In this document: positions 1 through 57,165 of the stretch, in pieces
Layout: every line of letters begins with the position of its first letter
Position numbering within the stretch: position 1 is the first letter of the stretch
Position numbers and translations under genes: made by a program
Virus record (IMG/VR): IMGVR_UViG_3300046006_000628
Location: 1-57,165 of that record
Source of the DNA: a virus
Lineage: Duplodnaviria > Caudoviricetes
Direction: 5' to 3' (one strand)
DNA length: 57,165 bases
The notes under the pieces: model-generated
The model's input: only the letters and a program-made list of their open reading frames with translations
What the model was told of the DNA's origin: nothing
Database searches by the model: none

Positions 1-127
1 CTATGACGATGGTCGTGGTGGTGTGCTCTGTATGGACGACGCCTCTCAGGCTCAGGCTGACATTCAGAAGGTGCTGGCCAACATCTGCCAAGCCCGTAAC
101 CTCCACGGGGTGCCTATCGCTGACAAC
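1..127. repeat. 127-bp exact terminal overlap with 57039-57165 (circular assembly)
   Basis: ctatgacgatggtcgt...cctatcgctgacaac is identical at both contig ends, and the AAA+ reading frame continues across the join. Confidence 0.95.
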
Positions 128-748
128 TGGACTGTCATCTCCACTGGTAACAGGCAGTCTGACCGGGCTGGGGCCAATAGGGTCCTGTCACATCTGGCTG
201 ACCGTCAGACCACGCTGGAGTACGAGACACACCTCGATGACTGGTCCAGCTGGGCCCTTACTAACGGGGTCAAGACCGAGGTGGTGGCCTTCATTAGGTT
301 CCGGCCCGGTCTGCTGCATGACTTCGACGCCAGCCGTAACAAGAACTCCACGCCTCGTGGCTGGGTCGAGGGTGTCAGTAACGTGCTGGGTGTAGTGCCG
401 GCCGAGGCTGAGTACGAGTGCTTCAAGGGTGCCGTCGGTGAGGGTGCTGCGGCTGAGTTCGTGGGCTTCATCAAGATATACCGCAAGCTGCCTAACCCTG
501 ACGCTATCCTGATCAACCCCGACACGGCAGAGGTGCCGACCGATCCCGCTACGCTCTACGCTCTGTCTGGTGCCCTCTCCAGCCGCATCTCCAACGCCAA
601 TATCGACCGTGCGGTGACTTACCTGACCCGCTGCCCGGCTGAGTTCTCAGTGCTGGCTATGTCTATGGCTGTCCGCCGTGACCCCGGCGTCACCTCGACC
701 AAGGGCTTCATTGACTGGTCAATTCGTCATCAGAGCGTTCTGTTCTAG
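2..748 (+). CDS. MoxR-like AAA+ ATPase, C-terminal part (gene starts at 56794; ~330 aa when joined)
   Basis: Walker B VLCMDD, TGN sensor, TPRGW motif; in frame with the Walker A GPPGGGKT at the other contig end. Confidence 0.88.
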   Translation, partial: YDDGRGGVLCMDDASQAQADIQKVLANICQARNLHGVPIADNWTVISTGNRQSDRAGANRVLSHLADRQTTLEYETHLDDWSSWALTNGVKTEVVAFIRFRPGLLHDFDASRNKNSTPRGWVEGVSNVLGVVPAEAEYECFKGAVGEGAAAEFVGFIKIYRKLPNPDAILINPDTAEVPTDPATLYALSGALSSRISNANIDRAVTYLTRCPAEFSVLAMSMAVRRDPGVTSTKGFIDWSIRHQSVLF

Positions 749-750
749 TC

Positions 751-779
751 TTGTTATTGATACAGGACTGATGTAGTAT
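751..779 (+). promoter_or_regulatory. Putative sigma70 promoter for the HNH gene
   Basis: TTGTTA-N17-TAGTAT, followed by AAGGAGG RBS. Confidence 0.45.
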
Positions 780-803
780 ACATGCCATGCAACCAAGGAG
801 GTC

Positions 804-1376
804 ATGATGACTGTCGCCGAAAGTAACAAGCGCCGGGCTAAGCATGGCATGTATAAGTCCAAGGTTTACCATGCGTGGCAGACCATGCGTGACCGCTGCA
901 ATAACTCTAACAACGCCCGCTTCCACCGGTACGGTGGGCGTGGGATCACAGTATGTGATAGGTGGCATGAGTTCGATAACTTCTACGCTGACATGGGGGA
1001 TGCCCCCCATGGTACGTCTCTCGACCGTATAGACACGGATGGTAACTATGAGCCGTCCAACTGTCGGTGGGCTACGCCTAAGCAGCAGAGCAACAACACC
1101 TCTACCAATACGCATGTCACCTACAACGGTAAGACGCAGACGCTTGCGGAATGGGCGGCTGAGCTAGGCATACCATACAGCCGGATCGTCTATCGCCATG
1201 CCCGTGGCTGGACCCCGCCGGAACTGTTCAACGATGATAACCTGAAGGGGAAAACAGTGAAGCACCTAGTCGAGTACGAGGGGGAGATGATCCCCCTTAA
1301 GGAGGCGTCGCAGCGCAGCGGTGTCCATATGCAGACGCTCTACTGGCGGATGCGAGTAGGTAAGGACCTGTTCTGA
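804..1376 (+). CDS. HNH-family homing endonuclease
   Basis: YGGRGITVCDRW...SLDRIDTDGNYEPSNCRWAT motif; C-terminal 'TLAEWAAELGI' DNA-binding repeats. Confidence 0.85.
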   Translation: MMTVAESNKRRAKHGMYKSKVYHAWQTMRDRCNNSNNARFHRYGGRGITVCDRWHEFDNFYADMGDAPHGTSLDRIDTDGNYEPSNCRWATPKQQSNNTSTNTHVTYNGKTQTLAEWAAELGIPYSRIVYRHARGWTPPELFNDDNLKGKTVKHLVEYEGEMIPLKEASQRSGVHMQTLYWRMRVGKDLF

Positions 1377-1597
1377 TGCGATCTCTTACCAGCTACCTGC
1401 GGCTGATTGGGGTCCTCACACCAGAGGAACTCGGTCGGCTTGCTAAGGAGTGGCATGAAGAATCACATCCCAGCGGGCAGATGAAGTGGCCCGATAAAGT
1501 ACGGTCCTTCGATGCCTTCATGAGGCAGCGCTACCCCAACGAGTTCCTGCAATACAAAACCTACACCCGACTGATGGGTGGTACACACAAGGAGTAA
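1376..1597 (+). CDS. Hypothetical protein (73 aa)
   Basis: TGATG coupling to the upstream gene; ends TYTRLMGG. Confidence 0.7.
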   Translation: MRSLTSYLRLIGVLTPEELGRLAKEWHEESHPSGQMKWPDKVRSFDAFMRQRYPNEFLQYKTYTRLMGGTHKE

Positions 1598-1600
1598 GAC

Positions 1601-1960
1601 ATGGACTGGAACTACAGAATGGTGAACATGCCGTCCAAGAACGGTGGTGAAGATTGGTATGAGTTACAAGAGGTTACCTACGACGACGATGGTAAGCCGG
1701 ACGGTCATGCTGACACTGGTCACATCGGTAGTGAGACGCCTGAGGGTGCCCTTAAGGTACTCAAGTGGGTAGCTGATGGCTGCTCTCTGCCGCCGCTGCA
1801 TGAGGATGACTTCAACAAGGGGTCTGCATTGGTGGACTTCATGGCTAGTATGGCAGCGCAGGTCGTAGTCATCAGCGAGGTCGCAGCCTGTGAGGGCTGC
1901 GGTAATACACTCAACGATGGCTCTGACATCTGCGACCAGTGCGGGGGGGAGTTCAAGTAA
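1601..1960 (+). CDS. Phage hypothetical protein with C-terminal Zn ribbon
   Basis: AAGGAG RBS; WNYR...EVTYDDDGKP N-terminus; CEGC...CDQC. Confidence 0.75.
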   Translation: MDWNYRMVNMPSKNGGEDWYELQEVTYDDDGKPDGHADTGHIGSETPEGALKVLKWVADGCSLPPLHEDDFNKGSALVDFMASMAAQVVVISEVAACEGCGNTLNDGSDICDQCGGEFK

Positions 1961-2283
1961 TGCCCACCTTTCAACTGACCTTGGCCCATGACGTCAGTGT
2001 CTACGGCACTGTCGAGGTCGAAGCTGAGAACTACGCTGCCGCTGTAGAGCAGGCGCGTTCTGAAATCACGGCCAGAAAGCACTGTATGTGGGACGACATC
2101 ACTGACATGGACTGGTCCACTAGCTATGAGTTCCGGGTCGTGGACATCTACTCGATAGACGACGAGGGCATGAGTCAAGAACCCCTCATGAGGAACATCA
2201 CGCTCACTGAACCCGGCGAGTCCATCCCCCTTAGTGCAGAAGAAGTGCTGGCTAGTGTCACCGCTGCCCGTATCGCAACATAA
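1960..2283 (+). CDS. Hypothetical acidic protein
   Basis: TAATG overlap with the upstream stop; ends TAARIAT. Confidence 0.7.
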   Translation: MPTFQLTLAHDVSVYGTVEVEAENYAAAVEQARSEITARKHCMWDDITDMDWSTSYEFRVVDIYSIDDEGMSQEPLMRNITLTEPGESIPLSAEEVLASVTAARIAT

Positions 2284-2298
2284 ACAAGGACTTACACC

Positions 2299-3165
2299 AT
2301 GACCACACATCTCTCCGACCGTGCGCTGCTGGTGCAGCTTAACGTATCCCAGTGGACAGCACGCAAGCTGGACAAGAAGGCCACCCGCGAGGTGGCCGAC
2401 GCCAACTATGCCAGCCGTGACGCTGGTAACTACAACAAGAAGCTGCTGCCCATGAGCGACAGCTTGGCTAACATCCACACCATGACCGGCGACATCCGGA
2501 AGGAGTTCTACACCAACACCCTGCCGTGGGGGCTGGAGAATACCCACATGCTGCCGACCTCTAACTACCTACAGTTCATGACGACGTTCCGTAAGCGCAA
2601 GTCGGAGTGGGAGACTGCGGTGCGTAAGTTCCTCGTAGACTACCCGTCTCATCAGATCACAGCGCAGCGCTTCCTTGGTAACCTCTACAACCACGAGGAT
2701 TACCCTGACGTCAGGGACCTACAGCGCAAGTTCAACATGGACCTCGTGGTTCTGCCTGTCCCGACTAATGACTTCAGGGTGCAGCTTGCTGACGATGAAC
2801 TGTCCAGCATCCATGCTGACATCGAACGGCGGATCGAAGAAAGCTCTGGGCTGGCTATGAAAGAGGCTTGGCAGAGGCTTTACGACCGGGTTAAACATAT
2901 GGTCGAGCGCCTTGCTAAGCTCGACGATCCCAAGTCTCGCTTCCATGAGAGCACGTTGGAGCACGTGACTGAACTGTGTGCCATCCTGCCTCGACTGAAC
3001 TTCACTGACGACCCGAACCTCGAAGCGATGCGGCAAGAGGTAGAGGGTAAGCTGGCTGGTCTGAGCAAGGATGCCGTGGTCAATGACCCTGTGTTCCGCC
3101 AGACCAAGATCGACGAGGCCAACGACATCATGGCCAAGATGGGTAGCTTTATGCAGGGCGCTTGA
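2299..3165 (+). CDS. DUF3150-like protein, partner of the AAA+/vWA module
   Basis: LLVQLNVSQWTARKLDK, TLPW, YPD, LNFTDDPNL motifs recalled from this family; located between the AAA+ and vWA genes. Confidence 0.7.
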   Translation: MTTHLSDRALLVQLNVSQWTARKLDKKATREVADANYASRDAGNYNKKLLPMSDSLANIHTMTGDIRKEFYTNTLPWGLENTHMLPTSNYLQFMTTFRKRKSEWETAVRKFLVDYPSHQITAQRFLGNLYNHEDYPDVRDLQRKFNMDLVVLPVPTNDFRVQLADDELSSIHADIERRIEESSGLAMKEAWQRLYDRVKHMVERLAKLDDPKSRFHESTLEHVTELCAILPRLNFTDDPNLEAMRQEVEGKLAGLSKDAVVNDPVFRQTKIDEANDIMAKMGSFMQGA

Positions 3166-3190
3166 CGGGGTTAGACAGTTAGGTTAGGGT
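3162..3190 (+). promoter_or_regulatory. Putative sigma70 promoter for the second HNH gene
   Basis: TTGACG-N17-TAGGGT. Confidence 0.45.
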
Positions 3191-3219
3191 GCTCTATCAA
3201 GAACACCCGGGGTATCGCC

Positions 3220-3696
3220 ATGCTGACCGTCGATTATCTTAACACGCTGTTCGAGTATAGAGACGGCGCATTGTATCGCCGTCTGTCTCGGGGTCCGCAA
3301 AACGCAGGTGTTCGCGCAGGGACTAAGACTGCGAAGGGGTACATACGTATACGTGTCGATGGTACGTTCTATATGGAGCACAGGCTGGTGTTCTTCATGC
3401 ACCATGGTAGGTGGCCTAGTGTTACTGATCATGTCAACGGTGTCAGAGATGATAACCGTATAGATAATCTACGTGAATGCAGTCACATACAGAACGCGTA
3501 CAATGCACGAGGTAAGGGTACTAGAGACTTACCAAAAGGCGTACACTACCACAAGAAGCGCGGTAAGTACGTGGCCTATGTATCGGTGAACGGTAAGCGT
3601 ATAAATGTAGGTGAGTTTAACACGGCAGACGCTGCCGTGGCAGCAGTAGAACATAAACGTACAGAGTTCCACGGCGAGTTCGTCAAACACCAATAG
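3220..3696 (+). CDS. HNH endonuclease with AP2-like C-terminal domain
   Basis: HRLVF...DHVNGVRDDNRIDNLREC...N; KGVHYHKKRGKYVA...HGEF; lower GC than flanks. Confidence 0.88.
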   Translation: MLTVDYLNTLFEYRDGALYRRLSRGPQNAGVRAGTKTAKGYIRIRVDGTFYMEHRLVFFMHHGRWPSVTDHVNGVRDDNRIDNLRECSHIQNAYNARGKGTRDLPKGVHYHKKRGKYVAYVSVNGKRINVGEFNTADAAVAAVEHKRTEFHGEFVKHQ

Positions 3697-3707
3697 GAGT
3701 AATACAT

Positions 3708-4835
3708 ATGCAGTCTCTTGATACCCTCAAGACGAGGCTGGCCAAAGCGAAGACGTCTTTGGTACTTGAGTACCCATTCATAGGGTCCATCGCCCTTGGT
3801 ATGCCGCACTCCTACCAAGAAGGCATCGGTACTGCCTGCACCAATGGCAAGCGGGTGCTCTATGATCCCAAGTTCGTGTCCGATCTGAGCGACGACCAGC
3901 TTAAGTTCCTCGTGGCTCATGAGTGTATGCACCCCATGCTGGAGCACAACTTCCGTCGGCAGTCCCGCAATCCGCAGAAGTGGAACAAGGCTGCTGACTA
4001 CGTCATCAACCAGCTGCTGACCGACGAGGGCATCGGTGCCTTCATCGAGGGTGGTTGCCTCAACAAGGACCTGTACACTGCCGGTGAGGGTATGTCCGAG
4101 CAGATTTACAACCTGCTGCCTGACGATGAGGGCGATGGTGAGGGCAATGGTCCCGGCGGCACTGGCATGGACCTCGAAGACGGTGAGGGCACCGCTACTG
4201 ACCAAGCGCAAGCGGCTGCGGAGTGGAAGGTCAAGGTAGCTCAGGCTGCACAGGCTGCCAAGATGATGGGTAAGCTGTCTGCTGGCATGGCCCGGCTGGT
4301 CGATGCTATCCTCAACCCCACTGTGGACTGGCGCGAGGCGCTTCAGAAGTTCGTGGTCAAGCACAAGACCGACGAGCGCAGCTTCGCACGGCCCAACCGT
4401 AGGTTCCTGTCACAAGGGCTCTACATGCCAAGCCGGACGGGTGAGATGATGGGTCCGATGGCCTTCCTTGTGGACTGCTCAGGCTCTGTCGATGACGAGC
4501 AGCTGGCTCAGATGGCAGCAGAAATCCGCACTGTCCATGAGGACCTGCGTCCCGAGAAGCTGCACGTTGTCTACTTCGACAGCAGCGTGTCTCACTACGA
4601 GTGCTACGGTCCGGATGACAGCCTCGACATCCGCTTCCATGGTGGTGGCGGCACTGATGTGTGCGCTGCCTTCGACTACCTCGACGACGAGGGTTACTCT
4701 AACGATGTTGTGTGCACGGTGGTCCTGACTGACGGCTACACCCCCTACCCTGATGGCTCTACGACCCCGGTCATCTGGGCCATGACAACAGACCACGTGG
4801 CCCCCTTCGGTGAGCACTGCCGGGTGAGGGTCTGA
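3708..4835 (+). CDS. DUF2201-like putative metallopeptidase with vWA domain
   Basis: TACTNG, HECMH (HExxH), MIDAS DCSGS, GGGGTD, LTDGY. Confidence 0.88.
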   Translation: MQSLDTLKTRLAKAKTSLVLEYPFIGSIALGMPHSYQEGIGTACTNGKRVLYDPKFVSDLSDDQLKFLVAHECMHPMLEHNFRRQSRNPQKWNKAADYVINQLLTDEGIGAFIEGGCLNKDLYTAGEGMSEQIYNLLPDDEGDGEGNGPGGTGMDLEDGEGTATDQAQAAAEWKVKVAQAAQAAKMMGKLSAGMARLVDAILNPTVDWREALQKFVVKHKTDERSFARPNRRFLSQGLYMPSRTGEMMGPMAFLVDCSGSVDDEQLAQMAAEIRTVHEDLRPEKLHVVYFDSSVSHYECYGPDDSLDIRFHGGGGTDVCAAFDYLDDEGYSNDVVCTVVLTDGYTPYPDGSTTPVIWAMTTDHVAPFGEHCRVRV

Positions 4836-5182
4836 TGGTAGACTTCCCCGAGGGCTACGGCTTTGCACCCAACGAGAGCAAGTGGCTGATGCAGAGCCAG
4901 TTCGTGGTGAGTGTAGGTGTGTATGAGAGTAGGACCAACCCCTACTACAATAACCCCAACCTCAATAACCCCACCATATACAGGAGTAAGGTTAAGGGTG
5001 GGTCACCTTACTCGTTCGCACCCTTCGGGCGCGTAGTTAAGAACGACGAGCAACAGCTGTACGGTTACATGTTATCAATACACACGCCGCCGGCTAAGTT
5101 CAGCGGCACACTACAAGAGATATGCACAGCTATGTGCACTGTGCACAGGCTAACAGGGGTGGGAACAGGGGTGAAAACATGA
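4835..5182 (+). CDS. Hypothetical protein
   Basis: TGATG coupling to the vWA gene; lower GC; ends TVHRLTG... Confidence 0.65.
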   Translation: MVDFPEGYGFAPNESKWLMQSQFVVSVGVYESRTNPYYNNPNLNNPTIYRSKVKGGSPYSFAPFGRVVKNDEQQLYGYMLSIHTPPAKFSGTLQEICTAMCTVHRLTGVGTGVKT

Positions 5183-5439
5183 TACCGAACGAACTTCTCG
5201 TGGCTATGGCAGCGCTGGTACTGGCTGCTATATGGATAGTACGACAAGAACTGAAACTTAAACACATGGACAGTATCTGTGACGACGCAGTCGATGCGTT
5301 GGAGAAAGCACACAAGACAGTAGATATGTACCAGCAGGTACTATCGGACGTGGCTATTGGACAAGCAACACTGGAGGTAACGACAGATGGTTACATCATC
5401 GCAACGCACATCGCTTTTGGAAAAATACAGATACATTAA
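5179..5439 (+). CDS. Hypothetical protein with N-terminal TM helix
   Basis: ATGA overlap; LLVAMAALVLAAIWIV hydrophobic stretch. Confidence 0.65.
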   Translation: MIPNELLVAMAALVLAAIWIVRQELKLKHMDSICDDAVDALEKAHKTVDMYQQVLSDVAIGQATLEVTTDGYIIATHIAFGKIQIH

Positions 5440-5998
5440 CGTCGAGTTCGACAAGTGGTGGGACTGTGTCGAGGCTGAGTTCAAGGAGGATATGAAGGAG
5501 GTCGGTATCTACGTCGATCGGATACACTTCTCTGGCTTCTCCTGTCAGGGTGACGGTGCCTGCTTCGTAGGTAAGCTGGACAACCCGCAGGTCTACCTCG
5601 ACCATCACCACAAGGATCAGTACCCTATGATCCGCAAGCTGTTGGAGAATGGCGGCTCGATCTACACCAGCTGCAAGCAGACGGGGAACTACTACCACGA
5701 GAACAGCGTCGAACTCTGGATAGACCACGACCTGCTGCACGCAGTGATAGACCAACCGACCGAGTTCCACGTCGAGGTGGTTGAGGCGTGGGACAAGCTG
5801 CTCGATGTTGAGATGACAGACTTCGACACGGACATGACTGAGCAGTGGAAGACCTACATGCGGGACCTCTACCGCAAGCTCGAAGCTGAGTACGACTACC
5901 TCACAAGCGAGGATGCTATATGGGACACGATCGTAGCTAACGAGTTGGACACAGACGCAGACACACATGACACAGAGGAACTTAACTATGCAGCTTGA
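5387..5998 (+). CDS. Conserved acidic phage protein (FSGFxxQGDGAxF motif)
   Basis: FSGFSCQGDGACF; YRKLEAEYDYLTSE; D/E-rich. Confidence 0.75.
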   Translation: MVTSSQRTSLLEKYRYINVEFDKWWDCVEAEFKEDMKEVGIYVDRIHFSGFSCQGDGACFVGKLDNPQVYLDHHHKDQYPMIRKLLENGGSIYTSCKQTGNYYHENSVELWIDHDLLHAVIDQPTEFHVEVVEAWDKLLDVEMTDFDTDMTEQWKTYMRDLYRKLEAEYDYLTSEDAIWDTIVANELDTDADTHDTEELNYAA

Positions 5999-6740
5999 TT
6001 CATATGCGAAGGCACAAGACCTGTTCGGCAAGGCCCGCAATGGGGCGAAGGGCAAGCCCGTTGGTGGTAAGTGGCGGCTGTTCCAAGACGGTGACGAGTA
6101 CGCGCTCTACTGCCAAGGCCAGATATTCGGTAGGTTCCTGCCCAACAATACCTTCAGGTTCTGCTACGACCCTGCCGCATACATGACACCGATGGTCTAC
6201 ACTTCGCACCGTGTCCTCCCTGTCGCCGTCGTCCGCCGCAGCAAGGGGCACTACCGTTTGCATGTCAAAGACAAGGGCACCGAGGTCTACCCGCAGACAA
6301 ACGGGTTCAAGCTCTACGATGGGATGGTGCTGGACCTGAGCACCCGCTTCATGGTTGGCTACGCAGAGCCCAAGATGGTCGTAGACCCTGATGCCCGGAC
6401 AGTGTGGCTGCGCCAGCTGCGTGCCACCAAGCGGCATCTCCACACCATGGCTAAGCTCGGTGCCTTCACTGCCATGATCGAGCAGATCGCAGCAGCGGAC
6501 GAGCCTCGGTGGGCAGTAGGTCCCAACCTGCTGCGTCCTATTACGGCCGACCTTCACATCATGTCCCAAGCACTGGATGGCAAGCGCATGGATATGTTCA
6601 ACGAAATGGTGGCCAAGAGCATGTTCGTCAACCTCTACAGCAGGGCCGACGTGGGGGCACAGCGGGAGCACATCGACGCCATCTTCAACACCAACAGCCT
6701 AGAGCTTCGTCGCATCCGCGGCGTAGTTGAATACAAGTAA
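5988..6740 (+). CDS. Hypothetical early protein
   Basis: GAGG RBS; long ORF with phage-typical codon use. Confidence 0.75.
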   Translation: MQLDSYAKAQDLFGKARNGAKGKPVGGKWRLFQDGDEYALYCQGQIFGRFLPNNTFRFCYDPAAYMTPMVYTSHRVLPVAVVRRSKGHYRLHVKDKGTEVYPQTNGFKLYDGMVLDLSTRFMVGYAEPKMVVDPDARTVWLRQLRATKRHLHTMAKLGAFTAMIEQIAAADEPRWAVGPNLLRPITADLHIMSQALDGKRMDMFNEMVAKSMFVNLYSRADVGAQREHIDAIFNTNSLELRRIRGVVEYK

Positions 6741-6751
6741 GGACACCTACC

Positions 6752-7351
6752 ATGAACGATACCCTCAAGATGATCCCGACCACGGCCACCATTGTGGTGG
6801 CTAACATCCTGCCTTCTGGCCCTGCCTTCGCCGTCCGACTGGACGACGGGGCCAACTGCTACATCCCTGTCAACGTGGCCCGGTCGATCAAGCTGACCGT
6901 AGGCAGTGAGTTGGAGGCCAAGCTGGTAGCCAACCGCTACCCTGACAAGGCTGACCGCACCCCTTGGCTGGCTGTCCATGTGGCACCGGTCAAGGTGCCG
7001 GTCCCCTTAGCTACCGCACGTCCTGTGCAGTACGCCATGCCCTTCGAGCAGTTCGACGAGGCGGCACCCACCAGTGCCTTGCAGGTATCAACCTACGACA
7101 AGGTGCGTGCTGTCATGAAAGAGGGCGGGGTGTGGACACTGGCTGCCATGTTCGAGGAAGTCTTCCCGGGTAGGACCCGGGGTGACGGGCTGGCCGACTA
7201 CAACGCTGTGTCTGCTGCCCTGCGTAAGATGTTCGCAGACAACGAGGCTTCCAAGTTCTCCTTCTGGCGCACGTCAGAGCAGGTCAAGCCCGGACGTGAC
7301 TGGTTCACCTGCTACCCTGACCGTGCTGACGTCGATGAATGGGAGGCGTGA
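6752..7351 (+). CDS. Hypothetical protein (possible OB-like N-terminus and winged-helix-like C-terminus)
   Basis: AAGGA RBS; fold guess from pattern only. Confidence 0.7.
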   Translation: MNDTLKMIPTTATIVVANILPSGPAFAVRLDDGANCYIPVNVARSIKLTVGSELEAKLVANRYPDKADRTPWLAVHVAPVKVPVPLATARPVQYAMPFEQFDEAAPTSALQVSTYDKVRAVMKEGGVWTLAAMFEEVFPGRTRGDGLADYNAVSAALRKMFADNEASKFSFWRTSEQVKPGRDWFTCYPDRADVDEWEA

Positions 7352-7354
7352 GCC

Positions 7355-7738
7355 ATGGTAACTGACGAGACACTGCCGCCCACCCTTACCCTCGACCAGC
7401 AGATCGAGGAGTTGGCAGGACAGGGTATGTCCATGAGGCAGATCGCAGCCTTCACCTTCCAGCCTTTCATGGTGATCAAGGGTAGGGTGTGCAGGCTGCG
7501 GCGTGCGGGGTCGATACCCTCAGCGCGTGCCAGCAAGAGCAAGATGGCAAGCGGCAGCCACACCCTTACTGCGATGCGGCTCGGGTACGGTATCCGGACA
7601 GGCTCTATGGCTGACGTCGCCGCGATGCTGACCACGGAAGAGATCAACTGGGTACAGGACAACGTGCCGAAGGGAGCCACACTCGCAGACTTCATAGCCC
7701 TCCTGATACGGGACGCGGCAGCAGAGGATAGTATGTGA
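7355..7738 (+). CDS. HTH protein with GcrA-like N-terminus
   Basis: LAGQGMSMRQIA...VIKGRVCRLR resembles the GcrA HTH (G.SASQIA...VIGKVHRL). Confidence 0.55.
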   Translation: MVTDETLPPTLTLDQQIEELAGQGMSMRQIAAFTFQPFMVIKGRVCRLRRAGSIPSARASKSKMASGSHTLTAMRLGYGIRTGSMADVAAMLTTEEINWVQDNVPKGATLADFIALLIRDAAAEDSM

Positions 7739-8019
7739 TGACAGACAACGTAGTAGAGATGCCCGATGTGCACATGGGCTATGCACGGGCAAGGGAAATC
7801 CTGCGCAACACCAACGACTATGAACTGGACACAATCGACGCAGCCTTTGAGGTCCTGATCCATAGCATACTTAAGGAAGACCAGCTGCTGTGCGAAGCGG
7901 CAGTGGATGCCATGTGGGCAGTACCAAGGCCGAACATAACTACCATCATCGTGGTCACATCCTTCATGGCTGTGGCCGCAGTATCTCTTATCGCAATCCT
8001 TTCGGAGTTACTCAAATGA
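7738..8019 (+). CDS. Hypothetical membrane-anchored protein
   Basis: C-terminal hydrophobic helix IIVVTSFMAVAAVSLIAIL. Confidence 0.65.
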   Translation: MTDNVVEMPDVHMGYARAREILRNTNDYELDTIDAAFEVLIHSILKEDQLLCEAAVDAMWAVPRPNITTIIVVTSFMAVAAVSLIAILSELLK

Positions 8020-8384
8020 AATACCTCTTTCTTCTCCTACCCTTGGCAGCCTGTGGCACACACGTTGAGCGCTGCTTGGTAGTGCCGCCACCTTACGACT
8101 GCGTTGCCAGCGGTGGCTCTGACCAGCTGTTCAGAACAGGTATCACACCGCGGCCGGACCCCAAGCCCACACCTGACCCGGCACCCAAGCCCGAGCCTAC
8201 ACCAGACCCGAAGCCCACGCCTGACCCAGAGCCTGATCCGAAGCCTGATCCGAAGCCCGACCACGATGACGACAAGGACCACGACGATGATCGGGACGAG
8301 CATGATGACGACGACCACGATGACGATCGGGACGACAAGCACGACAGGAAGCACGACAGGAAGCGGGGGCATGACGATGACTGA
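8016..8384 (+). CDS. Lipoprotein with Pro-rich linker and His/Asp-rich tail (122 aa)
   Basis: MKYLFLLLPLAAC lipobox; PDPKP repeats; DHDDD repeats; GGAG RBS. Confidence 0.75.
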   Translation: MKYLFLLLPLAACGTHVERCLVVPPPYDCVASGGSDQLFRTGITPRPDPKPTPDPAPKPEPTPDPKPTPDPEPDPKPDPKPDHDDDKDHDDDRDEHDDDDHDDDRDDKHDRKHDRKRGHDDD

Positions 8385-8739
8385 TGAACTGGTGACAGAA
8401 GCCCGCAAAGGAGGCCCTTGTGCCGAACTCGGCAACCGGTGTCGGGTAATTGAAGCTGCCAGCGGATGCTTTTGTGCGGCTGTCGCCGACCGCATCGAAG
8501 TCCTGACGGCACAGCTTCAAGTCAGCAATGAACTTGGCAGGGCATTGGAAGAAGACGCGGGTCAGCTTCGGGAAGACAACGCGCGGCTGAAATCGGGTTT
8601 GCGTCACATCGTGACATATGTGGCCGAGCCATCTGACCTCGACGGGGACACGATCAATGCGCTGCGGTGCGATCTGCGCTTTGTCGGACGAGTTGCCCTC
8701 GCCGCCCTCAACACCGGAAAGGGGGAGAGCCATGACTAA
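8377..8739 (+). CDS. Hypothetical coiled-coil protein
   Basis: ADRIEVLTAQL...LREDNARLK...ALAAL pattern common in phage accessory genes. Confidence 0.65.
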   Translation: MTDELVTEARKGGPCAELGNRCRVIEAASGCFCAAVADRIEVLTAQLQVSNELGRALEEDAGQLREDNARLKSGLRHIVTYVAEPSDLDGDTINALRCDLRFVGRVALAALNTGKGESHD

Positions 8740-8896
8740 GCGCACCATCATGGTGACCAACAGGAACAACATGAACTCCCTCGACGGGCACCTTGGACAG
8801 GTAGCGGTCAGCGTGCCGCTACTACCATGGGATGATCCGGACCCTGAGCCGCCACCCCTACCACCCCCACCGCCTCGTGTGTTCAACGGCAAGTGA
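8732..8896 (+). CDS. Small Pro-rich hypothetical protein
   Basis: GGAG RBS; overlap with the upstream gene; VSVPLLPW motif. Confidence 0.55.
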   Translation: MTKRTIMVTNRNNMNSLDGHLGQVAVSVPLLPWDDPDPEPPPLPPPPPRVFNGK

Positions 8897-8897
8897 C

Positions 8898-9107
8898 ATG
8901 GGCAGGTTACTAGGACGCAAGCCCAACGCTCAGTCAGTCATCGGCCGTGCGGCTGGGCTCTACAACGAGGGCGTGGACATCCCCATGATAGCCGAGCGCA
9001 TGGGGATACAGGTCGGCACAGTCTACGCCTACCTCTCAAGGGCACGGTCCCGCAAGCTACTGATATCAAACGATCCCATACCAATGGTACGCAAGGAGCA
9101 ACCATGA
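8898..9107 (+). CDS. Small HTH DNA-binding protein (sigma70 region 4-like)
   Basis: EGVDIPMIAERMGIQVGTVYAYLSRAR. Confidence 0.7.
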   Translation: MGRLLGRKPNAQSVIGRAAGLYNEGVDIPMIAERMGIQVGTVYAYLSRARSRKLLISNDPIPMVRKEQP

Positions 9108-9553
9108 CTGAGTACCCACTAGACACTGAGCGACTGCAATCATGGGCCATCGACATGGCCCGGCATGTGGCCAAGCTATCCAAGGACCCATCGACCAAGG
9201 TCGGCGCTGTCCTGTTCGACAGCAAGCGGCGCTTCGTCAGCGCTGGATACAACGGACTGCCACGTGGAGTGGAGGACAAGCCCGAGCGCCTCACTGATCG
9301 GGACATCAAGTACAGGATGATCCGCCACGCGGAGGCCAACGCCATCGCGTTCGCTACTGCACCCCTCGACGGGGCGACACTGGTGGTAACCCACCCGTGC
9401 TGTGCTCAGTGCGCTGGCGCTGCCATCCAAGCTGGCGTGACCCATGTGGTGTGGCCGAAGCCTGACGCCGTCTTCCGCGGGCGGTGGGCTGCTGACCTCG
9501 TCCTTGTACAAGAGATGTTCCAAGAAGCAGGAGTGCACGTCCATGAAGTCTGA
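9104..9553 (+). CDS. dCMP deaminase
   Basis: SKDPSTKVGA, GYNG, HAEANA, PCCAQC Zn motifs. Confidence 0.92.
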   Translation: MTEYPLDTERLQSWAIDMARHVAKLSKDPSTKVGAVLFDSKRRFVSAGYNGLPRGVEDKPERLTDRDIKYRMIRHAEANAIAFATAPLDGATLVVTHPCCAQCAGAAIQAGVTHVVWPKPDAVFRGRWAADLVLVQEMFQEAGVHVHEV

Positions 9554-9899
9554 ACTTGAAGGCGACGGCTTCATCACGGTCGTACCAGAGGGGCGCAAGG
9601 ACGATCAGGACAAGCTGCGGTACGATCTGATCCCACCCGAACTGCTTGAGGAAGTGGCTCGCGTCTTGACTTACGGTGCTGTTAAGTATAGTGAACGTAA
9701 CTGGGAGCGGGGTATGTCGTGGGGCCGACCCTTTGGTGCACTGATGCGCCACATGTGGGCATGGTGGAAGGGTGAGAACTGTGATCCAGAGACAGGGTAT
9801 TCACATCTCGCACATGCGCTGTGTTGCGTCACGTTCCTTATGACATACGAGCGCCGTGGTATAGGCAAGGACGACAGGCACAAGGTGGGGAGACAGTAA
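9543..9899 (+). CDS. DUF5664-like dATP/dGTP diphosphohydrolase
   Basis: GRKDDQDKLRYDLIP...GAVKYSERNWERG...DPETGYSHLAHA. Confidence 0.85.
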   Translation: MKSELEGDGFITVVPEGRKDDQDKLRYDLIPPELLEEVARVLTYGAVKYSERNWERGMSWGRPFGALMRHMWAWWKGENCDPETGYSHLAHALCCVTFLMTYERRGIGKDDRHKVGRQ

Positions 9900-11776
9900 T
9901 GGACATCGTTACTATAGACTTCGAGACATACTACGACAGGGACTATTCCCTATCTAAGATCACAACCGAGGCGTACATAAGGTCACCTCTGTTCGAGGTC
10001 ATCGGGGTGGGCGTCAAGGTCAACAACGGGCCGGTCGATACCTACAGTGGTGAGGACGCAGGTAAGTTCCTGAAGTCACTGGACTACAGGGACAAGGCTA
10101 TCCTCTGCCACAACACCGTCTTCGACGGGGCCATCCTTTCGTGGAAGTTCGGCATCAAGCCCAAGCTGTGGTTCGACACGCTATCCATGGCCCGACCGAA
10201 GCACGCAGCCACCGTGGGCGGTAGTCTCAAGGCACTGGCTGTTGAGTACGAGCTAGGGCAGAAGGGCGAGGAAGTTATCCAAGCTCTGGGTAAGCGGCGT
10301 AAGGACTTCACCCCTACAGAACTTGCTGCGTACATGCGCTACTGTGCCAATGACGTAGACCTGACCTATGCCCTGTTCAAGAAGCTGCGCAAAGGGTTCC
10401 CAACCGACGAGCTCTTGGTCATCGACCAGACGCTGCGCATGTACACCGAGCCGACAGTGGAGCTCGACGCTGACCTGTTGAACGATCACCTCGCGCGGGT
10501 CATCATGGGTAAGCAGCTACTCATGGACAGCCTCGGCGGTAAGGGCAAGGACATGATCATGTCCAACGAGAAGTTCGCCAAGCTGCTGCGCAAGCGCGGG
10601 GTGGACGTACCCATGAAGACCAGTGGCACCACGGGCAAGGAGACGTATGCCTTTGCCAAGACGGACCTCGACTTCCTCGCACTGCAGGACCACCACGACC
10701 CCGTGGTTCAGACCCTTATCGGTGCCCGGCTCGGGCTCAAGTCCACCTTGGAAGAGACACGCACGTCGAACCTCATTGCCGCATCCAAGCGCGGTCCGCT
10801 GCCCATCATGCTCAACTACTACGGGGCACACACAGGGCGCTTCTCCGGCGGCGACAAGCTGAACCTACAGAACCTGCCCAGCCGTGGCGACAACACCATC
10901 AGGCGGGCACTGCGCGCACCGAAGGGCCACAAGATCATCAGCTGCGATAGCAGCCAGATCGAGGCGCGCATGGTGGCCTACATCGCAGGGCAGACTGACC
11001 TTGTGCAGCAGTTCCGTGAGGGACGGGACGTGTACTCGGAGTTCGCATCCGACATCTACCACCGTAAGATCAGCAAGGGCGACAAGGTCGAACGCTTTGT
11101 AGGCAAGACCTGCATCCTTGGGCTAGGGTACATGACCGGTTCCCCCAAGCTAAGGGATACGCTCAAGCGTGGGCAGGGCGACATCTCCGTGGATGTCACC
11201 GAAGAAGAAGCCAAGGAGATCGTGGACATCTACCGTCGCAAGAACCACAAGATCGTCTCGCTGTGGGGTGCATGTGGCTACGCACTGTCGAGCATGGTGG
11301 CCGGTCGCAGCGGCCGCATCGGTGAGCTTCTTACCTACAACTCGTCGGGCATCCTGCTACCCAACGGTATGACGCTTCAGTACCACGGGCTGCAAGCCAA
11401 GGGGCACCAGTTCCTCTACGTCCAAGACCGGCGCATGTTCACCAGAGCGATGAAGGCCCGCCTTGGTGGCGACCAGAGCAGCGTGGGCGAAGACCTCGTA
11501 CCCGGACAGTCGCGTCTCTACGGTGGCAAGGTGACGGAGAACCTCGTCCAAGCGCTGGCCCGCATCGTTGTGTCGGGGCAGATGCTCAAGATCAAAGAGG
11601 CTGGCTACCACGTCGCCTTCCAAGTCCACGACGAGAACGTCTGCGTAGTGCCTGACGCACAGGCTGAGCAGGCACAGAAGGACATCGTGGAGATCATGTC
11701 CACCCCGCCCACTTGGGCACCCGACTTGCCTGTGGCCTGCGAGGCAGGCATGGCCGACACCTACGGAGACGCGTGA
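9899..11776 (+). CDS. polA: DNA polymerase family A with 3'-5' exonuclease (625 aa)
   Basis: ExoI IDFET; HTGRFS; motif A DSSQIEAR; motif B KTCILGLGY; motif C VHDE. Confidence 0.95.
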   Translation: MDIVTIDFETYYDRDYSLSKITTEAYIRSPLFEVIGVGVKVNNGPVDTYSGEDAGKFLKSLDYRDKAILCHNTVFDGAILSWKFGIKPKLWFDTLSMARPKHAATVGGSLKALAVEYELGQKGEEVIQALGKRRKDFTPTELAAYMRYCANDVDLTYALFKKLRKGFPTDELLVIDQTLRMYTEPTVELDADLLNDHLARVIMGKQLLMDSLGGKGKDMIMSNEKFAKLLRKRGVDVPMKTSGTTGKETYAFAKTDLDFLALQDHHDPVVQTLIGARLGLKSTLEETRTSNLIAASKRGPLPIMLNYYGAHTGRFSGGDKLNLQNLPSRGDNTIRRALRAPKGHKIISCDSSQIEARMVAYIAGQTDLVQQFREGRDVYSEFASDIYHRKISKGDKVERFVGKTCILGLGYMTGSPKLRDTLKRGQGDISVDVTEEEAKEIVDIYRRKNHKIVSLWGACGYALSSMVAGRSGRIGELLTYNSSGILLPNGMTLQYHGLQAKGHQFLYVQDRRMFTRAMKARLGGDQSSVGEDLVPGQSRLYGGKVTENLVQALARIVVSGQMLKIKEAGYHVAFQVHDENVCVVPDAQAEQAQKDIVEIMSTPPTWAPDLPVACEAGMADTYGDA

Positions 11777-12000
11777 TGGCATTTATAGGTAAACTTTATT
11801 ACACGCCACGGTGTAGGTTTCGTACACTCATCGTCCGCTGTCTGCTTTGCGGTAACAAGCAGACCTACACGGAAAAGGTTGGAGAACCCATAACTACATT
11901 TGAGTTTGGTGACGATCCTACCGTAGTACCTTTATGTAACTGCTACGAAAAGGCAGACGACCCCTACTTTGTTCCACTCACAATGGTTGAGGACGCGTGA
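11776..12000 (+). CDS. Small Zn-finger-like protein, paralogue 1
   Basis: MAFIGK...RCLLCGNK...VVPLCNCY. Confidence 0.65.
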   Translation: MAFIGKLYYTPRCRFRTLIVRCLLCGNKQTYTEKVGEPITTFEFGDDPTVVPLCNCYEKADDPYFVPLTMVEDA

Positions 12001-12236
12001 TGGCGATCGTGGGTAGGATAGTGACGCGCCCAGCGAACACCGCACCGCCCATACGCCACATCTCATGGATAGAAATGCGGTGCCTGCTGTGCGGTAAGAA
12101 GACTACGCACGCACTGAACGCGCTGACCTATCACCCACAGGTCGATCTTATACCGAGAAGCCCGATGGTTGTGACGTTCTGCGATTGCTATGACGACATT
12201 CACCAAGATGTAAGGATGATACCCGATGACTGTTAA
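12000..12236 (+). CDS. Small Zn-finger-like protein, paralogue 2
   Basis: MAIVGR...RCLLCGKK...VVTFCDCY. Confidence 0.65.
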   Translation: MAIVGRIVTRPANTAPPIRHISWIEMRCLLCGKKTTHALNALTYHPQVDLIPRSPMVVTFCDCYDDIHQDVRMIPDDC

Positions 12237-12891
12237 ACTTTCCCACTCCTTCAGCGCACTAAAGCAATATGAAAACTGCCCAAAAAGGTACTACCACCAG
12301 CGCATCACCAAGGAGGTTAAGGACAGCGTCGGCGAGGCCACCCTCTATGGTGAGCGGGTGCACAAGCATCTGGAAGACTACCTCAAGACGGGCGCTGCAC
12401 TGCCGGATGATTCGGTCAAGCTCCAGCCTCTGTGCGATACGTTCCGTACAAGCGCAGGGGACGGCGGGTTCTTCGTCGAGCAGGAGTACACCCTGAACAA
12501 GGACCTGCAGGAGACGGGGTGGTGGGACGCTGACGCATGGCTGCGCTTCAAGCTCGACGTGCTGGTCGTGCGCGACAACGGGACTGCCATCGTGGCTGAC
12601 TGGAAGACCGGCAAGCGCCGGCCTGACTTCGACCAGCTGGAGATGTTCGCCCTTGCTGTGTTCAGCTTCTGGCCAGCAGTCAACAAGGTCACGTCCGTGT
12701 TCGTGTGGACCAAAGAGAACGCCATGGACAAGGAGACGTACAAGCGGGAGCACATCGACGACATGTGGACACGCCTGCTTACCCGGATCAACCGGGTGGA
12801 GAAGTCGCTGGAGACTGACGTCTGGCCGGCCAAGCCCAGTGGCCTCTGCCGCTACTGTCCATGCAAGGATTTCTGTGAGTTCGCGGCATGA
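12226..12891 (+). CDS. Cas4-like PD-(D/E)XK exonuclease
   Basis: SFS...CP, G..VH, KLDV, DWKTGK, Q, C-terminal CRYCPCKDFC. Confidence 0.88.
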   Translation: MTVKLSHSFSALKQYENCPKRYYHQRITKEVKDSVGEATLYGERVHKHLEDYLKTGAALPDDSVKLQPLCDTFRTSAGDGGFFVEQEYTLNKDLQETGWWDADAWLRFKLDVLVVRDNGTAIVADWKTGKRRPDFDQLEMFALAVFSFWPAVNKVTSVFVWTKENAMDKETYKREHIDDMWTRLLTRINRVEKSLETDVWPAKPSGLCRYCPCKDFCEFAA

Positions 12892-13364
12892 AACCAGAGG
12901 TGCGAGAGAAATGGATGGCCGCTCGTGTAAAACACGGCGCATACATGGGCGGGGTCGAGTCCCCAGAACACTATATCTGGCGAACCATGGTTGCTAGATG
13001 TACTAGGCCGAGTGCCAAAGGGTACGCCCACTACGGCGGGCGTGGTATTCAGGTCTGTGATAGATGGTCAGACTTCCAAAACTTTTGGGGCGACATGGGA
13101 CCCCGCCCCAGCAAGAAGCACAGCTTAGATCGGACCAACAACGACGGCCCGTACTCGCCCGATAACTGCCGGTGGGCCACCTTCGATGTGCAGCAGAAGA
13201 ATAAAAGGACGACCACCTACTACACCAATGGAGAGTTCATTGGTACGCCCGCCGAGTGTGCAGCGCACATAGGCATTAGCCGAGCACTTGCATCCTACCG
13301 GATGCGAGCTTGGGGAACCTACGAGAAAGGGGTTGCGTGGTGCCTACTCCCGAACATACAGTAA
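12888..13364 (+). CDS. HNH-family homing endonuclease (paralogue of 804-1376)
   Basis: YGGRGIQVCDRW...SLDRTNNDGPYSPDNCRWAT. Confidence 0.85.
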   Translation: MKPEVREKWMAARVKHGAYMGGVESPEHYIWRTMVARCTRPSAKGYAHYGGRGIQVCDRWSDFQNFWGDMGPRPSKKHSLDRTNNDGPYSPDNCRWATFDVQQKNKRTTTYYTNGEFIGTPAECAAHIGISRALASYRMRAWGTYEKGVAWCLLPNIQ

Positions 13365-13660
13365 AGAAGGCGTTAGATCGTATGCTGAAGGCTGAGCGGG
13401 TGTGGTTTTACCCCCCGCAGGCCGGACCATTTGGAAGTGCAGGTATTCCAGACCGAGTAGCGGTCGTGGACGGTCTGTTCGTGGGCATCGAGTGTAAGGC
13501 TGATGCCAAGAAGAAGCCTACTGCTCTGCAGATCAAGTGCATGGCAGACATCGAAGCGGCGGGTGGCAAGTGCTTCGTCGTGTATGACAAAGAAACAATC
13601 GAGCACGTAAGGGAATGGATACATGCTTGTCGTCGAGTCCGTGAGGGCACTAGCCCTTAA
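13340..13660 (+). CDS. VRR-NUC nuclease / resolvase-like protein
   Basis: TPE..VKK, GIPD, GIECKA, PTALQ, AGG; GTG start is inferred. Confidence 0.85.
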   Translation: MPTPEHTVKKALDRMLKAERVWFYPPQAGPFGSAGIPDRVAVVDGLFVGIECKADAKKKPTALQIKCMADIEAAGGKCFVVYDKETIEHVREWIHACRRVREGTSP

Positions 13661-15170
13661 GCTTAATGATCCACATCGGGTGTTGGAGTGCATACCCAAG
13701 GCCAGACAGCTACCCTCCAACCCCAACATCGTCATCGTACCTCACAGGGTCAGAGAGACACAGCGACTGAAGGAACTGGGCTTCAACCCCCCATCTCCTA
13801 TCAAGTACCAGTACGAGTGGCCCGGACAGCTGACGCCCTTCGACCACCAGCGATCGACGGCTGAGTTCGTGACCCTCTACAAGCGGTGTCTGGTGCTCAA
13901 CTCGATCGGCACCGGCAAGACCATGAGCGCCCTGTGGGCAGCCGACTTCCTCATGAACATGGGTGTGGTCAAGAAGGTGCTGATCCTGTCCCCGCTGTCC
14001 ACGCTGGAGCGGGTGTGGGGTGACGCTGTCTTCAAGGAGTTGCACCACCGCAAGTCGGTGACCCTCTATGGTGACGCTGCGCGACGCAAGCGCTTGCTCA
14101 ATACCCAAGCCGACTTCTACATCATCAACCACGATGGCTTCCCCATCATCTCCAAGGATGCGCTGGACATGTTCGACCTCGTCATCATCGACGAGGCAGC
14201 GGTCTACCGGAACCCATCGACCCGCAGGTTCAAGCAGTTCTACCGGTGGCTGGCTGTCCAGCCGGACATGCGCCTGTGGCTGATGACAGGAACGCCCACA
14301 CCCAACGAGCCGACCGATGCGTGGGCGCTGGCCAAGCTGGTCGATAGCCCGCACATGACCAAGAGCTACACCGGGTTCCGTGAGCAGGTCATGACCAAGA
14401 CAGGCCAGTGGCGTTACGTGCCACGGGCGGACAGTGTCGATATCGTCAAGCACGTTCTGCAACCATCCATCAGGTTCACCCGTGAGGAGTGCCTCGATCT
14501 GCCCGACACCCTGACGCAGACGCGCAAGGTGGACATGACGCCCGAGCAGGCCAAGCACTTCAAGCAGATGCTCAAGCAGCTGGTGACTGAGGCAGCAGGC
14601 GGCACGATCACGGCGGTCAACGAGGCGGTCAAGGCGCAGAAGCTGATCCAGATCGCACTGGGTGTAGCCTATGGTGAGGATGGTGAGCCGATCGAACTGG
14701 ACTGCGCACCGCGGATCAGCGCGGTTAAAGAGGTCATCGAGGAGGCGGGTGAGAAGGTCATCCTTTTCGTCCCCTTGACAGGCGTCCTGCGCATGTTGGA
14801 GCGCGAACTATCCAAGCAGTGGACGGTGGGAGTGATCAACGGTGAGGTGTCATCGGCCAAGCGCAACGACATCTTCCATAACTTTCAACACGCTAAGGAC
14901 CCGCACATATTAATTGCACACCCCGCAACAATGGCGCATGGATTGACCTTGACAGCCGCGTCAACTGTTGTATGGTATGGGCCTATCACCAGTAACGAAC
15001 AGTATGTTCAAGCCAACGGCCGCGTAGAACGCATCGGTAAGAAACATGTGTCGAACGTGGTCCACATAGAAGCAACCGAAGTTGAGCACCGCATCTACGA
15101 GAGACTGCAGAACAAGCAGAAGCTGCAGGGTGTATTGCTTGACCTGATATCCCAGATGGGGAAGGAGTGA
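13623..15170 (+). CDS. SNF2-family helicase
   Basis: GTGKT, IIDEA, TGTP, HGLTL, QANGRVERIG. Confidence 0.9.
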   Translation: MLVVESVRALALKLNDPHRVLECIPKARQLPSNPNIVIVPHRVRETQRLKELGFNPPSPIKYQYEWPGQLTPFDHQRSTAEFVTLYKRCLVLNSIGTGKTMSALWAADFLMNMGVVKKVLILSPLSTLERVWGDAVFKELHHRKSVTLYGDAARRKRLLNTQADFYIINHDGFPIISKDALDMFDLVIIDEAAVYRNPSTRRFKQFYRWLAVQPDMRLWLMTGTPTPNEPTDAWALAKLVDSPHMTKSYTGFREQVMTKTGQWRYVPRADSVDIVKHVLQPSIRFTREECLDLPDTLTQTRKVDMTPEQAKHFKQMLKQLVTEAAGGTITAVNEAVKAQKLIQIALGVAYGEDGEPIELDCAPRISAVKEVIEEAGEKVILFVPLTGVLRMLERELSKQWTVGVINGEVSSAKRNDIFHNFQHAKDPHILIAHPATMAHGLTLTAASTVVWYGPITSNEQYVQANGRVERIGKKHVSNVVHIEATEVEHRIYERLQNKQKLQGVLLDLISQMGKE

Positions 15171-15171
15171 C

Positions 15172-15399
15172 ATGAGCTTTGTTATTGATAGGGGCGTACC
15201 GCTTCCCGAGAAGAACGTCCGCTGGAAGTACCCGTTCGAGCAGATGGAAGTCGGCGACAGCTTCTTCGTCGTCAACAAGGACACAACCCAGATGTCTGCG
15301 CTGTGCAAGCGCGCAGCCACGCGCCTCGGTGGTCGCTTCGTTACCGCCAAGGTCGAGCACGATGGTGCCTCTGGCGTCCGGGTCTGGAGGATGGAATGA
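15172..15399 (+). CDS. Small DNA-binding-like protein
   Basis: KYPFEQMEVGDSFFV...GVRVWR, a recurrent phage family. Confidence 0.75.
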   Translation: MSFVIDRGVPLPEKNVRWKYPFEQMEVGDSFFVVNKDTTQMSALCKRAATRLGGRFVTAKVEHDGASGVRVWRME

Positions 15400-15797
15400 C
15401 CCTCACAGTCGAGCAGGTTGTAGGGACCTACATCAAGCTTCGGCGCAAGAAGGAAGCGCTGGAGAACCAAGTCAAGGCAGACGTCGATGCTATCAAGGCC
15501 AGCATGGGCAAGATCGAAGCTTGGCTTATGGAGAAGGCAGACGCTGATGGCGTCACGTCCTTCAAGACAACGGCCGGGACGGCGTTCGTCACGACCACGG
15601 ACTTCGCCAACGTCGCAGACTGGGACGCTGTGCTCACCTTCATCAAGTCGCATGACGCGTTCGACATGCTGGAGAAACGGGTGAGCAAGAGCGCGGTCCG
15701 CGCCTACATGGACGAGTCCGGCGACGTACCGCCGGGCATCAACTACGGAACCAAGATCGGCATCAACGTCCGGAAAGCAGCAGGGGGTGACGAATGA
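15396..15797 (+). CDS. Conserved replication-module coiled-coil protein
   Basis: YIKLRRKK, SFKTTAGT, DW, LEKRVS, VPPG; GGAGG RBS. Confidence 0.75.
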   Translation: MTLTVEQVVGTYIKLRRKKEALENQVKADVDAIKASMGKIEAWLMEKADADGVTSFKTTAGTAFVTTTDFANVADWDAVLTFIKSHDAFDMLEKRVSKSAVRAYMDESGDVPPGINYGTKIGINVRKAAGGDE

Positions 15798-16072
15798 GCT
15801 TGCTGAGACGGATACTTCAGGGTGTCAGCAGTGGCTCGGACAAAGGGGCGATTGCGAGTGCCCCAAGGCGCAGCCACCTGCTGGACGCTATGACGGAAGA
15901 AGGATCACCGGGCACCCTCACAGTAATGGCTATCCGCAACGGCTTTCTGGTAACCCGCAGGGTGTATAACCCCAACGGACCGGATCGGATCGAAGCTACC
16001 TACGCTGCTAACGCCGACGACTTGGGCCCGCAGATCATCGCTGAACTGGCGCAGCTGCGCCTCACTAAGTAA
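15794..16072 (+). CDS. Hypothetical protein
   Basis: ATGA overlap; IRNGFLV; ends AQLRLTK. Confidence 0.65.
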   Translation: MSLLRRILQGVSSGSDKGAIASAPRRSHLLDAMTEEGSPGTLTVMAIRNGFLVTRRVYNPNGPDRIEATYAANADDLGPQIIAELAQLRLTK

Positions 16073-16091
16073 CGCTCACCGAGAGGACACC

Positions 16092-17099
16092 ATGAGCAAC
16101 ATCGTACCAACCAACATCCAAATCCCCGCCCACCTCGCTCGCGTGATGGGTCAGCCGTCGGCACTCGCTACCGCTCTGGCTGGTGGGCTCGCCGGAACCG
16201 CGGACTTCCCCCGCATCTCCATCAAAGGGGCACGGTTCCGCATCGTCGAGGGTGGCACTGAGACTGTCCTCGAAGACACCAAGCTGTCGGTCGTCATCGT
16301 GGGTGCCAACCCCCGTCTGTCGAAGACGTACTATGCAAAGACGTGGAGCCCGGACAGTGAGCCTGCCTCGCCGGACTGCTACTCTCTCGACGGACTTCGG
16401 CCGAACCCGGACAGCACGGCACCGCAGAACGATACCTGCGCCACCTGCCCGATGAACGCATGGGGTTCCAAGGTCACTCCCCAAGGGGCGAAGATCAAGG
16501 CGTGCGCCGACCAGAAGCGTCTGGCTGTCGTGGCCTCGAACGATCCGACCGGTCCGATTTACCTGCTGCAGGTTACGCCCGCCGCACTGAAGGGACTGGG
16601 TGCCTACCAGAAGGAACTGCAGATGCGGGGCATCCCCGTGGAAGCAGTCAAGACCGTGGCTACCTTCGACACCGACGCCAGCTTCCCCAAGCTGATGTTC
16701 AAGTTCGGCGGGTTCCTCGACGAGGCAGAGTACGCAGCGGTTGAAGAACTGTTCGGCTCGGAAAAGGTCATGGACGTCACCGGTGAGCGCGAGACACCAG
16801 CGCCAGCAGAGCCGGCACCCAAGCCCAAGCCTGTGTCCGTGACAGCCACGCCGAAGCCCAAGCCTGCACCCGCACCGGTGGTCGAGGAAGAAGCTCCTGC
16901 ACCCAAGCGTGGGTTCGGTGCCAAGGCAGCACCGGTGGTCGAGGAAGACGAGGTGATCGAAGAAGCCCCGGCACCCAAGCCGAAGGCCGCAGCACCCAAG
17001 CCCGCACCGAAGGCAGCGCCCAAGGTCGAAGCCAAGGGTAGCACCAACCTCGCTGATGAAATCGCTGCACTGATGGGGGACATGGATGACGACGACTGA
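16092..17099 (+). CDS. Putative ssDNA-binding/annealing protein with Pro/Ala/Lys linker and acidic tail
   Basis: PDCYS, CATCP, KAC; C-terminal DMDDDD; position in the replication module. Confidence 0.65.
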   Translation: MSNIVPTNIQIPAHLARVMGQPSALATALAGGLAGTADFPRISIKGARFRIVEGGTETVLEDTKLSVVIVGANPRLSKTYYAKTWSPDSEPASPDCYSLDGLRPNPDSTAPQNDTCATCPMNAWGSKVTPQGAKIKACADQKRLAVVASNDPTGPIYLLQVTPAALKGLGAYQKELQMRGIPVEAVKTVATFDTDASFPKLMFKFGGFLDEAEYAAVEELFGSEKVMDVTGERETPAPAEPAPKPKPVSVTATPKPKPAPAPVVEEEAPAPKRGFGAKAAPVVEEDEVIEEAPAPKPKAAAPKPAPKAAPKVEAKGSTNLADEIAALMGDMDDDD

Positions 17100-17376
17100 G
17101 GAGAAGCCGCTGGCCTTCGCGCGCATCGACGCGCTTAGGCGGCACATGCTCCTCACAAAGACACAGATGGCGCGGTTACTCGGGGTGTCCCGGGTAACCT
17201 ACCACGCTTGGGAGAAAGCGGGGGGTCCATCTAGGCGCAGCATCATGTATGCACGCGCAGTCTTGAAGGAGTTGCTACGGGTCATGGTGGAACACGAGTG
17301 GCCAACACCGACCGTCGTGGCTATGGATCAGGAAGACCGGCTCATTGAGCTACAAAAACTGATCCGGGTAGTGTAG
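17086..17376 (+). CDS. XRE-like HTH protein
   Basis: LTKTQMARLLGVSRVTYHAWE. Confidence 0.8.
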   Translation: MTTTEEKPLAFARIDALRRHMLLTKTQMARLLGVSRVTYHAWEKAGGPSRRSIMYARAVLKELLRVMVEHEWPTPTVVAMDQEDRLIELQKLIRVV

Positions 17377-17400
17377 GAATGGGGGTTCACGCCCCCATTC
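17377..17400 (+). promoter_or_regulatory. 9-bp hairpin/inverted repeat upstream of the primase gene
   Basis: GAATGGGGG-TTCACG-CCCCCATTC; no U-tract. Confidence 0.4.
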
Positions 17401-17420
17401 AACCGAGCAGGGTAGGGATA

Positions 17421-20294
17421 ATGGACACAATAGAGTTCTTCGGCCGGGTCCTTCCGGACACCGGTTACTATGTAGCCACGGTAATAAACCCAGATAGGAG
17501 AACCCAGAAGTCATACGAAACGATCGACGAGCTAACCAACGCCGTCATCCGGATCGACATCGCAGGTGGTAACGTCTACTACGCAATGTCCTCGTTCATC
17601 GAGGCGGGCAACCGCAAGCAGATCAACGTAGCTCGGACCAAGTCCCTCTTCATCGACATCGACTGTGGTGAAGAGAAGCCCTTCGCCGACCAGCGCGAGG
17701 GTGCCAAGGCACTGAAGGCGTTCTTAAAAGCCAGCCAGATGCCTGCTCCTATGATCATCTCGTCAGGCCGCGGCCTCCATGTGTACTGGCCCCTGACAGA
17801 AGCACTGCTACCCGAAGACTGGAAGCCACTGGCTGACGCACTCAAGGCCGCAGCGCTCCACCACAAGTTCGATATCGATAAGGCCGTGACCGGCGACAGC
17901 GCCCGAGTTCTCCGCCCGATTGGGACACACAACCCGAAGAACGGTGCCGAAGTAATCCTGATCAAGGACGCACCGGACAACGACCCCGCCACCCTACGCA
18001 CGCTGCTCTCCAAGTTCATGACACGCACCTCGGTGCCGTCCGCACCCCGTGGGTTCGCAGCACAGGGCAAGCCTGTGTCCAGCATTACGGGAGCACTTGC
18101 GTCCGGGCAGGAGTACGAGCCGGCTGATCCAGACAAGGTGATAGCAGGGTGCGCTCAGGTCCGGTGGGCCGTGACCAACCAGACAGACGTAGAGGAACCC
18201 TTCTGGTACGCCCTGATGGGCGTGGCTGCCTTCTGCGATGGGCCAGAAGCTACTGCCTTGACATGGTCAGATCAGCACCCCGGGTTCGACTACTCCAAGA
18301 CCATCCTCAAGGTGGAGCAGTGGCGTAAGCAGGCGACAGGCCCCACCACCTGCAAGAAGTTCAAGGACCTGCGTGAGAGCGGCTGCAAGAAGTGCCCCTT
18401 CGCCGGCAAGATAACCACGCCCGGCCAGATCGGCCGCACGATGGTGGAAGCAGAGGGCCCAGTCGAGGATGCCCTCGACATCGTGGCACGGGAAGTGCCT
18501 ATGCCCCCAGCCTTCAAGCGGCTGGCCAAGGGCGGTATCGCCCAGACTATCGACGACACAGACATCGAGGTAGTGCCGTTCGATCTGTATCCTGTGAGCT
18601 ACGGCATGGACGAAGCCCTTGGCTACGAGGTAGTGCGGTTCCACTGGAAGCGCCCACACAGAGGCTGGCAAGAGCTCAAGTTCCGGCAGGCGTACCTTGC
18701 CGATGGGAACCGCGAGTTCCCTACTGCCATCGCTGACCAAGGGATCGTGCTGCCCTTCAAAGCCCTGACCGAGAGGTTCCAGTACATGCTACGCTCATAC
18801 ATGGATGAACTCCGCACGCTGCGGACGACGACCAACCTCTACACCACCCTCGGGTGGAAGGAAGACAACACGCTGTTCGTGATAGGTGACAAGCAGGTTC
18901 GTAAGGACGAGCAGGGACAGACAGTCACTGAGGATGTGGTGCTATCCTCAACGGTACGCCGTGTCAGCAACGGGATGTACGGAACCAAGGGTGAGCACGA
19001 GAAGTGGATCAAGGCCACCAAGCTGATGGAAGTGGCTGAACTGCACGCGCACATCTTCGCCCTTGGGGTATCCATGTCAGCGCCGCTGTACCAGTTCACC
19101 GGCCTCAAGGGTGCAGTCCTCTCACTCTACGGGCCGACGGGCAGCGGCAAGACACTGGCCCAGCTGGCGCAGCAGTCAGTATGGGGCAACCCAAGCGAGC
19201 TACACTTCCAGTCCAAGTACACCCAGAACGCCCTGTTCACCCGGCTGTCGTTCTACTGCAACCTCCCCATGACGATCGACGAGACGACCATGATGCCCGA
19301 CAAGGAGGTCGGTGACTTCATCTACGGTGTCACGCAGGGACGCGACAAGAGCCGCCTCAACGCCCGGATCGAGGAGCGTGAGCCCAAGACATGGGCCGCG
19401 CCTGTGACGCTGTCCACCAACAGACCCATGAGCGGTAAGCTACTGGCTGCCTCGTTCGAGACGGACGCGCAGATGGCCCGCCTGCTGGAGCTATCGTTGG
19501 AGAGCTCTGACATCTTCACCAAGAGCACGGATGTAGGGCGCAAGTTCTACAATACGATCACCCGGAACTACGGTCATGTTGGTGGGTTCGTCCTCACATG
19601 GCTGGTGGAGAAGGGCGAGGCTGCGGTTACCAAGATGATCGCCGACCACATGGTCGCGTTCGAGAAGAAGTACAAAGTTCGGTTCACCGGTGAGGAGCGG
19701 TACTGGGAGGTGATGATCGTACTCGCCGACCTGATGAACAAGATCGCTGTCGAGAAGGGCTGGGTCGATTACGACTACGCCAAGGCCACTGAGTACGCCC
19801 TGCTGCAGGCTGGTATGATCCGGCGCAGCATCAGCGCCGCCAAGCTGGACGAGTTCGATCTGCTGGGTGAGTACCTCAACGAGATGCGTGACACCACTGT
19901 CACCGTAGCCCACACGGATAACGGCGCGTCCACCCCGCTGGACCCGAACAGCCTGCCCCGCGGCGAGGTCAGGATCAGGTTCGACCTCTATCGCAAGACG
20001 ATCGGTGCCCCCTATGACCGCGGCATCCTGCTGCTCGACCGGACCCACTTCCGCAAGTGGATGGCCAGCCGTGGTGGAGACTGGAAGAAGTTCAGCGACA
20101 CGCTCGCTACTGAGAACATCGACGCCACACCATCATCCAAGAAGGCCATGATGGGGCGGCTGACCCCGCTGCGCCTGCCGCAGACCTATGTGGTAGGGAT
20201 CAACCTTGCGCACGACCGCCTCAGCGACCTGCTCAACAACCAAGACAATCGGCCGGAGAGCATGACGCTGGGGCAGTTGCGGGCTGTGCTTTAG
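17421..20294 (+). CDS. Primase (AEP/RepB-like) fused to DUF927 and a helicase domain
   Basis: FIDID, SSGRGLHVYW, RVLRPIGTHN, Cys cluster, Walker A GPTGSGKT, TIDE. Confidence 0.88.
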   Translation: MDTIEFFGRVLPDTGYYVATVINPDRRTQKSYETIDELTNAVIRIDIAGGNVYYAMSSFIEAGNRKQINVARTKSLFIDIDCGEEKPFADQREGAKALKAFLKASQMPAPMIISSGRGLHVYWPLTEALLPEDWKPLADALKAAALHHKFDIDKAVTGDSARVLRPIGTHNPKNGAEVILIKDAPDNDPATLRTLLSKFMTRTSVPSAPRGFAAQGKPVSSITGALASGQEYEPADPDKVIAGCAQVRWAVTNQTDVEEPFWYALMGVAAFCDGPEATALTWSDQHPGFDYSKTILKVEQWRKQATGPTTCKKFKDLRESGCKKCPFAGKITTPGQIGRTMVEAEGPVEDALDIVAREVPMPPAFKRLAKGGIAQTIDDTDIEVVPFDLYPVSYGMDEALGYEVVRFHWKRPHRGWQELKFRQAYLADGNREFPTAIADQGIVLPFKALTERFQYMLRSYMDELRTLRTTTNLYTTLGWKEDNTLFVIGDKQVRKDEQGQTVTEDVVLSSTVRRVSNGMYGTKGEHEKWIKATKLMEVAELHAHIFALGVSMSAPLYQFTGLKGAVLSLYGPTGSGKTLAQLAQQSVWGNPSELHFQSKYTQNALFTRLSFYCNLPMTIDETTMMPDKEVGDFIYGVTQGRDKSRLNARIEEREPKTWAAPVTLSTNRPMSGKLLAASFETDAQMARLLELSLESSDIFTKSTDVGRKFYNTITRNYGHVGGFVLTWLVEKGEAAVTKMIADHMVAFEKKYKVRFTGEERYWEVMIVLADLMNKIAVEKGWVDYDYAKATEYALLQAGMIRRSISAAKLDEFDLLGEYLNEMRDTTVTVAHTDNGASTPLDPNSLPRGEVRIRFDLYRKTIGAPYDRGILLLDRTHFRKWMASRGGDWKKFSDTLATENIDATPSSKKAMMGRLTPLRLPQTYVVGINLAHDRLSDLLNNQDNRPESMTLGQLRAVL

Positions 20295-23200
20295 TCGAAC
20301 CCAATCAGTTCGTTGGTGAGTTCAACCGCCTGTTGGTTGTTCTTACCGACGGACTGCATGAACCGCTGTGTGGCCGACATGTTGGCGAGTTTGTTGAGGC
20401 GCTGGTAGTTCTTCTCGAAGTTCTTGATCTCCAGAAGTGTGCCCTTGTTGACCTCGTTCCACTCTTTGACAGTGCGCCGGATGGATGCGGCCGTGGCCTT
20501 GTCACCAGACATCTCAGCTTTGAGCAACGCAGTGCGGAACTTGGTCACCACTTGCTTCTGGTAGTTCGTCTCACGCTTGGCCAGACGGATCACCTCGTAC
20601 TTCGACGCCACGGACACCGGTGTGAACCCGAGGACCCGGCCAATAAGCATACCCGTGGTCAGGTCTGGGTCGATGACGTAGCCGCGCTTGTCGATCACAG
20701 CCCCAGCGGAGTTGTAGGCCACGGCGTCACCGAGAGCACGCAGGATGGTGATAGGTCCACCGCGCATCGCATCCACTACCGTGGTTGTATCAGAGAACGG
20801 TGCTGCAGCGAGTTGGGAACCGCCTGTGAACGTGCCCTCGACGAACCCCCACGCAGGGCCGAGGACTTCTCTTACGGTGGCAGACAGCTCTTGTCCGGGC
20901 AGGAAGCCGGCGGTGCCGGGGAGGAAGTCTCCCGTGCCAAACCTACCCGCCACGTCGCTACCCAGCATGGAGGACAGAACGCCCTTCAAGATGTAGGGCG
21001 ATGCACCCGGCCAAATCTCGTCGATGAGGCGCGCAAGTTCCATGCGAACGCTGCCGGAAGTCGATCCTGTCCGCTGCAGTATGGTGTCAATGAAGTCCTC
21101 CCCGTCCTCAGCGAACGGCATACCAGCAAGCCCAGACGCAAGAAGGAGGGGGGCGATCATCATCGCCTTACCCGTAAGGCTCAACCGACTGAGCGTCTGG
21201 ATCGTCGTGGTTGGCCAGACCTTATACATGTAGAGGAACGACTGGAACCCCGACCGCCACACGGCAGGACGGGCCTTGGCACCATAGTCGCCGAGTGTGA
21301 GAAGCACACCCTGCGTAGCGAAGTCCGATGCTCTTGCGTGGATTCGCTTGTACTCAGCCGCTGTCAGTTTGTCGTTCGGGGCCTTACCGATCGCACTGGT
21401 CTGGCGTTGCCACTCCACGCGGAAGGCAGCGAGCGCAGCGGAGCGGCGCGTAGCTTGCTCGGACGACACGTAGAAGAACATCCACTTATCCAGTGCCTTC
21501 CTTACCGCTGGGTTCGTAGTGAAACCGCGCGAGGCACCGAGCAGACTATTGGCCTGCGCTGGTGTGAGGATACCGCTTAGGGTTTCTTTGCCGATGAACT
21601 CGGCTTCGGGTTTGGTCACATTCGGGTCGGTTTCCAGCCCGTCTGCTACCTGCAACCAGTACTTTCCAGTGTGCATTTTTAGCGCACGCTCAGAGAAGGA
21701 CAGACCACCCGAACCGCCCACGTCAGACACAGCCTTCAGGTACTGCGTGTAGGCGTTTGTAATACCCGCACCGCCGCCGAATCCGTTCTTCTCATTGTAG
21801 GTTCCCAGCCACGGGATGAAGTTGGTGAAGGGGCCGATGTTGTTCATGATCGGCTGCGTGAACGTACCACCCAGTTGCGACGCACCTGCCCACCGGCGGA
21901 CCCACGAGGCTACAGGACCAGAACCCCAGTCAGTTTCGTTAACATCACGGTTGCCGTTGATGAAGGCCATCATGCTCTGGCCTTCAGAGTAGAACTTGTT
22001 GCCGAGGTTCACTGACATGCCGTTCACCTTCGTGATGGTCTTACCCATCTTGTAGGCGTAGTCAGTGTACTCCCGCTTGGCGAGGTCCCTAGCACCTTCG
22101 CTCGCATTGGGGTTTACCAGCGCGGCGTCGTACGCTTTCTTCAGGTCGTCTAGTCTTTTGGTGTCACCGAACCACAGCTTGCGGCTGCCCGGCAGCTTCA
22201 GGTTCATCACCTTGTCTAGGGCCGGACGCATCTTGATCTTCGCGATCAGTGCAGAACGGCTATCCACGTGGCGAGCCATGGCTTCCATTGCGGTGACGCC
22301 GCCCTGCACTTCGTAGCCGGGGTTACCTGTCTGCTGCAGGCGCTTACGCGCCCGGGCGTCCTGCGCCGTCATCGCGACGATGATCTTCTCCAACTGGGAT
22401 GGCTTGATGTTAAGCCCGAACCGCTGGGCCCCGCGAAGGAACTCGTGGACGTTTAGCTCCAGTGAAGTATGGACCCCCGATGCCGCCGCGCTTACCTCGA
22501 AGCGAAGCTCAACAGACTGCGATGTGAAATCGCTCTTACCGTCTCTGCGTCCCTCGACTTTGTACACCCGCTTGGTCGTGCCGTCCTTGAGCGTGATGAT
22601 CTCGACGTCTGTGGTGCCTGCATCCACCGGCGTTGCGGTGTCCGACAGCGTGGCGTTGGCAAGGCTGGCGAGCGTCGTGGCTTCTTGGGCAGTACCGAAC
22701 ACACGGTAGGCTGCTTGGCCACGGGCATCTTCCGACAACTGTATGAACTCGTCGGTCCCCGGGACATAGGCAACCAAACGCATCTGGAACTGTTCGTCCT
22801 TGCGTACGATTGGGGTGTAACCCTGAGCCAGCATCTGGCGGACGCTCTCTTCTGCGCTGCTATACGAGCGCTCCGAGGCACCGATGTCCGTGATGGTTTT
22901 CTGCAGGAGGAACTCATTCTCCGCGGTTCTAGTTATGCGCTTACGCAGACCAACCAGTTGGGCGATGAAGTCGTCCGCCAGCTTGTCCTTGAAGTACACA
23001 CGGAGCGCGTCCTCCTTGGTGGTGTCGAATCCCTTAGCGATGAAAGCCTCATTCAGTATCTTTACGAACTCCGCAGCGGCTTTGGCGCTTCCATCGGTGG
23101 CTACTACGTTGCCTTCTACGATTTTCGAGCCGACGCTATACAACTCGTAGTGTTTGTCCATAGCCTGCCGAAGCATGGCTTCTTCTTTACCGGTGATTTT

Positions 23201-26200
23201 ATCTGTATCTGAGGTCAGCATGGACCCCACGGCTTCTATACCGTTCTTCCTGTCCTCTACCAGCGCCTCGTAGTTTGCTCGCACAAACTCCACATCGACC
23301 ATCTGCTCCACTTCGCGCACTGCGAGGTATGACTTCCAAGTCGGATGGGCCTTGTTCAGTTCGTCGGCGATCTTCTTATAGCGGTCGTCCTTGGCCAGTA
23401 TGGCTTTGGCTTCCGCTATCTCCAGCGTGCCAGCTTCGGCGTAGGCAGCGATCGTATCTTCGTTGGGCTTAACAGTGTCGCCCACGATGGTAAACATACG
23501 GGTGGGTTTGCCGGCATCCTTCAGGGCCTTGGTCACACTGGCAATCCGGGCCTCGACTTTACCGCGGATGTCGTCCTGCTGGCCGTAGTTCAACCTGCTG
23601 GCAGCCAGTTGCTCTGTCTCCGTGATACCGCCCACGACTTTGATACCGGCGATCCGGACCTCGCGGTCGAGTGCGTAGCGCAGTATTGCGTCGCTACGGT
23701 TCCTGATGTCAGCTGTTGTCTCTCCGCCCTTGGATAGGATTTCGTTTTGACGGGCCGATCCGGCGTTATCCAGTGCGTTGAACCCGGTCAGACTGAAGGC
23801 TTTGCGGAGTATGTTCTCCGCGTTGAGGGACAGTTTCTCTGTGTACGGCTTGAGGGCGGTGGTTATTTCATCCACGGTCCGGGGTAGGCCATGCACGTTG
23901 TAGATAAGCCGATCTACACTGCTGTTGTCGGTTGCAAAGCCCGACTTGAAGCGGCCCGTACCCTGCTGGTCGGTCCCAGACTCGATGTCCCTGATGTCCG
24001 TGAAGATGCTCTCGACGGTGAACAGGCTGTCCTGCTTGCCATTGCGGACGTAGCGCCGTGACATGCGCAGCAGGTGGCGCACCATGTCGTCACTGAACCG
24101 GAAGCCCACTGCATTGAGCGCAGTCTTCATAGCGCCCGCCAGCCGGCGCAGGAGCGACATGTCCAGCACGGCGGCATAATCAGCTAGGAACTCTTCGGTT
24201 GCCTCTCCACGGCTCAGCCCACGCACTTCTACGGCTTGGTCTACGATGGCGGCTACGCGTGGATCGCTGTTGTACACCTGATCCATGGCTGCGTTGAACG
24301 TACCAGCAGGCATGACCGACCGCAGGCCGTAGTGACCAAGGGCTTCGTGCGCGAGGACGAACCGGAGTTGCTGCTCAGTGCCGATGCGGTCGGTGAAAAT
24401 GATGACCTGCCCGTCACCAAAGGAGTAGCCCATGGCCGGGATGGTGTCGAAGTCACCCTGCGGCCGGGCCGCGACCGCTTGCTTGTAGAGCTCTGGGTTC
24501 TTGGCTTTGAGGTCCGCTTGGCTACGGGCCACGGTGATCTTGGGCGCACGCGCGAACTTCGAAGTGAAATTCTTGATCAGCATCTGCACTCGACCAGTAG
24601 CCAAGGGAGTTACAGGTTTGCCGTCGAGGTCCACAACCCCGTCGATTGTGTTCCATGTGGAAAGGAACGGCTTGCCGTCCGACTCAACGGGGACGACAAT
24701 CCGATTGCCCTTTTTGTCTGCCACCCTGTTCGGGTTGCCGTCAGCGTCGGCAAAGTCCACCAGCCTGAACTCTTTAGTTCCGACAGCGAGTACGGCTTTT
24801 GAGTCCTTTGCACGTAGTGCGGTGACCAGCCGTTTGAACTCAGCCGTCCAACCCGGCTGAGTGTTGGCTGTTTTGGCCCCGGAGTTCACATCCTTAATCA
24901 GTTGGCTCAGTGCAGCTACGTCTTGGTCCCCACCAACACGCGTGGCGGTTTCTTCGGCGATCTGTTCCGGGGTTTTTCGCGCGGGCGGTCGGCCCCCTTT
25001 GATCCGGTCCAATAGATCGACCTTCTCGCCGCGCGGCTTAGCCTTCGCGTCAAGCACAGGCGTGTCAACCTCAGCCTCGACCTCAGCCTCGACCTCAGCC
25101 TCGACCTCGGGCTCAGTGACAACGGGTTTGGGTTTAGGTCTGGGTGCGGGTGTGACCGCAGGTTCGGCGGCTTTAGCGGGGGCCTGTACCTCGGGTGCGG
25201 GTGTGACCACTGGTGCTGCCTGTCCCGTTGCCCCTTTGGGTTTGGGTGCATCGCCCTTCCTACCCCCCTTAAGGACTCGACTTTCTTGTGTGCCCTGATT
25301 GGCCTTCGCTGGTGGTGTGGTTTCAGGCGGCGGAGCCGTAACTTCGTCTACTACTTTCGATACTTTATCGGGGTTAGCCTCAATGGCAGCATCGACCCCA
25401 GCCATATCCTCCACCCCAAGGCGCTCCACGAGGGATATGTTCTGTTCATCTGTGAGGCCAGCGACGCGCTTACGCACAGCAGCTTTCTTGACAGCAGTCT
25501 GCTGAGCCTTGGTCAGGGCTTTTGGTTTGGCGGCGGGTGCGGCTGCCTTGGGGGTCTTCATCTTGTTCAGGCGGAGGTTTTTGTAGAGTGCCTCCGTCTG
25601 ATTACCTTCTTGGACCGCTGCCATCCATTTGCGCTGGGCCTTGGGTGTAAGATCGCGAAGTGTTGTCGCGCTGAAGTTCTTACCGGACTGCGGCCGGAAT
25701 CTCTCCCATGCAACTTCCGACTCCACGAAGGCATCCTGCAGAAAGAGCGCTGTATCCATGCGGGCGGGCTCGTCTTGCGCCGTTTTCTGTGCGTAAGCTT
25801 CCTCGATCTCGGCTTGCGTTTGCCGTCGCCCAAGTCCTTCCTGCCGCTGCGCTTCTAGGTCTGCTGCCTCTTGATCTGCGGCAGTCTGCTCTGCCGCAGC
25901 TTGCCGGGCAGCAGCGGCCTCTCTTTGCGCTAAGGCAGTGCGAAGGCCCTCAGCCATTGCTCCGCTAGGCGGGGCAGGCAGGCGCGCAGTGGATGCACCC
26001 GGTGCTAGAAGTGTAGCCCCCCTAGTACCTAAGGGTGCCGTGGTAGCCGGAGCGGTTGCAGCGGGTGCAGCACCGGGCGCAAGACCCGCAGGAGTACCGT
26101 AGTAGTCAGCCACAGGAGCAATACCCGGTGCGGGCAGCGCAGCAAGAGTTGGAGGTGCGGGAAGTCCAAGGAGCCGAGCTTGGCCGGCCGGGACCGCGTC

Positions 26201-27868
26201 GATTACGTCACCGGTAATCGGGTCCCTACGGTCTCCGTACGGCAGTGTGATTTTACCTGACTGCCGGTCCTCGGGCTGCAGCCCTCCGGTGGCACGACGC
26301 ATAAGTCTCAACTGCTGCTCTGTCAGAGGTGTGACGTTACGGCCAGTCGCTGTCTCCGGCAGGTCCATTACTTGCCCCGGACCGGTGGGGGGTACTTCGA
26401 TCGGTCCAGACCCGGGGAAGTAGGGTAGCCCCAGTGGTTGGAACGACTGCTGACCATACAGTTCAGATGACGCAGTCTCGGTCGGCGGAGGGAGAGCCAG
26501 CAGTGGTCGTGTTTGTTCAGTAGCAGTAGTGGTCAGGTCGAGCGGCTTATCCGTAGGGATAGCTGGCTTAGGGCCGGGCCCGTTGAACGCACCGACAGTA
26601 GCACCAGCGCCGAAGCCCAGAACCGCACCGGATACACCGGCGAGCTTCAGGTTCTCCATGTAGTTTTCCGACATGTGCGGAGCTAGGAATTTCCAGTCCG
26701 CTGGAGCTAGGTTCTCCCGAACAATCGGATCGAACAGCGCCATCTCCATGAAGGTCTGCATGGTTTCGGTAACGGCTTCCGCGGCACCCGTTTTTATGCC
26801 TTCGACACCTGCACGACGAAGCAGGTTGCGGGATGTAGCGGACGACGCTTGCTGAAGTGCGTTGCGTGCTGTGGGGGACAGCAGCGAACCGAGTCTACCG
26901 GCTGCGCCACCAGCGCCGTACATGTCGAGCACGGTATTGAATAGGGTACCACCGACGATCTCGGCACGGACCTCCGGGTCCGTTACGTCCATCCCGTTGC
27001 GCTCAGCTGCATCAAAGAAGCTGGTCATGTGGATCGGCATGGTAGTGATAGCAGCGCCACCGCGGGGTCCAAGGGTACGTGCTGCACTAGCCACGGCCCC
27101 AGTCTTACTAGCAGCCCCTAAGGCGCTGGCTGCCCACCCGCCGAAAACGGCAGAGAACAGCATCGGCACAGCTTCGATTACTGTGTCCGTTACTTTCTCG
27201 CCGAACGAACTGCGCTGCGAGATCAGGTACGAACGAAGCTGCTCGTTCTCAGATTCCCCGAAGACATCCTGCGCCGCCTGACGCATGGGCTCCCCGATGC
27301 TCTCTGCACCAGCGAGTGTGAGTAGACTTCCCGGCAGGGCCGTAAGTCCATAGGCGATCTGCTTGACACCACGACCCAGTAACTCACCGGTGGATCGCCT
27401 ATCAGAGAACGACGACAGGTACCGATCGAACGACCCTTCTGGCAGTGAGGTCCACCCCTCCCCTTGCGGTCGAGTAGTGTTGGCTGGCTTGGCAGCAGCG
27501 GTTAACGCAGACTGGGCGTCGTCAGCCTTGAACGCTTGGTCACCGGCGAACATCTCGTTCGTAGACTGGTTGAAGTAGACCGTGGCTGGGGAACTTACTG
27601 CGGCTTGCGGAGCTCTGACAGGCGCGTTGAACATACCTTTAATACGTTCGTCGTTGCGTGCGCGGAAGGCGTCGAGTCCACTAATAGCCTCTGGCGCATC
27701 AGGCATAACAGCGCGGCCTGCGACCGCAGTGTCCATGTCAGTCGGTTGGATCGACCCTAGTCCAGTGCGTGTGGCTGGGTCGTCACCGAAGCGGGCAGCC
27801 GGGACGCGGAGTCCCGCCCCCATGGAGGCCATGAGCGGGTTGGTGATCGAGAGTCCGCGGTCCGCCAT
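20291..27868 (-). CDS. Giant internal virion/ejection protein (2525 aa) with zincin-like motif; polyvalent-protein-like
   Basis: FVLAHEALGHYGL...EEFLA; degenerate PLxRFG-like YTPIVRK; last gene of the structural arm. Confidence 0.75.
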   Translation of the reverse strand: MADRGLSITNPLMASMGAGLRVPAARFGDDPATRTGLGSIQPTDMDTAVAGRAVMPDAPEAISGLDAFRARNDERIKGMFNAPVRAPQAAVSSPATVYFNQSTNEMFAGDQAFKADDAQSALTAAAKPANTTRPQGEGWTSLPEGSFDRYLSSFSDRRSTGELLGRGVKQIAYGLTALPGSLLTLAGAESIGEPMRQAAQDVFGESENEQLRSYLISQRSSFGEKVTDTVIEAVPMLFSAVFGGWAASALGAASKTGAVASAARTLGPRGGAAITTMPIHMTSFFDAAERNGMDVTDPEVRAEIVGGTLFNTVLDMYGAGGAAGRLGSLLSPTARNALQQASSATSRNLLRRAGVEGIKTGAAEAVTETMQTFMEMALFDPIVRENLAPADWKFLAPHMSENYMENLKLAGVSGAVLGFGAGATVGAFNGPGPKPAIPTDKPLDLTTTATEQTRPLLALPPPTETASSELYGQQSFQPLGLPYFPGSGPIEVPPTGPGQVMDLPETATGRNVTPLTEQQLRLMRRATGGLQPEDRQSGKITLPYGDRRDPITGDVIDAVPAGQARLLGLPAPPTLAALPAPGIAPVADYYGTPAGLAPGAAPAATAPATTAPLGTRGATLLAPGASTARLPAPPSGAMAEGLRTALAQREAAAARQAAAEQTAADQEAADLEAQRQEGLGRRQTQAEIEEAYAQKTAQDEPARMDTALFLQDAFVESEVAWERFRPQSGKNFSATTLRDLTPKAQRKWMAAVQEGNQTEALYKNLRLNKMKTPKAAAPAAKPKALTKAQQTAVKKAAVRKRVAGLTDEQNISLVERLGVEDMAGVDAAIEANPDKVSKVVDEVTAPPPETTPPAKANQGTQESRVLKGGRKGDAPKPKGATGQAAPVVTPAPEVQAPAKAAEPAVTPAPRPKPKPVVTEPEVEAEVEAEVEAEVDTPVLDAKAKPRGEKVDLLDRIKGGRPPARKTPEQIAEETATRVGGDQDVAALSQLIKDVNSGAKTANTQPGWTAEFKRLVTALRAKDSKAVLAVGTKEFRLVDFADADGNPNRVADKKGNRIVVPVESDGKPFLSTWNTIDGVVDLDGKPVTPLATGRVQMLIKNFTSKFARAPKITVARSQADLKAKNPELYKQAVAARPQGDFDTIPAMGYSFGDGQVIIFTDRIGTEQQLRFVLAHEALGHYGLRSVMPAGTFNAAMDQVYNSDPRVAAIVDQAVEVRGLSRGEATEEFLADYAAVLDMSLLRRLAGAMKTALNAVGFRFSDDMVRHLLRMSRRYVRNGKQDSLFTVESIFTDIRDIESGTDQQGTGRFKSGFATDNSSVDRLIYNVHGLPRTVDEITTALKPYTEKLSLNAENILRKAFSLTGFNALDNAGSARQNEILSKGGETTADIRNRSDAILRYALDREVRIAGIKVVGGITETEQLAASRLNYGQQDDIRGKVEARIASVTKALKDAGKPTRMFTIVGDTVKPNEDTIAAYAEAGTLEIAEAKAILAKDDRYKKIADELNKAHPTWKSYLAVREVEQMVDVEFVRANYEALVEDRKNGIEAVGSMLTSDTDKITGKEEAMLRQAMDKHYELYSVGSKIVEGNVVATDGSAKAAAEFVKILNEAFIAKGFDTTKEDALRVYFKDKLADDFIAQLVGLRKRITRTAENEFLLQKTITDIGASERSYSSAEESVRQMLAQGYTPIVRKDEQFQMRLVAYVPGTDEFIQLSEDARGQAAYRVFGTAQEATTLASLANATLSDTATPVDAGTTDVEIITLKDGTTKRVYKVEGRRDGKSDFTSQSVELRFEVSAAASGVHTSLELNVHEFLRGAQRFGLNIKPSQLEKIIVAMTAQDARARKRLQQTGNPGYEVQGGVTAMEAMARHVDSRSALIAKIKMRPALDKVMNLKLPGSRKLWFGDTKRLDDLKKAYDAALVNPNASEGARDLAKREYTDYAYKMGKTITKVNGMSVNLGNKFYSEGQSMMAFINGNRDVNETDWGSGPVASWVRRWAGASQLGGTFTQPIMNNIGPFTNFIPWLGTYNEKNGFGGGAGITNAYTQYLKAVSDVGGSGGLSFSERALKMHTGKYWLQVADGLETDPNVTKPEAEFIGKETLSGILTPAQANSLLGASRGFTTNPAVRKALDKWMFFYVSSEQATRRSAALAAFRVEWQRQTSAIGKAPNDKLTAAEYKRIHARASDFATQGVLLTLGDYGAKARPAVWRSGFQSFLYMYKVWPTTTIQTLSRLSLTGKAMMIAPLLLASGLAGMPFAEDGEDFIDTILQRTGSTSGSVRMELARLIDEIWPGASPYILKGVLSSMLGSDVAGRFGTGDFLPGTAGFLPGQELSATVREVLGPAWGFVEGTFTGGSQLAAAPFSDTTTVVDAMRGGPITILRALGDAVAYNSAGAVIDKRGYVIDPDLTTGMLIGRVLGFTPVSVASKYEVIRLAKRETNYQKQVVTKFRTALLKAEMSGDKATAASIRRTVKEWNEVNKGTLLEIKNFEKNYQRLNKLANMSATQRFMQSVGKNNQQAVELTNELIGFD
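25068..25109. repeat. 12-bp tandem repeat encoding (EAEV)n
   Basis: acctcagcctcg x3 within a Pro/Ala-rich linker. Confidence 0.7.
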
Positions 27869-27871
27869 GGG

Positions 27872-29707
27872 TTAATCCTTCAGTTCTTTGTAAGCAGTCC
27901 CGATCGCAGCCCCGGTTTCATCTACTACAGTGGACGGGATGTACTGCATTACCCTCTTACCAGTGTTCATGTCGAATACCACTATGGTCCCGGTATCCAT
28001 CTTCTCTACCTGCAAGTTGGCGTCTGCTGAGAGTAGACCTGCATCGACCATGCCCTGCTTGTACTGTTCGAGTTCGAGGGTATTAACCTTCTGACCGCGA
28101 TCCAGTTCAAGAGCGAAGTTCGTAATCACCTGTTGCTTGGCCATGTCAACCTCACCCTGCAGTACAATATTGTCTGCCCGGAAGCCGGCCGCTGCTTCTT
28201 CTTTCTGTATGGCGAGTTGGTTTTCGTAGTCCAACTTGCCGTACTCTGCAGCACGTGTGGCCTCGGAAGCCGCGAAGGTTTCATCGAGGATACCGCGCGC
28301 CCAGTAAGCAACACTGTTCTCGCCGTTGCCCCCATCCAACTGCATAGCCAGCATACCATCTGCGTAGATGTCATACCCACCCAATGCGTTGGGCTGGATG
28401 CCGATGTCACGGCCGAGCTCTTCGCTGAGAACCATCTGCAGGCGCTGCGGTGAGTTGAACTGAAGCTCTTGGATACCCTGAAACCCTTGCAGTTGGTAGA
28501 TGGTGTTGTCTAGCGCTTTGATCTTGGTCGTGAGTTCTGCGACAGCGGCATACTCGCCGTACTCAGAGTAGATGCCAATCTGGCGAACCAGTTCTTCCCT
28601 CTCGTTGTAGGTCTGCTGCAGTTCACGGCCGGGAAGCCCGGGTTCCATGGTGTAGCGTTCAGCGTTTAGCGGCGACATCGGCTGGCCCGGTGGGTTGGCC
28701 GCAACGCGTTCTACTGCGGAAGCGTTAACATCTACCTCTGGTGCACCGAGTGCGGGACCAAAGGAAAGTTGCGTCGGCTCGCCACCATAGACGGTCCCGG
28801 TGGGGTACGCTTCGCCGGCCGGCATGACGATAGAGCGGCCACCGGGCCCCATGATAGTTACCGTCGGAGCAACTGGTGGGCCTTGTTCTTCTCGTACCCC
28901 CGTCTGCACTGGTGCCTGTGCTTGTGCTTGTGCCTGCAGACGTGCTTGTTCTTCAACTGTGCGGCCGCCAACTACCTGAGCCGCGTTGACGACTCCGCCA
29001 ACCACTTTGCCGACTCCACTAGCCACTAAACCAGCAGCACTACTCAGAGGATCATATCCACCTTGGGCTTGCGCGGCTTTGTATGCGGCAGCGCGGTTCA
29101 TACTTACTGGTGGTGGCATAGAAACACCGACTCGGTTTTTACCCGCTATGGCTTCTTCAAGCGTATCGTAAGTACCCTGCATATCCTCGATGTTTGTGAT
29201 TACCATAGGTGCCTCGCTTACACGGAGCCCAGCGGTCGGAGCAACGTCAATCGGGGCACGTCTAACCCGGGTAGGAGACTCGAACGACAGCGGCGGACGG
29301 GGTGTCACGGGTGTTCCTGTCGCGGGTGTCTTCGCCACGGGCGGAAGTGTTGGGGTAGTACCACCAACGGCTACAACCGGACCAGAGGTCCGGCCCGGCG
29401 GTATCGTAACCCCCGGCGCTTTACCTACGGTTCCGGCAAGCGCTCTAGCCAGTGCGGCGCTACGCGCCCGAGCAGCACCAGCCGCGGCTTCCGCAGCAGC
29501 CCGCCTGCGCTTGGCTTCCTCACGGTCTTCGATCTTGAACTGCTGGTCCTGCTCGCGCATCCGCATTTCCTGCGAGACAGCTTCCATGGCTTGGCGGTTG
29601 GTACGCTGGCTGATGCCGGTGTTCACACCCTCAGCGTAAGCAGTGGACATGCCGCCACCGGGAGCGCCGATACCACCAAGGACGCGCTTACCGAATGTCT
29701 GTACCAT
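27872..29707 (-). CDS. Putative internal virion/ejection protein
   Basis: 611 aa, Ala/Gln/Pro-rich; immediately upstream of the giant protein. Confidence 0.6.
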   Translation of the reverse strand: MVQTFGKRVLGGIGAPGGGMSTAYAEGVNTGISQRTNRQAMEAVSQEMRMREQDQQFKIEDREEAKRRRAAAEAAAGAARARSAALARALAGTVGKAPGVTIPPGRTSGPVVAVGGTTPTLPPVAKTPATGTPVTPRPPLSFESPTRVRRAPIDVAPTAGLRVSEAPMVITNIEDMQGTYDTLEEAIAGKNRVGVSMPPPVSMNRAAAYKAAQAQGGYDPLSSAAGLVASGVGKVVGGVVNAAQVVGGRTVEEQARLQAQAQAQAPVQTGVREEQGPPVAPTVTIMGPGGRSIVMPAGEAYPTGTVYGGEPTQLSFGPALGAPEVDVNASAVERVAANPPGQPMSPLNAERYTMEPGLPGRELQQTYNEREELVRQIGIYSEYGEYAAVAELTTKIKALDNTIYQLQGFQGIQELQFNSPQRLQMVLSEELGRDIGIQPNALGGYDIYADGMLAMQLDGGNGENSVAYWARGILDETFAASEATRAAEYGKLDYENQLAIQKEEAAAGFRADNIVLQGEVDMAKQQVITNFALELDRGQKVNTLELEQYKQGMVDAGLLSADANLQVEKMDTGTIVVFDMNTGKRVMQYIPSTVVDETGAAIGTAYKELKD

Positions 29708-29719
29708 GGTGGCCCCCTA

Positions 29720-30661
29720 TCAAACCAGTTTGTTGCGGCTGCTCAGGCTGTCATACAGCTGACCGGCACCGCCTGCCAAGTCTCGTGCGTAGTCGCTACG
29801 CCGCTTGTACAGGTCTTCGTAAATCTTCATGTTCAGTTCCGAACCGGCGGTTGGCACTTCGGTTGGGAGTGAAGACAGGCCAGCCCGAGTAGCCTCCGCA
29901 GCACGCGCCTGCTCACCAGTGACAGCGGCAGTACCGATCCGAGCACCCTCAATGGCAGCCCGACGACGCTCAGACTCACGCATACCCGGACGTTCCGAGA
30001 TACCAGCAGTGCGCTCGATATCACGCAGTCCGCGCTGAGTGGCCATCTGGGCTTGGCCATAGGCACGTTCAGGGTTAGCTTCGCCCTGTTGGAGCAGCGA
30101 CCGTGCACCGGCCAGCTGCTCATCGAAGACGCCTCGTTCCACAGCTGAAGTCTGAGCGTTGGCCACGAGGGCTTCTTGCTCGATCGGCGTCAGGTTCTGC
30201 GGAGCCTTACCGAACATGGCCATGGCCAGCGGTGCAAGGTTGCCGATGTTAAGTCCGCTCAGGAACCCACCAGCCGCCGGAGCGGCGGCGGTAGTAAGAC
30301 CCGCAGTAGCAACAGGGGCAACAACACCCCCAGCCCCACCGGCTACAGCACCAGCACCCCCACCGGCTACAGCACCGCCCCCACCAGCCCCACCGGCCAC
30401 AGCCTTGGCTCCGCCACCAAACAGACTTCCCCCACCAGCCGTGAAGCCGCCGATACCACCAATCGCAGCGCCAATTAGGGGATTAACCCCCGCCGCACCG
30501 GCCCCAAGACCCCCGACCACAGCGCCAGTCAGGGCAGTACCGATTGCACCAGAGACGCCGATAGCGGCAGCGATGGGAGCAGCGATGAAGGGAGCAGCGA
30601 TCATGGCCACAATGCCGACGACCTTCTTGATTTTCTTCCAAATCTTGGACAGGAAACCCAT
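29720..30661 (-). CDS. Putative DNA pilot/ejection protein with Gly/Ala-rich membrane segment
   Basis: MGFLSKIWKKIKKVVGIVAMIAAPFIA; Gly-rich. Confidence 0.65.
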   Translation of the reverse strand: MGFLSKIWKKIKKVVGIVAMIAAPFIAAPIAAAIGVSGAIGTALTGAVVGGLGAGAAGVNPLIGAAIGGIGGFTAGGGSLFGGGAKAVAGGAGGGGAVAGGGAGAVAGGAGGVVAPVATAGLTTAAAPAAGGFLSGLNIGNLAPLAMAMFGKAPQNLTPIEQEALVANAQTSAVERGVFDEQLAGARSLLQQGEANPERAYGQAQMATQRGLRDIERTAGISERPGMRESERRRAAIEGARIGTAAVTGEQARAAEATRAGLSSLPTEVPTAGSELNMKIYEDLYKRRSDYARDLAGGAGQLYDSLSSRNKLV

Positions 30662-32145
30662 CACTGCTCTCCCTTGTTCTGTACGTCGCGTGCCTTAGCG
30701 ATCATTCTATCGAAGTGGTCGGTGCCGAGTCTGCGCGTCACATCGGCCGGGATGACGTACTCGCCCTCATGGGCGTTGATTGGGATGGAGCCATCTGCGT
30801 TCTTGCTCTGATCCGGAAGCGCGCCGCCCTTAGACATGGACATCATCGGTGGCTGACCCGCCGACATTGGGGGCTGACCGCCTTGCATTGGGGGCTGACC
30901 GGCCGGCATCTGAGTTTGGCCGTTACCCATCGTCTTGCCGATGATGTAAAGGATGATCAGGAAGCCTTGGTCGTACTCCTCGCTGACATCCTCAGCGTCC
31001 AGCATCCCCTGCTGGATCAGCACTTGGCGCAGTTGCGGCCACATCTCGGGGTTCTGTAGCGACACCGTTGCGACCTGCACGAAGGTGTTCAGGCTGGACG
31101 GATCAATCTCACCGGACGCCATAGACCCTTCGACCTCAGCCCTGATCTCTTCGACCTGCTGCGGGTTCTGCTGCATGAACTGCTGTGCTTGCTGGTCGAT
31201 GGCAGCGAAGTTAAGCGGACGTCCCTGCCCGCCTTGGGGGGCCAGACCCACAACAGGAGCACCGCCTTGTTGAGCAAGGTTCATAGCCATGGGTGAGGAC
31301 GCCATGGGGCGCTGAGGCATACCGCCGGGGCCGACCATTCCACCCTCAGCATAGGACTGCATAGGCAGTGCGAGCATACGAGCCAGTGCGGGCGGGAGAT
31401 CGAGCGACGTCGTCGATGGGCGCATAGGCACACCATTGGGACCAACCATGCCGCCAGCCTCATAGGTAGGTACACGCGAGCGCTCGGCGTTTGCGCGGCT
31501 CACTGCGTCGCCATCCTCAGTCGGTGCGTTCCCAGCATCTACGGCCTGCGGTGCCGCAGGAGCAGCCTCGACCATAGGAGCCGGAGCCATCAGCGGTGCA
31601 GCCCCCATACTTTGGGCTGGGTTGTTGCTCTCACGCGCTTGGCCCGGGGCACCCAGAGGAGCGTAGTAGTTCGGACCCGGAGTAGGTGGCAATCTGGATG
31701 GCACTACGTTGGCGTTACCGCCCCCGCCGGAACCCATAGGCCGGACGCCCAGCCTGTTAAACATGGGGCCGAGTCCGCCGACGAACGTAGGACCGGGCTG
31801 ACCCCTACCACCGCCGTCAACTAAGTCTCTGAGAAAGCTGGCGACGGGTCCCGGCGCACTGGCAGGCTTAGCTGCTGCTCTAGCATCGGACGCAGCCTGC
31901 CTCTCAGCTTCCTGCCGGTTCACGGTAGCCTGTAGGTGCCCCGGGATCGGAGTGCCTTCACGTCTGTACGCATCTGCCGCGTAGCGTGCGGACGCTTCGC
32001 GGTTCGCTTCGATCCTAGCTACCTGCTGCGGATCAGTTACGACACGATTGTTGACGGTGACGCTTCTGTTATTGTTGTTAGTGCCACCGCTGTTATTGTT
32101 AGTGCCGCCGACGTTTCTATCGACTTGATCTTTTGTTCTCGGCAT
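30661..32145 (-). CDS. Putative internal virion protein
   Basis: Low complexity; YxxGGMV repeats; C-terminal HEGEYVIPADV motif. Confidence 0.6.
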   Translation of the reverse strand: MPRTKDQVDRNVGGTNNNSGGTNNNNRSVTVNNRVVTDPQQVARIEANREASARYAADAYRREGTPIPGHLQATVNRQEAERQAASDARAAAKPASAPGPVASFLRDLVDGGGRGQPGPTFVGGLGPMFNRLGVRPMGSGGGGNANVVPSRLPPTPGPNYYAPLGAPGQARESNNPAQSMGAAPLMAPAPMVEAAPAAPQAVDAGNAPTEDGDAVSRANAERSRVPTYEAGGMVGPNGVPMRPSTTSLDLPPALARMLALPMQSYAEGGMVGPGGMPQRPMASSPMAMNLAQQGGAPVVGLAPQGGQGRPLNFAAIDQQAQQFMQQNPQQVEEIRAEVEGSMASGEIDPSSLNTFVQVATVSLQNPEMWPQLRQVLIQQGMLDAEDVSEEYDQGFLIILYIIGKTMGNGQTQMPAGQPPMQGGQPPMSAGQPPMMSMSKGGALPDQSKNADGSIPINAHEGEYVIPADVTRRLGTDHFDRMIAKARDVQNKGEQ

Positions 32146-32147
32146 GA

Positions 32148-32495
32148 TCAGCTCCTCAGCTGCGAAATCAAGGTATTTACCGTAGACCGAAGCTGGGCCA
32201 CATCGTTCACTAGAAGCTGCACATCACGAACCAGAGCCTGATAGTCAGCAAGCGACGGCACTTGCGCACCGCTGATTGTAAATCCGGACCCTACAGCAGA
32301 AACAGCACGAATGGAAGGTTCAGGAGCCTTAGTGATTGTAATAGTGGATTTGGTCAGGGCGCGGCTAGAAGCGTCAGCTTCACCACGTGTGCCCACGAGC
32401 AGTTCGATGTTTTGCTTCATGGCGTTCAGGATGCGGTACTCCCACTCCTCGACGCCTTGTTGTGGTAGACTTGGTATGCCGGTGAACCTAGCCAT
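32148..32495 (-). CDS. Hypothetical tail-associated protein
   Basis: AMKQNIELLVGTRG; C-terminal coiled coil; coupled to the upstream gene. Confidence 0.65.
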   Translation of the reverse strand: MARFTGIPSLPQQGVEEWEYRILNAMKQNIELLVGTRGEADASSRALTKSTITITKAPEPSIRAVSAVGSGFTISGAQVPSLADYQALVRDVQLLVNDVAQLRSTVNTLISQLRS

Positions 32496-34933
32496 CAGGA
32501 CCCCTTGAGCGATAGCGGCGTCTCGCCGAGATGGATGGAGCGCACTCGGACGTTGCCGGTTACTTCCACTTCGTAGGTGTCAGTCTTGTACCCCTGCGGC
32601 AGACGGAAGACGTCGCTACTACCGCGGGTCGTGGTGAACTGCAGCGTCTTGTTCGCGAAAAGCTTGAACGTAATCGGCTCGATAACGTCCCATGTGATGT
32701 CGGCTAGGTTCCATGCAACGTCATAGTCATCCCAAGTAGGGGAGACAGTCGTTCCTGTGTAGTCGGCCACCACACGGGCAGCGCCCATGTTGAACGGCTC
32801 TTGCGAGATGAACACCTTGGATTTCCAAGTGTAGTCTGTGTAGGGCTGACCGGGGTCATCCCAGCGCACGATGTCGCCGTTGAGTCCAGTGACGTAGTAG
32901 AGGTACCCGCTCCGCGGATCAGACCAAGTGGCCGTGAAGATCGGGGTGTGGTCCACGAAGTCGCCGATGGCCTGCGGGTCCTGACCCTTGCGGTAGAAGA
33001 ACGACCCGGCGCTATGCGATCCGAAGTACATGCTGTCGTGGAACGCCGCAGTGATCGTGGCCGGATCGAGAGCAAGGTTCCAAGTGTCCGGGCTATGGGC
33101 TGCCACAGTTGCGATCTGCACACCACCGGTGAAGGAAGCTATCGCCAGCCCCTCATGGGTCGAGTACAGCACGCCGCCGTCCGTCTGCACAATGCTGCGT
33201 TTGCTCAGGCAAGGGTAGACAGCGGAGTATCTAGTGGTGGACATGACCGCAGGATCAGAGCCAGAGATGGCGTAGGGATAACCGTCCGTCAAAACCAAGA
33301 GGTCGCTACCGAGGGAAGTCATGCCTACGATGTTGTACTCCAACGAGATTTTGTACTTGTCTGGCCATGCGTGAAACCTGTTCGGCTCAGTGAAGTAGAT
33401 GTCGTTGCCGACGAACCCGACCATTATGTTGTTCTGGATGACCGTGATCCCTTGGAGGGCCTCCGGCGGCGGGTCGTAGTCGTTCGAGCTCAGGAGGGTG
33501 AGTAGGCTGCGGTAGTTGAAGTCATCCACGAAGGTATAGGACGCATCGCCCCAGTAGCGGGCGGCATCTGCCGGGGGGTTCTCAGCGATGTCGTAGTAGA
33601 TCGTACCCGTAGCAACCGTGGTCGCCGTGGCCGTGCCAGCTTGGGTGTAGGTGATGCTGTACTGGTCGGGCACATCAGTGACGACGCCACCCGTGATGTC
33701 GAACCCGGCTACGCTGCAACCAGCCAGCTTGAAGCGGTCGTCCTTGATGAGGTTGTGCTGCTCAGAAAAGGTCAGTGTTGCTGTCGTACCTACGCGCCTA
33801 ACTGAGGCGATCGGCTGTGGGAACCACAGGGTAGAAAGCCGGAAGTAGTCCGCATCCAACTCGCCTGCAGTGCTGGCCAGTGTGCGGTAGAGCCTGATGC
33901 CACGGACGAAGTTGTCCCCGGCCGGCGGTGCCGTCGGCAGACCGGTGATGGTTACGATCTGCCCTTCCTTGATGAACAGGGCAGTGGACGGCTCCGAGCC
34001 AATCGACTCCTCGTCCCACGGTGTGTACCACGTGTAGAGATAGTTGCGGGACTGGATCAAACCACCGAGGTCAATCTTGCCGTCAGTGCTGGCCGTAGTC
34101 CCTACTTGCGATCCGGGGGAGTAGTAGGTGATCGTCGTCGGGTTGATGACCTGAACTTCTGTCGTAATGTTGAGGTCACGGATGTCCCACCGGCAGTCGC
34201 CAGTGATGGCACCAGAAACGGTATCGATTACTGTGAACGTGTTTACACCAGTTACGGTGATGGCGTAGGAGTTGGTGGTGGCCCCGCCCGAGATAAACTC
34301 GATGTAAGCCCGAGTGCCTGACACGAGCCCGTGGTTGGTGATGGTCACCGTAATGACTGTGCCAGTGCGCGAGTAGGTCCCGGTGCGATAGGCGAAGCCG
34401 GAGATCGTGGCCAGAGCCCCGTCCTTGAGGTTGTGTGCGACGCCGGTCACCAGTGTGACGTTGCCACCACTGTCGCGGGCGAAGCTCGCCGTGGTCACTG
34501 CAGTGAAGGACGTTGGTGTGGCGACGGGGATGATCGTCGGGAGTGGTAGACCAAGGTCGTAGTATCCACCAGCAACGGGGTAAGGGACGGCACCTGTGGT
34601 CGCCAGTCCGTATGTGCTAACCTTGGGCTTGCCATCACCGCTATAGTAGAACCGCTGCTCGTTGAGCTCGTCAGCAGCAGGGGTAGCGATGTCCACTTCA
34701 CCAGCCCATGTCAGCCACTTGAGTTCGTCAGTGACCGGATCGCGCAGAGCGTAAAGGGTCCGGATCGTACCGGTCCGGCTGGCGTTGGCAGCTACCACGG
34801 GGGCAGGCGTAGGAATAAGATCGCCAGAGTACAGCTTCATACCACGCGCAACTTGCGCCGCAGTGCCCGGGAGCAACTCTGCAGACACACGCGGGAGTGT
34901 GGCTTTGAACTCGGCGATCTTAGTCGTTGTCAC
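32495..34933 (-). CDS. Putative tail nozzle/stabilisation protein
   Basis: 812 aa, beta-rich; YLYTW..ES.GS, YFTEP..HAWP, YTWKSKVF; GTG start. Confidence 0.7.
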   Translation of the reverse strand: MTTTKIAEFKATLPRVSAELLPGTAAQVARGMKLYSGDLIPTPAPVVAANASRTGTIRTLYALRDPVTDELKWLTWAGEVDIATPAADELNEQRFYYSGDGKPKVSTYGLATTGAVPYPVAGGYYDLGLPLPTIIPVATPTSFTAVTTASFARDSGGNVTLVTGVAHNLKDGALATISGFAYRTGTYSRTGTVITVTITNHGLVSGTRAYIEFISGGATTNSYAITVTGVNTFTVIDTVSGAITGDCRWDIRDLNITTEVQVINPTTITYYSPGSQVGTTASTDGKIDLGGLIQSRNYLYTWYTPWDEESIGSEPSTALFIKEGQIVTITGLPTAPPAGDNFVRGIRLYRTLASTAGELDADYFRLSTLWFPQPIASVRRVGTTATLTFSEQHNLIKDDRFKLAGCSVAGFDITGGVVTDVPDQYSITYTQAGTATATTVATGTIYYDIAENPPADAARYWGDASYTFVDDFNYRSLLTLLSSNDYDPPPEALQGITVIQNNIMVGFVGNDIYFTEPNRFHAWPDKYKISLEYNIVGMTSLGSDLLVLTDGYPYAISGSDPAVMSTTRYSAVYPCLSKRSIVQTDGGVLYSTHEGLAIASFTGGVQIATVAAHSPDTWNLALDPATITAAFHDSMYFGSHSAGSFFYRKGQDPQAIGDFVDHTPIFTATWSDPRSGYLYYVTGLNGDIVRWDDPGQPYTDYTWKSKVFISQEPFNMGAARVVADYTGTTVSPTWDDYDVAWNLADITWDVIEPITFKLFANKTLQFTTTRGSSDVFRLPQGYKTDTYEVEVTGNVRVRSIHLGETPLSLKGS

Positions 34934-35031
34934 TTCTTCGACGCCTTCTTCATGCAGCTACCCATGGCGCTGCACTTCTTCGGGTTCGGACAGCCGGGGC
35001 ACGGCTTGAACTTCGGCATTGGCTTCTTCAT
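34930..35031 (-). CDS. 33-aa Lys/Cys-rich peptide (absent from the ORF track)
   Basis: MKKPMPKFKPCPGCPNPKKCSAMGSCMKKASKK; ATGA and GTGA overlaps; GGAG RBS. Confidence 0.6.
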   Translation of the reverse strand: MKKPMPKFKPCPGCPNPKKCSAMGSCMKKASKK

Positions 35032-35228
35032 CTGCAGAACTCCGCTCGCTTCTTGTTATGCGACGTCACCTTCGTCAGCAGTACAGGGTCGTTCGCTGCC
35101 AAGAAGTCTACCACGTTGTCGCTGCCGTAGTATAGCGTTTCTGTCCAGATGCACTCATCTGGTAGTGTTGCGCACCCAGAGCTTAGAGCGAGACTTGAGA
35201 GCATCAGGGCTAAGAGCTTCGACTTCAT
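35028..35228 (-). CDS. o-spanin-like lipoprotein
   Basis: MKSKLLALMLSSLALSSGC lipobox; overlaps the i-spanin 3' end. Confidence 0.7.
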   Translation of the reverse strand: MKSKLLALMLSSLALSSGCATLPDECIWTETLYYGSDNVVDFLAANDPVLLTKVTSHNKKRAEFCR

Positions 35229-35367
35229 TCTCGATCTCCTTGGCCCTGAGCACAGTGGCAAGCGTGTCTTTGGTGGTATCCACTTCTGCACGCTGCCTAC
35301 CGTTTCGCATAGCCAGCCAAATAACCGCGATGATCAGAAGTGCGGTAAGGGCCAGTAGCTCCAGCAT
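35155..35367 (-). CDS. i-spanin-like protein
   Basis: N-terminal TM followed by a helical segment; lies downstream of endolysin and holin. Confidence 0.7.
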   Translation of the reverse strand: MLELLALTALLIIAVIWLAMRNGRQRAEVDTTKDTLATVLRAKEIENEVEALSPDALKSRSKLWVRNTTR

Positions 35368-35537
35368 TACACTGCGCGCTTTGAGTAGATCGACCAGATG
35401 GCAACCGCGAGCGTGGTGACAGCACCACCAACGGTCATCATGGTTTCAGCGTCAACCAACCCCTGACCAACGAAGTAGCCGCCTGCAGCAGCGACGAGGG
35501 CGCGGACGATACCGCCAACCTGTTCAGTAGTAATCAT
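35367..35537 (-). CDS. Putative holin (56 aa, 2 TM; absent from the ORF track)
   Basis: MITTEQVGGIVRALVAAAGGYFVGQG...AVTTLAVAIWSIYSKRAV. Confidence 0.7.
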   Translation of the reverse strand: MITTEQVGGIVRALVAAAGGYFVGQGLVDAETMMTVGGAVTTLAVAIWSIYSKRAV

Positions 35538-35538
35538 G

Positions 35539-36051
35539 TCATCTTCCTTTCAGGAAAGAAACGAACCACGCCGGGATTGACGTGCTGGTCTTGAGTGTAC
35601 CCTGCCTCTTGGGCTGCCCCTGCGCCAGCCAGTTAGGTACATAGAACCCCGGGCAGGCTTTCTTTGCGTACTGGTTGTGTCCTGTAACCTTGGTTATCAT
35701 AGGGTACTTACTCTGCAGCTGTGCGACCAAGGAGCGCAGGGCCTTGTCTTGCTCGGGGGTGTAGTTCTCTTGGAACGCATCGGTGCTGGCCGAGCCATGG
35801 CCACCGAACAAAGCGATACCGACGGTGCCGGTGTTCTTACCCTGCGTGTGAGCTCCCACCTGATCCAGCGGCCGGCCGGCGATAACATAGCCATTGCGGT
35901 CGATGAGGTAGTGATACCCGATGTCCCGCCATCCGCGGTCCTCGACATGCCAGCGCTTAACTTCCGCGGTCTTCTGGGCCGTGGTGCGTGTAGCCCACCA
36001 CTCAGGGCGGGTCGCTGTGCAGTGGACGATGATCTCGTTCAGCGGACGCAT
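35539..36051 (-). CDS. Endolysin, N-acetylmuramoyl-L-alanine amidase (Amidase_2, T7-lysozyme-like)
   Basis: IIVHCTAT, DIGYHY, GAH, GHN...KACP. Confidence 0.92.
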   Translation of the reverse strand: MRPLNEIIVHCTATRPEWWATRTTAQKTAEVKRWHVEDRGWRDIGYHYLIDRNGYVIAGRPLDQVGAHTQGKNTGTVGIALFGGHGSASTDAFQENYTPEQDKALRSLVAQLQSKYPMITKVTGHNQYAKKACPGFYVPNWLAQGQPKRQGTLKTSTSIPAWFVSFLKGR

Positions 36052-36347
36052 TACTGTTCCCCGAATATCTTGACAATGAAGGCCAGACCGGCACCGAGTA
36101 CCAGCCAGAACACCTTATCGAATAGTCCGAAGACGACGGCGTTCTTGGTTGACCCACTTTCGATTTCTGCAACCCGATCGTCCATAGCGATCTGGCGAAC
36201 GTCATACGAGTCCATGCGCTTGAAAAGCGTTACCATGCGCTCCTCAATGCGGGCCATCGTAGTGACGACCTTGGTCAATTCGTCAATCTTGTCACCAAGC
36301 TTGTCCAAGTGCTTCTCCACTCGGTCGAACCGCGGGTCTTCGGCCAT
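36051..36347 (-). CDS. Coiled-coil protein with C-terminal TM (holin/antiholin-like)
   Basis: ARIEER coiled coil; VFWLVLGAGLAFIV. Confidence 0.6.
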   Translation of the reverse strand: MAEDPRFDRVEKHLDKLGDKIDELTKVVTTMARIEERMVTLFKRMDSYDVRQIAMDDRVAEIESGSTKNAVVFGLFDKVFWLVLGAGLAFIVKIFGEQ

Positions 36348-36350
36348 AAT

Positions 36351-37625
36351 TTAGATTTCCAGCGCGGTGATGCGCGCCTCGAGGGCAGTAATTTTGGCAA
36401 TAGCTTCCTGAAGTGCTGCAGTCAAAAGAGGAACGAGTTTGGCTTGATCAATGCCCTGATAGATCGGAGCGCCGTCTTCGTTCACCGCGTCTCTTTCTCC
36501 GGTCACTGCTTCGGGTACAACAGCGCTAACCTCATGGGCGATGAAGCCATCGACGGTATGTCCGCCTTGGCGCATCATCGAGCCTTCGAGGAAGTTGAAC
36601 CTCTTGGGCTGAAGCCCTGAAACCCGTGCTATTGCGTCGCCGAGCGGAGTGACATTTTCCTTGAGGCGGTGGTCAGATGATACGTTGAACGCGCTTGCCC
36701 GAATTGGGGTGAACGCGGTTCTGTCTCCACTTGTAAAGTCGATATTAGAGGTGCCTCTCGCATGTGAAATGCAGACAGCGGTAGCGCCCACGGCGTGGAA
36801 GCCTATAGTTGGGTCGCCAGTGTTGGCCATGAGCTCTAGGGAGGCGTCGGAGTAGTTGGTAGTATTATCCTTCAGGAGACGTAGCCTAGAGCCACTGGGC
36901 AGGGCGGTTCCCATCGCAGCATTCCCAGCCGCATTTATCCGCAGCCGCTCCGAGCCGGATGTCGATATTGCCACTGAGCCCGCGTCTTGTGCCGCTATCA
37001 AGAGGTCGCCAGTGCCACGGTGAGCGATTGTGGTGCCAGCGTTTGGTCCAGTATCCCCCCGGATAAATCTGGCTCCGTAACCAGTGTAGGTCGCATCACC
37101 GATCAAGTCGACCACAGCTATTCCGTTTCCCGTGCGACCGGCCCCGATTCCAAGAGCTCTGGTTTCGGTAGTTGAGCCAAGCAACTGCGCAAAACCGTTG
37201 CTAAGGCGAAGCTGCTCTATGCCGCCAGCCGAGAACCCGAGATTGTCCGCTGCAACTGAATACATCCCCGTGTTGAGGTCAGTGCTGAAGGTGTACGCAG
37301 GCGCAGCCGCACTGCCCGGCAACGCCTCATCACGAAGTTCGGCGATCGACGCGACGTTGACCCGCATGTCTACGAGCGTGCCTACTTGGAAGGTGGCCGC
37401 TGTGGAGCCGTCCTGTGCCCGCACAACCGTCATGGAGTTACCAACCCGGGCCGTGACCTTGATGATCTCGGTTGTACCAGCTTGCGAAACCAGTGTGACG
37501 TAGAAGTACTCACCCGCCGTGATGGCGGGGAACGCGCTCCCGCTGGCCACCACTATGCCGGTATCGGACGCAGTGGCTCCGGCGGCGAGGGTGCTGAACG
37601 CGTTGTTCTTCAGGATGACGGGCAT
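36351..37625 (-). CDS. Tail fibre with C-terminal intramolecular chaperone (peptidase S74-like)
   Basis: SSDHRLKEN...GFIAHEV..VPEAV...LVPLLTAALQE. Confidence 0.85.
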   Translation of the reverse strand: MPVILKNNAFSTLAAGATASDTGIVVASGSAFPAITAGEYFYVTLVSQAGTTEIIKVTARVGNSMTVVRAQDGSTAATFQVGTLVDMRVNVASIAELRDEALPGSAAAPAYTFSTDLNTGMYSVAADNLGFSAGGIEQLRLSNGFAQLLGSTTETRALGIGAGRTGNGIAVVDLIGDATYTGYGARFIRGDTGPNAGTTIAHRGTGDLLIAAQDAGSVAISTSGSERLRINAAGNAAMGTALPSGSRLRLLKDNTTNYSDASLELMANTGDPTIGFHAVGATAVCISHARGTSNIDFTSGDRTAFTPIRASAFNVSSDHRLKENVTPLGDAIARVSGLQPKRFNFLEGSMMRQGGHTVDGFIAHEVSAVVPEAVTGERDAVNEDGAPIYQGIDQAKLVPLLTAALQEAIAKITALEARITALEI

Positions 37626-37632
37626 GGTGTCC

Positions 37633-37959
37633 TCACAACAGAAGGAAGTCGATGCTATCGAGATACTCTTGCGCGCTATTGGCAAGAACCCGAAGCTCAA
37701 AACGGCTATTAGCCGCGAAAGGAATCGCCAGAGTGCCATCTTGCCCCCGTGCAATCGTCATCGTGTCGTCAGCACGAGCAGTCACCTGCACAATCTCGAA
37801 GTTGTTGCTGGTGTCCTGCAGGGTCGCCTTGAAGTACTCACCCGCCCCGAGCGTCGGGAACAGTGCACCTGTGCCGGCGGTGACCACCAGAGAAGTAGCG
37901 ACGCTTGTCAGTGCGCTAGGCACCACCGTCGTAGCGTTGTTGGTGAACTTGGGGGTCAT
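37633..37959 (-). CDS. Small fibre-base protein, paralogous to the N-terminus of the adjacent fibre
   Basis: NNA...FP...GEYF..TL...EI..VTAR...MT..R.QDG shared by both proteins. Confidence 0.75.
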   Translation of the reverse strand: MTPKFTNNATTVVPSALTSVATSLVVTAGTGALFPTLGAGEYFKATLQDTSNNFEIVQVTARADDTMTIARGQDGTLAIPFAANSRFELRVLANSAQEYLDSIDFLLL

Positions 37960-37966
37960 ATCTACC

Positions 37967-38737
37967 TCACGCGAATTTTGGAGCCGAGGCAACCATCGTG
38001 CCGCGTGCGTTGCCTAGATTAGCCCGGGCCCTGCGCTCGGTCGTCGAATACAGCGCCTGCTTGGCATGATAGGACGCAAGCTCACGATCGGACCAAGCCA
38101 CACCCGGCATCACAAGCAGGGTCTGAAGTGCCGAGTGCGAGATCACTTCCTCAAGGTCGTTGAAGACGACCTGATCCATGCCGGCCGCGGTGCGGGTGGG
38201 CTTGAGCGCGTAGAACATGCGGATCGAATAGACGACCTCGGCATCCGGCAGCGGCAGTACGATGTATTTGTCCGGGCTAAGCTGCGTCACAGAGCGCGGC
38301 TGCGAGGCGTCGGCGACCACGGAGTCCGGCAGGACAAAGGGTTCGTTGTCGTTGAACAGGTTCTCGTTGTACTCGAAGCTGTTGTACGAACCGGGGGGGG
38401 TCTGACTCCAGAGGACCGACGGGTCTTCGCCGCTGTAGAGATCGGCCCACTCGGGGTACTTGGCGATGGCCTGCTCAAGGGTCAGGACCTCAAGCGGCGA
38501 GTCGTTCATGATCGTGCCGAACAGGACGTGGACTTCGCTGTCGTTCGGCTTGTCGTAGAGGTACTCGTGGACCCCCGGCAGCAGGTTGAACTTGGGCTGC
38601 GTGTACCGCCATGCGAGCGTGCGCTCGCACACCCTGATCGCTGCGTCGCGGACGTGCTGAATAGCCAACGGCTGCGGACAGCCGGGCACAGACGGCAGGA
38701 CCTTGGGGAGAAGGTCCGTGAACAGACGGGTTGCCAT
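37967..38737 (-). CDS. Putative head-tail adaptor/tail protein
   Basis: VPGCP, FYALKPT, MPGVAWSD; position in the structural arm. Confidence 0.65.
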   Translation of the reverse strand: MATRLFTDLLPKVLPSVPGCPQPLAIQHVRDAAIRVCERTLAWRYTQPKFNLLPGVHEYLYDKPNDSEVHVLFGTIMNDSPLEVLTLEQAIAKYPEWADLYSGEDPSVLWSQTPPGSYNSFEYNENLFNDNEPFVLPDSVVADASQPRSVTQLSPDKYIVLPLPDAEVVYSIRMFYALKPTRTAAGMDQVVFNDLEEVISHSALQTLLVMPGVAWSDRELASYHAKQALYSTTERRARANLGNARGTMVASAPKFA

Positions 38738-39381
38738 CAGATGACCTCACCACTTTCCATACCGGCCGACTTGGTGTCGGTCAGTTTGCGGCTCTGGAGT
38801 CCTGCACCCAGTTGCTCCACGAAGCTGTCATAGAACAGCTTGGCTCGGCCGGACTGCACGTGCTCGTCGTCGATCGACTCCGCGAGGTAGACCGTTCCAT
38901 CCACAACGATCGGGAAGTACGTGTCTGAAATGACGTCGATGGAGGCGTTGATCGTGTAGTCGATCGGGCTCTTGGCATACTCCCCGACAAGAACGATCCC
39001 CGCGGCGGGGCGGGGATAGAGGAAGTAGCGATCGGGGTTCTTGACGTGCCGCATGAAGTTCACCGGCGTGCCTGACGCCTCGTTCATCCAGCCGGGGTAG
39101 TTTCGGTTCATCGTCTCACGATCGACCTCAGTGATGGCATTGCCGTTCTTCACTTGGAAGATGTCCACCAGCCGGATCGCCTCGGCGGGCAAGGACTGCA
39201 CAGCTGCGTCAGCAGTGGTCGTGATATCGACGATGTCCGTGAACAGGTCAGGTCTGAGGATCGCCATGCGCTGGAGCGTCTGGTTGACATAACCTAAAAG
39301 TACCGTGTCGCTATAGCGATACGGTACCAGCTGGTCCTGCACCAAGCGGCGGACCTCAGTTATGACCTCCGCTGGCGTCAT
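38737..39381 (-). CDS. Putative head-tail adaptor (DUF6682-like)
   Basis: RYSD..LL.YVN...RPD, FLYP motifs. Confidence 0.65.
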   Translation of the reverse strand: MTPAEVITEVRRLVQDQLVPYRYSDTVLLGYVNQTLQRMAILRPDLFTDIVDITTTADAAVQSLPAEAIRLVDIFQVKNGNAITEVDRETMNRNYPGWMNEASGTPVNFMRHVKNPDRYFLYPRPAAGIVLVGEYAKSPIDYTINASIDVISDTYFPIVVDGTVYLAESIDDEHVQSGRAKLFYDSFVEQLGAGLQSRKLTDTKSAGMESGEVI

Positions 39382-39623
39382 TCAGGCAAGTCCCTCGAAG
39401 CGTCCGCTGACAGTTCCGGCGAAGTATATACGGGTTCCTCGGGGATGTCATCAGTTGAAAGTTCAAGGCGCTTGGTACGGCGCTTTGCCTTCTCTACCGC
39501 CGGAGTCATGAACCGCTCGGGGTATGCCTCTTCTTCTGTGACTTCCTCGCACAGCACGTTCCTCGCGAGAATCTCGTTCCACTCGTAGATGAAGCCGTCG
39601 TTCTTATTGCGCAGATACCGCAT
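39378..39623 (-). CDS. Hypothetical protein
   Basis: Tightly coupled on both sides. Confidence 0.65.
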   Translation of the reverse strand: MRYLRNKNDGFIYEWNEILARNVLCEEVTEEEAYPERFMTPAVEKAKRRTKRLELSTDDIPEEPVYTSPELSADASRDLPE

Positions 39624-39760
39624 TACTTCTTTCCCTTCTTGGCGACACCCTTAATGGTGCCCTTGTTTTCCGAGGCGTAGAACACGCGCTCTCCCTGCTC
39701 CTTGCCGTACTGCTTCTGCATTGCGGCCTTGATCTTCTTACCTTTTTTGTTCAGCGGCAT
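39623..39760 (-). CDS. 45-aa basic protein (absent from the ORF track)
   Basis: MPLNKKGKKIKAAMQKQYGKEQGERVFYASENKGTIKGVAKKGKK; GAGG RBS. Confidence 0.75.
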   Translation of the reverse strand: MPLNKKGKKIKAAMQKQYGKEQGERVFYASENKGTIKGVAKKGKK

Positions 39761-39761
39761 G

Positions 39762-39992
39762 TTACTTCCTCTTCCCTGATGGCGACACTGGCCACGACTT
39801 GCGCGCAGGACCGGTCTTCTTGGCTGCCATGGTGCGCTTCTCGGAGGCGGTCATCTTAGCGGCAGCAGCGGCCGGACGGCAAGCAGGATAGGCCCGCGAG
39901 GACTTCTCAGACCCGGAGCGCCCGCACTCCTTACCGGTCTTGGTATCGACCCACTTCTCGCCGAACCACTTGCCGAGTCCGCCCTTGCTCAT
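39762..39992 (-). CDS. Small basic protein (DUF5872-like)
   Basis: GLGKWFGEKWVD...CGR...YPACRP. Confidence 0.7.
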   Translation of the reverse strand: MSKGGLGKWFGEKWVDTKTGKECGRSGSEKSSRAYPACRPAAAAAKMTASEKRTMAAKKTGPARKSWPVSPSGKRK

Positions 39993-40156
39993 TTCTTCAC
40001 CCGGTTGTCCGGGCCACTCCAGCCGCCGCCCCGCTTCTTGTACTCCTTCGAGGCCCACGCGTTGGCGTAGGCAGAGGGGTACATGTCGAACTTGGCCTTG
40101 GCCGCAGCCTTGACCTTGGACCAGAGTGCTGGGTTGGTGGGCTTGGGGCTGGCCAT
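39989..40156 (-). CDS. 55-aa basic protein (absent from the ORF track)
   Basis: PTNPALWSKVKAAAKAKFDMYPSAYANAWASKEYKKRGGGW. Confidence 0.75.
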   Translation of the reverse strand: MASPKPTNPALWSKVKAAAKAKFDMYPSAYANAWASKEYKKRGGGWSGPDNRVKK

Positions 40157-40157
40157 G

Positions 40158-40412
40158 TCAGCAGTTCCATGCCCGAAGGCTTTTGTTGATCCGGCTGTTC
40201 GGATCGCTGGCTGTCTTCTTGGAGGTCAGCTTCTTCTTCATGCCCTCCATCCGGGCGCAGAAGCTATCACGACGTGGACCACCCTCAGGCTGCGGTGCCT
40301 TGAGTCCGGGCTTGCCCGGGTTGGCCTTGTTGTAGGATGCGCGCCCCTTGGCGTTGAGGCCACCGGCCTCGCTCTTGCCTTCCTTGCGGGTCCAAGCAGG
40401 TGTCTTAGCCAT
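40158..40412 (-). CDS. Small basic protein (DUF6321-like)
   Basis: AWTRKEGK..GGLNAKGRAS...RRDSFCARM...SRINKSLRAWNC. Confidence 0.75.
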   Translation of the reverse strand: MAKTPAWTRKEGKSEAGGLNAKGRASYNKANPGKPGLKAPQPEGGPRRDSFCARMEGMKKKLTSKKTASDPNSRINKSLRAWNC

Positions 40413-41518
40413 CACGCGATCCTCTCAACCGCGAGAACTGTGGACGGGATAGCTGGGATCGCAGGCGGGCCTGTGACTGCGGCAGTGTGTTCGAGCGTGA
40501 CTAGCGTGCTCTCGGGGAGCCAGAAGATTTGCGCGTACTGTCCCGCAGTCACGGTGAGGTAGAACACGATCTGAAAGAACCCCACGCCACCGTCGGCGGC
40601 TTTAGGGACGACGACCCGTGTAGCGGAGCGGGGCACGTTGGTGCCATTTACAGATAGCCATATCGTGATGTCGTGGTCGTTGCTGTCCGTGTTCTCCAGC
40701 TGCATGTTCGGTGCCACCATATAGGTGCCCGCTGCAGCGAACGTCAGCCGTGTCAGGTTCGTGCCGTCGGTGACCATCGTAATACCGGCACCTGCAATCT
40801 CAGTCGTACCGAACTTCATCGCCGTAGGCACCGTGGTGCTGCCGGTCTGGTCCGTGATGTCAGAGAAGGCTGCAAAGGCCCGGCCGGTAATCGTGCTGTA
40901 TGGCACCTTGCCGCTGAGGATATCGACGTTGGTGATGTTCACCTCGCCGGTACCCTTGGGCGTGATGTTGATGTCGATGTTGGTGTCGGTGCCGTCGGCA
41001 GCCAGTGTGCTCCCGTTGAGGTTAACCCCCGCGGCCGCGGCGCTGGTGGCCAGCGTCGTCGATTCCACCAGCGTGAGCCCAGAGAAGCTGCCGGTGAATG
41101 TGACGCCTGAGACTGTGCCGCCGGTGATGGCGACCGCGTTGGCGTTCTGGGTGGCGATGGTGCCGAGTCCGAGGTTGGTCCGTGCGCCCGAAGCGTCAGA
41201 CGCCCCTGTGCCGCCGTCAGCGACGGCGAGGTCCGTGATCCCCGTGATGGTGCCGCCGGTAACAGCCACCTTGGTCATGCTCACTGAGCCCGTGCCGTTG
41301 GGCGCGAGGACGAGGTTCCCGTTCGTGTCGAGCGTGCTGATCGTGTTGCCGTTCAGCTGGACGTTCTCAACCGAGGCAGACCCTGTTCCGACTTTCAGTG
41401 CCGTGGCTACCCCCGTCCCGCTGTAGACAGTCTTCTCACCAGCTTCAGGACCACCGTCCACATGGAGCAGCTGGTTGTAGGTGTCCTTGATCTTCTGAGA
41501 CGTCAGGTTCGTTGACAT
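40412..41518 (-). CDS. Tail fibre-like protein
   Basis: GGTGAS..ARTNLGLG repeats; Thr/Gly-rich; C1q-like C-terminus. Confidence 0.7.
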   Translation of the reverse strand: MSTNLTSQKIKDTYNQLLHVDGGPEAGEKTVYSGTGVATALKVGTGSASVENVQLNGNTISTLDTNGNLVLAPNGTGSVSMTKVAVTGGTITGITDLAVADGGTGASDASGARTNLGLGTIATQNANAVAITGGTVSGVTFTGSFSGLTLVESTTLATSAAAAGVNLNGSTLAADGTDTNIDINITPKGTGEVNITNVDILSGKVPYSTITGRAFAAFSDITDQTGSTTVPTAMKFGTTEIAGAGITMVTDGTNLTRLTFAAAGTYMVAPNMQLENTDSNDHDITIWLSVNGTNVPRSATRVVVPKAADGGVGFFQIVFYLTVTAGQYAQIFWLPESTLVTLEHTAAVTGPPAIPAIPSTVLAVERIA

Positions 41519-41548
41519 GGTGGTTGGTCCTTAGGCTCACGTGGATCA

Positions 41549-43642
41549 TTATAGCAGTGGGTTACCATCAATATCAAACGCCGATCCTTGTAACTCACCG
41601 TCAACTTGACCCCGCCAGTGCTGAATTGTAATGTCGCCGTTGTTCCCAGAGCCGCCGCTTTGTGCCGTATCTGACGTAATAAATACGTCAGCAGCACCGC
41701 CGTCTGTACCATAACAGCCCCAGAGCAGCATTTCCTTGGTGGTTCCTGCACCCAAAAGCTTCTCGTGCCAGAACAGGGCTTTCGGGCTTCCTGCGCCGGG
41801 ATCACCAGCGCCCACGTTATAGTTTAGAGAATGGCACCCATTCACATCAGCCACGACTGCGCCTCTAGACATGCCGGCAACTGTATTGGTGCGCAGTATG
41901 TGCATACTATCATGCGCAGTAGTGACGTTTGCAGAAGTTCCAAGTGCAGGTTGGTCGGCAAAGCCTACAAACCCGGAGAAAAACCCGGAGCAATCGTTCT
42001 CGTAGATTGTAATATACTCCCCCTTAGTGCCGTCAGTCTTAAAGGAGTGATAGTTGAAGCAGTCACTGCGTGACCATTTTGCGTGGCAGTTGTCCAGCGC
42101 GGTCACGCCTGCATCGTAAATCTCAAACTGGTTTCCGCTTCCGCCATAGGCGAGACAGTTCCGCAGCCCGACATAACTTTGGTTGGGTGCCATAGTCGAA
42201 CTTGCCGTAACAGGTCGAAATCTAAAGTTTGCATTTGTAGCGGTACCTACGTTGGAGAGAAAGTCAAGATTTTCGAACAGCAGCACTCCGCTAGTAGTGT
42301 CTAGAACTTGGCTAAAACCGTGTTGGTACGGGGATTCCGTATAGAGCCACCCATTAGCTGGGTCTGGAATACGTCCGTCGTGCATATGGACGTAGAGGTC
42401 TGCGTTCGCGCCATCCCAAAAATATGTACCACGCGTCGTCTGGCAGGTGGCAACGTCCGCAGCCGCTGTAATCGGGAGCGGAATCCCATTATTGTCTTTG
42501 AATTTAGCATCAAACTGGGCGCGATAAAATTTTGCTGACGCCGTAGTCGAAACATAAGCTCCGCTCGCGCCACTGGCCGTCCACGAAAAAGACGCAAGGT
42601 CGTAACTTTCGCGCATAGAGGCGAAAATAGTGCGCCCACTTGGGCTTGCTGACCTAACTTTTAGTTTACCCGAAAACGGAATAGCCCCACCCGAATTACT
42701 CTTACTCAGATATCCCACAATCTCATCTTTAACATTAAGTACTGCGGGTGATGTCATATTAAGATAGGCATAGTTACATGTTTTCCACGCGGTGCCAGAT
42801 GTAAGTCCGTCATTCGCATCGCTACCAGCAGTATAGTCTAGGTAGTAGTTAGTAGCTACCTCGTACCGCGTAAAGTCCATTATATCATATGGATTTACTA
42901 TATATCTGACCGCGTTATCGTCTGAATATAGACGCGCACTAAGTTTATTGTTGAAGGTTACAGGTAATGTTATAGATTGTATTGGTAGCGATTGAGATGC
43001 TACTGCGCGCAGTTGCGGCGCGTATGCGCGGTATAGTTTTATACCGCCGGCAGTTACTAGATCATTATCTACAGCAACTGATGCTGCAACCTCATAGCTA
43101 AATCCCTCCGCCCGTGTGCGAATGATATCTCCGGCAGATACGGTGCTAGATTGTCCTGCCGTATAGGTAAAAGTGGTATCCGCAATAACTGCAGTAACAT
43201 CTTCACGGTCAAAGAACCCGGCAGCAGCCCCGGCTACGTTTGCAAATCCCTGCGCCTTGGCAGCATAATGCAGAGCCGAATACTTGTTGGGCTCAACGGC
43301 CGTGTTCTCTGGGTTTACTGCCCATGCCTCTGCAGCAGCGATGGCGATCTGTTCGTAGTTCTGCCAACCCGACGATGTGTAGTAGCGGAAGATCATGTCC
43401 GAAGAGCGGAGGTACCCGTCGCCAAGTGCGAGCGAGTCGCCGTTGAAGCGCTGCGTAGGGTCCGCTGTAAGCACGCCGTGAAAGTAGAGGAACGGGAGAT
43501 CGTCGATCATACCCTCAGCCAGCTGCGATCGTGAGATGCGCTTGGTGGTATTGGCAGTCGTATCAAAGATCACGACGTCGTCATTGTTGGCGCTACCTGC
43601 GCCAGAGAGAGCCGTCAGTTCTGAGATACGCTTGCCGGGCAT
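41549..43642 (-). CDS. Tailspike/receptor-binding protein, probable beta-helix depolymerase
   Basis: KRISELTA N-terminus, YSALHYA, GSDANDGLT..AWKT, Asn/Gly-rich; AT-richer C-terminal part. Confidence 0.7.
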   Translation of the reverse strand: MPGKRISELTALSGAGSANNDDVVIFDTTANTTKRISRSQLAEGMIDDLPFLYFHGVLTADPTQRFNGDSLALGDGYLRSSDMIFRYYTSSGWQNYEQIAIAAAEAWAVNPENTAVEPNKYSALHYAAKAQGFANVAGAAAGFFDREDVTAVIADTTFTYTAGQSSTVSAGDIIRTRAEGFSYEVAASVAVDNDLVTAGGIKLYRAYAPQLRAVASQSLPIQSITLPVTFNNKLSARLYSDDNAVRYIVNPYDIMDFTRYEVATNYYLDYTAGSDANDGLTSGTAWKTCNYAYLNMTSPAVLNVKDEIVGYLSKSNSGGAIPFSGKLKVRSASPSGRTIFASMRESYDLASFSWTASGASGAYVSTTASAKFYRAQFDAKFKDNNGIPLPITAAADVATCQTTRGTYFWDGANADLYVHMHDGRIPDPANGWLYTESPYQHGFSQVLDTTSGVLLFENLDFLSNVGTATNANFRFRPVTASSTMAPNQSYVGLRNCLAYGGSGNQFEIYDAGVTALDNCHAKWSRSDCFNYHSFKTDGTKGEYITIYENDCSGFFSGFVGFADQPALGTSANVTTAHDSMHILRTNTVAGMSRGAVVADVNGCHSLNYNVGAGDPGAGSPKALFWHEKLLGAGTTKEMLLWGCYGTDGGAADVFITSDTAQSGGSGNNGDITIQHWRGQVDGELQGSAFDIDGNPLL

Positions 43643-43662
43643 GGTCTATCCTATCATGAAGG

Positions 43663-43686
43663 AGTCAGGCCCCGGAGGGCCTGACT
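43663..43686 (-). terminator. GC hairpin after the capsid-associated genes
   Basis: AGTCAGGCCC-N4-GGGCCTGACT; weak U-tract. Confidence 0.5.
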
Positions 43687-43690
43687 TGTG

Positions 43691-44158
43691 TTAGACAACG
43701 ACGTAGTCGAAGATCACGTCGATGTGAGTAGCAGTCGTCACATCACTGCCCGTCTTGCCGACGGTGATGCCAGTGCTCACGTCGTTAGCAACGAAGGAAG
43801 CGCCATCCGCGAGGACAGCCGCGCCCGTGCCACCAGCGGTGAGGACCGTGCTCCGTGTCAGGCTGGCCTGAGCAAAAGCAACAAGTTTTACCGCAGTGGT
43901 CTGAGTACCCAGCACATCCACGGTAGTGACTGCACCAACAGCACCGCCAACGGCGATGGCCTTGCAGCTGACCATACGTATACTCTTGCCGGTGATGGCA
44001 GCTACGAGAGTCGCCCCGGCGTTTACCTGAGCGATCGTGAATCGCACACGCGCGCTCAGGACAGAGTCAGTGACGTTAAGGCGCGTAATGGTCGCCTCGT
44101 CCGCTTCAAGGCTGATCGCCTTGAGCCTAGAGTGCGTAACCCCAGTATAAACAGACAT
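43691..44158 (-). CDS. Putative capsid-associated/decoration protein
   Basis: Ala/Thr/Val-rich, beta-type composition; downstream of the major capsid gene. Confidence 0.6.
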   Translation of the reverse strand: MSVYTGVTHSRLKAISLEADEATITRLNVTDSVLSARVRFTIAQVNAGATLVAAITGKSIRMVSCKAIAVGGAVGAVTTVDVLGTQTTAVKLVAFAQASLTRSTVLTAGGTGAAVLADGASFVANDVSTGITVGKTGSDVTTATHIDVIFDYVVV

Positions 44159-44180
44159 TTTCCCATCTCCTATTTGAGGG

Positions 44181-44202
44181 GGTGGGGGCCGAAGCCCCCA
44201 CC
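44181..44202 (-). terminator. Hairpin with UUCG loop
   Basis: GGTGGGGGC-TTCG-GCCCCCACC on the - strand; no U-tract. Confidence 0.45.
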
Positions 44203-44203
44203 G

Positions 44204-44680
44204 TTAGGCCGACGGGATCGTGCCCAGATCAGCGCCCATGTTCACAACAGCCAGCGAGACCTTGACGCGAGCGACGTCAATGGAGTTGGTGTTGATGGTC
44301 AGCAGGATGTTGGTGTTCACCGCGCAGTAGTAGGCCGTCGCGTCGGCATAGCCGCCGCTCGTGCCCACAGCAGCGTTCAGGTCGAAGCCGTCAACCCAGA
44401 AGTCAACGGTTCCGCCGCCGATGCCAACGTCGATGTTACCCGCAGCGCCTTCTGCCTTCTCCAGCGTAGCGACGCCGGACAGGACGAACGAGCCCTTGGG
44501 GAGCACACCGATCACCAGTGTATCGGTAGCAGCCAGCGCAGCAGCGCTAGCAGCGGTCCGAGCAGCGGCGATCTTGGCGAAATCGAGTTCGATCTCGATG
44601 ACGCTCACGCGGTCAGTGTAGTTGGCGGTGAAGCCAGCCGAGTTCTTATAGAACCCGAGCGAGTCGGTATAAGCAACCAT
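44204..44680 (-). CDS. Putative capsid decoration/cement protein
   Basis: LPKGSFVL..., directly after the major capsid gene. Confidence 0.65.
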   Translation of the reverse strand: MVAYTDSLGFYKNSAGFTANYTDRVSVIEIELDFAKIAAARTAASAAALAATDTLVIGVLPKGSFVLSGVATLEKAEGAAGNIDVGIGGGTVDFWVDGFDLNAAVGTSGGYADATAYYCAVNTNILLTINTNSIDVARVKVSLAVVNMGADLGTIPSA

Positions 44681-44692
44681 GATCAGGTCTCC

Positions 44693-45619
44693 TTATGCGA
44701 ACGTGACGACGGCTTGCGACAGAGCTTCAGGTTTCACGACTTGGTAGCCGTAGACCTGCAGCCCGCGGATGATGTTCCCGAAGGTGGACTGCGCACGAAG
44801 CGTTTCCATCTCGGTCATCTGCGACGCAAAGGTGAAGCCCATCTTGTGGCCGGCGACGATCGAGGTCTTACCCGAAGAGACGTTCAGGTTGTGCGACACA
44901 TAGAGTGTGAAGCGATCGATCATGCCGAGACGGCCGTTGCGCATCGGGGAGACACCGTCACCGGTCAGCGACGCGTCCTTCAGTTCGGACTTCTTGACGA
45001 TACCAGCCATCTTGGCGGGGATCACAAGGAAGCGGTCCGACTCGGGGACGTTGGCTTCGTCGAGCACGGTGCCCATATCGACGATCAGGTCGATCACGGA
45101 GGTGGTGCCGCCAGCGCCATCCTTGGTCACGGTCAGCGGAGACGCCGTCGTGCCGAGGTTGAAGGATGCCGACTGCTGACCAGCAGTGAGACCCTTGTTG
45201 AACGCGCCGATACCCGGGAGCATATCGGTCAGCACGCGCTGATCGATCTTGATTTTCATCTGCTCCGAGGCGTCCTTCGACCACATGTCCATCAACTTGA
45301 TGTCCGACTGGACACGGTCGATGTCGTCCTCGACGCAGGAGAAGTACTCGCCTTTGTCGATGAGCAGCTGCAGCTTGGGCGAGTCAGGGTTCTCGACGAC
45401 AAGGTTCTGGCCCTTGACGTACTCACGAATGGTGATGTTCGGCTGGGTACGGATGTTAACCGTATCACCCATGGTGCGAATTTCACCTTCGTAGTCGGTG
45501 TTCGAGATCGCTGCGAGCACAGTGGCATCGTAGAAGTTCTCGATCAGTTTACCGGACCAAACCTCGGGGATAAAGTTACCCGAATAGTTCGGCCGGCCGG
45601 GAGCGACTGGATAGGCCAT
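44693..45619 (-). CDS. Major capsid protein
   Basis: FIPEVWS, YEGEI...GDTVNI, G.IDRF.LY.S.NL, RGLQVYG; follows the scaffold gene. Confidence 0.88.
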   Translation of the reverse strand: MAYPVAPGRPNYSGNFIPEVWSGKLIENFYDATVLAAISNTDYEGEIRTMGDTVNIRTQPNITIREYVKGQNLVVENPDSPKLQLLIDKGEYFSCVEDDIDRVQSDIKLMDMWSKDASEQMKIKIDQRVLTDMLPGIGAFNKGLTAGQQSASFNLGTTASPLTVTKDGAGGTTSVIDLIVDMGTVLDEANVPESDRFLVIPAKMAGIVKKSELKDASLTGDGVSPMRNGRLGMIDRFTLYVSHNLNVSSGKTSIVAGHKMGFTFASQMTEMETLRAQSTFGNIIRGLQVYGYQVVKPEALSQAVVTFA

Positions 45620-45644
45620 GTGTTGTCCTTTCACTTAGCCAGTT

Positions 45645-46649
45645 TCACGTAATGCGACCTTCGCGCTGTGCGGCGAAGATATCGCGCTCGATCCGGTCAC
45701 GCTCCTGCTCTTTGCCCTTATACACACCTTTGCGAACATCGTCAAAGAACTTGGCGATGTCGGTACGCGAGTAAGACTTGGCGTCATTACCAGCAGTGCT
45801 GGCAGAAGCTGTGGTCCTACCGCGCCCCGGCGCGATCTGTTTTTCGAGCTGAGTAGCAGTTGCGGTCCGAGTTTGCTGAGCAGCAGAATTGCCATTCGAT
45901 GACTGCCACGTACGGAAGAACTCGCCGACGCGATGAGCGTCGAGTTGACCTTGTGCATTGTCGAGGTACACCTGCCGGTTCATACCGGACAGGGGATCGA
46001 CTTCCAGCAACCAGCTATGGAACCCTTGGTTGGCGTTGATTTCACGCCAGTCGGGCACAATAGCGGACAACTCTGACCAGAACGTGTTCTCAGCAGTGAG
46101 GGCTTGCCTCTGAACCACGCTCTCCACCTTGGGGACGACGTTGGTCTGCACTTGCATGACCGTACGCTTGAGGTCGGCGATCTCGCGGTATGCTTCGCTA
46201 AGCTCTTCACGAGCCGCTCTCCGCATAACGTCGATAGAATCTCCGTACTCCTCAGTGTCCTTGTCAGTGATGAGCCTAGCCGCAGTGCCCTGTGCAGGTT
46301 GACCCTGCTGGGGTGCGGAGAGCGAGGAGATCAGCTGTTCAAGCTGACTTACCCGCTGGTTCATCTGATTGTTCTCCGCCCGAAGCCGGGTGGTGTCAGC
46401 ATTGTACATCCCTTGCAGGGACCGCCAGCGCTGTTCGTAGGTCTGTTCTTCGTCGGTGTTGTCGGATCGTCCATGCTCGGCGGACGCCGACCCAGCTGCA
46501 AGAGGTACGACACGGTTGGCAGGCTCAGCCTCAAAGCTCTCATTACCCGTCTCAGCGCCCGCTTCGGGGGCTCCAGACTCGGGGTTAAGGTCTTCGTACA
46601 GCTTTGCAACAGCCTCTGACTGCCGACGTACTTGCTCAGGAATAGCCAT
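45645..46649 (-). CDS. Capsid scaffolding protein
   Basis: Acidic, coiled-coil; LQGMYN, PDW..IN, AQREGRI; between portal and major capsid genes. Confidence 0.75.
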   Translation of the reverse strand: MAIPEQVRRQSEAVAKLYEDLNPESGAPEAGAETGNESFEAEPANRVVPLAAGSASAEHGRSDNTDEEQTYEQRWRSLQGMYNADTTRLRAENNQMNQRVSQLEQLISSLSAPQQGQPAQGTAARLITDKDTEEYGDSIDVMRRAAREELSEAYREIADLKRTVMQVQTNVVPKVESVVQRQALTAENTFWSELSAIVPDWREINANQGFHSWLLEVDPLSGMNRQVYLDNAQGQLDAHRVGEFFRTWQSSNGNSAAQQTRTATATQLEKQIAPGRGRTTASASTAGNDAKSYSRTDIAKFFDDVRKGVYKGKEQERDRIERDIFAAQREGRIT

Positions 46650-46682
46650 TGTGAACGCTCCTCTCGGGTGTGCGTGATTGGA

Positions 46683-46913
46683 TCAGCTGCCTCTACGAGA
46701 CTGTGCTGCTAAGTCAGGGGACTCATTTATGAGCTTATAAAGCTCACTCAGAACCTGACACCGCCCCTGTGCAAGTGTCACGCTCTGTGCTCCGACGCTG
46801 GGTAGCCTTTCAAGCTCAGACATCCGCCACTCTCCCAACCATTCTGCAATGACCGGGTGTTGACGAACGCTGCTTGCCAGCGCGTGGATTACTTCTGGGG
46901 TGGCCTGCTTCAC
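46683..46913 (-). CDS. Small protein downstream of portal
   Basis: AQGRCQVL motif; ATGA overlap with portal. Confidence 0.7.
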   Translation of the reverse strand: MKQATPEVIHALASSVRQHPVIAEWLGEWRMSELERLPSVGAQSVTLAQGRCQVLSELYKLINESPDLAAQSRRGS

Positions 46914-48940
46914 TGCGGGCCCCCACTAACGAGGTTCATACCACCGGCGGGTGCGCCGGCTTGGTCGATGGTCTCAGCCTGCGACTGTCCGCCCCCGGGA
47001 GCAGGCATCTGCTCAGGGACTGCGGCCGACATCCGGTTCATCATGGCGAGCTTGTCGCGCGACGGGACGATGTCGTCGGCTGGCATCTGGAGCCCCTTGG
47101 CGACCTCACGCAGCAGCGCGGCCCGGCCCTCAGGACCGATGATCCCCATGTCGAACTCGTTGGCGGTGGCGTTGAGGAACTCCACGCGGCGGACGTTAAC
47201 CGTCTCTTTAACCGCGAGGTTCACTGCCCCTTTAGCCACAACCTGAGCATCGCCCTTGATCGACTCATCCGGATCATACCGCATGTTGTAGACGAACTGG
47301 CGCTGCACGATGGTCTTGAGCACGTCGTTGTCGATGTGCATGACGACCTGACGAATCCCCTTACCCGCGGAGCCCATCAGCATGGACAGCCCCGACGCTG
47401 TGCGCCCGGCCCCCTGCACGTTGGTGTCGCCGTAGATGTAGGACGGGATGCCGCTGTGGTCGTCTGCCAGCTTCGAGAACCGGTCGTAGACGCCCATCAG
47501 GGTGTTGGCGTTGTCATCGGGCTGGTTGAACCGCACGGCCGGCGCAGACGAACCCAGCGGGTCGTTGAGGACCTGCCAGATTTTCCACGGCTGCAGCTGT
47601 GTGATGTCCTCGTTGGGCGGCAGCCGCTCAAGGTTAACCTCAACCTGAGGTCCCGAAGCGATCGCCATGTTATTGACCAGAGCCCGTGCAGCTGCGTTGC
47701 AGATGTTCTGCAGGTCCTCAATGATCTCAGGGATGCCCTTGCCCCAAAAGGCTCCCGGTTGTTTGATGAACGACGTCTTGGCGTAGGGCTTCTCCCCCAG
47801 CGGGTCGTAATTTAGGACAGCCTTGATGACGTAGTTCCCTACGACCCAGACGTTGGCATCGTACTCGCGTGCCTCATCAGGGACTTCCTCGTCGGTCATC
47901 CCCCACTCGCGCAGCATCTTACCGCTGACCTTGCCCCAGAACTCCAGCGTGTCGTAGACCTGCGTAGGACGAAGCTCTGTGTGGAACTTACGCTCCTCCT
48001 CCTCGCGGGAATCCTTCTGCCACTCCTGCACCCATGACTGGGTGTTGCCGATCTCTAGGACCTTGCGGACGGCTTGGTCGTCATACCCCGGCACGCCGAT
48101 CAGATCAGCCAGCTGGGTCCGCGTCATCTCGTGGTACTCAAACAGGTAGCCATCGTTGATGCGCGTGATCCCCGGCTCGGGGTAGATATTAAACGGGCTG
48201 ACCCGCTCGTACTCAGGAGCGATGCGCTCCCCCGGCTGCAGCGTTGTGCCATCCCACTTGAGGTAGCGCTGCCGGCGGACGATGGGCCCCTTGACGAAGG
48301 CAGCCGGGAAGGTGACGAGGTCGGTGACGAACTCGTTAAAGGCGTCAGCCCAGCCACCTTGGCTAAACTGGTCCTCGATACGGGTCTGCATCCGCTCGAC
48401 GCGGTTCTGCGCCGCCTGCAGAATCTTGAACCTGAACTCCTGAGCCACGGCCTCTTTGAGCTCTGCCAGCTGTGTCCGGCTGGGCGCTTGCCCCGAAGCT
48501 TGCAGGACCTCCATGATGCGCTCAGCGAAGGCCAGCTGCAGTTCTTCCGAGTCCTTGGGGGAGAGATCAGGGATGGGCGTAGGGGCTAGGCTCCACGGTG
48601 GGGAGCCGCTGTCCAGCAGGATGTCACGCAGCCAACTCTCGGCCGCACGACATTTGACCTCTGTGATCATCATGAAGACTTCAGAGCCGCCCTGCGAACG
48701 GATGGCCTGCATCTTGTCGGCTTCGTACTGACCGTTGCGCTGACGCATGGCGGTAAGCATGATGTCCGTGATCGGGTCGCGCGAGATGCGCGCAGCATCC
48801 CAGCACTGCTTGAGGTGAGCCACGATGCCCAGCATGACCGGGGCGTTCTGACGTGCAGACAGTTCTTTCTCGGCCTGCTCGCGCTCGATGCGAACAAGGT
48901 CGTTGTTTCCCACCACGCGCATTATTGTCAGACCGGCCAT
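46910..48940 (-). CDS. Portal protein
   Basis: 676 aa; FWGKGIPE, NMAIASGPQ, RTASGLSMLM. Confidence 0.85.
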   Translation of the reverse strand: MAGLTIMRVVGNNDLVRIEREQAEKELSARQNAPVMLGIVAHLKQCWDAARISRDPITDIMLTAMRQRNGQYEADKMQAIRSQGGSEVFMMITEVKCRAAESWLRDILLDSGSPPWSLAPTPIPDLSPKDSEELQLAFAERIMEVLQASGQAPSRTQLAELKEAVAQEFRFKILQAAQNRVERMQTRIEDQFSQGGWADAFNEFVTDLVTFPAAFVKGPIVRRQRYLKWDGTTLQPGERIAPEYERVSPFNIYPEPGITRINDGYLFEYHEMTRTQLADLIGVPGYDDQAVRKVLEIGNTQSWVQEWQKDSREEEERKFHTELRPTQVYDTLEFWGKVSGKMLREWGMTDEEVPDEAREYDANVWVVGNYVIKAVLNYDPLGEKPYAKTSFIKQPGAFWGKGIPEIIEDLQNICNAAARALVNNMAIASGPQVEVNLERLPPNEDITQLQPWKIWQVLNDPLGSSAPAVRFNQPDDNANTLMGVYDRFSKLADDHSGIPSYIYGDTNVQGAGRTASGLSMLMGSAGKGIRQVVMHIDNDVLKTIVQRQFVYNMRYDPDESIKGDAQVVAKGAVNLAVKETVNVRRVEFLNATANEFDMGIIGPEGRAALLREVAKGLQMPADDIVPSRDKLAMMNRMSAAVPEQMPAPGGGQSQAETIDQAGAPAGGMNLVSGGPQ

Positions 48941-48956
48941 GATACTTTATACCTCA

Positions 48957-49334
48957 CTATTCGTTAGATGTATAGGTAGTTAGTCCCATCGCCGCCAGCG
49001 CCTCAGCGCCACCCATTCCTCCGAGCGCGGTCAGCACCCCCGGCACTGCCAGCACCGGCTCCAGAACGAACACCAGTGCCGCCTGCGCGCGTCCAGCAGC
49101 CGTCATGTCGATGATGCTGTCCATGTCCCATGCGGGCCTGACGAGGGGCTGTGTAGCGCCTGAGACCCATTCGTCTGAGGCTTCCCAGCTTGCGGCTGCG
49201 TACAAGTTGCCGTCAGCGTCCTGCCAGTCGAGGCCCATAAATGTTTCGGCGTCTGCCGGGCCATATGCCAAGCACATGGCAAGCTGGTTTGCATCGGCAA
49301 CAAGGGCCTCAGATGGGGCTGCTACGATCCGCAT
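48957..49334 (-). CDS. Hypothetical protein partnering the upstream fibre-like gene
   Basis: DANQLAMCL, WQDADGNLYA; TGATG coupling. Confidence 0.65.
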   Translation of the reverse strand: MRIVAAPSEALVADANQLAMCLAYGPADAETFMGLDWQDADGNLYAAASWEASDEWVSGATQPLVRPAWDMDSIIDMTAAGRAQAALVFVLEPVLAVPGVLTALGGMGGAEALAAMGLTTYTSNE

Positions 49335-50392
49335 CACGCACCGCCTTTCGCTGCCAGCCACGCTGTCAAGTCGGTTGTCTCCGTTCCCGTCAGCGCGCGG
49401 TTAATCGCCAAATACCCGGACAGCGACAATACTTTGAGCACGTCTGTAGCCCCGGACAACGACTGCCCGGTTTCGATCGTCACCGTGCCTGCCGAGTTGA
49501 CATAGGCCACCGTGTATGTGCCAGCCGATGCCGTCCAGTTCAGTGTATCCAGATCGTCAAACAGATACGACACCGACTGCACCCCGGTTTGAGTAACGTC
49601 GTATTGCGTGGTGACGCGCTGGTAGTCTGTGGCGGTGGAGTTGTGTTCAAACTGCAGCTTTGCGTCAAGAAACTCTCCGCCAACCCAAGTTCGGGACGGA
49701 CGGTCAGCGGTGTGCGTTGCACCAGCAAGAGCGAATTGAGGGCTGGACGTTCCGGCGCTGGCGCGTGTGTGGGTGACTGAGCATTTCACTGAGCCATCGG
49801 GCAGTGTGACCACCAAAGCAGTGACTGCGGTGGCCTTGCCAACAACAGAAACAGAATCCAAATCAAATGTCGCGGACGCAATGGGCGAAACGCTTCTGTC
49901 GGCTACCCAAGCATACCGATTCCGACCAGCGGTTGAGGGGAACGCGGCGCTTATTGTTACCGCGCTTGCTGGCGCAGACGCAGAGGTAGTTTCAACATAT
50001 GCTGCACCTGTAGCCGCGTTTGCGGTTATCCGCTGCCCGGACGCTGTGACCCCGCTTTTAGTCCAGCCGCCAGACCCAAGCGCAACGCTGAAATCTTCGC
50101 TGTACGTCAGCAAATTCCGCCGCCCCCCGAGTGGCACCACACCGTATGTCGGGCGGGATGCGGCTGTGGCTTGCGTGGCGTTATTCCCCCGGCCCGACTT
50201 GTCGTTCGTGCGCGCCACGGTCTGCGCGGGAGCCGTCACGGAGGTGGTGCCAGCGGTGTCTGCGAAGAGGGTCGTTAGATCGCTGGGGTCGAACCACGCG
50301 CCGGGTTCGTCCAAACCAAAAAGAGAAATAGGATTAAACTCGGCCCCCCCGCTACGGCGACGGCGGTTTAGAGCAGGTAGATTAAACCCCAT
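49334..50392 (-). CDS. Fibre/spike-like structural protein
   Basis: GAWFDPSDLTTLF, DKSGRGNNATQAT..RP, RNLLTYSEDF, QFE..TATDYQ. Confidence 0.65.
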   Translation of the reverse strand: MGFNLPALNRRRRSGGAEFNPISLFGLDEPGAWFDPSDLTTLFADTAGTTSVTAPAQTVARTNDKSGRGNNATQATAASRPTYGVVPLGGRRNLLTYSEDFSVALGSGGWTKSGVTASGQRITANAATGAAYVETTSASAPASAVTISAAFPSTAGRNRYAWVADRSVSPIASATFDLDSVSVVGKATAVTALVVTLPDGSVKCSVTHTRASAGTSSPQFALAGATHTADRPSRTWVGGEFLDAKLQFEHNSTATDYQRVTTQYDVTQTGVQSVSYLFDDLDTLNWTASAGTYTVAYVNSAGTVTIETGQSLSGATDVLKVLSLSGYLAINRALTGTETTDLTAWLAAKGGA

Positions 50393-50738
50393 TCGAGCCT
50401 CTCAGCACCATGATGACGGACAGGGCGCTGGCTGTACCGGAGGCGATGGACGGGCGGATGTAAGCGGCTGAGAGCGAGAGCTCTTTGTACCCGGTTGCTG
50501 AGAACGTGATGTCGTTACCCAGCAGGTCCTTGGCCGTGGCCCAGTTGGTCCCGTCGTTGCTCACCTGCATGGTGATGACAGAACTGCTGAAGGTACCCAC
50601 CGCTTGCAGGGAGGCCGCAAGGCCGTACTGCTGGGTCAGGGTGAACGCAGTGAACGTATCGCCAGCAGCAATACCGCTCCAGATAAACCTAGGAACACCC
50701 ACAATGGTGGTGTCAATCGCAGGTGCAATAAGCGGCAT
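50382..50738 (-). CDS. Small beta-rich structural protein
   Basis: GTF...QVSNDGTNW...YIRP. Confidence 0.65.
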   Translation of the reverse strand: MPLIAPAIDTTIVGVPRFIWSGIAAGDTFTAFTLTQQYGLAASLQAVGTFSSSVITMQVSNDGTNWATAKDLLGNDITFSATGYKELSLSAAYIRPSIASGTASALSVIMVLRGSNGV

Positions 50739-50746
50739 GATCTACC

Positions 50747-50962
50747 TCAGATTCCGTAGTTGAGTTTCTTGCGACCCGGGTAAGTCTTCTGTTTCTTCTT
50801 GGGGTCTGCCACGGGGCGCGGGCTTTTGGCCGGAGCAAGAGCTTTGGGGTTTGGCTTGGACCGCACCGGTCCATCGGTCTTACCCGGCGGCTGGCTGTTC
50901 CCGAGCGCACGCTGGAGCGTGGCGGCGTTCTCGTCCTTACCGGGTTTGGCGTTGTACTTCAT
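50747..50962 (-). CDS. Small Lys/Pro-rich protein
   Basis: GAGG RBS; very basic. Confidence 0.6.
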   Translation of the reverse strand: MKYNAKPGKDENAATLQRALGNSQPPGKTDGPVRSKPNPKALAPAKSPRPVADPKKKQKTYPGRKKLNYGI

Positions 50963-50970
50963 GCTGTACC

Positions 50971-51294
50971 TCAGAGTGTTCCGAAGGGTTTCTTGGACGC
51001 GGGTTGCCTACCCGCCTTAGAGGTCTTGCCCGTAGCCGAAGTAAGGGCGTCCCCTACTGTGCGACCTTTGACGGACTTGCCAATGGCAGCACCCAGACCA
51101 CCTGCGCTGATACCGGCTTTGGAGTTACCCAGAACACCCATGCCGCTGGGCTTGCCGGCGGTCGGGTTGGTCGCCTTAGGACCCCCGGCTGCTGCGGCTA
51201 CCGAGGCTGCTTTACGTGTTCTGACCGCATCCCTGACGCCGCGAGCGCCTTTAGTGCCCCCGGGCATGCCGCCGATCCCTTTACCCATAGCCAT
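50971..51294 (-). CDS. Gly/Ala/Lys-rich basic protein
   Basis: GGAGG RBS; first gene after the putative late promoter. Confidence 0.65.
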   Translation of the reverse strand: MAMGKGIGGMPGGTKGARGVRDAVRTRKAASVAAAAGGPKATNPTAGKPSGMGVLGNSKAGISAGGLGAAIGKSVKGRTVGDALTSATGKTSKAGRQPASKKPFGTL

Positions 51295-51322
51295 AGACGT
51301 AACCTCCTGCTGAGTTTGACGC

Positions 51323-51351
51323 AATATAACTCGCATCGCTAAGTATGGCAA
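51323..51351 (-). promoter_or_regulatory. sigma70-type promoter driving the structural genes
   Basis: TTGCCA-N17-TATATT on the - strand. Confidence 0.6.
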
Positions 51352-51383
51352 GAGAAACCCCGCCGGGGGTGGACCGGCGGGGT
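51350..51383 (-). terminator. Intrinsic terminator after terL
   Basis: ACCCCGCCGG-N7-CCGGCGGGGT followed by TTCTCTT on the - strand. Confidence 0.65.
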
Positions 51384-51434
51384 AAGTCGAGCAGGTGGTA
51401 ACTGGGAGGAGTCACCGTAGGTGTGATCTTTGTA

Positions 51435-52832
51435 TCAGGCCCAACCACTAGCGTCAACCCGCTTGATCTCGCGGCGTTGGTTGAGCATGGCACCACTGTC
51501 GATACTGCCGATGTGAAGGCAGAGGTAGCTGATCGCGTCGCCGATGTGGCTGTGCTTACCCGCATCGCCACCCTTCTCCAGCCCGTCCCCGTTCTTCTTG
51601 AACCTGTACCCACCCATCATGGCTGCCTTGAGCCGCATACAACTGGGGTCGATCAGCAGCCCCGGGTCACCGTCCACCTGCCGCATGAGGTAGTCGTCCA
51701 CAGCTGCGATCCGTGACGTGATGCTGTTGGTCCGGGCGGGCATGACCCGCAGCCCTTCCGCCTTGATGATGTCCACCGCGGAGCGCTCGTCTGTCTGCGC
51801 CCGCTGCACGCCGGCCGGGTCAACCACCACGATGACCGGGGCCCCGGAGAACCTATCGTAAAGTAGGGGCTTAAGCACCGTGCGCACGAACCTCTGAACG
51901 CCCATGTCGTAGCTCACCGCCTCTGCGAGAACGAGTGCCCGTCCGCGTGGGTCCTGCTGTCCGATCACCGCGGCAGGGGTAAGACCGAGGTCCATTCCCA
52001 CAATGATTGGACGAGTGCCATTGAGGAAAGGTCTGAGAGTGGCTCTGGACATGTGGTAGTCGGGACGGAAGTATTTGAACACAGGTGTGCCAGCCAGCGA
52101 GAGCCCGTAGTCTCCGTCGATGAAGACCCGGATGTACTCCTCCGAACGGCCTTGGGTGTCATAGTATCCCTCCGGCAGGTTCTCGATGTTCTCTGCGTAG
52201 GGACTCCGCCCTGACGGCTGCTTGAACACATCCCAGCCGTTGTCGTTGGGGCTCACCCCATCCTTCGGGTCGATCTGCTCCATCTGGTGGTAGTGCCACG
52301 TATCCATCACCGGCGGGTTGGTATCCATGAAGATGCCGAACCAAGATGCCCCCCCGTCCTTGGCTGAGGGGAAACGGCCGACCCGCTTGGACAGTGCATC
52401 GAGGATATCCGGGTGGATGTCCCTGCTCTCGTTGACCCATGCGAAGGTCGCCTCCAGCGAGTTCAGGTTAGCCACGTCGTCCGAGTCATCCAGCGCTCGG
52501 AACATGATCTCGCACTCAACGTCACCCACCTTGAAGAAGTAGGTCTTGGTGGTGCGCATGTAATGGCCACAGACCCCCGACGGGAACCAATCCATGAAGG
52601 TCTTGATGGTGGTATCTGTCAGCTGACGCACGGTTTCACGCACCACGATGCAGCGCGACTTCCGTACCCCCTGTGCGTTGGGCTTCTGCTGCCCAGCCCT
52701 GCGGATGATCTCAAAGCAGCACGCCACGGACTTGCCGGAGCCCACAGGGCCCATGATAACGCGCATCCGGGCGTCTGAGCCCATGAATCTGCCCACTGTG
52801 GGGGTCGGTGTGTAGGAAATATCAAGCGGCAT
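51435..52832 (-). CDS. terL: Terminase large subunit
   Basis: GPVGSGKS, WVNE, DTNPP, GMDLG, HIGDA. Confidence 0.92.
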   Translation of the reverse strand: MPLDISYTPTPTVGRFMGSDARMRVIMGPVGSGKSVACCFEIIRRAGQQKPNAQGVRKSRCIVVRETVRQLTDTTIKTFMDWFPSGVCGHYMRTTKTYFFKVGDVECEIMFRALDDSDDVANLNSLEATFAWVNESRDIHPDILDALSKRVGRFPSAKDGGASWFGIFMDTNPPVMDTWHYHQMEQIDPKDGVSPNDNGWDVFKQPSGRSPYAENIENLPEGYYDTQGRSEEYIRVFIDGDYGLSLAGTPVFKYFRPDYHMSRATLRPFLNGTRPIIVGMDLGLTPAAVIGQQDPRGRALVLAEAVSYDMGVQRFVRTVLKPLLYDRFSGAPVIVVVDPAGVQRAQTDERSAVDIIKAEGLRVMPARTNSITSRIAAVDDYLMRQVDGDPGLLIDPSCMRLKAAMMGGYRFKKNGDGLEKGGDAGKHSHIGDAISYLCLHIGSIDSGAMLNQRREIKRVDASGWA

Positions 52833-52977
52833 CGTATACAACCACCCTGTAAAGCCACTTGCCGGGCTTGGGCCGGCCATTTCGGGCCGTTCTGAAGGAC
52901 TTTTTGGCTTGGGAGAGGGCTGCTAGGAAGGTTTGGAGGTCCGAAAGCGCGTAGAAGTCGTGGGTTTCACTCCTCAT
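52822..52977 (-). CDS. 51-aa hypothetical protein between terS and terL (absent from the ORF track)
   Basis: MRSETHDFYALSDLQ...WLYRVVVYDAA fills the gap and overlaps both neighbours. Confidence 0.5.
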   Translation of the reverse strand: MRSETHDFYALSDLQTFLAALSQAKKSFRTARNGRPKPGKWLYRVVVYDAA

Positions 52978-53452
52978 CCACGTAATCCGTGTACTCGGGC
53001 TCCACTTGGGCCTCGATTACGGGCCTTGCCGTCACATCCAGCGTCTGTCCACCCAGATTTATGGTGATCGTGACGCCACCGGCTGCGTTTTGGGCCTCGT
53101 TGGCAGGTGTTGTGTCCAGTCCAGCCCACTTCACAGTGGATTTGATCAGGTCTGCCTTCACTGCGGGGCTCACGATCGGGTCGTGGATCAGCAACCAGCT
53201 GGTGCGGAGGAGCTCCTCCGCCTGTGCACGCGCCTTAACCTTAAACGTGAGCCCCTTAGTGTGTACTTCTTCCCTGTAGCCCTCGACCTTCTTCAGGAAG
53301 TTGGCATCCTTCTTGAATATCAGAAGGTCGTTGGCATCCAGTTCGTGTCTGTCCAGAAGCTCATCCAGCTTTTCACCACTCCCCTCAAGGAGGAGGGCGA
53401 GATCAAAGGCGAAGCGATCGCTCCACTTGGTCTGGACGGGGCTCATGAACAT
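52967..53452 (-). CDS. terS: Putative terminase small subunit
   Basis: Upstream of terL; helical core with GGVTITINLG C-terminal strand. Confidence 0.7.
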   Translation of the reverse strand: MFMSPVQTKWSDRFAFDLALLLEGSGEKLDELLDRHELDANDLLIFKKDANFLKKVEGYREEVHTKGLTFKVKARAQAEELLRTSWLLIHDPIVSPAVKADLIKSTVKWAGLDTTPANEAQNAAGGVTITINLGGQTLDVTARPVIEAQVEPEYTDYVDEE

Positions 53453-53761
53453 GGGCGTAAGGTAACTCAAGGTGGCGGGCGCAGTCAAGGCGCTAAGCGC
53501 CCGGCTTGTGGTAAAGGTATAATGTAAAGGTTTTGGTTTTTTGGCTGGAAAATTTTATAAGGGGTGTGTGGTTGGTGTAAGGATGTAAAGGTATTGTAAA
53601 TTTCGGGTTTTGTTGTAAGAGCTTTATCACTATACCGGGGGGCCGGCGAACGCTAGTCCAGGCCCCCACCCCCCTATGCCTGCCCGCGCAGCGCGCAGCG
53701 TAAGGATAAGGCGCACGCGCGTCTTTGCTATAAACTTTAGTGAAAGAATTATCGGGCGGCA

Positions 53762-53802
53762 TGAAAAAAAGTATTGACAAGCGCGGCAGGATTGGCGATA
53801 AA
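53762..53802 (+). promoter_or_regulatory. Early sigma70-type promoter with A-tract UP element
   Basis: GAAAAAAAGTA-TTGACA-N17-GATAAA. Confidence 0.6.
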
Positions 53803-53837
53803 GGGTCATCGAAACAGCAAGACTAGCTGGCTCGGTA

Positions 53838-53862
53838 GGGGGAAACCCCGCGCTCTTTGAAA
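53838..53862 (+). promoter_or_regulatory. boxB-like GNRA hairpin followed by boxA-like antitermination element
   Basis: GGGG-GAAA-CCCC then CGCTCTTTGAAA, ~35-60 nt after the promoter. Confidence 0.55.
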
Positions 53863-53932
53863 CTGTGAAAAGACTAACACCTGAAACAGTGGTGTCCTGT
53901 CGACACCTTATGACATAAACATGGAGAATGTC

Positions 53933-54337
53933 ATGTCCATCACTCTCACGCTGGAAGTTACCATCGAAGGCTTCAAGGATGAGGTTTCCGATAAGGGCAA
54001 CTTCACGGCACGCGGTGTGTCGTTTGTCCTCAAGTCCGCCAAGGGCTGCGAAGCAGAGCAAATGGCCATCTTCACGCCGAGCCATGGCAATGCGGGAAGC
54101 ATCCTTTTCCTGACAAAGGACAAGGGCCTCGTCGCCAAGGTGAACAAGGCCCGCGGCGCTCGCGGTTCTGAGTCCGACGAAATCGTCCGGCTCAAGGCTG
54201 AAGTTGCTGAGCTCAAGGCCCTCAGGGCCGAAATCGCTGAGCTCAAGGCTGCGAAAGCTGGCACGGCCGCTAAGAAACCGACCAGCGAGGCGGCACGCCT
54301 CAAGGCAGAGCTCGAGGCGCTGAAGGCGGCGAAGTAA
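53933..54337 (+). CDS. Early protein with C-terminal Ala/Glu/Lys coiled-coil repeats
   Basis: GGAG RBS; AEVAELKA/AEIAELKA/AELEALKA. Confidence 0.75.
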   Translation: MSITLTLEVTIEGFKDEVSDKGNFTARGVSFVLKSAKGCEAEQMAIFTPSHGNAGSILFLTKDKGLVAKVNKARGARGSESDEIVRLKAEVAELKALRAEIAELKAAKAGTAAKKPTSEAARLKAELEALKAAK

Positions 54338-54343
54338 GAACGG

Positions 54344-54363
54344 GGCGGGCCGCAAGGCCCGCC
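54344..54363 (+). terminator. GC-rich GNRA hairpin (no U-tract)
   Basis: GGCGGGCC-GCAA-GGCCCGCC. Confidence 0.45.
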
Positions 54364-54385
54364 ACCTTCACACAAAGGAAACAAG

Positions 54386-54580
54386 ATGACCAAAGAAACC
54401 ACAGGTGCGCTGCGCGATCGCCAGCGTAAAGTTGACGCCTACGTATCCAAGGAAGGCCAGAGGTCCGCGCAGCGCTACCTTGACGCCCATCCGCAGCCCT
54501 TACACAACTGGAACGCCATAGGGCAGGCGATCATAGGCGCGATCGCAGTTCTCCTCTTCCTTTACTTCCTCTTCGCTTAA
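54386..54580 (+). CDS. Small early membrane protein
   Basis: AAGGA RBS; C-terminal TM AIIGAIAVLLFLYFLFA. Confidence 0.7.
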   Translation: MTKETTGALRDRQRKVDAYVSKEGQRSAQRYLDAHPQPLHNWNAIGQAIIGAIAVLLFLYFLFA

Positions 54581-54584
54581 CACT

Positions 54585-54615
54585 AGCCCCATCCGAGAAA
54601 TCGGGTGGGGCTTTC
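54585..54615 (+). terminator. Intrinsic terminator
   Basis: AGCCCCATCCGA-GAAA-TCGGGTGGGGCT-TTC. Confidence 0.65.
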
Positions 54616-54619
54616 GCAT

Positions 54620-55290
54620 GTCCGCTGCGCAGCAACCACAGGTGTGTAAAGGAGCGACGCGCAGCGCGCGATCGCGTGTTAAGTTTTGCTCGTTACACTC
54701 GCCATATGTCGGGAGCCTGTAGTTCGCGCTAGTGCTACGTGTAGGTTTACATATACCCATTTAGTCGGGGGTCTGTACCCTCTATAATGTAAAGCAAGCC
54801 TGTACTTTACACCCAGTAAGCTATTGAAAACAAACAACTATCTATTTTTGCTTTACATCAGCTTTACATTCGTCGTGTCAGGCTGTGCTGCCCTACCTGT
54901 GTTAAGTTAAGGTAATTTCCCAATGAAACCAAGGGCTTACCGGTGTTAACCAGAAGTAGAAAGTTAGTAAAGTATCTATACTATATATATTATATACGTT
55001 TTTTTAGATGATGCTCACCTATTTTCGTGAAAATTTCAGCTTTGTTAAGTTAGTAACTTAACACCTTTACACGTAAAGCTCCGACCCTTTCACAATTTGT
55101 GGGGGGTATCCTCTGATTTTTCGTAGATATTGTAGATAGTAAACCGAGTTTCTCAGCATTATCAATCACTTACACTATCTATTTTCCTAAATCGTGTAAA
55201 GATACTTCACCTACTTTTGGTGTTAAGTTTAGATAGTTACAGATACTTCGCGCATCCACTCGCGCAAAAACCCCCCCTTACCCCCCCAGC
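54620..55290. other. Non-coding AT-rich control region (candidate origin or packaging/terminus region)
   Basis: No credible ORF; CTTWACA and ACTATCTA repeats, palindromes, IHF-like sites, TATATATATTATATA tract. Confidence 0.6.
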
Positions 55291-55292
55291 CC

Positions 55293-55321
55293 TTGACATC
55301 CTCGGCAGGCCGTGCTAACTT
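55293..55321 (+). promoter_or_regulatory. sigma70-type early promoter with extended -10
   Basis: TTGACA-N17-TAACTT, with TG-n preceding the -10. Confidence 0.65.
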
Positions 55322-55409
55322 GAAAATCCCGATCGACCCCGTCCAACCGAAACTTGACATGGTCCGATCCGGGAAACTTAACACACACATATCAATAGGA
55401 ACTACCACC

Positions 55410-55685
55410 ATGGCTAATCGCTGGACCAAACTCGCTGCCCTTTCCGCCGACCTTTACACCAAGACGTTGACCGTCCGTCCTTTACATCGGTCCTATATCA
55501 GCCAAGCTGACGCCCTTTACGACTACACCGTAGGTCATGACTTCGTCGTGGTTGACCAGTCGTCCCCCCTTAACAACTGCCTGATCACTGTCTGTGATCG
55601 TCACGAGTTGAAGCGGACCTACGACCTGACCCACCTTAACATCAAGTACAATCCCGGCCTTACCTCGATCGAGGTGGCACTCTGA
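55410..55685 (+). CDS. Hypothetical early protein
   Basis: AGGA RBS; TGATG coupling to the next gene. Confidence 0.65.
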   Translation: MANRWTKLAALSADLYTKTLTVRPLHRSYISQADALYDYTVGHDFVVVDQSSPLNNCLITVCDRHELKRTYDLTHLNIKYNPGLTSIEVAL

Positions 55686-55894
55686 TGCGCCTCTCCTTTA
55701 CACCAACTCACCCCGACTACCTTGTGGTAGTTCCCGACTATCACCCCTCCTATGGACTGGCTGACAACACGAGAGCCAGAGTGATATGCCAAGTTAGGGT
55801 AGACAAGCTCCCTGTTAAGCAGGCTGCCGCCCTTAACAACCTCAGCCCGTCCACCGTCTACAAATGGCTGTTCGCCATCAACAAGGGTCTTTAA
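55685..55894 (+). CDS. Small HTH protein
   Basis: LPVKQAAALNNLSPSTVYKW. Confidence 0.7.
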   Translation: MRLSFTPTHPDYLVVVPDYHPSYGLADNTRARVICQVRVDKLPVKQAAALNNLSPSTVYKWLFAINKGL

Positions 55895-55895
55895 C

Positions 55896-56705
55896 ATGTA
55901 CGGATCACCGTCGTTCTCCGCCATCGGCATCTCTAGCTACGACTCTGCTCTCCGGAAGTGGGAGAGCATCAAGCCGATCCGTGGTCGTAAGGACCAGAAC
56001 AGTCGGCCCCTCTACCGTAGGGGGGACGACACCAAGACCATCCGTCAGCTTAACAACGGCAGCATTGCCTTCCGGCTCCACTCCACTGACGTGGTGACCT
56101 TCCATAAGGAGGGTGCTGTGGACCTCAGCCCCTATGCCTCAGTGACGACCAATGCCTTTGTCGGGGCTGTCTTCGGTTGGGGTACCCCCATCCATACTTA
56201 CTGGTCAGACCGTGACTACCGCTTGCCTAACCATGTCACTGAGGTCGGCGGTCGGTACTACCACACCCCCAGCTTCGCCTCTCTCTACAGGGACGACACC
56301 ACCCACAAGTGGGTTATGGCGGCTGGCAACGAGCCGTTCGAGGTCACCAGACTGGACAAGACCTTGACCAAGGAAGCACTCAACGACACCAACTACAACC
56401 AGTTCAAGCTATGGCTGGCCACTCAGATCAGGCTGGGCCTCGACCCTCGTCAGGGTGACAGTTGGCGTAGTGGTCCCTACGACTGGTCGGATCGTGAGGT
56501 CGGCCAATACCTGACCGTTGGCCCAGAGGGCTGGGACGAGTTGGTCAGACGTATGTCCAAGCGCTGTGAGGTCAGCCATGAACTGGGGGTGCTGCGCCGT
56601 GCTGTCTACAAGTATGCTGGGGCTGTCACCGTCACCGAGGTTCCTTACTTCGAGAACATCACCGAAATGAGCAGCGCCTTCTCCTCGACCCGTAAGTATG
56701 GGTAA
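55896..56705 (+). CDS. Hypothetical early protein (269 aa)
   Basis: Long ORF; SYDSA...KPIRG, LHSTDVVTF motifs. Confidence 0.75.
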   Translation: MYGSPSFSAIGISSYDSALRKWESIKPIRGRKDQNSRPLYRRGDDTKTIRQLNNGSIAFRLHSTDVVTFHKEGAVDLSPYASVTTNAFVGAVFGWGTPIHTYWSDRDYRLPNHVTEVGGRYYHTPSFASLYRDDTTHKWVMAAGNEPFEVTRLDKTLTKEALNDTNYNQFKLWLATQIRLGLDPRQGDSWRSGPYDWSDREVGQYLTVGPEGWDELVRRMSKRCEVSHELGVLRRAVYKYAGAVTVTEVPYFENITEMSSAFSSTRKYG

Positions 56706-56706
56706 G

Positions 56707-56768
56707 GTCGAAACCACCTTCGGGTGGTCTGGGTAGGGTGGCTCCCTGCTCACTGATGAGACAAGCCA
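56707..56768 (+). ncRNA. Type II hammerhead ribozyme with loop I / 3' pseudoknot; predicted cleavage after C56729
   Basis: GTC-GAAA-CCACC-TTCG-GGTGG-TC^TGGGTAGGG-TGGCT-CCCTGCTCA-CTGATGA-GAC-A-AGCCA: all core nucleotides and stems I-III are present. Confidence 0.9.
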
Positions 56769-56793
56769 ACACACCTCAACACATAGGTACAAC

Positions 56794-57165
56794 ATGCGAC
56801 CCACATTGCTCTCCGAGACGCTCAAGTCCCTTATCTCAATCAACCGGACCACGTCGATCGAAGGTCCTCCCGGTGGTGGTAAGACCACACTGGTCCGCGG
56901 TGCGACTAAGGACCTCGACCTGCACTACATCGAGAAGCATCTGCCGACCATGCTGGTCGAGGACTTCGGTGTGCCCGTCCTTGGGTCAGCCTACCTGACC
57001 TACCAGATTCCGGACTGGTTCCCCGCCAAGGGGTCACCCTATGACGATGGTCGTGGTGGTGTGCTCTGTATGGACGACGCCTCTCAGGCTCAGGCTGACA
57101 TTCAGAAGGTGCTGGCCAACATCTGCCAAGCCCGTAACCTCCACGGGGTGCCTATCGCTGACAAC
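56794..57165 (+). CDS. MoxR-like AAA+ ATPase, N-terminal part (continues through the origin to 748)
   Basis: MRPTLLSETLKSLISINRTTSIEGPPGGGKTT...PDWFP...VLCMDD. Confidence 0.88.
   Translation, partial: MRPTLLSETLKSLISINRTTSIEGPPGGGKTTLVRGATKDLDLHYIEKHLPTMLVEDFGVPVLGSAYLTYQIPDWFPAKGSPYDDGRGGVLCMDDASQAQADIQKVLANICQARNLHGVPIADN
57039..57165. repeat. 127-bp terminal overlap (copy of 1-127)
   Basis: Exact identity with the contig start. Confidence 0.95.

Follow-up and report, generated by a model that had tools for sequence, protein, structure and literature searches.

At positions 56707-56768 of the + strand, the phage genome analysed here carries a genuine type II hammerhead ribozyme whose loop I and 3' tail form a pseudoknot. 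The ribozyme lies between the gene of a 269-aa protein and the gene of a MoxR-like AAA+ ATPase. Its motif is conserved, its helices covary, and related copies recur in many phages, where they are placed in intergenic gaps on the sense strand. The best reading of these data is that the ribozyme would cut a polycistronic mRNA after C56729, and hence it marks the probable cut site of such a message in an uncultured, distantly N4-like phage group. The class, its pseudoknot and its occurrence in phages were already published in 2011, and the element is one more ordinary representative of this class. The term window denotes the whole stretch of DNA analysed, a complete record of 57,165 bp whose ends repeat 127 nt.

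Structure of the ribozyme

The ribozyme is composed of the following elements, which were read from the sequence unless another source is given:

56706-56771, + strand: whole type II hammerhead as matched by the models (RF02276 to 56770, model R1 to 56771)
56707-56768, + strand: ribozyme proper
56707-56709, + strand: 5' strand of stem II, GUC, pairing with 56760-56762; C56709 is C11.1
56710-56712, + strand: core G12, A13, A14
56713-56728, + strand: stem III hairpin, consisting of A15.1-U16.1 (A56713-U56728) and CCACC/GGUGG with a C(UUCG)G loop; also found in the minimum free energy (MFE) fold
56729, + strand: C17, with the predicted scissile bond at 56729/56730, from the hammerhead consensus position
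56730-56752, + strand: stem I hairpin of 9 bp, 56730-56738 with 56744-56752
56739-56743, + strand: loop I, UGGCU
56753-56759, + strand: core C3, U4, G5, A6, U7, G8, A9 (CUGAUGA)
56760-56762, + strand: 3' strand of stem II, GAC; G56760 is G10.1
56764-56768, + strand: 3' tail AGCCA, forming a 5-bp pseudoknot with loop I

Loops cap stems I and III, and stem II is open to the flanks. Since both the 5' and the 3' end exit via stem II, the ribozyme is assigned to type II. The helices comprise 9 bp in stem I, 6 bp in stem III and 3 bp in stem II; two of the pairs in stem I are G-U pairs (G56732-U56750 and U56734-G56748), and C56709-G56760 represents the conserved 10.1-11.1 pair of stem II. All invariant core bases of the hammerhead are present and align to the consensus of RF02276 with high posterior probability. 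The tail is fully complementary to loop I over 5 bp, where the criterion for a pseudoknot given in Perreault et al. (2011) is at least 4 bp. The initial annotation had described these stems, the core, the GUC triplet and the complementarity of loop I and tail, and each of them was recovered from the sequence at the same positions.

Model matches and chance controls

A scan of the window against Rfam at gathering thresholds returned no match, because the copy reaches 35.7 bits and the curated gathering cut-off of Hammerhead_II (RF02276) is 37 bits, i.e., 1.3 bits higher. This cut-off is the operating threshold for annotation and not a structural feature. In a permissive scan, RF02276 matches in full length (1-66 of 66) at 56706-56770, with an E-value of 7.2e-6 on 301 nt and of 0.0014 for a search space that comprises all 4227 families and both strands of the entire window. 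The hammerhead assignment made beforehand thus finds support over the entire family model, with a score that stays below gathering level. As this score falls just short of the cut-off, standard annotation pipelines would miss the window copy. No other ribozyme class was found by the permissive scan of the whole window, and no tRNA by a tRNA scan of it. Four weak matches of the permissive scan (ar14, MIR5534, isrD, and isrG) are far under their own cut-offs and were taken as chance.

Our own strict descriptor requires CUGANGA, GAAA and UH together with at least 2 bp in stem II, at least 4 bp in stem III and at least 5 bp in stem I. It matches the window once, at 56707-56768, the only hammerhead of the window; in 50 shuffled windows, searched on both strands, it does not match at all. 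The covariance model R1 was built from six relatives only, leaving out the window copy, and nevertheless assigns 70.6 bits to that copy (56706-56771, E-value 8.5e-16). The MFE fold contains the same three stems as the descriptor structure. Its stability is unexceptional (z = -0.98), with 29 of 200 shuffles folding at least as well, and fold energy alone would not have flagged the ribozyme.

Conservation and covariation

Two alignments were evaluated, one of 40 distinct related sequences and a second set of 125. Both were fitted to the model structure, and the counts lean towards that structure: paired cells amount to 97.3% (n = 40) and 97.7% (n = 125), and compensatory change is seen in 20 and 22 of 24 pairs, respectively. 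On every measure, the observed values lie beyond all 500 shuffles, and controls in which the structure was slid reveal 27-48% paired cells (28-48% for the alignment of 40). Compensatory change extends to all three stems. In stem I it affects all nine pairs, in stem III five and six of seven pairs in the two alignments, respectively, and in stem II, which is 100% and 99.7% paired, two of three pairs.

The pseudoknot helix is preserved as well. Among the 40 sequences it is 91.7% paired, with compensatory change in four of five pairs. Among the 125 sequences, whose loci were picked by a pattern with a preset loop I and tail for one copy of each locus, it is 97.5% paired and all five pairs are changed on both sides; examples are a loop GGUU accompanied by a tail AACC, and a loop UGACC accompanied by a tail GGUCA. 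Helices and pseudoknot are thus kept by compensatory changes, and core and stems are conserved in relatives.

The core segment GAAA is invariant in all printed rows of the smaller alignment, and in the segment CUGAUGA position 7 is the commonly variable site. Two subtypes occur in front of AAA+ genes, one with a 23-nt stem I hairpin and the pseudoknot and one with a 17-nt hairpin and no obvious pseudoknot. The subfamily of the window copy is characterized by a near-fixed stem II GUC/GAC, the loop UGGCU and the tail AAGCC(A).

As individual deviations in the core, U4 is replaced by C in one printed row (L144:809), and an extra base follows A9 in L072:2582 and L131:1460.

Flanking genes

The ribozyme is embedded in the following gene context:

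55896-56705, + strand: upstream gene of the 269-aa protein, from the list of open reading frames; its stop codon TAA ends 1 nt before stem II
56794-57165, continuing at 128-748, + strand: MoxR-like AAA+ ATPase, the first span being its 5' part; Walker A GPPGGGKT, phrog_1297
804-1376: HNH endonuclease gene, following the AAA+ gene
2299-3165: DUF3150, weak full-length match (17.8 bits, cut-off 24.9)
3708-4835: VWA-like gene, firm match to DUF2201_N and DUF2201

Because the ends of the record repeat 127 nt, the AAA+ gene runs on at 128-748. The resulting protein of approximately 330 aa compares with 329-331 aa in the related loci L009, L020, L029, and L037. It matches the ATPase family phrog_1297 with E-values of 7.1e-12 and 2e-49, and its matches to Pfam AAA families are sub-threshold. 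Identity to ATPases of cultured phages is at most 32%; many of these occur in phages of Erwinia, Vibrio, Klebsiella, and Salmonella with a size of 70-77 kb, a group that we take to be N4-like. The ATG of the AAA+ gene aligns with residue 1 of the relatives and is located 25 nt past 56768. The placement given at the outset is correct: the ribozyme is encoded on the sense strand and is flanked by the 269-aa reading frame, whose stop ends at 56705, and by the AAA+ start at 56794.

The initial annotation had further assigned the downstream message to an AAA+/DUF3150/vWA module. The VWA-like gene of this module is confirmed and the DUF3150 match is weak. The module is not contiguous, an HNH gene and small open reading frames being located between AAA+ and DUF3150.

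No Pfam or PHROG family was found for the 269-aa protein. A search for exact peptide words of this protein yielded no related loci, and an Atlas feature search yielded only unnamed viral clusters, in one of which PF23790 has a share of 14%. By local tblastn, homologues with 34-51% identity were identified in 20 of 80 loci related by their AAA+ protein, mostly beside hammerheads. According to their coordinates, a hammerhead is located within about 20 nt of one end of the gene in 17 of these 20 loci. Four loci (L020 and L037-L039) have hammerheads at both ends of the gene; in L028 and L008 the hammerhead is found further downstream of the homologue, and L027 has none. The recurrent bracketing of the 269-aa gene by hammerheads is one of three findings that our analysis adds to the established picture.

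Distribution among viral loci

With the AAA+ protein as query, 80 related viral loci were retrieved, 77 of which hold the start of the AAA+ gene. The strict descriptor finds 43 matches in 31 of the 80 loci, each of them on the gene strand; model R1 finds 52 matches in 82 sources, all on the + strand. In addition, the signature of the subfamily is present in 104 viral stretches; from this search, R1 reveals 153 copies in 80 loci, with up to ten copies per locus. All 205 copies found by R1 are located on the sense strand and in intergenic gaps, and in no locus are both strands occupied. This large and clean set of sense-strand intergenic hammerheads, up to ten per locus, constitutes the second addition. 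With the family model RF02276 itself, 12 copies at or above the cut-off were found in 20 related loci (37.7-46.4 bits), and among them are copies that occupy the position of the window copy in front of the AAA+ gene, in L009 (40.0 bits), L008 (39.2), L032 (41.9), L028 (41.0), and L020 (40.6).

In 22 of the 77 loci, the AAA+ ATG is preceded by a hammerhead whose end is 12-54 nt away; these 22 loci span AAA+ N-termini 45-81% identical to that of the window. The remaining 55 loci have no hammerhead within 54 nt upstream, and the element is therefore dispensable for expression of the AAA+ gene. In most loci without a hammerhead, a small conserved gene, whose product ends in ...GPDH-x-K/R-Y/F..., abuts the AAA+ gene, which has an ordinary ribosome-binding site of the GGAG type.

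The 80 loci from the signature search show a similar picture from the side of the ribozyme. An AAA+ gene occurs in 28 of them, with a hammerhead at most 80 nt upstream in 23, and a homologue of the 269-aa protein in 29, with an adjacent hammerhead in 23. Neither gene is present in 47 of the 80 loci. The specific tie to the AAA+/DUF3150/vWA module that had been proposed initially does not hold up: a minority of 22 in 77 relatives carries the element at the junction, the 269-aa gene is tracked about as well, and more than half of the signature loci hold neither gene. This distribution argues for a generic punctuation of genes rather than a device of the AAA+ module.

A DNA search of 50,697 phage records gave a single match, the 61-nt ribozyme itself, with 83.6% identity, in Streptomyces phage Hank144. 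It is located in an unannotated gap, and the proteins encoded on both sides are unrelated to those of the window. The surrounding 6-kb stretch of Hank144 has no annotated RNA feature. Rfam reveals seven further type II hammerheads in this stretch (36.9-59 bits), and the descriptor counts eight in total, all of them on the gene strand between annotated genes. A possible homology of the upstream gene of the window with Hank144 gp75, which precedes the most similar hammerhead, was rejected (best BLASTP E-value 2.5).

Proposed function

A scan of the + strand from 55300 to 57165 for promoters of the sigma-70 type, which relatives of N4-like phages may replace by sites for other polymerases, and for terminators gave no promoter-like or terminator-like site. 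Accordingly, the ribozyme should be co-transcribed with the upstream gene. On the basis of homology, we consider it probable that the ribozyme and the 269-aa gene share a transcript and that self-cleavage takes place after C56729.

According to this proposal, the ribozyme would be transcribed within an mRNA that carries the MoxR-like AAA+ gene as well as the 269-aa gene, and the RNA would fold and cut itself after C56729. The upstream message would then extend 24 nt beyond its stop codon, terminate in the UUCG-capped hairpin of stem III and carry a 2',3'-cyclic phosphate. The downstream message would start with a 5'-OH end, as expected from hammerhead chemistry, flush with the 9-bp stem I, approximately 64 nt before the AAA+ start. 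Hairpin-flush 5'-OH ends, as well as 3' ends with a hairpin and a cyclic phosphate, are known to hinder exonucleases and the entry of RNases that depend on the 5' end. The two cistrons may thereby become separate RNAs with hairpin-protected ends, such that their stability and translation would be mutually independent. The ribozyme would thus insulate neighbouring genes from each other by natural means and punctuate the message.

A working model of the same kind underlies synthetic insulators of the RiboJ type, where a self-cleaving hammerhead before the coding sequence strips the upstream RNA and leaves a 5' hairpin. RiboJ is engineered from a plant satellite RNA hammerhead, and the comparison is an analogy only. 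The role as a switch that is independent of host RNases, which had been suggested for the window copy, is conjecture.

Placement relative to stop codons

In a set of 158 non-redundant copies, the start of the model is located at a median of 1 nt past the previous stop codon on the same strand, versus 134.5 nt for random positions, and 123 of the 150 measurable copies start within 30 nt of that stop. The end of the model precedes the start of the next open reading frame by a median of 27 nt, versus 162 nt for random positions. Measured from the core, 106 of 154 distinct contexts have a stop triplet whose end is 2-5 nt away from G12 on the 5' side, versus 24 of 154 in a control window 14-17 nt upstream. 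With the frame required to stay open for at least 60 codons, the distance from the stop codon to G12 is 1-5 nt for 82 of 149 stop codons. The window fits into this pattern, with a spacer of 1 nt between the upstream stop and stem II. Phage Hank144 breaks the rule: a stop within 5 nt of G12 is found for one of its eight copies, and for the others the distance is 7-47 nt.

This arrangement raises the question of whether the ribozyme responds to translation. A terminating ribosome reaches approximately 9-10 nt 3' of the stop codon. Because the stop is 0-2 nt away from stem II, such a ribosome would unwind the 5' strand of stem II, together with G12-A14, and both cleavage and what becomes of the AAA+ message downstream would track translation of the upstream gene. 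If true, the ribozyme would sense translation instead of cutting constitutively. The frequencies given above and the spacer of the window speak for such a coupling. However, the tight packing of phage genes alone puts an inserted element just past a stop codon, the copies of Hank144 form an exception, and the irreversible cleavage could happen co-transcriptionally, ahead of any ribosome. We regard a control by translation as unlikely.

The positional rule as such, a stop codon that abuts stem II, is the third addition of this study. In the hammerhead literature searched we found no statement of it; the search was limited and is not proof of absence from print. The phrase "stop codon" has zero occurrences in the main text of PMC3088659.

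Possible movement between genomic contexts

Three runs labelled as RNA-Seq, all from one wastewater study, contain Logan contigs that cover a fraction of 0.07-0.18 of the window. These contigs stem from relatives, mostly 90-95% alike, and carry no information on RNA ends. One contig of 200 nt has a match limited to 56707-56768, with unrelated flanks. In another, the 269-aa gene is swapped for 822 other letters and the sequence from 56751 onwards is kept.

Such exchanges would be expected if the element were a portable boundary of modules, which travels with cassettes such as the 269-aa gene and, as 60 nt of sequence common to different phages, is mainly a site for recombination that shuffles cassettes, or persists as one, with RNA cleavage being secondary. 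Besides the two contigs, the ribozyme match in Hank144 between unrelated genes, the spread of the signature over 104 stretches with 47 of 80 loci devoid of the flanking genes of the window, and the hammerheads on both sides of the 269-aa gene in L020 and L037-L039 can be cited in its favor. On the other hand, stems I and III vary in sequence while their pairing is kept, and little identical DNA is left for recombination. This kind of variation indicates selection on RNA structure and not on DNA identity. Moreover, all copies are located on the sense strand, which a role at the DNA level would not need. A primary function in recombination thus appears quite improbable.

Relation to known hammerheads

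Perreault et al. (2011; PMC3088659) described type II hammerheads, the pseudoknot that joins loop I to the 3' tail, and hammerheads that flank prophage genes. They reported in vitro cleavage of polycistronic constructs of approximately 2 kb and, in a halovirus, a helicase start that is preceded by a hammerhead at a distance of 13 nt, with a mapped 5' end nearby. The processing role that they proposed for prophage hammerheads is the function suggested here for the window copy. Furthermore, three type II hammerheads of Desulfovibrio vulgaris near phage-like genes were reported to cleave in vivo and in vitro (PMC8782182), and a review of 2019 called it unresolved what role hammerheads of bacteria and phages play (PMC6765202). 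A literature search on hammerheads combined with Streptomyces phage apparently returned nothing on phage-encoded ribozymes. Members of the subfamily may already be included in the hammerhead alignment dataset of Perreault et al.

Compared with RF02276 and the elements in PMC3088659, the window copy shares the core bases, the permutation, the short stem II, and the pseudoknot with a tail 3' of stem II. Likewise, the known elements are intergenic in phage or prophage operons, sometimes with several copies per operon. The difference to RF02276 is the assignment to a subfamily with the UGGCU loop and a score of 35.7 bits, just below the curated 37.

The D. vulgaris hammerheads (PMC8782182, cyPhyRNA-seq) are also of type II and are located beside hypothetical and phage-like genes. 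In contrast to the window copy, for which cleavage is predicted within a 57-kb phage genome, they reside in chromosomal prophage-like regions and their cleavage has been demonstrated, which shows that hammerheads of this class work inside cells.

The hammerhead of the haloviruses HF1/HF2 (PMC3088659) shares the position a few nucleotides before the gene of a nucleotide-binding enzyme, on the replication side of the genome, and a transcript 5' end has been mapped close to its cleavage site. However, it is a structural variant from an archaeal virus and precedes the first open reading frame of its transcript, whereas the window copy is canonical type II and is located 1 nt past the stop of another gene.

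In the tandem hammerheads at ardA of Agrobacterium tumefaciens and in prophage arrays (PMC3088659), copies on the same strand bracket single genes, as is the case for the 269-aa gene in relatives of the window; the window itself differs from these arrays by its single copy.

The picture of transcript processing in phage operons, as proposed in 2011 (PMC3088659), is left unchanged by our data. What they contribute is the recurrence of the element before a MoxR-like ATPase gene and around the 269-aa gene in an uncultured phage group, together with other viral contigs in which same-strand copies form dense arrays. The set of copies, the positional rule and the bracketed gene all bear on the old question of what phage hammerheads are for.

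Two further explanations concern the products and the reality of the motif. Hammerhead products carry end chemistry that is suited to ligation, and the cleaved ends might be rejoined, by the reverse reaction or by an RtcB-type ligase, so that a segment with hammerheads on both sides would give rise to a circular or spliced RNA. Pairs of hammerheads do flank single genes in relatives. The window, by contrast, has one hammerhead only and hence no flanked segment. Perreault et al. raised the possibility of rejoining, but reported no detection of spliced or circular products (PMC3088659). For the window copy, we consider such rejoining very improbable.

Finally, a chance motif or an inactive relic without function, for which one may adduce the Rfam score under the gathering threshold, the ordinary fold energy and the many relatives without an element at the junction, is disfavoured and has a very small probability, as the shuffled windows gave no match, a model built without the window copy recovers that copy, the core bases are all intact, and copies at the same position in relatives as divergent as 45-81% identity in the AAA+ N-terminus keep their pairing via compensatory change.

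Hammerhead arrays in Streptomyces phage Hank144 and other viral contigs

The stretch of Streptomyces phage Hank144 retrieved for comparison (NC_054661.1 44173-50232, reverse complement; locus L001) carries eight type II hammerheads within 6 kb, all eight on the strand of the genes and located in intergenic gaps with small hypothetical genes on either side. Their positions in L001 are as follows.

1100-1163, 1341-1405, 1837-1899, 2065-2141, gene strand: first four hammerheads
3000-3064, 3649-3710, 4353-4417, 5790-5857, gene strand: last four hammerheads

Gene gp75 is preceded by a tandem pair, and the annotated start of gp73 is overlapped by one hammerhead over about 35 nt. The public annotations of this region contain no RNA features.

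Same-strand arrays of the window's subfamily are also present in the viral contigs L131 (874-4610) and L144 (809-6036), and L128 and L143 are likewise array-bearing. Arrays comprise up to 10 hammerheads per contig at a spacing of about 300-700 nt, such that nearly each small gene is bracketed. No locus in the array survey had hammerheads on both strands.

Stop codons beside stem II

Among 154 distinct hammerhead contexts, derived from the window and loci L001-L162, a stop codon overlaps the 3-bp stem II by 1 nt, abuts it, or lies 1-2 nt upstream in 106 copies, compared to 24 of 154 in a control window of equal width. The window shows this arrangement.

56703-56709 (+): stop codon and 5' strand of stem II

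A ribosome terminating there would sit over the ribozyme's 5' half; the plain alternative for this proximity is tight genome packing.

Gene contexts of the ribozyme

The gene ending at this stop codon encodes a 269-aa protein for which no Pfam or PHROG family was found, and it has homologues in related phages.

55896-56705 (+): gene of the 269-aa protein (homologues, e.g., L020:1544-2320, L037:1878-2654, L003:1865-2662)

Hammerheads repeatedly bracket these homologues or come after them. The arrangement resembles that of the anti-restriction gene ardA, which is bracketed by hammerheads according to Perreault 2011 (PMC3088659).

A 200-nt contig of sequencing run X3 matches the window exclusively in the ribozyme (56707-56768, two differences), with unrelated flanks. 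In a second contig, from run X1, the 269-aa gene is replaced by 822 other nucleotides (at window 55903-56751) while the neighboring genes are retained, and the ribozyme differs in stem III. Judged from these sequences, the ribozyme behaves as a module common to differing gene contexts.

More distant relatives carry a second hammerhead subtype before the AAA+ gene, with a stem I hairpin of 17 nt and no loop I/tail complementarity obvious by eye.

L072:2582-2644, L073:2588-2646, L079:2596-2651, L081:2596-2656, L082:2593-2655: second-subtype hammerheads before the AAA+ gene

In most relatives the ribozyme is absent here, and the AAA+ gene is abutted by a small gene with the conserved C-terminus ...S/T-Y/F-G-P/I-D-H-x-K/R-Y/F... 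(the 130 nt preceding the AAA+ start in L012-L014, L017, L021, L022, and about 40 others). The window lacks a small gene with such a GPDH-type C-terminus at this position.

Other regions of the window

Approximately 700 nt of the window (54580-55293) are devoid of plus-strand ORFs of at least 40 aa. This stretch, which precedes the ribozyme-bearing operon, may have a regulatory role or specify non-coding RNA.

54663-80 and 55100-15 (+): terminator-like hairpins
55021-55226 (-): four promoter-like sites

A further feature is an ORF on the minus strand.

20291-27868 (-): ORF of 2525 aa

The only PHROG hit of this ORF covers the C-terminal portion of phrog_11358 (E 6.6e-25), a profile of 3431 positions with no assigned function. 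Together with the MoxR-like ATPase and a VWA-like gene, this ORF suggests that the phage may be distantly N4-like and may encode a giant virion protein.
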